Of a stretch of DNA of 58,408 nt, positions 1-58,408 are shown piece after piece. The number at the start of each line of letters is the position of its first letter. Within the stretch, counting starts at the first letter, position 1. A program made the position numbers and the translations under genes. Source of the stretch: Paramecium tetraurelia. Taxonomy: Eukaryota. The DNA is taken from contig CT868080.1 of the NCBI GenBank assembly GCA_000165425.1, forward strand, positions 1-58,408, read 5' to 3'. The notes below the pieces were generated by a model that did no database searches, was not told where the DNA came from, and was given only the letters and a program-made list of their open reading frames with translations.

Positions 1-409
1 CACTCAAATATATTCAGAGATATAACAATCTTTAAAGAGCTTTGAAAAATAACATAGTTAATTGCATTAAAAAATTTACAACGATGAACAAATTTAGTTA
101 AAAAACCATGAAAGAATTAAAACATTAGAGATGACAAAAAATTAATTGGACTAATTTAATTAATAAATGAATCAATTTAAAGAGTAAGTGAAAAATCTAA
201 TAAAAAATGAATATTGCAATAATGAAACAACTAGAAATTTAATAAATAATAAGCTAAAAAATATGGATTAAAATATAAAGGAATAAAATGAACAGTTCGA
301 TAAGTTCACCTAATTTAATTAAGAAGATAAATGTGAAAATATAGATGAATAAATAAAATAATTGGAAGAATTTTAGGGAAAATTAAAGGAACTCAAAGGT
401 AAAGAAATA
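1..409 (+). repeat. Perfect direct repeat, copy 1 (identical to 4058-4466)
   Basis: Base-by-base reading shows identity at offset 4057; divergence begins after ...ggtaaagaaata. Confidence 0.9.
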
Positions 410-1552
410 GAATATCTCTACCAATTCGAGTTAATAATTAAAAATGTTGGATAAGAAAACAAAAGTTAATAAGAAAAAGAAATTCTTTTTTTGAATAATC
501 AATTATAAACTAGGCATAAAGAATATGCAAAGGCTCTGTAATAAATCAAATTTTCAAGTCAAAGTGTTGAATTATTTTAGTAAATGAATCAATAAACGGA
601 AAGTCTCCAAAAAGAATTGTAATATGAAATACTCATTTTGGATAAACTGTTAGAGAATTATAAAGGAAATATCCTGTTATCTGCAAAAACATAAAGAGAT
701 ATGTAAACAAAAAATTAGAAATAATCAGAAAAAATTTAAGATTTATTAAAGAAATTCTAGAAAAATTGCTTAAAAAATGGATAGAAATTAGAGAATATAA
801 TTACAAATGTATCCCAAAAAAAAGAATTTTACTTTTACCCTATGGATGATAAATTAATTAAGAATTGTGAATACTTAAAAATTTAAGAAGAGGAGTTATC
901 AATAGTATTAACTTCAATAAACTAAAAGATATTTACTTAATAATTAACCCCTTAATTATTAAATGAATTAAAAGAACATATTCTAAAAGTCTTTGCAGAT
1001 ATTGATGAGTTAATGAAGAAAATTCCAGAAAATAATGAAATAGAAGAGTTCAACAATCATTATATTAAAAATTTAGAATCCTATGAGAAAGTGTATGCTT
1101 TAATTAATTATATAAAATAATATCACTCAACAAGATATTAGGAAAGAATCAAAGAACATGCAAATTAATAAAAATTAAAACAATAAAATAATAAAGAAAG
1201 CGACTATTAAAAGTAATTCTATTCTAAATTAAACGTGGACTAAGAAGAAAACACAAAAAAAGAGAAAGAAGCATAAGATATATTATTAAGATATGAAAAT
1301 GTGTTATTTAAAAATTACAATATGATGACTATTGAAGCAATGCAGAAGGATAAAATTTAAATTGAAAAAACAACTGTTGAACTAGAAAATTATATTAAAT
1401 AAAAAGACTTAGTGAAATTTAGATCTAAATTGAAAGATTAAAGCAAAATAAAAGACATCATATAAAAGTATCAAATATTTGAGTTAATTTAACAAAAATT
1501 ATTTGAAGAAATATTGCAGAAATAAATTAATCAATCAGGATAATCATTATGA
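1..1552 (+). CDS. 3' part (5'-truncated by window edge) of kinase/long coiled-coil family gene, copy A
   Basis: Code-6 frame from nt 2 (TQIYSEIQQSLKSFEKQHSQLHQKIYNDE...YHSTRYQERIKEHAN...KQINQSGQSL) open to TGA 1550-1552; homologous to the C-terminal coiled coil of genes at 25596-29240 and 48272-51764. Confidence 0.85.
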
Positions 1553-3296
1553 AGATTAATTGAATTTGATAAATCATACAATTTTATATAATTATTATTA
1601 TTATTATGAAGATCATCATTAAAAATTTCTAATATGTAATTGAATTAAACGCTCTTCAATAACAGTTTCGATTAAAACAGCAAAATATTTTGCAATATTC
1701 TGTCAAAATATAAATAATCAAAGATTTAATTAAAAAGAATTTGGATCTACATTATTAACGATCTTTAATGTTAGTATTTCAATCAAAGTTAATTATTAAA
1801 TTTCTGTATTTTTTTAATACTTTGGCATTTTGATATCTATGCTTATGATTTTGAGATTTCATCATTTCAACTTTGAGTTCCTGTATATGTATAAGAGTTT
1901 TCTTTCAAATTTCTTAATTTCAGTTTTCAGAAATCTGAGAGTGAATTAATAAAGAGTTGTTGAGTTGGTTGTAGTTTTTCTTACCAATTTTGTCGAATAT
2001 TTTATCAAATTAACTAAGATGGTTCTTAAGGTCAAATGAGTTAATACGATATTTTTTATTTAAGAATGATCTTTACAATGATTTTGGGGTGATGAGGGGG
2101 TTATACAAAGAAAACGGATTGCTATTTTTAATATGAATTACGCCATATGCTTTTAACAATTTCAAATGAAAATAGTTAATATACGAAAGGACATTAATCA
2201 AATTATTTGAAAAAATATTGATTAAATTTTAATGCACTATTTTATTCATTTTTAAACGAATTTTTTGGTTTCTTTGTATTTTGAAAGAGATTTAATACTT
2301 TAGAATTCATGGGAATATTTAGATGTAGAATAAGATGATGTGGTTATCTCCCTAATCATTATGTCTGATATTTGATCAGCATAAGATTATTTTTTCTTAC
2401 AATTCGCTAATCCAAATTGAGATCTTCAATTTTCATTTGATTCTTGTTATTTTATTAAAAGCATAATATTTTAAGATGGATAACAAAAATTATTCATTCT
2501 GTATTAATGATACTGCCTTAAGCTGAAGATTGATAAATTTGGAAAAGTAAATTAGGAAAACACAAGAAAATGTATAAAATTGAATGATAATAAGAAGTTT
2601 ACGAAAAACAGAGATATTAAATCATTAAATCAGATAGTGAGTAGGAATTAATTATCATGTTGCAAAATAGAAATAGAATAAGCTTTAATCATTATTTTTA
2701 TTTATTATTTATTTGGATAATATGGGGCTGTTATAAAAATCTGATTTTATCTCAAAAGATTTAGGAGAAAAGAAGGCAGCTACAAATTTAATTAAACTTA
2801 AATATAGATATCAATCTTATCAGAAATCCTTTAATTATTAGCAAGTTGAAAATATAGATTTACTCTTTTGGTTCCTTAAATTTGTTTAAAAAGCTCATGT
2901 ATTGATCTAGATAGATTTAGGGAGGCATTTATGATTTATTCTTGGGATTTTTTAAATATATTCCACAGTGTTGTTTATTGGATTCAGTTAGGAGTATATA
3001 ATTATAACCATTTCTTAGCTACACTTAATAGTTTCGCGCCCTATCTCGTTGGTGAATATCACTGTTATCATAGGGCAGTATAATATGTTTTAACTTATAA
3101 TGTTTGCATTAATACAAATTTTACAAAATAAACTAATAAAATAAATAACATAGGAAATTGAAAAAATTATTAACTACAACTTAATAAAGAAATTTCTTTA
3201 TCAGACAACTAAAATAGAAAGGAAATAAAAGAATTAGAACAATGAAAAATAATTAATGCTTAATTAAATAGAATACAAAATTAAAATATTTCATCG

Positions 3297-5265
3297 ATGG
3301 TGTCATAATTGGCATGTCTCAAAGAACCTTCTCCTGAGCCTAACCCGATACCTGAGGGTCTGAGTTAGGTTTAGAGTAGACTTGGTGATGTTATAGAGAG
3401 CGATGGAAAAAAGGAGGGGAGAAAGAAAGTGAGGTATGAGCTTCTCCCAAACAACCCGGTTGGGCCTAGAAGTTCAGAGGAGGATGTTGAATTGTGTTAT
3501 AGCATATCTAAACTACTAATAAGATTTTCATTGATGAACTAACTGAAAATAAAACTAATCACTGAAATTATTTCACCAGATAGAAAAAATCAGAATTGTT
3601 TCCGCATATTAAAAAATGTATTTTTAAGGGAAGAGAAAATTCAAGACGCTATTAATTATCATTAACAAATAACATAAGTGGTTTAAACTGTAGAATTTTA
3701 GGAGAAAAGAATTTAGAAAGATGAAGCTTTACAATAATAAATTGTTACATATTAATCATATAATAGCAAGTTAGAGGAAATTTTATAGGCTTAAAATAGA
3801 CTCAAAACTCATATTGAAGAGGCAAATAAAAGTATTTAATAAACAGATAAGCAATTTTTGGATAAACATCAGTCTTAAATTCAAGAATTAAATGATAAAT
3901 TAAATGATTACTAGGAAAAATATCAGTATTTCTCAACAAATTAAAAATATTCAATTTAAATCACTTAAGTAATTAATCAGATAGGACAAGCATTTTGTTA
4001 TTTAAATAATTTAAAATAATTAATATCTTAAAGGACATTGCCAGCTTATTAACAATACACTCAAATATATTCAGAGATATAACAATCTTTAAAGAGCTTT
4101 GAAAAATAACATAGTTAATTGCATTAAAAAATTTACAACGATGAACAAATTTAGTTAAAAAACCATGAAAGAATTAAAACATTAGAGATGACAAAAAATT
4201 AATTGGACTAATTTAATTAATAAATGAATCAATTTAAAGAGTAAGTGAAAAATCTAATAAAAAATGAATATTGCAATAATGAAACAACTAGAAATTTAAT
4301 AAATAATAAGCTAAAAAATATGGATTAAAATATAAAGGAATAAAATGAACAGTTCGATAAGTTCACCTAATTTAATTAAGAAGATAAATGTGAAAATATA
4401 GATGAATAAATAAAATAATTGGAAGAATTTTAGGGAAAATTAAAGGAACTCAAAGGTAAAGAAATATAAAGATAAACTAATTAGAGCTAATAATTAAAAA
4501 ATAAAGAAATTCTTACTTTAAATAATCAATTATGAAATAGGTTTGGAGAATATATGTCGACCCTATAATCAATTTAATTTAAATTTCAAAGTATAGAATT
4601 TTATTAGTAATTGAATCAATAAAAGAAAAATCCCAGAAAAGAATTAAAAATGAATCAAGCGTTTTGGATTGATATGAAAAAGACTTCAAATACAAAATGC
4701 ACTGTTATTTGAGTAAATGTAAAAATCGATTTTAGCAAAAAAAGGGCAATAATAAGAATTAATTTACTAGTTGTTCAAAAAATTGCAGTAAATCAATCTT
4801 TTTAAAGGAAAAAAGTGATTAGAAATAGATAAGAGAGTATTTCAAAATATTCAGAAAGTAATTTCTACGAAATGGATGATAACTTAATTAAGAATTTTAA
4901 AAAATAAAATTCCAAAGAAGAAATGTTATCTATTGAAATAAATTCCATAATTAAAAAATCACCCAATTAAGAATTATTCATTAAAAATTCAATGAATTCT
5001 GAGAGCATATTAACAAGTACTTAATTTATATTGATTAATAAATGAACAAATTCCATAATTTGATGAAATTTCAGAATTCAACAAAGTGTATAATAATAAA
5101 ATGTAAAATTATATGAGAAAATATAAGCTTTAATTACCTATATTAAATAATATCACTTAACAAGGTATTATGAAAGAATTAAAGAAAATGCAAATTAATA
5201 GAAGAAAAAACAATAGAATAGCAAAGAAAGGATTAAGAAGAAAATGCAAAAAAAGAGACAGAAGT
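3297..5265 (+). pseudogene. Decayed, kinase-less paralog of the kinase/coiled-coil family, copy B
   Basis: Frame from ATG 3297 joins family coiled-coil sequence (EKIQDAINYHQQITQVVQTVEFQE...); frameshifts and TGA around 4960-5045; ~37-nt deletion near 5230 relative to copy A; homology stops near 5265. Confidence 0.75.
4058..4466 (+). repeat. Perfect direct repeat, copy 2 (identical to 1-409)
   Basis: Direct sequence comparison. Confidence 0.9.
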
Positions 5266-5310
5266 TAATTTTTTATATTTACATTTTAATAATTACAATT
5301 ATTATTTATT

Positions 5311-6069
5311 TCAGATATAATTAACATCTCTTTGTTGTGATCCTTTTAATTTCTATGCCAATTATTTAACTCTTTAATATTAGACTATTGGACATAAATT
5401 TTTAGTTATATCATTCTACGATTATAAATTAATGTAATACTAGTTTAAAAGCTGGTTTGGGCAATGGCCTATGCTCTTCATCACTCAATAAAGAATAAAC
5501 TTCACTTATCAATTTTTCTAATTCTATTTTCTTTTCTTCACTCTTTTAATTATTAATTTATTTAAATTATAGGGCTTCCATGGGCTTCTCCTATTACTCT
5601 ATTCTTTATTTTTATAATTATATTTATGATTCAGAGTTGTGTTTCTTTTTTTTTTTTAATAAGTCTTGGATTTTTATAAATTGCTTTTACTCCATAGATA
5701 AGTTATTAAAGCTATAAAACATATAGTTTCTACTATGCTTAGTATTTAAGTATTCAGGATTTTGAATGTAATTCTAACATCATTTTAACATTTACATCTA
5801 AAATTTGAGTTTGCTTTGATAATCTTATTTAGAGCACTCTAATATTTAATTGATTGCATTCTTTTGATAATTATCTAATTTTTTTGTTAATCTATATATT
5901 TTTAATTAATTCTTACTTGAATAAAGCATAACAACTCTTTATCATTCAAATATTAAGAGATTATTAAAATCAGATTCCCAACATCTAGAACCTTCTCTGG
6001 GTTTGCTAATGGCGGTTCAAAATTTCCATATGCAATCTGATTGAAATATTTTTTTATTAAAGAGTTCAT
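5311..6069 (-). CDS. F-box-like protein with coiled-coil tail (3 tiny introns)
   Basis: ATG 6069; VLDVGNLILIISQYLNDKELLCFIQINKKIRQLSK resembles the F-box consensus; introns gtaagaatt..tatag, gtaaatgtt..gttag and gtattacatt..cgtag restore the frame to TGA 5311-5313. Confidence 0.65.
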
Positions 6070-6345
6070 TAAAAAATTATAATTGAAAATATTTTGTATT
6101 CCAATAATGGTTTTACCTCAAAGAATTTATAAATTTTCAATTTCAAGACATTGAGATTAATTGATCACTATTATTAGAGATAGGAGAGTAATTCAAATAG
6201 TTGATAAGATCGTTTAAGCAAATTATTTTATATGAATTAATTTAGAATTATGTTGTGCTGTAAATAATAACAATTATTATATTTTATAAATACTATATTA
6301 ATAGATAAACAAATTTAAAAACATAAAACAATAAATTAATTATAA

Positions 6346-8657
6346 TCATCTTTTCTTTAGGTATTTCATTTGCAGTTTTTTAACTTCTTCATCTGAATCG
6401 GAATCCTCATAGTCTTTTAAATTAAATTTAATCTTAGGCATAGCTTTAGTCCCAGCACTCTATTCTAATTGATTATTGGACATCATATTCTCTCTAAGGT
6501 CATTAAATTAAATCATACTTGTTATATGATTTCTGTATAGATGAAATTAAAATTGATTATTTATTTGTTGAGGATTGCTAATACTATTAGGATTTCTTTT
6601 GGGATTATTATAATAATTGTAACTATTGTTATTACTATAAGAATTAGTTCTATTGTTACAATTATTGTTGTTATTATTATTGTTATAATTATTAAGTAAA
6701 TTAATCAATTCTAACATATTTATTTGGACTTTCTTATTAAAATGTATTATTGGTCAAATAGTTAAATTAAGAAACATCATTTTGTTGATTGAATGTTGGG
6801 GATTGAATCTATAAAAAGGTATTTGTTTCTAATTTTGAATTCTATAGAGAAAAAGGAGATAAAGATTAAGAATGATTTTAATGATTTTCATGTTGAGTAT
6901 TTCCATTGATATCCTTAAATCATGGCTTAGTTTCTTTTAATTTATCTCTTAATGTCACTATCTTTCATAGATATAATTAAATCGCCTAAAGATTGTTTTT
7001 TATTAGTTGAAATTTTGAATTGATGAGAAGTATCAGAGTTATTTGAATTATTTTATGAGATTAATTTATTAATAGAATTCCTAGTTGAATTTTACATCGA
7101 TTCTATCTTGTCACATAATATTTATTAAGCTATCTCTTCTATTTCTTATTCTTTTTTTTTAGATTGAGTTTTCAATTTCAATTATTCACTTAAGAAATCT
7201 ATCTTCTATACTGGCAAACCAATTCTTTTATTTGATGGATGAAATGTCTATTCATTTCTCGGAGGACTCATGGGTTATTGCACATTTGGTTATTGCATCT
7301 AAATAATACTTTAATCATACTTAATGAAGTAGAGCTCTTTATAAATCTATAATTTGTGTTTGCATTAATTTTAACTATTCTGATTACATGATAACTAATT
7401 TTTCTGTTAAATGCTAATTTTAAGGGAAATTTGCAGATTAATAACTTTAATTGGAGTCTAAAGGTTAAGGGACTGGTGGCTGTTTAACTGTGCTTTCCTA
7501 TTAAAATGATTATTCAATAGTTTGAATAGGTTCTGCAGATCGAATTTCCTGTTTATTAATATTTTAAGTCTTATTTGGATTCTGATTGGTATTGCAGATA
7601 GGATTATATAAATCTGCCATTTTTTCAATTTATTTAAATGGTTAAGCAGATGCTAGATCAATTTAATGATGATCTAGATTAAGTATTCTCTCTTAAGATC
7701 TTACAATTTTATATTGAGGGTCTTCTTGAATGCTAACTTCAAAGAACTATGGAGATTGATTCTTTTGGAATTGAATGAATAAAAATTAATCATATTAATC
7801 TTTACAAATTCTTCGGGTGATGTATGGACTACAAATATATTCTGTTAACATTGTCCATATGTATTATCTATTATTTAATGGTTCATCATATGGATCATTT
7901 GAATATAACCAAGTACCTATTAATGGCAATTAAAAGATAAGAGGATCTTGAATCATCAAAGGAAAGATTCGGTTAGATTGATCAAGAGAGAGAAATCCAA
8001 ATTTGTATTGAACCTTTTCTTTCTTTTAACTTGATCTCGATTTTGTAATCATTTTAGTTAGTGGAGTTTCTACAAATTTGTTAGTGTGTCTTATTTCTTA
8101 TAATCTAAATTTGACAGATGGATAATGCAAAAAAGTAGTTATTTGATTACATTTTTAAAAGTACAAAGCAAATCTAAATAAATTCAAATAGAGCAGATCA
8201 ATATTAATTGTATTATATGAGCAGGCTTTTTCATTAATAAATTGAGCAAGGGAGTCAGCATTCCAATTCGAATTAGCAACTGCAAAGTTTAATAAGATGG
8301 GATACATGTTATCGTTTTCCAATTTCCTAATTAATAATGAATGTTTCTTTACTCTTTATAAGTTTCTTCTATGTCATAAGAAATAATATCAATTGAGATT
8401 GTATTATCAAATTCAAAAGAGTTCGTTAACCCATAGGCTTGTTTGAATTGCTGATGATACTTAATTTTATGTTGCAGTTTATCATTAACAAAGATGGATG
8501 GTAAGAATTCTTCACTCTTCAATTCGATTTGAATGGATTTCAATTGATACTTGGTGATGAAATTATAGAATGAGGGTTGATAGGGAATGAAAGTAAAGAG
8601 TTGATTAAAGCTTTTGACATCTTATTCTAAATATTCAACAAGGTCTTAGGTTTGCAT
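6346..8657 (-). CDS. STIL/Ana2/SAS-5-like basal-body protein (STIL_N domain, central coiled coil, STAN-like C-terminus); apparent +1 frameshift at ~6920-6891
   Basis: ATG 8657; introns 8352-8327, 7320-7299, 6518-6494; motifs VETPLTKMI..YKFGFLSLDQSNRIFPLMIQDPLIFQLPLIGTWLYS..IWTMLTEYI..SPQFFEV, EKLVIMQSEQLKLMQTQIIDLQRAL, MPKIKFNLKDYEDSDSDEEVKKLQMKYL; final TGA 6346-6348. Confidence 0.75.
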
Positions 8658-8736
8658 TTTGAATTTAAATATAACAAATTAATTAATATATCTGAATATA
8701 TATTAATAAGAGAGTAATAAAAGTAATATAATATAA
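8658..8736. promoter_or_regulatory. 79-bp divergent (bidirectional) intergenic promoter region
   Basis: Very AT-rich spacer between ATG 8657 (-) and ATG 8737 (+). Confidence 0.5.
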
Positions 8737-10386
8737 ATGCAAGTACTATATCAAATGAATTGTGTAAGGAAACACATTTTGAAAAGCAAAACATATTATT
8801 TGTAAGTCCTTGAAGATTCAATGATTTTGAGTGAAGTAAGTCTACTGAATATATAATATAGCATAAAAACATGTTGAATCCCAAGTATATAATCCAATTT
8901 AATTTTGAAACAAGAGTAATGTGGAAGGTTTCAGAATAAGATGAATTATGTTCATTTGGAATCTACTATGTGAATCGAATTAAATGGTTCGACTCTGATC
9001 ATAATTCTCTCAATCTCTTGAAAATTCACCTGTCTCCTAAAGTCTTTTTTGGAAATATTTCTATATTTTACGATTCTGGTTCCATTATTGGATCAGGAGC
9101 ATCATCAAAAGTGAAATATAAAAATTTAAATTAGGTTTGTCTGGTTAAAGTAAAGAAGAGTATTCTTGAATATGCAGCCAAATGCATTTCGAAAAAGTAT
9201 CTCTTACAAAAAAAGTCAAATGACCGCATGGTATAAATTTTCTTATTTATTATTAGAATAGATTATAATAAGAAATTTAAATCTTACAGAAGATTGATCA
9301 TCCATATTTCGTAAAGCTACATGAGATCTACCAAGGAGAGAACTCTTACTATTTGGTGACGGATTACTTGTCAGGGGATACACTTTATAATTACATTAAA
9401 ACATTTCCAGACGATTAGATACCATCTCATTAGATCAGGGAAGCTATCAAAGTTTGCTTATATTTCTATTTTAGATTATATTGACAGCATTAAAATATTT
9501 GGAAATTAACAATATTATCCATAGAGATATCAAATTAGAAAATATCTTATTATAAAAATAAAATGATATTACTTCATTAAAGATAATTGATTTTGGCTTG
9601 GCAATTTATGCATAACCTTAATAGAAAATTAGTATTTGTGGCACTCCTGGATACATTGCCCCTGAAATACTCAAAAATTCCAACGCAGATGAATATTTTA
9701 CTCATAAATGTGACATTTTCAGCGCAGGAGTCATCTTTTATAAATTGTAAGATTAATCATAACCATAATCCTAGATTGACAAAGAAAACATTGTTTCGAG
9801 CTCAAAACACAATGGAAATTATGGAACAGAATAAATTATGTTTAGTCAATTATTAAGATATTGAATATAAGTTATAAAAGGAGGCAGTTAGTTTGTTAAA
9901 ATCAATGTTGGATCCGAATCCTAGAACTAGATATTCAGCAGCATAATGTCTTGAACATCCTTACTTTAGTTGTAAACTTGAGAATATTAATATTTTATAA
10001 GAGATCTTAGATAAAGCTACAGGATTTTCTGGTCTCTCATAAATTAGTATAATATATTATTATCTTTTATAGAAGAATAAAAGGATACTCATTCAATTGG
10101 AATAGAGTCTCAAGCTGCATAAGTTAAAAGATGCAATCCTACATCCTATAAGATAAGAACAGAATAAAGAAAAAGAACTAAAAGCCCTAGAAAATATGCG
10201 GAATTTCAATTTTATTGTCCGTCCTTTTGTTAAATGAACTCATTCGAAAGTTTAAGTAGCAAAGGATCTTCTTCCTATTCTAATAAAGTTTCAAGGATTG
10301 AAAATTTAATTAATGATAAATTAGATTCGGTGATTGAAGAAGATGATAAATTTCAATAAAATATTAAGTAAGTATGTTCAAATTGA
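8737..10386 (+). CDS. Ser/Thr protein kinase (CAMK-like) with N-terminal extension; several tiny introns
   Basis: IGSGASSK, YAAK, HRDIKLEN, IIDFGLA, CGTPGYIAPE, CDIFSAG; TGA 10384-10386. Confidence 0.9.
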
Positions 10387-10509
10387 GTAAATTTACTGAA
10401 TTAATTATGTTTATAAGTTTTATTCCCATTTAATTAACATTTTATTAAGCCTTCATTAATATTTTAATTCATAAATAATTAAATTTTCAATTAATATATA
10501 TATAATTTG

Positions 10510-10893
10510 ATGAATGATAACAATTTAGACACGTAATAATAATAAACAAGAAGTGGATAAACATAAGGAACATATCAAACAATTAAATCAAATAATATTG
10601 AATTACATATAAATACAAATACTCTTATTCAATAGGAAAGTCCATATCCAAAGGTTCCTTAAACGAGGAAATCAGAAAAACTATTCTGTTCCAAATGCAA
10701 TGCTCCTGTAGATTCAGATATTTCCTATGAAATGGGTAAAGGAAGCTATGTAATAATTTTTATTTTACTTGCACTCATAATAACCTGTTTTTTTGCATTT
10801 ATTCCTTGTCTTTTGAATAATTGTAAAGATGTGCAACATCGATGTTCCAAATGTACTAAATTATTAGGCACTAAATAATTTTTGTTTGGATGA
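10510..10893 (+). CDS. LITAF-like zinc-ribbon membrane-associated protein (127 aa)
   Basis: CSKC..ISYEMGKGSY, hydrophobic segment, FIPCLLNNCKDVQHRCSKCTKLLG; single exon. Confidence 0.9.
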
Positions 10894-11076
10894 AAATCAA
10901 TTCAATTTTTCTACTTTTAAAATAAAATGATATGTGATAATTAAAATCTGCATTTTATTCAAATTAGATTTATTTCATAAAGTATTTAAATGAGATCATT
11001 TGGTTAATTTTTCACTTTAATCTCTTTTGGATTGCAGATATGAGTTAGGAAATAAATTAATAACGAAATAATAAAA

Positions 11077-11706
11077 TCACAAAAATAATTAAGATTTTGC
11101 TACGTATCTATGAAACATTCCAGATTCTTTTAATTCCTATTTTTATTATTCAATCCTTGTATCTAAATTCAGTTTTCTACCCTCTTTCATTCCATTTGTG
11201 TTTTATAAAAACTTAGTTTTCTTCCATTATTAAGACATCTATTAATATCTGGCAACTGGATCAGATCTTTTTGGTAATGTATTAAATGATTTTTATTTGT
11301 AATTATATTTTTTTTGCATTTATTAACTTTAATGAATGCTTGTAGTATAGATAGGCTTATAAGACGAGGAATTCGAAGTGGAAGGTCTATTTTCAATTTT
11401 GCTAATGTTTTTCAATTAATTTGTAGTTTCAGTCAAGATTTTTGGGTTATTTAAGTTGGATTGAGATTTCTTATTTTCAATTTGGTTTCTTTAAGGTAAT
11501 CTAAATTTAATTCCATTTTTTTATAATTTGTTATCATGCTCTTATTCTTCATCATCCTCATTTTCATCATCATTTTCTTCGTCAGCCTCGCTTATGTTTT
11601 ATTTGTTATCAGCAAATTGGATGGCTTCAAAATCTTATCTGTCATAATCTTAATATTCATCTTCTGGAATAGATGAGATTTCTTCATCGCTGCTATAATG
11701 TTACAT
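11077..11706 (-). CDS. HYLS1-like centriolar/basal-body protein (209 aa)
   Basis: Single-exon ORF; acidic N-terminus; C-terminal KRSDPVARYQQMSQQWKK..EGRKLNL resembles the HYLS-1 box (K.DPV.RY......W...RK.L). Confidence 0.7.
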
Positions 11707-11969
11707 TGTAATTATATTACTAACAGTTAATAATTTAAATTTTTAATTTATAAAGAAAGAGTATTGCGTAAACTCTATATATTAATTAATATAAGATTGT
11801 ATTATTCGTAAGGAGTGTCTAAGATATATAATATTAAATTTTTTAAATTATTTGATGTATGATTGCAATTGTAAATTTCAAAGGGGGTGGGTCTGATAAG
11901 ATTATAAGAACCAAGGATTAATATAAGATAAATCAAAGGATTTTTTTAAATATAAAATCTTGTGTGAAA

Positions 11970-12880
11970 ATGATAAGTAATACATTAATGAGAGAAGAGG
12001 GAACAATAGAATATTCAGGTGATATTGACAAGGAAACATCAGTTAAATATGATGAACCACATTATTCAGCAGATGATGAATAAGTAATATGTTTTAATAT
12101 AATGTCTAGTAATGTGAAGAATTCGAAAATGAAAATGAAGTTCCTGTTTACACTCCTTAATAATTGACTTCCTACAAGAAACCATGTCCAGTGTTTTAAG
12201 ATGAATTTATATTGGATGAAGAATCTAAAAAGAAGGTGTGCATTGAGGAATGTACTACAACAGAACAATCTGAGGATTATCCTGTATTAGGAGATCTAGA
12301 AATGCTGGCCGCTATGCTTTTAAAGGAGAATTAGAAAAAGTTCTCCTATCCTAAGGATTTGCCAGTACCAACAAATGTAGAGTAACATCTTGAAGAATTG
12401 AGAATGAGATTCACCCCATCTTAAAAATAAGAGGACTTCATTTCTACATACGTCAAGGGTGATGATTTGCTCAGAATCAAAGTAGGATTATGTGAGGAAA
12501 TACTGAATGATGAAGAAACATAGAAATTTGAGGTTTGGGTTGAGTAACTATGCACATCAACTAATCATGAATCCTTAAAAGAGATGGCAAGGAAATAGAA
12601 AGTGAAGAGATACTTAGAAAAAAAGCATAGTAGAACTTACGAAAAGAAAGTTCATTATCATATTAGACAAAAGGTTGCTGAAGAAAGACTCAGAGTTAAG
12701 GGTAGATTTGTAACATGGACATAAGTAATTTATATAATGATATATTACTAGGCATTGAAAATGTTAAATGAACAATAAGATTCTAATAAGTCATGGACTT
12801 ATAATGATTATTTTAAAATCAAAAATTTACTAAATGAAAAGTTTGGAGCCATCAAAAGTGAAAGATCCCTTTAATTTTGA
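11970..12880 (+). CDS. CCT-motif nuclear protein (in-frame upstream ATG at 11859 possible)
   Basis: RKQKVKRYLEKKHSRTYEKKVHYHIRQKVAEERLRVKGRFV matches the CCT motif; TGA 12878-12880. Confidence 0.85.
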
Positions 12881-12934
12881 TTTTTAATTCATAATCACTT
12901 GTTTTTTATAATAAATAATTAATTTATCTATTCA

Positions 12935-13361
12935 TCATAATTCAATATGTTCATTCTCTTAGTCAAGTTCATTATTATTCCAATTGCTATTTTAATGCAT
13001 GTCAACCATCTCCTCATCATATTTTATTTATTCCTTCTCTATCTTGGAATTATTATTATTTTATTGTGGAATCGTGTTTTAGAAATTTAAAGTAGGTTTC
13101 AATTTTTCAAATGGATTCTCTTGCTCTATTAAATGCTATAATAATTTGCATTCTTACATGATCAGTATCTTGATCTTCCAAATCCCCATAATCTTATTGT
13201 AATGATTATTTTTTCATTTGCTACTCATCCTTATTTGCTTGTTAATATTAAGTAGAAATCTATCCTGATTGTTCAATAGGATCTTGTTGTAAAAATTAAA
13301 AGCATTGTCTTGCAGATTATTAACAAAATTCATAAAGCAATGCTAATTTTCTTAATAACAT
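12935..13361 (-). CDS. Hypothetical protein (~134 aa, one 22-nt intron)
   Basis: ATG 13361; intron gtaagaatgcaaattattatag restores the frame to TGA 12935-12937. Confidence 0.55.
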
Positions 13362-13410
13362 TTAAAATTAAATTTATAAAACAATAAATATATATACATT
13401 ATCAAAATTA

Positions 13411-15309
13411 TCAATAAAGTTAAACACTTTAATTTTATTATCTAACAAACTTATAAACCTACAATTAGACATCCTCTTTATTCTTTTGTTTTTTTAAATA
13501 ATTTAGGTAGTTTCAAACTCTAAATCAAACATACTCTTGAATCTATATTTTAACTTGGAGTTTTCAAATTTTGAGTTTATTATTAATGCTATAATTATTA
13601 TTATAGTATCTTTGCTTTTCTACTTTATTGAATCTCAATAAGTGGACATTCAAAAGTAAGTTCTTGTTTCTTCTCTTTTGAATGTGATGAAATAAATTCA
13701 TAGTAACTTTAAATATTAGAAGGTTGATGTTAGATCTTACCTAAAATCTCCTAAACAACTTTTTGAGGCTTCCTTTCAGTATTTTTTTGTGAATGATTCA
13801 TTTTATGAGATGATTAACGATTCTATTAGGTTAAATTAACTTATGCAAATTTATCATCTTCATCCTATGTTTTAATCAAATAGCTAGGTGATTAAGTTAA
13901 GAAATCAAATCCACTTGAATGGTGATTTGAATTACCTAAGAATATTTCCTTAGATATTCTCTTGTTTTCATCTAACTTTTCAATCATTTTGTTCAACTCT
14001 GACAAGGTTGATCCATTGCAACAGTATAATTTAAACCTCTTAATTTAATATTAAATAAATACATCTGCTGGCAAGAATAGCATTTTGGATTTTTCTGTTA
14101 AACACACAGCTTTTGATTATCGAAATTCTTAATTAGAGACTATTTCTAAGTATCCGAATAATTATCCATATCCACACCTATTTAATTTTATTTGAATGTT
14201 CTTTTGGCCTTGAATAGAATGAAAGAAATTACTATATGATCTTTGCAATCTTCGACCGAATGGTTAATCAAAGTGATTATCATTTTTGGCATTCTAAGTT
14301 ATTTCGATCTAACCTTCTAACACAAAATAGACTCCCCTTTTGCATAATACAAATTATAATACTTGACTATTTCTCCTTCCTTAAATATCAGTGTGTCGTA
14401 ACAATATTCCAAAGGCTGAAGATGATATTACATTTAACTTAATTCTGCATCATTCCATGCCTTGAATATCTGAATTGATTTGAGAAACTCAAAATTCTTC
14501 TATTGAATTCGATTGTAATATTCAGCTATAATTCTATAATTGATTATTCTATACATAGAAATTTATTAAAGGCTTCCCTTGATAAAGTGATGAATTGGGA
14601 ATTCTCCTTGCAAACGATGGTAGCTTGTCTTGGGATAAAGTTAGTAAGAGCTATTTCACCAAAACTGCCTCCTGCAGCTATTTAACCAACTTTCATTAAA
14701 TTTGGATATTTTTAAACAAGCATACTTTCATCATCCAATTCGATGAATTCATTTTCATCCTAAATTGAACTTCAATTATATATTTACTTAAAAGGTTCCT
14801 TCATCTATATCGATTTTATCTTTATTGTTCTCATCCTTTTTTGAGAATGTACCACTTTATAAACCGGATCTGGCAACCAACACCTAAAATGATGAAGGTT
14901 TGAAATACCCAGACTGAACCGCTCAAAATTATATAGAAGTTCTTTCCTATATCTCCCAAACGAAATAAAGTTCTTCTGGCAGGTACTTCTATATATTGCA
15001 ATTCCTTCATGAAGTAATACTTATACTCTAAATAAATTAAGCATTTCATCCTAACTGGTGGTCTTGCTCATCTCTTAAAAATATTTAATTGATGAGAAGG
15101 CCATTGCTAACAATTATAAATCGTTTGCATTTCTCAACTTTTTGGGTTTCTCCAAAACTCCAACAATTACCTTATTATTGATATTATAATACTTCAAAAT
15201 GCTCTTTGTCTTGTAAATCTACATATTCTTTTGCAAGTATCTCTTTAACTTAATGTTAAAGATGAAGTTACTATTTTATTTTTTCTATGTTTGATAATTA
15301 ATGAGTCAT
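13411..15309 (-). CDS. Cyclic-nucleotide-binding domain protein (tandem CNBDs)
   Basis: LFRLGDIGKNFYIILSGSVWV, GGSFGEIAL..PRQATIVC, second CNBD with FGYLEI; tiny introns; TGA 13411-13413. Confidence 0.8.
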
Positions 15310-15564
15310 GTTTTTTTTTAATTTATTATAATCTTCTTAATATTATAATAAAATTATTGTCTGCTAAAAACCCTATTTTTTCAATAGTAGCACTCAATGG
15401 TATTCATTTAGCACTGCTTTGATAGTATGTAAGATTAATACTGGGTGTAATATTTTTATATAAACATTATTAATAGAATATAATCTCCTTTTCGAATTCA
15501 TTACTTTTTACTTTTTCATAGAATTTATGCTGTGAATATAAATAAATATATATATAAATTCAAA

Positions 15565-16156
15565 ATGATTTAATAGCATAATCAAACATTCAAATACCCA
15601 TCAATTAACTATTGCAATCCCAATTCCTCATTTAGAAGATATGTAAAAGATGAAACATACACTGAATGTATTATAGAACTCAAAGTTGAAGATAATTAGC
15701 GCTCATCTATATCAACTGAAGGCTCATATGATTATTATTCACAATCTTTAAAAATTAATAAAAAGGCAAAAATCCAGAAAAACAAAGATAAACAATTACC
15801 ACAAAAGTCAGAAACAAAAAACATACCCAAAAATTTCGGAGTATTGTTGAAAAAATATTTATGTACTCAATAAACTTATTTTATTAGGTAGTAAAAATGT
15901 AGATAATTAGGCAATCAAAGCATTCTTAAAGAATGGAGAACACAAAAAGAATTTCTCTAGACAGGATTTCACTAGACTTTTCAATGATTCTATTGCAGCA
16001 GACATATCCAGAGAGTATTTCTCCGGATTTTAAATAATACATGATCTTATGATAAGTGAAAAAATATAGGATGTCAAAAATCATCTCAAATATATAAGTA
16101 AATTTTACAATTCCACATATAATAAATAAGAGCTTGATGAACTCAAGTTATAATGA
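15565..16156 (+). CDS. Ciliate-type hypothetical protein with ETKNIPKNFG motif
   Basis: ATG 15565; 25-nt intron gtactcaataaacttattttattag; TGA 16154-16156. Confidence 0.7.
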
Positions 16157-16614
16157 ATTTATTTAAATTTTTGTTAGTTTATTAAATATCAAAAATTCTA
16201 TTTTTACTTAAATATAATTAATATTCCTATTATAATAAATAATAATCTACACCCCTCGACAATGCCAAACAATTCCTAATATTAAAAATTCCAACATTCA
16301 TAATATTATATAATGAACTAACAGATTTATAATTTTTTAGAATTTAAACAGTTACTAATATTCCAGATATTTAATTAAATTAATTAGTGTTATTGATAAT
16401 AATTATAATTAGCAATTTTACAAATTCTACTCACAAGATTTTGCTGTAAATCAAAATATATTCCTTTGTTATATTATATATAATAGATATTTCTATAAAT
16501 TGAGTTTATCGTAGATAAAAGTAGTAAGCCAATGACAGCTTTGTTTTCGTGTAAAAATTCAGTTTATTTTATAATATAAGAAATTGGTTTCAATAATTTA
16601 ATAAACACAAAATG

Positions 16615-18179
16615 TCACAATTCAATTTATTTCTCTTCTTCAATATTACTATAACCTCTCTTATAAGAAGTGTCTATCGTGACTTCAGGAACATTAGCAT
16701 CTTACTTTATTAAATCTATTTAGGTTTTAATCAAATTTACTAGTAAATAAACGAATAGTCTAGACTCCAAAAAGCATGGCAACAATACAAATGAAGTAAT
16801 AGATAATCTCTCCAAATAAGGTTTTTTCTTATTTTTAAATGGTCTTAGCACAAAATTTATTAAATGAAAATGATGCCTATTTATGAGAATCATCTAGATA
16901 ATTAAAAATGATATCCACATAAACAGTTGAATTACCTTATTGTTAACAGTCAAAATATAGCAATATCTATTTTCTGTCATTTACATTACTCATTTGTAAT
17001 TTTTTTTGATGTTTTATTTTTAGAATCTCCTCATCCTTCACTCTAGTTATTATATCAATATCAATTTTCTAGCCGTTTGGAAAGAGTCTCTATTAAATTG
17101 TTTGTGTATCTTTTGTTTTAAAATAAATAAACATTTAGAAAGCATTAGTACTTTCAGCTATTGATTTGGTAGAGTAATTGTAGTCATTTTGGGATACTCC
17201 TGCTCTGAACAACTCATTTGTATTTTTTTTTGTTCCGATATAGATTGGGAATTCTTAATTATTTTCTAGATCCTTGTCTTACTTATCGCATAATTTATAG
17301 AAGTAAATCAAAAATGGTTCTTCAAACTTCAAAGTTTTGATTTTTAAATGGAATAATACTATTATTTTTATAAATTGATTACTTTTTTCATTAGAAATGT
17401 TATTACATGTAATTTCAGGTTGGATAACCAATTTCTTACTGTTACTAACATAAGCTAAAGGAGGATCAAGATAATATTTCTTGATCAAGTCTTTGGCACT
17501 TTTAGTATTATTATTATCAATATTTAATTAAACATCCTATATATAGATGGTTTCTAGATATTGAGTTGAGTATATTTACAGTTAATCGGAGGTATGAATT
17601 CAAAAACAGTAGAAATATTTTATAGTAATTAAGGTTTACTATTATCCCATTAAATTGAAATATTTTCATTATTTAAGTCTTTTAAGTAGACGGAATACTT
17701 AGAATGATCAAAGTATGATTCATTACATTGTTTTGTGAATGGTATAGTTAAAGTTTGATTGGTACTATTAATTATCTCCACTTTTAATGTAAATTAGAGT
17801 GCAATATCTTGGTGACATTTGAAGATAATGTTGATTTTTTATGTTGTCAAATTGTTTATTTAGGATGGATGAAATTCAAAAAAGGATTCATTTTTGGAAA
17901 CTGATTCTGTCAATTCAAGTTTAAGATTTATTGGCTATTTAGGTTGTAAGTTTTGAAACTATTAAGTAGAAATGATGAATACTTCTAATTGTAGAAACTC
18001 TTTCTATTCATCGACTAAGGTTTCTTCTTTCCAATACACTTTTCCATTTTTGACTACCTTAATGATTAGTTATTAAATGTTACATGTATATCCTTGCAAT
18101 CTTGTTTACATGAAACATCTAAATTCTCTAATAAGGACTAACATTTTGCAAGTGACACTAAGAATAACAATGGCAGCAT
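16615..18179 (-). CDS. Type-I membrane protein (signal peptide, large ectodomain, C-terminal TM helix)
   Basis: MLPLLFLVSLAKC signal; TM IIYYFICIVAMLFGV; short cytoplasmic tail ending EEEKQIEL; TGA 16615-16617. Confidence 0.7.
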
Positions 18180-18355
18180 TTATTATAGCATATAATTATT
18201 AATAACCTAAATAGTATGAATATTAAATTGATATAAAATCATTATTGAATTAAATTACATAAACTTTCACACTAAAACCATCTTACAAATTTGATTTCTC
18301 ATTTTATATCATTTAATCTTTATAATTCCTAGGAATATAATTATATACTGTATTA

Positions 18356-20044
18356 ATGAAACAAAATAAGGCGAATAAAATAGATTTTGAACTTTTGTAG
18401 AAAATTTAAATCAATGAATCAAATGTTAATTTATCATGGGTGTTAAAATTTCCTAATAGTCATTAACTGCAATCCTCAATTTTGTAAATGGCTTTCATAG
18501 ACCTTAATATAGAAATATAAAAGTATGATATATAGGGAGCTTGTCATATTATCATTAATAATCAAATTGAATTTCCTTATTTGCAAATAGCAGAAGGAAT
18601 GCTTATATTTCAGAAATAAAGATGTTTGTTTTTATGCGATTGTATTGTTGAAAAACAAAAATTTCTCTGTCATTAAAGCTAACTATTTTTAATTAAAATC
18701 ACAAATAACTAAGGTCACCTCATACTTGTATTTGCTCATCCCGTATCATAAAGAGAATGGTTTAAGATACTAAAATTATCAGCTAAATAAAATAACTTTC
18801 TTTAAAAATATCGAATTCAATAAGTGATAATGACAAATATTTTTTCAGTTCTTCAAAGAAGGAAGAATAAAAAATTTGTTGCGTAAATCATTAAGAAAAG
18901 AGATATTCATGATTAAGATTAATATGAAATCATCAACAATTATATTAAAATTCTTAGAAGTGGAAAAATTATTAATTACTACCCAGTTTTAAGTATTTTT
19001 GAAGATAACGAAAGCATCTCAATCATTACTTATTAATTTGTTGGAACAACATTCGAAACCTTGTTACTAAGTGCATAAACAATTATTCCTCAATCTGATT
19101 TAGCATTTATTATCTTCTCTGTACTGTAGTCTTTAAGAAGTCTATAAGAAGAAGAACTATTTCACGGTTATGTTTGCTTAGAGAATATAATAATGGCTAA
19201 TGTATTGGGATCTTTGTAAGTTTACTTGATTAACTCAAACTATAAGGTAAAATATAATGAAACTATTTTATAGCCTTATAATGAAAATAATTTAGATTTT
19301 TATTTAAACTTTATTCCTAAATATTTGATAGCTCCAGAAATTCTATCATAATCACATGTACCTTCTGTGAAATCAGATATTTATTAATTAGGAATAATTT
19401 TTCTATTAGTGAGCTTTTACTCTAAAGGATAAACCTTTAATCGATAATATATTTCAAAAATGTACTAAAGTAGAAAAGAACTTATCAAATAACAAGAAAT
19501 CAACTTCTAAAAATGCCAAGATTCAGATTTCCCCAACCTTTTTAGCGCTTGTTAATTGGACTTGATTAAAAAAATGACCGATAATGATCCTGATAAAAGG
19601 ATTTCTGTTAATGATGCTCTCAAACATGCTTGGTTTATTAATACAAGGGACAAACTAAAATCATAAAGGATCCAATCTATGAATAAGAATTTGCCAAGTT
19701 TGAAGACAATCATAGAAATGGTTGAATAAAGTGAACAAGATATTAGAAGAAAATCATTTTAGGTCAATGTTTAGGTGAAAAAAAATAAATTAGAATGTGC
19801 CACATCCATTTAGCAATTTGAACATAGTCCATTCCACTAGTAATAAGATGCCAATTCTTTGCTTAAATCTTAAGAAAGTCAAAATGAAATTATAGATGAA
19901 GAACACGAAATAAGTAACTTGATATATCATCTTAACAATAAACAATATCATATGATGCCTTCCTTATTAGGACATATTATTTAGGATAAAAATTAGTACA
20001 GACTTAAATAGGCAAAAAATCATTTATCATAATTCTAAGATTGA
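18356..20044 (+). CDS. Pseudokinase with PH-like N-terminal region
   Basis: C-lobe motifs APEIL, KSDIYQLG, DPDKRISVNDALKHAWF retained; VAIK replaced by FVAQI, HRD by LFHGY, DFG by INSN; TGA 20042-20044. Confidence 0.75.
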
Positions 20045-20248
20045 TTAAATTATATATATTTTCTTTATCCAATTACAATTATTATAATACTATTTTAAAA
20101 ATAAATAATCAAATGAGGAATTGATAATTCATTAAATTTATAAAATTATATATTATAATAAGGGGGTGTTTCTCGAAGTCTTTATTATATACAAGTTATT
20201 GTGCCAACATACAAGAGCGCTTTATATTAATATTTATATCATTTTGAG

Positions 20249-21036
20249 ATGCAGAGAATGCCCTAGGGATCATTTAATTCCCCTTCTTCCTCTCACATCT
20301 CAAATGAAGACCTAAAATAAAGTGACACATTAGAAACATTTAGTAACTCGGTGCTCAACAATGATATAGAATGTAATTCAACTCCGAAAGTAATCATTTG
20401 GCTTAGAAATAGGCTAAAAAATATTCAAGTGTTTCTATCAAAAAGAAAATCAATAAAGAATTAGAATTAAATAATAAACATAATAGTGGTCATTGGACGC
20501 CTGAGGAACATTAGACATATGTGGAATTTCTTGAAAAACATCATGATACAACTATGTAAAATCAATAAAATAGAAAAAATAACAAAATCTTTAAATTAAT
20601 GTCTGAAATCATTGGAACTCGTTCCCCTTCTTAATGCAGGTACAATCATGTAGATTATTAATCAATAGATCTCATCATTAAAAATTTAACCCTTATACAC
20701 CAGCTGGACAGAGAAGATTAAAGAAAAACAAAAAAAAATGGAGTATCAAATATTAAATTATATAATACTAGCTACTGAAACCCAAATTTAATTGAACGAT
20801 ACCAACTAATTTATACAGTATTTTACTCCAGAACTAAGACCTAATCAAGGTTTTATTAATAATTGACCTTAGAACCTCTTCCCATCATTTAAGATCAAGA
20901 TGAATAATAAGATTATCTTTGTGAAGAATCCTAAAGACTCAGAATTCGTAGATATTCACTTGATAATCTTGATGAAAGCTACCATTTCAATAATCCTCAT
21001 AACACCTAATTGTTTAATGAGTTCTGTTATGATTGA
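20249..21036 (+). CDS. Single-repeat Myb/SANT DNA-binding protein (SHAQKYF-like)
   Basis: GHWTPEEHQTYVEFL...IFKLMSEIIGTRSPSQCRSHHQKFNP; tiny introns; TGA 21034-21036. Confidence 0.85.
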
Positions 21037-21101
21037 TAATAACAATCGATTTATTTATTGTAATACAAAATAAATAATATTTAATAAAGAATTAAAATTA
21101 A

Positions 21102-21392
21102 ATGGATATCAATACAAATTTCTAAAAAGAAAAGCACTAAAATAGGATAGAATAATAAGCTAATATTCGATAACACTTTAGAAAGCTAGCTTTAAAAAAT
21201 TACAATAAATAAGGCAGACTTGGTATTAACAGAGATCCTAAACTGTGTGAGTTTAATTTCGAGTTGTTAAAGCCCTTTTATATTTAATTGAAAGATCCAT
21301 TTACAGGACACTGGATGAAGTAAATACCAAAAAACTATATTAAAGAAAAGAAATTACAAAAATAAGAATAGGATCTACATTAATTGTTATGA
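21102..21392 (+). CDS. Small hypothetical protein (96 aa)
   Basis: Single code-6 ORF MDINTNFQKEKHQ...KDPFTGHWMKQIPKNY...QDLHQLL filling the gap between two genes. Confidence 0.45.
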
Positions 21393-21465
21393 TTTAACTA
21401 ATATCATCATATAAAATAAGTTTTGATTTTTCTAATTTATCTTTATTTATTGTTTCATACAAATT

Positions 21466-23365
21466 ATGGCAGAGCATAAATTAATTGATGGATATGTTGT
21501 GACCAATAAATTACTAGGAACAGTAAATCTATCATTTTTTACATTAAGGGAGCATTTGGATCAGTTTTTAGGGGTTATAAAGAAAGTGATCCTAAATTAA
21601 TTGTTGCTGTTAAGATGCTACCAATGACGGAAGGCACAAATAAAAAAATTTCATAAGAAACATCAGGAGAGAAATTGAAAATACTGTCAAAAATAAGAAG
21701 CCAATATATAGTACAGTAAATTCATTCCTAATTTAAAGGTTATTTCATGCAGCTAGAACTTAGAAGAATTACTATATTTTCTTAGAATATTGCAATGGAG
21801 GAGACCTTAAAGATATGATGAAATCAAAAGGAGGATACCTCTCCGAATAAGATGCTGTTACTTATTTCAAACAAATCATTTATGGGTTTAAAGCCATTTA
21901 TTAGGAAAATGTTATACATAGAGATATTAAACCGGCCAACATTTTATTACATAATGGTATCAAATAAGCTGAAAATAGGTATCGCTAAAATTAGCGATTT
22001 TGGATTTGCAAGAGTTGTGGAAGATATGGAAGGCTAAGAGAAATTCACTTTGCTTGGTACTCCTCTTTATATGTCTCCTTAAATTTTGGAGTAAGGAAAA
22101 TTTAACTCTAAATGTGATATTTGGTCTGTTGGAATTATGTTTTATGAAATGCTTTATGGGCACCCTCCTTGGACAGCCACAAGCTAACTAGCATTATTAG
22201 ATTAAATAAAAAAAAAACCACTGACTTTCCCAAATCAACCTAAACGACAACAAATAATTAAAGATCTCATTTCTAAAATGTTAGTCATTGATGAAGAACA
22301 AAGAATAAACTGGTATGATTTGTTTGAAAATGAATTAATTAAATGCAACAGTCAAGAACTTAAAAATAAACTCAATCTCATTATAGATAGTGTCTAAGAT
22401 ACTTTAGAACAATCAGTATAATTGAATAGATTTTATGTGGATAACAATCTTATCCTTGCTTAAGGAAAAAACCAAGAAACCTAAGTGTTGTTTGAAGTTA
22501 AAAACGATGATGATAGCATGAATATAGAATAAAAAGATAACTCCTAATAAAATTTGGACGATCTTAAAGGATTAACTTATAATGATATCATTGAAGCTTA
22601 AACTAAAAAGTTATAAGAGCAAATTACAATTAACAAAATTGATGCACATCTTTCTCTTATGAGAAACATTGGTATCTTTGTTAATTTAACAACTAATAAT
22701 GTATTCTAGCTATTTAAAGATTAATAATTAAATATATCTACTCATTTGTTTTATAGAATTATGTTCAACCTCTAAAAGTCACAAATGATAATATTTGATG
22801 ACTTAATTAATATTATGGCTAGTAAAGTAAGATAAACTTATTATTTTAGACACCAATTGGTAATGGGATTCACTGATTTAGATTGGAAGGCCTCTATAAG
22901 GAAAAATTTAATAGTATTTTACAACTTTAGGAAGGCATATTAAAAACAGATAAATTATTATCTGAAAGCATATTATGGAGGAAATAACTAAACGAACCAT
23001 ACAACTTTTTAACTAATTAAATACAATAAGAAAAAATAGATGGGTAAGATAAAATTGATGTAAAAGAATTCCTTTCAATCATGACTAATAATCAATAATC
23101 AGATTTAAACTTTAATAAAATTTACGAGAAAACTCTCAAGCTTTGTATCAAATAAATGTATGAGTATGTTTGCCAACACCAAAAATTAACCGAAAATCGA
23201 TTATATTTACAAACCTTAAAATATTTATAACTTTGTTTGAGCCCATTGGCATATTTCAGATAAAATAAAGAATTTTCGGATTTTAGCAAATTTTATGAAT
23301 ATTATGATAACATTGATATGGAAATGTTTTTGCAACAGATTCGTGAAAATTTTAAATTTTTTTGA
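21466..23365 (+). CDS. Ser/Thr protein kinase (ULK/ATG1-like catalytic domain) with helical C-terminal extension
   Basis: LGTGAFGSV (split by an intron), VAVK, EYCNGGDL, HRDIKPAN, ISDFGFAR, GTPLYMSPQ, CDIWSVG; TGA 23363-23365. Confidence 0.9.
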
Positions 23366-25595
23366 ATAGGTTATATAATTATAAATAATCAAAATTATTA
23401 ATTGTCTTTAGAATAGAGTATGAGTTCATTATTTATTTTATATTATTAAACTTTTGGAATAGTCTTCCTAAAAAGGAAATTTCATAAGTTAGAAACCCTT
23501 GATATCCCTATGTCACCTTATATCTAATCTCAACTATATATTAATAATTCACTAGATTAACGGTATTGATATTATTTAAATTAATGGGAAACAAAATTAT
23601 TTCATAGTAGTGATTATTAAAGACTATCATTATGTTTTTCATTAGATGTATAAGAATGATATTAGAAAATTAGGCATCAAATGCTATTAAAATAGAATAA
23701 ATAAATTATTAAGAATAATTATAATAGATTTAACTTGCATATATTTAGTTTTTAAGATAGTAGGTCATGATTAGATTCTAAACTCTTCTTTAAAAATTAC
23801 TAATGTAGTTTTCATATCGCTAACTTTTTAGTTTTAGGATCGAATTATTATTCACTTAATAAAATTTATCAAATTTATAAACATTTATATGGTATCTATT
23901 TATATTGTATATATTTGTTTTCAAATAAATTATAAAACTACTTTTGATAACATTTATTATTAATATCAAAATAACTGAATCAAATTTTTCAGCATCTATA
24001 ATATTTTTTAAACACTATTTTATATATTTTTTATCAAACAATTTTTAACCATGATTTATGATCAAATAATTAATTGATAGAATTTTATTTTATTAAACTT
24101 ACATGAACGAATCAAATAATTAAGTAGTTATTTTAAAGAATTTTTGAATATTTTAAAAGCAATGGTTTTAAAAAGAAACACTTAAATGATGAAAAAAATT
24201 GGGCATAAGCAGGAGAAAATTTTTTAAAAAAGAATACCATTATCCTAAATATCGAAGATCCTTAGGTCTCACATTTATTGCATAATTAAGTATAAATAGT
24301 AAAAAACTATTTCAAACTTATTAATAGACTTTTTTACGGATGAAAAAGTTTAGAACTATATATTTTAGTTAAGTATAAAAAGTTAATTTATATGCAAAAT
24401 TTCTTTTAAAGCATCAATTATCAAATTTGCCAGGGAAAATTGATGAATTTGTGGTTTTAAAACTACTTTAAATTACAATATTAAAGATCGATGTAATGGG
24501 TGGTTCACCAATTTATAATTCTCCCAAATTGATCAATTATCTTTATGTGTATCGTATTATTTATGATAGCGCTTGTCTCAACACAATTTATGATTAACAT
24601 TTTGACTTTAGAAATATTTGCATTACAATAAAGAAAATTAATCAAAAAGAAAAATAAAATTGAGAGATTATAAAATTAATTATATTTACCATTCACTGGA
24701 GCAGAACTAATTCACTTTATACCTCTCCATATTTAAAGGATATAAAAATTCACATTAATTCGTAATTTAAAATTTGTTAAGAATTAATTAAAATTCTTTT
24801 CTAGTCCTAAGAAATTTGAATATATTGATCAATCAATTATGTAGTCAATTTCTTCATTAATTGTTAAATTCGTAGTTAAATTCATATTTTCCTAATTAAA
24901 CCAAGTGGAAGAGTTAGAAGCCGCTTCTATAATAGATTATTGTGTTCAACCAAATGATGAATTGCGTAGTTGAATAATACAATTTTCAAAACAATTATAG
25001 CAATAATCAATCAATGTTAGGAAAAGAAAATCTTCTATATAATCAATATACAAGGTTGATAAAAGAAATATAAGATACATATTTTATTAATTTATAAATT
25101 AATTGAAGAGAATGAGTAATGTAATACAAAATCGGTGAAACGATTAATACAATATATATTATCAAGTAAATATGATTATCTTATTATTAATGAATTAAAT
25201 TAGTATTAATATATAAATATTTATATTTTAATCAAAATTATATAATAAAACTAGCATACACTAGATTCTTACTCAGCAAATTAAAAGCTTAAATATACAG
25301 GATTTAAAATACGATGAACCAAATCTTATATACTAAATCAATATATATACAGTTTATAATATAAATTGAAATTCTAAATCATTTTTCAATATATTTTTCT
25401 CGAAAACATTAATTCTATTACTAACACTGGAAGAACGAAATAACTAATTTTATTATTGTAATCTTTGAATTTTAACAATTTTGATAAACATATCTAAAAG
25501 AATTTAAATTTGGATTAATGATTATTAATAAATAATATTTCTTTGTTAAAATGCTTGTTAGAAATTAAATTATTTGATAATTTAAATTATTTATT

Positions 25596-29240
<3,645 letters not shown>

Positions 29241-29979
29241 TGATGAAATTTATTTATAATAGAATTACGCTTATTTTTAGAATGTATAATTACCAAAATT
29301 TATTCTAATATTTTCAATCTTTTAATCAATTAAACTTTAAGGTCTTCTAATCACGATGTGAATTTGAAGAATGGATATGAATCTTTATTAGCAAAAGGAA
29401 CTATTTTACAATAATATAAAATAAAATAATGGCTGCAAAATAATAGATTATTGAATAAGATACCTATATTAAAGAGACTTATTAGAAGGTTTTTAAAACT
29501 ATTCAAAAACTGTTTAAAAATGATCAAAAAGAATTATTTTTAAATAGTTAAATACAATGACATATAAATTTTCAGTCTATTAAATCGTTTTCATGAATTA
29601 ATACAACTTTGATGACCGTAAATAAACAGTTAATTAGGATGTGAGTTCTGATCTCTAATATATAGTTAGCTTTTTGGAGCATAATAGCTGATTAAGCCAA
29701 TTGATGATGTCGGTACCTAAGATATTTTATCACTAAAGATTTGAATGTTAGATGTTTCTATGGGTTGAATAACTTATAATATAGTAGAAGTATCTTTAAA
29801 ATAAGAAATAATAATAAAAGGAATCGAAATGTAATTGAAAAAAAAAATATGAAAATCATTTCAGCAGGCAATAACATTAATTTGCACTGATTATCTAATT
29901 TTTATTATCACAATTAACACTTTTGTAACAATATTATTGTACATATTATTGAATTATAATAAAAATATATATTTCTATA

Positions 29980-30990
29980 GCAACTGTAAATTTCTGATGA
30001 AACTTGAAGAATTCGAAAATCATATAAATTGAATCCATAAGATAATGAAGGAAATGCGAAAATTTTGGTTGGAGTGCTCAGAGTTTGCAGAGCCCTTATG
30101 GCTATATGATATAAGCCATATCATATTCTCATATCTTATTAGATGAACTTTTACATGGGAATGTTCCATTTAGAGACAGGAATAATCTTCAAGTATATTC
30201 CATCTGAAACATTCAAGATCAATTAGATCCTAAATCATTCTTGAATGCTAAAAAAATGCTGTCAATTTGAAATTGACAATCTCAACTTTTGTTTAAAATC
30301 GGCTATTTTCTAGAAGACAAATCCCTAGATAAACTTTAATATAACAAATAAAACAATTTACATTCAAAAGTAGGAAGCTTCTAATAGACCTATGTGTTAG
30401 GATTACACTAAATTCAAGATTTAAGAATAATAACTGAATGGTAAGATTTATTCTTAGAATAATTAAATTCGATATGAGGATTTCAGTAAATCTCGAATGG
30501 GCAGAGTAGCTAATAAGAAATGAGATCTTGCATTATTAACACAAATTAGAATAATAGCAATAAGAACGGAAGTAAGTTTTATCGGTAGTGTATTTTGTAT
30601 TTAGATGTTTTAAATAGGGATAAAATTGAAAAGTTGCTTGAATAATGATTATATGTAAAAATAGTATTATACTTGATTTAAATACTAGAATGAAAACTGT
30701 AAAGGAATTGGAGTAGAAATAGTTAATAATCAAAGAATGTAGAATATTATTTAGATTAATATGCCGAAAGGTTTTGTTTAAAGTACTTCACCGACCAGAG
30801 ATTTAATAATTCAAAGGAAAATCAGTAATTCAATTGCAACAATAATATATAGCTTCTAGATGGGCTGTCAAAGAGGAACTTGTAAATGCTTCAAATTAGA
30901 TTTGCAGATTTGCAGATTAATTCGAAATGAGTTTGAATTCAATCTAGAATTTCACATGAGGACAACTACTCAATTGGATTTGATAATTTG
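29980..30990 (+). pseudogene. Decayed protein kinase remnant (C-lobe fragment plus tail)
   Basis: ILLDELLHGNVPFRD resembles kinase subdomain IX (GILLYELLHGxxPF); surrounded by TGA stops and frameshifts; inverted copy at 47540-47860. Confidence 0.55.
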
Positions 30991-31040
30991 TTGATTTGAT
31001 TATTTTTATTGTATTTTAGATATAATATTTTATAAATAGG

Positions 31041-33875
31041 ATGTCAAAAAAATAAAATGTAATAAAAAGACTTAGCCTGCATAGCAAATAAATAGAAAAT
31101 TATCTTTAAGATGAAAGTTTACGATTGATAGGTATGGTTTAAATATAATAAGGTGATCAATCATACGGTGAACTTAAATTTGAAATTTGGAGTTATAACA
31201 AAACTCAGATAACTTTACTAAAGGAGCAGCAGTATGTAGATCCAGAACAACTTAAGAAATTGGAAGAGACTGAGGGCAAAAATAAAGACTGGGGAAGGTG
31301 CAGAATATTTAACATAATACGACCAGAAGAACCTAAAAAGATCATTTGGGATTTGATAGGAATGGGATTCATTTTTATATAGATGATACTGATTCCATTG
31401 ATTTTGACATTTGGACTGGATATGGATGATGGATTTAGCATATTTAGTAACATAATGGATTATTATTTTATTGTTGATATTGTATTGCAATTTTAGACAG
31501 GTTACTACAATAAGTAAATTATATAGAAATATGTTAGAGGTAATTATATCAATCAAAGAAGGAAGATAGCAATAAATTATTTAAAGTTGTGGTTTTGGTT
31601 AGATTTGATATCTTCATTCCCTTACGATGGAATAATCTCTCTCACTTTAGAGGAATCCAATTAAAAGGATGTGCAAAGAAACACATAAATTATAAAAATA
31701 ATGAGGATTCTGAGATTTGTTAAGGTAATTCGATTGATGAGGGCTTTGAAGCTAAAAAAGATTATTAACCAAATTGAGGATTCCTTGTCATTGGATAAAT
31801 CTATAACTTCGTTTATTCAGTTCTTAAAGATCTGTCTTATCATTCTCTGTTTATCACATTGGCTAGCATGTATATGGAATGCCATCAGATTGCTTTAACA
31901 AAATGAATAAGATTGGTACACATAATATGTTAGTAATTATGATTAAGAATTGGACAATGATCCAAATTATTGGTTCAATCAATATGTAGCAGGAATTTAT
32001 TTTAGGTATATCTCATTTTATATCAGAAATAAAGCATAACTACTATGATCACAATTGGATATGGAGACATCTCGCCAAAAAATACAATAGAAAGGTCTTT
32101 TGGTGTGTTTGTGATGATCTTGGCTTCTGGAGTATTCGGATATGTGATGAATTCTATTGTCTTACTATTTTAGAATACAAACGAATCTCTAGAAGAATTA
32201 TTAATCAAAAACGATTCTGCCAAAAAGTTTAAAATCATAATTATATTTTATTAGATACTTAAAACACAAATGCATTAATAAATCCCTATAAGCCAGAATC
32301 AAGAATTACCTAGAATGGCTGATAGAAGATGAATAATTGCAAAAAGGATATGCACATAACACTTTAGAGAAATTATCATTGCCCTTAAAAAATCAAGTGA
32401 CTCAATTGGTGCATGGGAATATGATGAGTTAGATTAAATTCTTAAGAAAGAATTTCTCCCCACTCATCTTAAAGAAACTAGCATTTATATTTCAAGATGA
32501 AGGTATTAACTATAATAAATTAGTATATAACCCTGAAGATTGGATAATTAAAAATGATGATCCTATTGACGATTCTACCTCCATTTATTTTATCTTAAAT
32601 GGAAGAGTTTAAATATGTTATCCTAAAACTAAAGGAGTTAATGATATTGTAGAATTGACCAAAAAATAATACTTTGGAGAGATCTCCTTTTTTGCCAATG
32701 TTCCTAGATGTGCATCTGCTAAAGCCAGAAATTTCATCAATTTATTTCGACTTTCAAGAAAAGCATTTTTAGAGCAATGTTAAAATGAAGATCTAGAACA
32801 ATTCTTTTAATTAAAATTTAATATTGAATTTGAATAGAAATTGGAAGGTTTGAATATTAAATGTTACGTATGTTCTGCAGTTAATCACACTGCCAAATAT
32901 TGTCCTAATACTCACTATGTTATCAACAAATATGATAGAATAAATATTATTGAAAAATATAATGATGAAATTAAATTGATGATAAATTCCAAAAGGAGAT
33001 TGAGAAAGAAATCAAGAACCTTTAATAATTTATCAAAAAATTAAGCAGCCATTCAACAAATCACCTCTGATCTTTATACTCTTGAAAAATATTTGAACTC
33101 CTTCAAAAAGAATAAATTAACAACCTTCAGAATTAAAGATTCCTTCAAAACAGATTCAATTAAAGAGTATACTAATTTTGTTCCATATTCAAATCTAGGA
33201 TCTATTGCAAGATTATAAAATTATAATGCTGAAATTCATGCTGAAAATGTGAGACAATTAAAAGAACAAGAAAAAAAGAATAAATTAAAAAGTAAATTTG
33301 TGTAATTGCTACAGAATAAATAAGAAAAGAGATCATCACAATAATCACTAAAAAACTCAACCAGCAAATTCTCTAAACTCATCTTTGAGGTTAATAAACT
33401 TAAATAATAACAAAAATTGGAGGAATAATCTGAAACCATCAAAGAAGAAACTCGCCCTTAAAGAAAGCTATCAAGATTGTCATCCCCAAAAACACATTAT
33501 ATCAGATATGAAACCAATATCAAGTTAAAACGAATGCCCAGAAAAACCTACCTTGATGAATTTAATCAAACAGATAAATTTAAGCAAACTATTGATGTAA
33601 TACCTGAGGATGCTTTAGAAAGTCCAGCCTAACTCTTGAATCAAACTAAATCCATAAAATTAAATATCAAACCATTTAAAATATTCAAATCCACAGAGTC
33701 AACTATTGTTGAGTCTGTACAATATCCGGATCTTTAAATAGAAAAACCTATAAAGAGAAGTCAATCAAATGAATAAATTGATTCAAATCAAAATGACCTA
33801 CAAACTCACCATAAGGCATTTCTCGAAAACATGATTTATCTTGTTGTAAACTATAAACTACAAAATTGTAAATGA
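31041..33875 (+). CDS. Voltage-gated K+ channel, EAG/CNBD family
   Basis: S4 RILRFVKVIRLMRALKL, pore TTMITIGYGDISP, CNBD YFGEISFF..PRCASA, CCHC knuckle CYVCSAVNHTAKYCP; TGA 33873-33875. Confidence 0.92.
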
Positions 33876-34271
33876 TCTAATTAACAATATTTTATACATC
33901 AATATTCTTGATCTATTTTAATCATAAAATATATGAATTATGAATATATTTTGTTTCTTTATTGATTGTCTTAAGAATTCATTTTCTTCAAAATCAAATC
34001 CTTACCTTGATATCGATTTTATCAAACTTGCACTTACTCTAAATTAAGAAAATCATGTATTCTTACTATAACTAGTAATTTATACTTTTTGATTGAAATC
34101 CATAACTATTACAATCTTATCTTCAAATATACTTTAATGATATATGATTCTTATTGAAATTTCCACATCATCTGTCTCGTCTATTAAATCTACTCTAGAG
34201 AATGATCTAAAAAAATAGAAACTTCAGTTTTGTTAATTGAAAGTTTGAATAATTTTTAATAATATTTAGAA

Positions 34272-36549
34272 ATGAATGTTCATAAAAAAATTCTAGAAAA
34301 GAATGGAAGATTGGACTCATAATATGCTCAATAATAATAATCACATGCAAAGGAAGAGGAATATATTCAAAACAAATAAAATAGTGTCTAGATATAATTT
34401 AATGCTTCCTATAATAATATTAGATGTACATCCAACATATTCCCACAGTCGAAATAGACCTTTATCGATGCAAAAATTCCATTTGCTATTATGATTTAAC
34501 CGTATGGATAATCCGTACAAGATGGATTTGTGTCAGTCAATAATGGAGGCTACCCTATTATAAGATGTGCAAGTTGTAGAGCATATTTGAATCCATTTAT
34601 GAATTTCATAGATGACTTTGACTACCTAAGATGCAACTTATGTAATTTGATTACTTAAATTGGATTCAATACTATAACAAAAGAGAATTCAAATTAAAGA
34701 ATTGAATTAACATTAGGATCATATGATATCAAGGCTGGATAAGAGTATTAGGCAAGACCACCTATGGCTCCTGCATATTTTTTTATGATTGATGTTTCAA
34801 CAAAGAGTGAAGCACTTTTAGGAATTATTGGATAGGTGATGAATGAGTTGATGATAAGCGAATAATTCAACGAAAGAACGCTATTCGGATTTTTGACATT
34901 TGATTCTTCTATTCATTTGTACAATTTCAATTCAAAACTTAAATAAGCCCAGATGTATGTTTTAACAGATGATAATGAATTGCCTATGCCTGGAGAATTT
35001 CTATTTAATTTACAAGACTCTAAAGATATAATTGTTGGATTCTTGAATTCTTTAGGTCAACTATTTTCAAAACCTCTGTAGAAGGCTACATAATTCATGG
35101 AAGCATTGAAGATATCATAAAAATTGATAAAAGAGAATGGTGCAAAATTAATTATCTTAACATCTTCACCAATTAAAGAATTGAGTATTGTGGATAATGG
35201 GAAGCAGCAACAATAGTATTTACATAAAAGCAAATCAGTATTGACGCAAATTACAGAAAGTATGTATTTTCAATTTATATGCCCATCAATATTTGTAGTT
35301 CCAAATAATTATATGAACATATACACTATCAATCAATTGGCAACTTATCTAAATGGAGATGTGTTCTATTATGATGATCCCACAGTTTATAGTAAGAAGT
35401 TTTTATTAATGTTAAAGCAACTAAATTTAGGAATGACTTAAAAGAAGTGTTGAGCAGAGATTATGCCTGGGAATCGGTATTTAGAGTTAGAACTTCTGTT
35501 GGATGGAAGATTAAATATGTGTATGGCAATTATGTTGTGAAAACTTCAGATCTTTTGAGTATTAATAATTGCGATGAGTAAATATTAATGATCATTATTG
35601 ATAGCTAAAAAGTGTTAGTTTATGAATTAGAACTAACCGAACCGAATCTACCTTATGATAATCTCTACATATAAACTGCTTTATTGTATACTTCCTTGAA
35701 AAGCGAGAGAAGAATTAGAGTTCATAATTATTGTATTCCTCTTAGTAATTCTGTCAAAACTATATACTCTCATATCGATCAATCCACATTGGCAATGAGC
35801 ATCTTTAAAATGGCTTTGTTTTAAATTAATTCAGCTAAGAATTTGATTCCTGTTAAAGAATACATAATCTCAACTATTAGATCGATCTTTTATAATTGTA
35901 AATTATACAATATCAGTTTGGATTAAATGTATGCGTACTCTTTAGGTATCATGAAATCGATTATATTTAATTACTCTTATGATTAATAAAGTATCTTGAC
36001 GGATTATGTCAACTACTTTAGAATTGTATTTCAGTATATCCACTTCGATGAATTAGTTACTTATTTAGTACCACAATTATACAATGTGAGTAGTTTACAA
36101 GAACATTAATGTGTTTATGATGATGAGGGTCAGTTCGCGTACCCAGAATAATTATCTTTAGTGTTCTCTGAGTTATCAAGTGGAGGTCTTTATCTGATGG
36201 ATTGTGGATATTGTTTAATATTATATATATGCATGTATTTGAATGTGTAATTAGAGAATACATGATCCAACTTAATTAGTAACTCTATTTGATGCGGAAT
36301 ACGACACTAAACAAAATGAGGATAACCTCTAATCGCACAATGGAATCTATACTCTGATCTCCCAATTAAGATAGTATAATTACATCTAATAAATCAAGCA
36401 ATAAATTTACAAAATATGCTCCGTTGTACATTGTCAAATAAGGTTGTAAGAGTATATGGGAAGATGTATTTATGCAAAATCTAATTTATGAAGATTTCAA
36501 TCCTTAGTATAGGATGGACTACAATAGATTTGTATCATATATTGGTTGA
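34272..36549 (+). CDS. SEC24: COPII coat subunit Sec24-like
   Basis: Zn finger IRCASCRAYLNPF..CNLC, EYQARPPMAPAYFFMIDVS trunk, YAWESVFRVRTS, QTALLYTSLKSERRIRVHN; TGA 36547-36549. Confidence 0.9.
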
Positions 36550-36616
36550 TAATAAAATTGTATATTTAATATATATACAGGATAGTATATTATTATAAAA
36601 ATTTAAATAATATAAT

Positions 36617-38957
36617 ATGAATTCATCCTAATATGGAGCATTCGGTATGAGTGGTAATAATTTCAATTAAGGAAAACCACCTGTCAATAATTACAATTTC
36701 GAAAATGTTAGAGTAATTAATCACTTTAATGAAATTAGGCATAATAACCCGCACCTGGTGGACCATAGCCTTCTAGAGGAAAACCTCTTGGAACAGCAGC
36801 TAGACAACCTCAAGCAGAAGCTAGACCTATGACCTCCAATAGAGGAGCTAATTTTGGTTAGAAGAAGGACCCATTCAATTCCACCCAAAATCAATTAAAT
36901 TTGAATAAACCAAAACTTGAAACTAATCCTGAAGAATAATTTAAATCAATAGAAAAAGAAATTAATAATCTCATAGAACAGAGTGCAATGGCTAAATTGA
37001 GGGGAAACTTATCTGAATGTTTAGAAAAAGCAAAAGAAGCATTCAATAAGGAAAAAAAGTTAAGACAATCTAAGGAAGCATAAAATTTAGCTGAATCAAT
37101 TAATACTGATCTCAGCTATTGTGCTGCCCTAACATAAGCTTGTGCCTTACATGCAAATGGATTACATTAGGATGCTCTAACCAAATATCAAGAAATTATA
37201 AAATGTAAATAATACCCTCAAGCAGGAAGATTAAGAGTTAATATGGGCAACATCTATTTTGAATAAAAAAAGTATCTTACTGCAATAAAAATGTATAAGA
37301 TGGCATTAGACTTAATACCTGCTACTTCTAAAGAGATGAGATTCAAAATATAAAAAAATATAGGTCATGCTTAAGTAAGAATTGGCAAAGAGAAAATTAA
37401 GGAAGCCATCACAACGTATGAATAAATTCTTAAGAATTCTCCTGACTTCCCAACAGGCTTTAATCTGATGATTTGTTTATATCTAAGTGGAAATAAGAAT
37501 AAAATGAAGGATTACTTTGTCACATTACTCACAATTGAAATACCAGGAGAGAATGAGGAAGAGAATAATGAAAATAAGGGCACAACTATAACAGATAAAT
37601 TAAGAGAAGATACTAAGGAAAGAAGAAGGGAAGCCATTTATTATATAGTCACCGCAGCAAAATTAATTGCTCCATTGATTGAGGATGATATCATTATTGG
37701 ATACGAATGGATTTTAGAGTAGTTAAAGAATTCAACATTCCCAGAAGCTGAAACTGAAATTGAAATTTGTAAAGCTATGGCATTTTTGAAAAAGAAGAAC
37801 ATAGAAAAATCTATTGAAACTCTGAAAGGATTCGAAAAAAAAGATAAACAAATTATGGCTAGAATAGCAACGAATATTTCATTTTTGTATTTCTTAGAAA
37901 ATGATTACAAACAAGCTGAGAAATATGCAGAAATTGCCATCACTTATGATAGATACAATGCCAAAGCTCTAGTCAATAGAGGTAATTGTCTGTATGTTAA
38001 AAATGAATTCTTAAGAGCCAAAGAATAATACTTAGAAGCGATTGGTGTAGAGGCTGATTGTATTGAAGCACTCTACAATTTAGCATATGTCAATAGAAAA
38101 TTGAATATGTTTGTGGAATCACTATAAGCATTAGATAAACTATAAACTATTGTTTGCATTCCTGAAGTTCTGTATCAGATGGCTACATTATATGAAATGA
38201 CAGGCAATTCGAAATAAGCTATGAAATGGTATTTGGAAGTAATGAATAAAGTACCTAATGATCCCAATATCTTGGCTAGACTGGGGTCGTTATTTGCAAG
38301 AGTATGAATGTTGATTAATAAATTATTAGGAAGATGACGAACCCTAAGCTTTGCATTATTTCTAAGAATCTTATAGAATCTTACCCACTAACATAGAAAC
38401 TATCTCATGGTTGGGAGTGTATTATGTGAAATAGGAAATGTATGAAAAGGCTAGTTTATACTTTGAGAGAGCTGCTTAAGTGTAGTCAAGAGATGTAAAA
38501 TGGAAATTGATGGTTGCAAGTTGTTATCGAAGAATGGGGCATTTCTAAAAGGCCTTGGGAAATTACCAAAAAATATACTCAGATTATCCTGATAATATTG
38601 AATGTATTAATTTTTAATCATCTATTCAGGTCTCAGATTTTTAGTTTAATTATGTCGAGAAATGGGATTACCATATGAAGAATATGCTGGATAATTGAGA
38701 AAGTTAGAGAGGGAAATGGAAATGATGGATGGATATCAAGGTCAAGATATCAATTTAATCAATAATGAAGATGAATAGGTTAGATTGCCTTAAGGAGATG
38801 ACAATCCTGTTAGTTTTACTAATAATACTAGGTTTTTATTGATTCATATTATTATAATAGACGTGGGAATAAACAACCACCTCCTAAAACGAATGTTAGA
38901 CAAAATATTGATGATGAGTAATTCTAGGATGGGGTAGAAGATAACTTTTTACCTTGA
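36617..38957 (+). CDS. IFT88: Intraflagellar transport protein 88 (TPR repeats)
   Basis: RPMTSNRGANF, LEKAKEA, AGRLRVNMGNIYF, DRYNAKALVNRGN, DEPQALHYFQESYR, KWKLMVASCYRR; TGA 38955-38957. Confidence 0.93.
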
Positions 38958-38985
38958 AATGATATAAAATATAAATATATAAATT

Positions 38986-41900
38986 ATGAACATTTCATAG
39001 TAATATGAGGAATAATAAAATTCAGAGAGAATTGATACTCAATTTCGAAAACAGGATCAGAATCTTTTCAGAAGACAATTTTCTCAATATTAATTCAATA
39101 ATACTTGGAAACTTAATGGACTCAACATCATTTTAATAGTTCTAAAATTTATATAAGCGATAACGAAATAAACATTTACTACTTCCTTTAAGTTGCTCAA
39201 TCGACAATTTTTCAAATTGCTTAAGGATAAAACCTCAGATTACAACTATTATCTGCATAGAGGCTATTTTACACAAGCCAAAGCGTAATCCTTTATGATT
39301 AAATTTGATCAAAGGGTGAACTTCTTCCAATGTAATAACCTTTATTATTATAGATTACAGAAGAAATTACATAAAGAGATTCATGCAGTTTATATTATTG
39401 GAACCTGATGACACAATAATTATAATTTGGAATATTTATTTATTGTGTATTGTTACAATCAATGTGTTTTATGTTTCACTACGATTATCTTTTGTGGAAA
39501 TTGTGAAAATGGATTGGGTATTGAAAGATTTCATATTTGAATAACTACCTAGTTATTCATTTTTATTAGAAATTATAATTAAATTTAATACCTGTATTTA
39601 TAGTAAAGGAGTACTGATTAAAAATAGAAAGAGATTAATAAAGCGATATCTAAAGAGAGAATTTCTAATTGATATGGTTTTAATCATACCATTCTTTATT
39701 GGAAGATAATTTGATTTTATATACTTAGATCTTGTTATTATCTTGAAAGTGTTCCAGATATCCAAATTAACTAATTCTTTATTTAATCGTTTGGAATTGA
39801 CATAACAACAAACTACAGTTTTTGAATTGGTTAAACTAATGTAATAATACATCAATAATAGAGTTTTTTTATACTATTGTGTGCTCATTTCTCAGCTTGT
39901 ATTTGGCATAAACTAGGAGTTTGGGGAGATTGGGGAGATAAAAACACACTAACTTGGTTGATAAAAGAATAATTATACAATTCAATGTGGATTGATAGAT
40001 ATGTAGTTTCATTTTATTGGAGTATTGTTACTATGACAACTATTGGTTATGGTGATATCACTCCTGTAAATTTAACCGAAAGATTATTTTGCATAGGAAT
40101 GACATTGATATCGACAGCAACCTTTGCTTATTCAGTCAATAGTATTGGATAAATATTTTAGGACATGTCTAAATAATCTGTTTAATTTAAAACAAATATG
40201 AATAGTTTAAATAGATACTTAAAAAATTAAAAAGTATCAACTACATTGCAAATCAAGTTTAGAAGATATTTTGAATATTTTTGGAGTAAACCTTCTCAAG
40301 AAGTAATTCAGTTTTAGGATTAAATTCCTTAATAGTTAAAGGATCTAATGATTGTAGATATAAATATTAAATTGCTAAAATAATTGGATTTATTTAAGTA
40401 ATTTACTAATTCATTATTAAATATACTTTGTTTATAATTCAAAGAATAGTAATTGTAACCAGATGAATATTTATTTAAATCAAATTAGAGGGCTGATAAA
40501 TTATATATATTAGTAAGTGGATAAATCGATTTGCATGTGATCATCAATAAAAAAAAAAGAATAATTGAAAAAATAAAGACTCAATGTCTAGTTGGTTAAC
40601 TCAATTTTCTTCTCAATACTGAATATAATTATGAAGCTATTGCTACAAAAAACACAAAATTATTGGCGATTGATCGATAAACTTTGATTGAAAACATTAA
40701 ATAGAGTGATATTGACTATGTAATTATATTATTCAAATCTGATAGTAAATCTATAAGAACTTTGAGGAAGACATTAGATTGCAAAAATAATTTGGAAGAA
40801 TCTCAATAAAATGCTCTATTTGTCATAAGTCAAATCATTTTGTACTTGATTGTCCTCTCCTCATAGGAGGTATAAACAGAACAAAAGTATTGTATCAATT
40901 GAGACACAACGTACCTCAAGATAGAATTTTGAAAGTAAGAAATAATGAGGACAGAAGAATATCAACAAAGAAGCATCATTTTCTTGTCATGGAAAGTGTA
41001 ATATAATACATAATGAAGAATGATGAAATTTGCAATCTAGAGGGAATTAAAGAATGTAAATATATATATTTTCAATCTAGAATTACAAGCAGCAATCAAA
41101 CAACAATAATAATATGAAGAGAAGATCTCATATAATTTATCTAACTAATTCACAAAGCCAACATCTCAATTACCAAATGTTCCAACTTCAATTAATTGTA
41201 TATCTCATTAATCTCTTCGTAATACTCAATAAATCTAAAACTAAAGGTCTTTAAAGGATAATTAAATTCAAGAAGTGCCTATAGAAAAAGATATTCAATT
41301 TGGAACTTTAAGTAAATCTTAGGATATTCGATTGCTAACAGACTTGAATAATTTAACAATATAACCTATTTTGGAAGAACCATAAACTAAGGAAGAAAGA
41401 TCTGATGAGAATAAGTTTTCCATTAACCTTAGTGAATAATTGCCATAAGTGGAAATTTAATAAACGTCTATTGTCCCTTCAGCTGACACTGATACAAAGC
41501 AACCACAATAAAGAATGATGAAAAAAAGACATTCCATTAGATAGAAATTCGAGAGAAAATAAACAGAATAATATGAGAACAAATCAAACAGATAAAAATA
41601 ATTTAAAAGGTTATTTACCGAAAGACAAAATAGTTAAGAGGGATTGCCTCAGTTATCTGGATTTAATAATTAATTAATTGTATCCCAACAATAAAAGATG
41701 AACAAATTATAACAACCGACCATTATGAGAAAACAAAGCATTTAGGATTACATAATTTAAAAAGAAAAAGCATAAGAACCTCTAAAGCATAAGTAAAATA
41801 AATAAGATGATTCACCTTTTGAATTGGAATATTCTAATAGTCAACGCTCTATTAAAAATAGCAATGTTAGACCTAACATTGAAATTTTTAAAGTGGATGA

Positions 41901-42581
41901 TGATAGTGATTAATCTTAAGATAAAGATAAGAAATAAATAACTAACAAGATATATACCAAGGTTATTAATGATGATGAAAATTCTGAAGATGAAAAGGAT
42001 TTAACCAATTAGTTTTTAGAAGAACAAATATTGAAAAATAGATAAAGATTTACTGATAAATAGATTGCATCTCAAGAACCTCAGCAAAATTAACTTTGGC
42101 ATTTCCCCTAATAGGAATTTAAACCTTTGGAGCAAAGTATGATGATCTAATATGAGAAAATTAAATAGAAAGAAGAACTGCTACACTAATAGAAGGAGAA
42201 GCAATAAACAGTAATTAATAATAAGGAAAGCAAAGAAAGCAAAGACATCAATAATCAAGCAAGTATATAACGGGGATTAACTATTAAAGTGACCTCAGAT
42301 GATTCCTCAGATGAGGACATCAATGGATAAAAACTAATTAGAGGGTAATATCTAGAAATTTTTAAAGATTTTGAAGTAGTTAAAGAATTTAAGTGCTATT
42401 ATCCACATAATAATATTAATCAAATTATATTTTTGGTATAAATCAATTATTATCGTAGTTATATAAAAATGATTTTAATTCATAGCATCATTTTTTGAGA
42501 AAGAGAAAAATCAAAAAGTAAGATACAATAATGAATCTCCTAAAATAAACGTAGAATCTTATACGTAAAAATTAATAATGA
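38986..42581 (+). CDS. Voltage-gated K+ channel, EAG/CNBD family, long disordered C-terminus
   Basis: SFYWSIVTMTTIGYGDITP pore, CNBD, knuckle CSICHKSNHFVLDCP; ATG only 28 nt after the IFT88 stop; TGA 42579-42581. Confidence 0.88.
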
Positions 42582-42927
42582 TTTATAATTCGTTTTTAAA
42601 TTTCATCCTTTATTATTTTAATATATTAGGTATATAAATATAAATTTTTGATTATGATTATTAAGATATAATAAACAGTTAACTCTTCATCATTAAGAAG
42701 TTATTTAATATTTTTCATAGTATAAACATGCTAAAGACAAATGTAAAATTAGTAATTAAAAATATAAAACTATAATTTAGAGAATTCAATCATCAACAAA
42801 CGATTTTTCTATTTTAATCCTGTTGTCATTTAAAATAAATCTCCTAAAATTTATTTCCTATTAACAATAGAATAATTAATTTTGTCAAAATTCATAATGT
42901 AGTGCATTAAAGAATTTTAATAAATAA

Positions 42928-45162
42928 ATGATTAAATTAAGGGAATAGGAGTCAGATTATTAATGTTTGTACTAACATTAAAAACCCATAGTAGCAATCG
43001 CTTTAAACAAAAGTTCGTCTTTATGTAATAGATTCTTGTGCGCTGATTGTATCAAAAATTTTGAAAAGAATATCATGACTATGGGATGGAGGACAGCAAT
43101 TGAAAAAATTGAATCCGAATTGTAACATAAACATAAAGTAATTGAAACACTTATCACTCCATTTCTTAAATTGCTTAAAGAATTTCAAAGTGATCTAGAA
43201 CAATTTAGGATCGCCATTTCAAATTAAATAGATCAAGTTCTATCAATAGTCAATTAATGGTAGTAAGATTTACATAACGAAAAATAAAAATAGGTTGACT
43301 ACAAGTTTCTTGAAGAGTTGGAATATATTGTACAAAAAGAAATTACATAATAAAGTAGTCAATATTTTGAAGATAAAATTAGAAATCAAATAAAAGAATT
43401 ATAATCTAAATGGATTGTTCAGGTAGAATCAAAATTATCCTAATTATCAAAATTTGAATAGTTAAACTCTTGCTAAGAGAAATTAAAATTGATTGATAAA
43501 TAAAGAAAAATTTAAATAATTAAATTAAAAAAAGAATTAGAGTTGCCATTAATAAAACTTGATTCAACTGAAATAGGAGTTTAATATTACTTATATGATA
43601 CTAGCTAAAAAAGTCTAAGCAATAATTATAAAACAGTAATTTTTATTGGGTAGAAGGAGTAAGGAAAAACTACATTGATAGATGCATTTGTAAATTATTA
43701 TTTTGATATTAAATTTGATGACAATTTTAGATTAAGGGTATCAAACAATGAGCCAACGTCAAAAGCTACACATTACATGATTCCTCCATATGGCTCAAGA
43801 ACATACGGATTTTGTTTGATTGATACTCCAAGTTTTCACAATAAAAATGATTCAGAAATAATGAATTTAATAATTAACTTAATCCTCAATTGCAAGGATC
43901 AATTAACATTGGTATTTTGTTTAAAAGCAGAAAACACTAGAAATGCTTAAGAATCAGTCTAAACTTTATAAGATATACTTGCAGTCACAGGATAACATCA
44001 AGAAATTAAATTAGTTATCGTTCGTACTCTCTTTTCAAATGAAAATATCAATACTATTAATACTGAAGATGATTTATATCTTAATGAATTAGAAGAGTCT
44101 TACAATTTAGATATTAATGCAAATAATGTATTAAGAAAGAATAAAAGTACTAAAACTATCTTTAAATAAAGTATGGAAAAGTTATAATAGATTGAATTTT
44201 AGGAATAAAATCTATCGCTTTCTGTTAAAATGTAGCTTGTGTCAAATAGAGTGTCTAATAATACAAATTATTCACCAATATTCTATTAAAGTTACAATTA
44301 ACTAAAATAGTTATTCCTTCAAAATGTTCAGATCTATAATAAAAATAAACAATAACAATATCTGAATAATATGATAACTCTCTATTATTTAAAGAGGGTT
44401 GAAAAACAAGTTAATACCTTTTAGTTCAATTGTGATTATCATTTACTAACATGTTTAACTGGCTTCAGAAATCAAATAAATGCAGTTGATTGTTGGGCTA
44501 TCTTAAATAATTAATGCATCTGCGGATGCACAAAAGAACGAATTTCCATTAATTATCAACAAATATCATATGAGGAAGAATGTACAATCACTTGTAATGA
44601 TGAAGTTTATTAAGAAAATATTCTCATTAATAAATTAGCTTTGCGAAGGATATTTTATTTCCTTTTTAACCTATATATATATAAATCTTAAAATCAACAA
44701 TTCAAATAAAGTTAATTTTTTGAGATACTCAAGAAAGAGGAACAATTCAAAGATAATATTGATTTAGAATTATGCCAATAGGTATGTTTAGGGTAGTTTA
44801 ACAAATAATAAAATGTCCAGTAAAATTAATAGTACTACAAGATGTAAAATAACCAATTGTACCCGTAATAGCATTTAGCTCTAAACAGTTAAGCTATATA
44901 AAAATTACCATAAAATTAAGTGCTTAATAATGAATAATACACACCATAGCGAATTTAATAAAACAACTAATAAGACTTTTTCTTCAACAACTAAAAATAA
45001 GCTTAGATGCCTCAAAATGTGCACTAATTAAATGATAAATAAGGATAGTTTTAATAGTATCCAATTATAAATAGACCTAATCCTTCACCTGGATAAAATT
45101 TATAAACTTTCTATCCAACACTAAATAATTAAGGGCCTACTCAAAATACTATGAGATTTTGA
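42928..45162 (+). CDS. P-loop GTPase (septin/AIG1-like) with N-terminal Zn finger and coiled coil, Q/N/P-rich tail
   Basis: CLYQHQKPI..RFLCADCI; VIFIGQKEQGKTTLIDAFVNY; FCLIDTPSF; Cys-rich segment; ATG and TGA 45160-45162 in the same frame. Confidence 0.75.
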
Positions 45163-47539
45163 AATTTATTAAAATATAATATTAAAATATAAGACATTGA
45201 GTTATTAACTTTTCGAGAATTATTTTTACAATAAATAATCAATATTGAATTGATTTAAACCATATTTCTCACCAAACCTGATTATCATGACCTTCTAGAT
45301 TTTCCTGTTAATTTATATTATTATTTTTTTTCTAAATTATGAAGTTTGGATGAATTCTTAAACTTAAAATCGTATGTATATGTAAATCAAATTTATGAAA
45401 ATCTCTTACATTCGAATGGCTTTTCCCCTAGACCATTAGTTTGATTGTATCTTCCATTGTTAATTTTTTAATCTATCCACAAAATGATTGCCAGATATTG
45501 AAATGTTAATTTATAATAAATTAAAAAGTTTAGAGATAAAAAATGATAGTGAAAAAAATTGACTGTTTTTAAGAAATAAGTATAATATATTAAGTTATTG
45601 ATAAATTCTAATTAATAATGAAAAATTTTAGTGGTTTATCTGAATTTAATTTAATTCGATTTTTATAATGAATAAAAACACTCTAAGGATACTTTTATAT
45701 GGTAGGTTATTCCTAATGAATATCTCATGGTTCCTCAAAATTGTTTGCTAAATTAAGAATTAATGATGCAAAAACTTGTTAGTTAATATCACTTTGAAAT
45801 CAGTAATCTTTATCTGATTCCTGTTTGTGGAATATTTTTTAAAGATTTAATAAATTTTGAATTAGTAACTATAGAATAATAGATTGATTTTAATTCTAGA
45901 TAATGGATTATCAATTCTAATTTTTCATATGTAATTTCATAAAGAATAAAAGAATTTTTAGAATAATTACTATATAAAACTTCGCATGTAACTATTTTCT
46001 TCATACCAATTTGAATTGATTAATTTAGATAGAATCATTAAAAAATTAAGTATCTTGCAAATTGTTTTTGAAAATTTACCAAGGTATCATTTAGACTATT
46101 AAAAATGCCATAAGCTGATTGAAGATAAACATTGAATAGTAAACTAGCAAAGCTAATTTTGATAAATTAATCAAATGATTGCTTTAATCAATCTATTATT
46201 TAAGAGGATGTTATTGATATACTAATCAAAGATCTTCTTTATTATATCAATCAATCTTTATAAAAAATAATTAAATCAAATTCGTTTAATTAAATAAATC
46301 ATTATAAACAAAACCAATGGAACAAGGTAAAATTAATTACATGATACATATCTTATATTCTTAATTAAATCTAAAAATTATATGGTTTAACCTGAAATAA
46401 AATGATTTAATAAGTTTATCTTTAGAATAATCTAATCGAATAAAAAATGAATGTTGTTTTGTAATAATTAAGTTTAAAATTTATGAAATATAAAGAAATA
46501 GAATTATAGTATAATTCCAATTGCTGATAGCTTATTTTATGGTTTTTAAGTAACAATAAGTAATGGATGTGCCAATAAAATGCTAATTGTTTGAATTGCA
46601 TCACGAGATGTTTAATATTGAACGAAAAAGAAATCTTAAGCAGTGAAGATATACCAATAAAATTTAGAGTAAAAATATAAATGTTAGTGTTTGTAAATAA
46701 TCGCAAATCATAAACATTGTGTTTATGGGTATGTTTGCATTAGTAACAAAATAATTTAAAATATGCAGATTTGAAAGCTTATAAAAGATTGATAAATACT
46801 AAGTGGGTAGTGATATAGAAAATCATAGTTGATTAATCTTTGATAATTTATGATTAGAAATTGAATTCGTAATTCAAAGAAAAAGGGTTTATATCTTAAT
46901 TTAATATGATCGAAAAAAGTTGCTGAGATTCTACTGAGTAGTCTATTAATTTTCAAAATCAAGTTTTTAAGTATGATGATAGAGGGTTTTAATTAATTGG
47001 GATGATTACTAAAAATATTTAAATAAAGAATATCATTTAGATGATTGTTTTATAATTATTACTTAAATTTCACAACATAATACAAAGAAATGCTGAATAT
47101 TATAATAATAAGAGAACGATATTTCAAGTATATACTTGGAATTATAGCAGCCAATTAAAAATAACATTGCTGATATTAAATGGAAGATAATTATAAAAAT
47201 TCCTTTATTGAATAATTAATTTCAAACTTCTCACTTTTCAACACTAATTTCTTTCATCATTTTGCTTATCACTTTAAATTTTATAGTTAAGTATAATTAC
47301 ATTAATATCATCATTTGAAACTTTTATAAATATAAATGGATTGAATACCAGAATGATTGAAATATAAGATAATATTAAATTATAAAATTTTTTTAAATTT
47401 ATTTAATGAATTTGTTTACTTTTTAAGATATTGCACGAATGAGAATATATCTAGAGATTTTGTTTAAATTTGGGATGTTAGGATCCATCAATTTACTTGT
47501 TGTCTTCAAGTTGATCTAAATAATCTATCTTGTAGGAAA

Positions 47540-47860
47540 TAGGGGTTTATATACAAAAATTGAGATGTCAATTTTGAAATTGGGAGCATGTTTCTGTATC
47601 AAAGAATAATTAAATATCTAATTCATTGTGAATCTTTGAGATGGTTTATACTTGAAGATTGATCCTGTCTCTAAATGGAGCATTCTCATGTAAAAGTTCA
47701 TATAATAAGATACCGAGAATATCATATGGCATCTACCATATACTCATAAACTTTGAGCACTCCATTTTTTCACATTTCCTTGATTTCCTTATAACAGATT
47801 CAATTTGTTATTATTTCGAATTCCTCAATTTGCTTCTACACTTACAGTTGATGATGAATC
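47540..47860 (-). pseudogene. Decayed kinase fragment, inverted copy of the ~30000-30300 remnant
   Basis: GILLYELLHENAPFRDRINLQV; no intact kinase ORF around it. Confidence 0.55.
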
Positions 47861-48271
47861 TATTATTTTTAATGATAAATAATTCAATATATTCTTCTAT
47901 CATAATTAAATTATATATCAAATTATATATTAGTATATTTTAAATTATTAACATAGTTCATATCAATTTAAATGTATTATAAAATACTACTCAATATCAA
48001 TGCATTCAACACTATAATCATTGTTTTGTGAGATTAAAATTTACAAGACATCAAATCGCAAAATTTATTCAAAATTTATGTTATTTTTTATTATTGCAAT
48101 ATTGTTCAATTTTCTAATAAAGGTATATATCTATTCTTCAATACCACAGAGTAATTAGAGGAATATATAAAAAGTTTAGTTGATTGAATAATACAAAGCA
48201 TGAGAAAAAATCACTTTAGTTTTATATTTTATATAAATAATCGTAATTCTATTATAAATAAATTAAATTAA

Positions 48272-51764
<3,493 letters not shown>

Positions 51765-54036
51765 AATTAATAATTTTAAATTATCAATTATATTTATATC
51801 ATTAAAAAGCATTCTAAAAAAGAAATATTATTTGTTAATAATCATTAATCTAAACTTAAATTCTATTAGAATTCAATGATTATAAATAAAAATTGGGCAT
51901 TTTGATATTTCCAATGTTAGTTAAAGAATAAAATGTAGTAGAGAAGAATAAATTGAAAAATTTTAGAAATGTAATTTATATTATATTCTATATACATATT
52001 GATTTACTATATAAGATTTAGTTCATAATCTTGTACATTTTCAGCTAATAATTTATTTAGTAAGAATCTAGTGTATGCTAGTTTCTAATATAATTTCATT
52101 AAAGTATAATATTATATATTAATATATATTTAATGTTATTAATATAAGATAACCATATTAACTTGAAAATATATATTGCAGTAATCATAATTTCCATTTT
52201 TTATATTTTACTCAACTCTCTTCAATTTATTATCAATTTTAATCATTAATTGTGATAAGATGAATGCTATCATAAATAATATATAATATGATACGAATCA
52301 CTCATTACATCAATATTGTAATTTAATTTATTTTTTAAACCACAAATTCATCAATGTTTAACTTTGTGAATTTTAGTACATTTTTTTTTTGATATTTCGC
52401 CGATTCAATTTCTTCTTAAGATCTATTAAATATGTTACATAGAATACATTTCTTCTAATGTATAAAATGGATTGACAGGTTAACAGAATTAGAAATTTAT
52501 CTTTTCTTAATCTAATTGGTGAATTGGATGTTTTTATCCTTTTTGTATCAAAAATAAAGATTAATAATTCCAAAACGAAGAGTGATTCGTTCATGGGAGC
52601 ATCAAATCCCTATTGTGAGTGGGGAGTTTCTAATTTTTATTTAGCATTAATCATATAACCTTCATGATTCTTTTGTGATTTCTCATCTCAAGGTTCAGAT
52701 TAACACTTTTGTCAAAAAAAGTAGTTTTGAAAAGCTTTAGATTTAATTAGCATGCTCCCATTTCCAAAATCAAGAGTATTTGATTTATCTCATTCATTAT
52801 TAATCGATATAAGTAGGTAAACCTTGGAAGAGATCTCTTTTGAGAAAATAAAATATTAATGATATAAAATCTGTTGTGGGAGGTTGGAAAACAATTGATA
52901 CGAATGTTTGAAAATGAAATAATCTTGGATTTGGTGTAAACAAAGATTTGAAAATGTATTATTGTAGAGGAAGAATCATTTCGCTGTCGGCTCTTAAGAT
53001 GCAATGAATTTGATGCGTATATATCATAGAAATTGAAAATATGAACAAATCTGAAATACGACAGATATATGGGACTAAAACATAATATCATCCTTTATAC
53101 CTTAAGGGATATAAAGTCTTTTTCTAAATTAAATTCTTCAAATAAGAAATGTATAATCTATCTAAGTTCATCTCCAGTTTAAGTTGTAATTCCCAAATCC
53201 GTAGTGTTCATAAAATGATGACATTCTTTTTAAGTATAACTTTTCTTTCTCCATAGTCCAAATTAATAATATGGACCTTAATTCAACGCTTATTAATGAC
53301 ACTATTTGAAACCTTTATCTTCATTATAAGAAATTATGCCCAAATTCATGACTTACGTTACATTTCCTTGTGGATTTTAATGTAACCCTTCTTTCCATAT
53401 TTTTCTCTTTTTATCAAACCCAAGACATTTCTCTAGTATATAGAAAATCTATCATTTTCCCTTATCTTAAATTAAATCCTCAATGAAGAACATCTTTAAA
53501 AAGTTCATTCATATATATTCCCCATTTCAATCAACTTTTAAAACATTCTAAGTTCTTTCTTTCAAAGATGATAAAATGATTTGTAGATTTGTAGATTAAC
53601 AGCTTTTGATCACCCTAATATTATAAATTTTAATACATTTAAATTAGTATTAAATCACTTCAAGCTTTCATTATAAACTCATTTTCTTATTAGTATATTT
53701 TATATAACTAGCCAATAACTTTGGATTCTAAATTTTTCCCTGGTAAGTACATCTTTTTAAATTTTGTTTATAAACTCAATAATTTTATTCGCAAATAAGA
53801 ATTAACCTCGCTTGGGTATTGACAGGTGCCTCATTGTTAGAAGATATCATCAAATACTTAGCTTTATTAAAATATGACTGAACCCTAATTCAATAAATTG
53901 AATGTCATGATAAATGGGAATATAAAATAGAAATACTAATCTTCAAAATCTTAATAGAACTTAATTCTTGCTTCAAAGTTGGTTACTATTAAATTAGCAT
54001 CTATATTAATATCTCTATCATCATAAATTAAACATA

Positions 54037-55778
54037 ATGAAACCTTCCCAAGAATCAAAAATGGTAGAATAAAATATGAAAAATTCTGTTATATCCATGA
54101 AATAGAATCCATAATCTTAACAAAATAATCAATCATCTTAAAGATTCCAAACAACAAGACCAGACCTTTGTCAAAACAATTTCAACGTTTAGAGTTAAAA
54201 CTTCGGATACTAACATTCGTTGGGACCAAAATATTCTTAATAATTACCCTAAACAGCTATTTCTTAGGAAATATTTGATGATGATGATTAAGTTCAAACA
54301 AATTTGGTCTAGGCAAAGCCGAATATGTATGACCTAGAAAAAGAACTAATTTTTGAAATCAAGACATTATAGAAGATGATTAAATTATCTAAAATCTCAA
54401 CTTAATAGTTGCCTGGAATCATTAGTATAAAAACAAAAGATCAATTAAATGACTAAGACCTAAATAGAGTTGGAGTAGATTTGGTAATGTTTTTAATTTA
54501 TTAAAGATTTGTTTGATCGATAAAAGCTCAAGTATGAATGGGAGTAAGATAGAGACTGTAAAATAAAGTTTGAAAGTTCTATTAACATTTTTATCAAATC
54601 AAGACCGTTTATAACTAATTATTTTTAATACCCATGCCAAAAGATTAACTCCATTGAAAAGAATAACAGAAGATAACAAATTGTACTTTACATAAATGAT
54701 TGATTAAATTAAGTCTGACGGAGGCACATAAATATCCTCAGCAACCTAGATTGCTATAAGCTAGTTAAAGGGCAGGAAGTATAGAAATAATGTGAGCTCT
54801 GTCTTTTTACTTTCTGATGGCTAAGACAATGATGCCACCTAATAAATATCAAGATGATTATGATAACTAAATGAGGATTTTACCTTGCATTCGTTTGGTT
54901 TTGGTAAGGATCATGATGCAGCTATGATGACATCAATTTGTAGCTTGAAAAATGGAAGCTTTTATTTTGTGTAGAATATTTCTTTATTGGATGAATTCTT
55001 TGTGGATGCTTTAGGAGGCTTAAAATCGGTTGTGGGTGAAAAATTATAGATTAAAGTTAACTTAAACCTCCCTAAAATATTAAATGGTTTGAATATTGCT
55101 AAGACTCATGGAGATATGTGGATTAATAAAGGGGATCATTATGAGATCAACCTTCCAATATTGATTTAAGGATCAAGAAAAGACTTTGTATTCGAATTGG
55201 AATTACCTTAATTAATTGCACAAATCTAAGATAATGAAAGAAATGCTTTGATTATGGAAGCTCAACTCTAAATTACTGATCCATTGTCAAAAAAGGACTT
55301 GAAAAAGTCTGCAACTCTAATTTTGACATTCTTCAATCAAGATGAATAAATTTACTAAAATGAAGAAGATATAGAAGTACTTGAATAATACAATAGAGTG
55401 ATAGTAGCTTAAATAATTGATGATGCAAGAAAATAATGCCAAAAATAGTAATTTGATGTGGCTTAAAATTAAATAGACGAAGTCATTGTACGATTGCAAT
55501 CTAATTAGCGAATGGCTTCATAGGCTCCTTCACTTATTTAAGATTTATATTAAGCAAAGCAAGCATCATAAAGAGGAACCTTCACTTCATATGGTTTAGG
55601 ATAAATGATGCAATTAAGTAGCAATAGTTACTAACAACAAGGAGTCAATTCTATTTTTTCTTTGGATGGGAAACAATAATAATAAAACGTAAGGTTTTAA
55701 AGTTATTCTAACAACTTGTAACAGAATATGGTCCAATAACTTTAATTAAGGAAAACTCAAAATGGAAATGGAAGCTGA
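54037..55778 (+). CDS. von Willebrand factor A (VWA) domain protein with two in-frame TGA codons (54855-54857, 54861-54863)
   Basis: MIDAS DLICLIDKSSSM (23-nt intron), GGTQI, VFLLSDGQD, LHSFGFGKDHD, FVDALGGL; otherwise uninterrupted to TGA 55776-55778. Confidence 0.8.
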
Positions 55779-58400
55779 AAAGACCACAGTAATAAGTTTA
55801 TGATAATTCATTTATTTATTATTTTATAAGTTTATCATATTAATTTTGAAATTAATATTTGAGGATTAATTCAAATTTGACTTTGAGTTGTTCTTATCAA
55901 TACTTATAAAAATGGATGTAAATTATATGCATTCATAATTTGAGATACTAAATTAGTAAAAAATTTTAATGCAATTTACTTTCAAAGAATTTTCAAACAC
56001 ACTATTAGAATTGTCAAATTAAGCACACTACATCTAGCAACACAACTTCTGTGTTTATATTGCCATGATGCAAAATGAAAATATCGTAAATTCCGAAGAG
56101 ACCACTGTTCTAATGCTAAGGTTAGTTCTGGAAAGGCTTTATAATTGAATAGATTCAGATAACTCAAAATTTGAAGAATTTAAAATTCCCTTAATAATTG
56201 ACAAACGAAAATACTTTATAAACAAATTATATTCAATTCAATTATTGATTTCAATTATAATATTAATATGAAAATTTCAAATTAAAATAGGTGCAAGACT
56301 TCATTCGCGAGTTTGTTGGAATTATATAGACTAATTTGAAAATGCGAGACCCAAAATAAGAAATTATGATTGTATAATCCTAGAATTAAAACAGAAGAGA
56401 GGTTATCAATTAATTTACTAAAAACTGTGCTATTTAAAATACGGCTACTTTAGCACTCATAATTATAATATTAGAGAGAGTATGCATTAAAACTATATTG
56501 AATTATCTTTTTTTATTATTTTTATTATAAACTTGTTGAATTGAAAATTACAAAATTAATTTATTATTAATTAAAAAGTTGAAATTTTATATCTATCTTT
56601 AATTCAATTTATATATTGATAACCCAAATTAATAATATCAATAATGGCATTCCAATTAGAGATTCATTATTAATTTCCTAATTAATTTTTTATTTATCAA
56701 TTCTATTAGAAAAATATGAAATATAGTTCAAAGTAGTTAAAGAGGCTAGACTAACAATAGATGAGTGAATAACACATATCCTAATTATTTTTATGTAAAA
56801 TGCTATTATTCAACTAATTTAGATTAGTCAAAAACTGTAATTCGTGAATTTTATGAACCTAAAAACAATTTAACTTTACTGCTCATTTCAACATAATTAA
56901 ATAAATGAATCTTTATGATTAGATATTTTTAAATTCGCAACCATAATTACAATTTATTTCAATATTTAATTGTATTAGCATGACAATAAGTGATCATAAG
57001 ATCATCATTAATAAGAAGCAAAAATAAAATGGAGGATTTTAATCCAACCAGAACTTGAATGCTTTGACTCACCTTATATTTTTATTTGATCCAAATTTCT
57101 TATTTTAACTACTAATGCTGTTTACTCCTAATTACAAAGTCTGTTGTAAATTATACTATATTCAGATATTATTTCCTATATTTTTGAGAAATCCTGTCCA
57201 AATCTATACTTTTATGTGGTTATGGTGTACGAGTACAAACCTTTGAAGTAATATCAATAATGAATTTTAAATATTTTAATGAGATGCAAGTTTGATATCT
57301 TAAAAGATTTATATTTCATAATATAATTATTTTTGAAAAACTCAATTGATTATATCCAAATGTGATTTTTTTCTTTTTTTTTATTTAAAAACTCCTCTTT
57401 AATAATAAGCTCTACTAATCTAATAATAAAATTTAATATTCAGTTTTAATTGGATATAAATATTTATACAAATATAAGTTAAATCAACGATTAAGCTCTG
57501 AAAAAAATTGAAATGCTGCTTATTGAATGGTAGAGAAGGAAGGTTTTCTGACTAGAAGAACACCATTACTAATGAGTTGAAACAAATACTATGTTAAGGG
57601 AGTTGATTATATTCGCAGCATGCTCGAAATATTGTATAAAGTCAGTATATAGTATATAGAGAAAGAGTGGCTGTAGTGATAAGCTATTGAAGCTAATATA
57701 CTTAATGAAATTAAAAAAAAAGAAAATACATTGAAAGAAATTCTCCAAGAATTAGAGCTAATAACTTGAAGATAATGAGTAAAGAGAACTTAGTGACTTC
57801 ATAATTCTTATTTAATGCCAAGATTGATCAAGACAAAAATAATAGTTAAAGCAGTCAGTAAGATTTAAATTGCATACTTGTCGCTTATATAAAAGATCGA
57901 CAAGCAAAGAAAGATAAAAATTTGAAATTATTAAAATGGATTATTTGATATACAGGGTTCAATTATTGGAAGAGAATCAGTAATAGTAATAGAGAAAAAA
58001 TTCTGAGTAAAGATTAGGGGTATCAATAACTTACACATAGTAAAAGAACTATGTTTGGTTCGAAAAAATATTGAAATAGGGGCTTTGAAGGAATATGATT
58101 GATTTTATTTTGTTAAAGGTGAGAACGAAAGGGAAAGAGGTATTCATTATTATTATTCATCATTAATATACATTTAATTCAAACTCATTATCATTCATCA
58201 TCAGGTCGATAAAGTCTAGCTGCTTTAGTAATTATATCCTTTTTTTATCTCCATATATGCTTCTTTTGCTTTTCCTAGAATGAAATCTTTCTATTATGGT
58301 CTCATAGTCATAAAACTTAGAGTGGTGTTAGAGTATGAGCATATAACAGCGGACACTCATAGATCAATCAGATTTGATAATGATTTATTGGGAATTCACG

Positions 58401-58408
58401 GTTTGGGT
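58401..58408 (+). other. Possible start of telomeric (TTTGGG/TTGGGG) repeat at sequence end
   Basis: Window ends in gtttgggt after a gene-poor stretch; only one repeat unit visible. Confidence 0.25.

Follow-up and report, generated by a model that had tools for sequence, protein, structure and literature searches.

A probable STIL ortholog in Paramecium tetraurelia and the one-base surplus that shortens its deposited gene model

STIL belongs to a set of about five core proteins that initiate centriole duplication. The current picture of its control, in which PLK4 phosphorylates the STAN motif, derives from animals. The initial annotation of a 58,408-nucleotide stretch of P. tetraurelia macronuclear scaffold (contig CT868080.1, referred to here as the window) had described a gene on the minus strand as a STIL/Ana2/SAS-5-like protein with three STIL hallmark regions in the expected order. 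This raises the question of whether the gene, termed PtSTIL below, is a ciliate STIL, and how much of the protein is captured by the deposited gene model.

PtSTIL, at 6346..8657 on the minus strand, encodes a STIL-family protein. These limits, as first annotated, were correct, and a single product is obtained from them once three introns are spliced and base 6913 is dropped, giving a coding sequence of 2238 nt and a protein of 745 aa. The introns are all of the GTA…TAG type and translation was performed using the ciliate code (table 6), under which all of the peptide strings quoted in the annotation were found on the minus strand. The gene was divided into the following parts:

6346..8657, minus strand: whole PtSTIL gene, from ATG 8657-8655 to TGA 6348-6346
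8353..8657, minus strand: exon 1, residues 1-101 and two bases of codon 102, start of the STIL N-terminal domain
8327..8352, minus strand: intron 1, 26 nt, GTAAAG…TAG, removal of which yields deposited protein P0007
7321..8326, minus strand: exon 2, STIL_N core, proline motif and coiled coil
7299..7320, minus strand: intron 2, 22 nt, GTATGA…TAG, removal of which yields deposited protein P0007
6519..7298, minus strand: exon 3, charged and then Q/N-rich
6913..6913, minus strand: surplus base, G of GG at 6914-6913, creating a premature TGA at 6890-6888 in the deposited model
6494..6518, minus strand: intron 3, 25 nt, GTATGA…TAG, predicted in this analysis and not in the deposited model
6346..6493, minus strand: exon 4 including the stop codon; RNA reads of runs X21 and X23 cover 6374-6547

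Splicing of intron 3 connects the open frame with a conserved C-terminal motif. The corrected protein consists of a folded N-terminal domain, a disordered linker with a proline motif, a short helix, a long low-complexity stretch (residues 601-700, encoded by exon 3, are 46% Q+N) and an acidic PKIxF…SDSDEE…KYL end.

The N-terminal domain was located as follows, its conserved core beginning at about 8007, slightly downstream of the position of ~8100 initially given for this stretch:

7735..8588, minus strand: STIL N-terminal domain, residues 24-299, split by intron 1 (Pfam STIL_N, hhalign, PDB sequence match and Foldseek)
8007-7735, minus strand: conserved core GFLxLDQ…PLxGxW…F(F/Y)EV, residues 209-299 of the corrected protein (YKFGFLSLDQ…PQFFEV)

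HMMER comparison with Pfam STIL_N and AlphaFold comparison with human STIL had been proposed as checks on the STIL-like identity, which the Pfam and fold comparisons bore out. Exon 2 scored 52 bits (E 6.7e-14) and P0007 49.8 bits with Pfam STIL_N (PF15253), for which the cut-off is 27. Alignment of a profile of 18 non-animal sequences to one of 5 animal STILs using hhalign paired Q24-299 with T23-316 at E 2.6e-28 (probability 99.8). A phmmer search of 1.84 billion representatives returned 86 matches at E<=1e-3, one of them a snail protein named STIL (E 9e-7), and 32 of the 33 matches that were scanned exceeded the Pfam STIL_N cut-off. Matches between the Paramecium protein and named animal STILs were reciprocal. 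In the AlphaFold2 model of the N-terminal domain, pLDDT was mostly about 70-95 and the folded domain spanned residues ~24-340. The top three Foldseek results were the Trichoplax adhaerens STIL N-terminal domain chains 5oid_A, 5oi9_A and 5oi9_B (E 1e-15 to 2e-14, target TM 0.59-0.63), followed by the Atg7 N-terminal domain as the next fold in the list at E 1e-6. The Trichoplax domain (PDB 5OI9, 5OID) is the best PDB match in both sequence (5oi9_A, E 1.7e-4, residues 209-302) and fold (351-360 aligned columns), although identity to the Paramecium protein over the fold alignment is only 13-14%. PDB entry 5OID holds this domain in complex with the coiled coil of human CEP85. The N-terminal resemblance to STIL far exceeds chance.

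STIL_N proteins related to PtSTIL were found in Tetrahymena, Pseudomicrothorax, Blepharisma, Stentor and an oomycete. Word-indexed protein searches returned Paramecium proteins only (1, 2 and 3 matches), to which an added profile search contributed nothing further. The top clusters in the protein atlas were STIL families at 0.86-0.88, where the tool treats values below 0.9 as no more than a lead. In a quick tree Paramecium, Tetrahymena and Pseudomicrothorax grouped together at 99 SH-aLRT, with the animals (99) and an oomycete pair (97) as separate groups, a topology that argues for vertical descent of the Paramecium sequence.

A close parallel in another ciliate class is Stentor coeruleus SteCoe_3381 (OMJ93550.1), a 616-aa STIL_N protein in the cluster of P0043 that has the same C-terminal motif and is matched by the Paramecium query at E 1.5e-7, although it falls in another clade of the quick tree. 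Its best BLAST match is STIL_HUMAN, and manual annotation has named it STIL (Sood et al. 2022, PMC9371601). Tetrahymena thermophila XP_001027310.2 groups with Paramecium in the tree, scores 34 bits against Pfam STIL_N and ends in IPTIK…DSDDSDNDE…KRYK; it differs in its length of 1206 aa and in its name, 'rhodanese-like domain protein', which masks the STIL kinship. Its cluster also contains proteins that terminate in a rhodanese-like tail. Entries for P. octaurelia, P. bursaria and Tetrahymena likewise seem to be mis-modelled or mis-named, and such ciliate entries may explain why STIL outside animals has been under-recognized. The core identification is already known, being present in UniRef and Pfam (P0007 bears the UniRef name 'STIL N-terminal domain-containing protein') and, for the Stentor ortholog, in print. 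Given the UniRef name, the ciliate and oomycete homologs and the published Stentor STIL (PMC9371601), the premise that STIL is animal-centred is weaker than the initial annotation had stated.

The remaining hallmark regions lie downstream of the N-terminal domain:

7462..7485, minus strand: proline motif KQPPVPQP, residues 383-390, holding the sole PxxPxP in the protein (residues 385-390)
7330..7404, minus strand: central coiled coil EKLVIMQSEQLKLMQTQIIDLQRAL, residues 410-434 (hhalign; AlphaFold helix 406-438, pLDDT about 93-96)
6355..6438, minus strand: C-terminal STAN-like motif, residues 716-743, PKIKF followed by acidic/serine DSDSDEE and then LQMKYL, ending 3 residues before the C-terminus

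The proline motif that binds the TCP domain of CPAP/SAS-4 has the form PRxxPxP, and in the animal sequences compared it reads P(R/Q)xxP(S/A)PH. KQPPVPQP sits between the N-terminal domain and the coiled coil, in the disordered linker, and P. bursaria has KQPPIPTP at the matching position. An HMM of 5 animal proline motifs found no match in the protein of either P. tetraurelia or P. bursaria, and of the 19 remaining non-animal homologs only P0085 scored above all 100 shuffles. Pfam PRM_STIL (PF26399) was absent from the local Pfam scans of animal STILs. The string that had been annotated as a proline motif is accordingly present, but its proposed CPAP-binding identity is not borne out by the animal-motif HMM, and homology to the CPAP-binding motif is not demonstrable from these sequences.

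The coiled coil was recovered in the second hhalign alignment, in which Q411-430 was placed on T737-756 of newt STIL at E 7e-4 (probability 26%). This newt segment falls within the newt protein's Pfam CC_STIL match at 733-760. CC_STIL on the Paramecium protein was not significant (E 6.2, 7.3 bits, cut-off 22), and the resemblance to the animal STIL coiled coil is suggestive.

STAN was defined as a stretch of ~90 aa that is conserved in both Ana2 and STIL and lies inside the SAS-6-binding region (Stevens 2010, PMC2819680). In PtSTIL the stretch PKIKF…MKYLKKR makes up residues 716-745 (6438-6349, minus strand) and is followed directly by TGA 6348-6346. The PtSTIL tail scored 18.5 bits with an HMM of 14 homologs from outside Paramecium, the highest score among 1400 shuffles being 4.4. 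The motif is kept across ciliates and an oomycete, and in 17 non-animal sequences its distance to the C-terminus is 1-16 residues; by these comparisons its conservation within the non-animal STIL_N family is well beyond chance.

The link from this motif to animal STAN is weak by sequence. In the third hhalign alignment the PtSTIL tail was collinear with animal IPRLNY…AIALKYL, but at E 0.14 and a probability of 0.4%. The pattern common to the two is ΦP(K/R)Φx(Y/F)…S/D/E…ΦxxKYL, and as PtSTIL ends there, only ~30 of the ~90 STAN residues have a counterpart. The HMM of the non-animal motif did not score above shuffles on animal STILs. Between PKIxY and KYL the segment contains 36% D/E in the 17 non-animal proteins as compared to 14% in 4 animal ones. 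A tail of the form …ILD(I/V)x(K/R)L(K/R)Q(L/M)PKL(L/F), which we take to be the TIM motif, ends all 5 of the animal sequences and none of the non-animal sequences shown. As to a KEN box, a KEN tripeptide occurs upstream of the STAN-like motif at residues 697-699; by rough estimate KEN would arise by chance about once per three such proteins. Pfam scans of C-terminal pieces of PtSTIL gave PH_ULP, AAA_6 and Uso1, all sub-threshold and regarded as noise.

Comparison with animal STILs, among them those of Pleurodeles (P0086), Callorhinchus (P0090), Owenia (P0058) and Batillaria (P0048) shows STIL_N aligning end to end and a common order of N-terminal domain, proline-rich stretch, coiled coil with Q..QLk.LQ.QI..L, and ΦP(K/R)Φx(Y/F)…(acidic/Ser)…ΦxxKYL. 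The vertebrate strings quoted in the initial annotation were close to the newt and elephant-shark STIL sequences. The animal proteins differ in being 1166-1362 aa long as opposed to ~745 aa, and in carrying the STAN segment 135-210 residues before the C-terminus as opposed to 3 in Paramecium, which is without the …LPKL(L/F) tail and without a significant match to Pfam CC_STIL or the animal proline motif. Ana2 and SAS-5 are shorter, at ~400 aa, and are not known to carry the large STIL N-terminal domain found in the Paramecium protein. The pair of features that defines the Ana2/SAS-5/STIL group is a short central coiled coil together with the C-terminal STAN region (Stevens 2010, PMC2819680). 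The claim of three hallmark regions in order therefore stands as far as the collinearity of the N-terminal domain, coiled coil and STAN-like motif is concerned, while the animal links of the latter two are weak (E 7e-4 and 0.14).

We consider PtSTIL to be probably the STIL ortholog of P. tetraurelia, with a product of ~745 aa. STIL, known as Ana2 in flies and SAS-5 in worms, is the adaptor that initiates cartwheel assembly at the new centriole or basal body. By analogy with animals, the coiled coil would oligomerize the protein, the STAN-like motif would bind SAS-6 and thereby nucleate or stabilize the cartwheel beside the mother basal body, and the proline motif may tether SAS-4/CPAP.

An alternative is that PtSTIL is a STIL_N-domain protein of shared ancestry that performs some other, non-cartwheel job in ciliates, its short motifs being coincidental or repurposed. 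The N-terminal domain alone is statistically secure against animal sequences, the coiled coil and STAN-like motif are tied to animals only weakly and the proline motif fails the profile test, all of which such a reading would accommodate. A literature search found no paper characterizing a ciliate STIL by localization, interaction or knock-down, which likewise fits it. The top three hhalign alignments of the full-length profiles are, however, the three regions collinear with animal STIL, which counts against a non-cartwheel role, as does conservation of the C-terminal motif over ciliates and an oomycete. In Stentor, moreover, SteCoe_3381 belongs to cluster 2 of the oral-apparatus regeneration module together with SAS6 and peaks as thousands of basal bodies form, an induction that rests on expression data (PMC9371601). 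We therefore regard a different job for the protein as unlikely.

The deposited protein P0007 is 573 aa long and 100% identical to PtSTIL over exons 1-3 up to the premature stop. It ends at TGA 6890-6888 because the surplus G at 6913 shifts the frame. From the reading frames alone, before read evidence was taken into account, the frame switch had been placed within 6919-6888. A GT…AG intron as the cause of the frame change near 6900 was rejected, as the only candidates were GTGAC…AAG of 33 and 45 nt, both of which keep the frame. The DNA contig of run X1 (depth 94.5) does not have the letter at 6913, and P. octaurelia fragment P0009 crosses the equivalent site without interruption. A single surplus base in the reference sequence truncates the deposited model, and the real product is ~745 aa. 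As SAS-6 binding in known systems maps to the STAN region, the truncated model would lose the very part likeliest to bind SAS-6.

RNA was consistent in orientation with the corrected gene. None of the listed data sets that contain the stretch is recorded as RNA, and raw RNA runs were used. Three runs gave 107 stranded reads on PtSTIL (58, 40 and 9), all in the one orientation expected for a minus-strand transcript, and reads on the divergent neighbour gene had the opposite orientation. A Pkinase domain is present in the neighbouring kinase gene. At the low depth of the three RNA runs, no spliced-read joints were listed across the PtSTIL introns; intron 3 and the frame correction are predicted from the contig of the one DNA run, the sister-species fragment and conservation of the motif.

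These observations also bear on the reading that the frameshift is genuine in the sequenced strain, PtSTIL then being a truncated or decaying copy without the STAN-like tail, as in the 573-aa model. The window itself carries the extra base and the stop at 6890-6888, the DNA evidence comes from one run, and the P. octaurelia counterpart is annotated as three fragments, one of which reads the conserved core in another frame. The depth-94.5 contig nevertheless drops the base exactly where the frames need to change, and with the base dropped the entire 2238-nt coding sequence is open as far as the conserved family motif. The last exon has RNA reads on the same strand and no further disruption occurs within the conserved domains. 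A genuine frameshift is therefore highly improbable.

That the STIL similarity is a chance likeness of short, low-complexity strings has a negligible probability: Q/N-rich and proline-rich motifs are easily matched by eye, and the KEN at 697 and PxxPxP are individually weak, but for the N-terminal domain, where E-values run from 1e-13 to 1e-28, the fold matches that of a solved STIL domain and matches to named animal STILs are reciprocal, chance is ruled out by the Pfam, hhalign and Foldseek results.

The practical outcome is a reference gene model that is truncated by a one-base error. The presence of the protein in Paramecium, four other ciliate genera and an oomycete supports the view that STIL arose long before animals, and the initial suggestion of an older centriole module fits this spread of homologs, its operation without PLK4 being a conjecture. 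A further reading, which we offer as speculative and on balance doubtful, is that the STILs of ciliates, oomycetes and many unnamed protists represent an ancestral compact form, in which a permanently acidic STAN core with CK2-type serines (SDSSDDEE) would bind SAS-6 without PLK4. In animals and chytrids, regulation by PLK4 would be a later acquisition, with phosphorylatable serines replacing the built-in charge. If this is true, the STIL/SAS-6/SAS-4 module was already present in the ancestor that SAR and opisthokonts last shared, and basal-body duplication in ciliates is triggered by something else, such as protein level, CK2 or a different kinase. RNAi by feeding is easy in Paramecium. Phenotypes of Paramecium SAS-6, SAS-4 and Bld10 have been described (PMC3069007). 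A STIL in Paramecium makes the question of how SAS-6 is recruited directly testable in an organism where PLK4 is reportedly absent.

PtSTIL, the gene under study, lies in a region of 19–30% G+C, and the reading frames of the window are sensible only if TAA and TAG are read as glutamine. The deposited 573-residue model from a macronuclear scaffold of Paramecium tetraurelia, P0007, was 100% identical to the query, and removal of introns 1 and 2 joined the coding pieces exactly as in that model.

Features of the PtSTIL locus and neighbouring genes
8657 to 6346, minus strand: PtSTIL gene, ATG to TGA, from frames and splicing
8352–8327, minus strand: intron 1, GTA…TAG, 26 nt
7320–7299, minus strand: intron 2, GTA…TAG, 22 nt
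6518–6494, minus strand: intron 3, canonical, 25 nt, predicted
3' of the intron at 6518–6494, minus strand: last exon, an open frame with the PKIKF…KYLKKR tail
8871–10237, plus strand: gene for a Ser/Thr protein kinase, interrupted by small introns; 9325–9861 matches Pfam Pkinase (3.5e-30)
3246–4535, plus strand: 429-codon open frame with a Q/K/E-rich, coiled-coil-looking product

The kinase gene is positioned head-to-head with PtSTIL, about 213 bases upstream of its start, and the product of 3246–4535 had no Pfam match at E≤0.01.

A single base cuts the P0007 model short. It terminates at a TGA at 6890–6888, 3' of which a different frame is open for 132 codons up to intron 3, and the frames alone confine the switch to 6919–6888. 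At 6913, one G of a GG pair in the window is absent from a contig of the public DNA run X1 (depth 94.5). Omission of this base and splicing of the three introns resulted in a 2238-nt coding sequence with a single terminal stop that encodes 745 residues, and the P. octaurelia fragment P0009 crosses the 6913 site uninterrupted in the predicted frame. GT…AG introns were also considered as the source of the switch; none could provide one. Within the model, confidence is lowest for the exact exon structure in the low-complexity stretch at 6550–6720 on the minus strand (residues about 601–700, 46% Q+N with long Q runs), which was skipped as a repeat so that no RNA reads were placed there.

Transcription was evaluated with three stranded RNA runs, which placed 58, 40 and 9 reads on PtSTIL, all with first mates mapping to the plus strand, opposite to the reads of the divergent neighbour. 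Part of these reads fell on the last exon; as the depth was insufficient for splice joints, intron 3 is still a prediction. Single-base differences between RNA and window were seen at 7747, 8477 and 8560, the C>T change at 7747 in 4/4 reads of RNA run X21 and 2/2 of X23, and probably reflect divergence between the reference strain and those used for RNA.

The observation made in the initial annotation holds, its assignment of PtSTIL to the STIL family is strongly supported, and the N-terminal domain of PtSTIL is a STIL domain. Exon 2 scored 52 bits (E 6.7e-14) and P0007 49.8 bits against Pfam STIL_N, for which the cut-off is 27 bits; this cut-off was passed by 32 of the 33 homologs scanned, the exception being P0079 at 17.7 bits. 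A phmmer search of 1.84 billion representatives returned 86 proteins at E≤1e-3, 25 of them at E≤1e-10. The named non-animal matches include Pseudomicrothorax, Tetrahymena, Blepharisma, Stentor and the oomycete Peronosclerospora, and the animal STILs those of a snail, an annelid, a newt, the elephant shark and a lungfish-like record. In profile-profile alignment (hhalign) of 18 non-animal sequences with 5 animal STILs, residues 24–299 were placed onto 23–316 of newt STIL (Pleurodeles, P0086) with a probability of 99.8% and an E of 2.6e-28. Structural comparison agreed. The top PDB sequence match was 5oi9_A, a Trichoplax STIL N-terminal domain (E 1.7e-4), and an AlphaFold2 model from a 44-sequence alignment (mean pLDDT 67.8, N-terminal domain mostly 70–95) returned Trichoplax STIL N-terminal domain chains as its top three fold matches (E 1e-15 to 2e-14, target TM 0.59–0.63), followed by the Atg7 N-terminal domain at about 1e-6 and a TM near 0.2–0.3.

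Three further regions, the coiled coil, the proline motif and the C-terminal motif, were compared with animal STIL. Pfam CC_STIL was not significant on PtSTIL (E 6.2), but the second-best hhalign alignment placed residues 411–430 onto newt 737–756 (E 7e-4, probability 26%), within the newt CC_STIL match at 733–760. Both coiled coils share a Q..QLk.LQ.QI..L signature, and residues 406–438 were modelled as a helix with a pLDDT of about 93–96. CC_STIL was significant only in animal-type sequences, in 5 of the 6 scanned, the remaining one being P0060 (E 0.17).

Many non-animal homologs end with ΦP(K/R)Ix(Y/F) followed by a run of acidic and serine residues and by ΦxxKYL, and among non-animal STILs this ending is a secure family feature. 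An HMM trained on 14 of these homologs, Paramecium excluded, scored the PtSTIL tail (716–743) at 18.5 bits versus a maximum of 4.4 in 1400 shuffled decoys; animal STILs did not score above decoys with it. The animal motif reads IPRLNYMS…ANAIALKYL or LP(H/K)(I/V)NY(L/V)S…AMKYL and lies 135–210 residues short of the C-terminus, whereas non-animal STILs stop at the motif and lack the …LPKL(L/F) tail. Between the anchors D/E made up 36% in 17 non-animal sequences versus 14% in 4 animal STILs and S/T 20% in both, with the pattern match over-extended in one Stentor sequence. The third hhalign alignment, of 715–744 with newt 1030–1067, is weak (E 0.14, probability 0.4%) but collinear with the other two. 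The tail is read as a STAN-like core whose homology to animal STAN is plausible though unproven.

A KEN tripeptide occurs at residues 697–699, 17 residues before this motif, its codons spanning the exon 3/exon 4 junction near 6519 and 6493. Animal STIL contains a KEN degron; a three-residue match of this kind is expected by chance fairly often.

The proline motif is present as a string, KQPPVPQP, which holds the only PxxPxP of PtSTIL and has the counterpart KQPPIPTP in P. bursaria. Its homology to the animal motif is unproven, since an HMM of the latter (P(R/Q)xxP(S/A)PH…VPE(L/V)S) found no match in either Paramecium protein; among 19 other non-animal homologs only P0085 beat all 100 shuffles.

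In a rapid phylogeny computed from 44 rows of the domain core, with SH-aLRT as the only support measure, Paramecium clustered with Tetrahymena and Pseudomicrothorax (99), animals (99) and an oomycete pair (97) formed separate groups, and Stentor and Blepharisma were placed elsewhere than the Paramecium group. The pattern fits vertical inheritance and carries no sign of contamination.

Several related gene models were irregular. The P. octaurelia counterpart, on one 368049-base contig, is deposited as P0012, P0008 and P0009 (133, 240 and 188 residues), with the conserved GFLxLDQ…PLIG core of P0008 in a frame other than that of P. tetraurelia; this reflects either indel errors in the assembly or a decaying copy. 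The annotated C-terminus of P. bursaria P0006 (727 residues) lacks PKIxF…KYL, and because its tail resembles the P. tetraurelia last exon read off-frame, the model appears to have missed a final intron. The Tetrahymena thermophila homolog (P0022, P0095, P0096) is named 'rhodanese-like domain protein'; its 1206-residue form ends in a STAN-like motif and the 483- and 1696-residue cluster members end rhodanese-like, which suggests either a fused gene model or alternative ones that mask the STIL identity.

According to the initial annotation, STIL is usually described as animal-centred, and surveys are commonly cited for an animal-restricted distribution. The STIL identification is not new: UniRef labels P0007 'STIL N-terminal domain-c…', and the Blepharisma and Stentor proteins are likewise named by the STIL_N domain. 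Table 1 of Sood et al. 2022 (PMC9371601) lists Stentor STIL beside SAS6 among genes peaking during oral basal body formation, and supplementary file 2 of that study annotates as STIL SteCoe_3381, a member of the cluster of hit P0043. The Paramecium SAS-4 paper (PMC3069007) mentions SAS-5 in worms only, and a Toxoplasma review states that T. gondii does not encode STIL. In the literature searched, no paper localised or depleted a ciliate STIL.

With the domain architecture, conservation and transcription of PtSTIL established, its working can be modelled on animal STIL/Ana2. The helix would oligomerise the protein, the C-terminal motif would bind SAS-6 and thereby seed the cartwheel beside the mother basal body, and the proline stretch may hold SAS-4. 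Because the tail is acidic and CK2-like, we hypothesise that the charge added by PLK4 in animals could be encoded in the PtSTIL sequence itself. As a finding this is of an ordinary kind, and databases already record it; what remains useful is the corrected PtSTIL gene model and a testable idea on STAN regulation outside animals.
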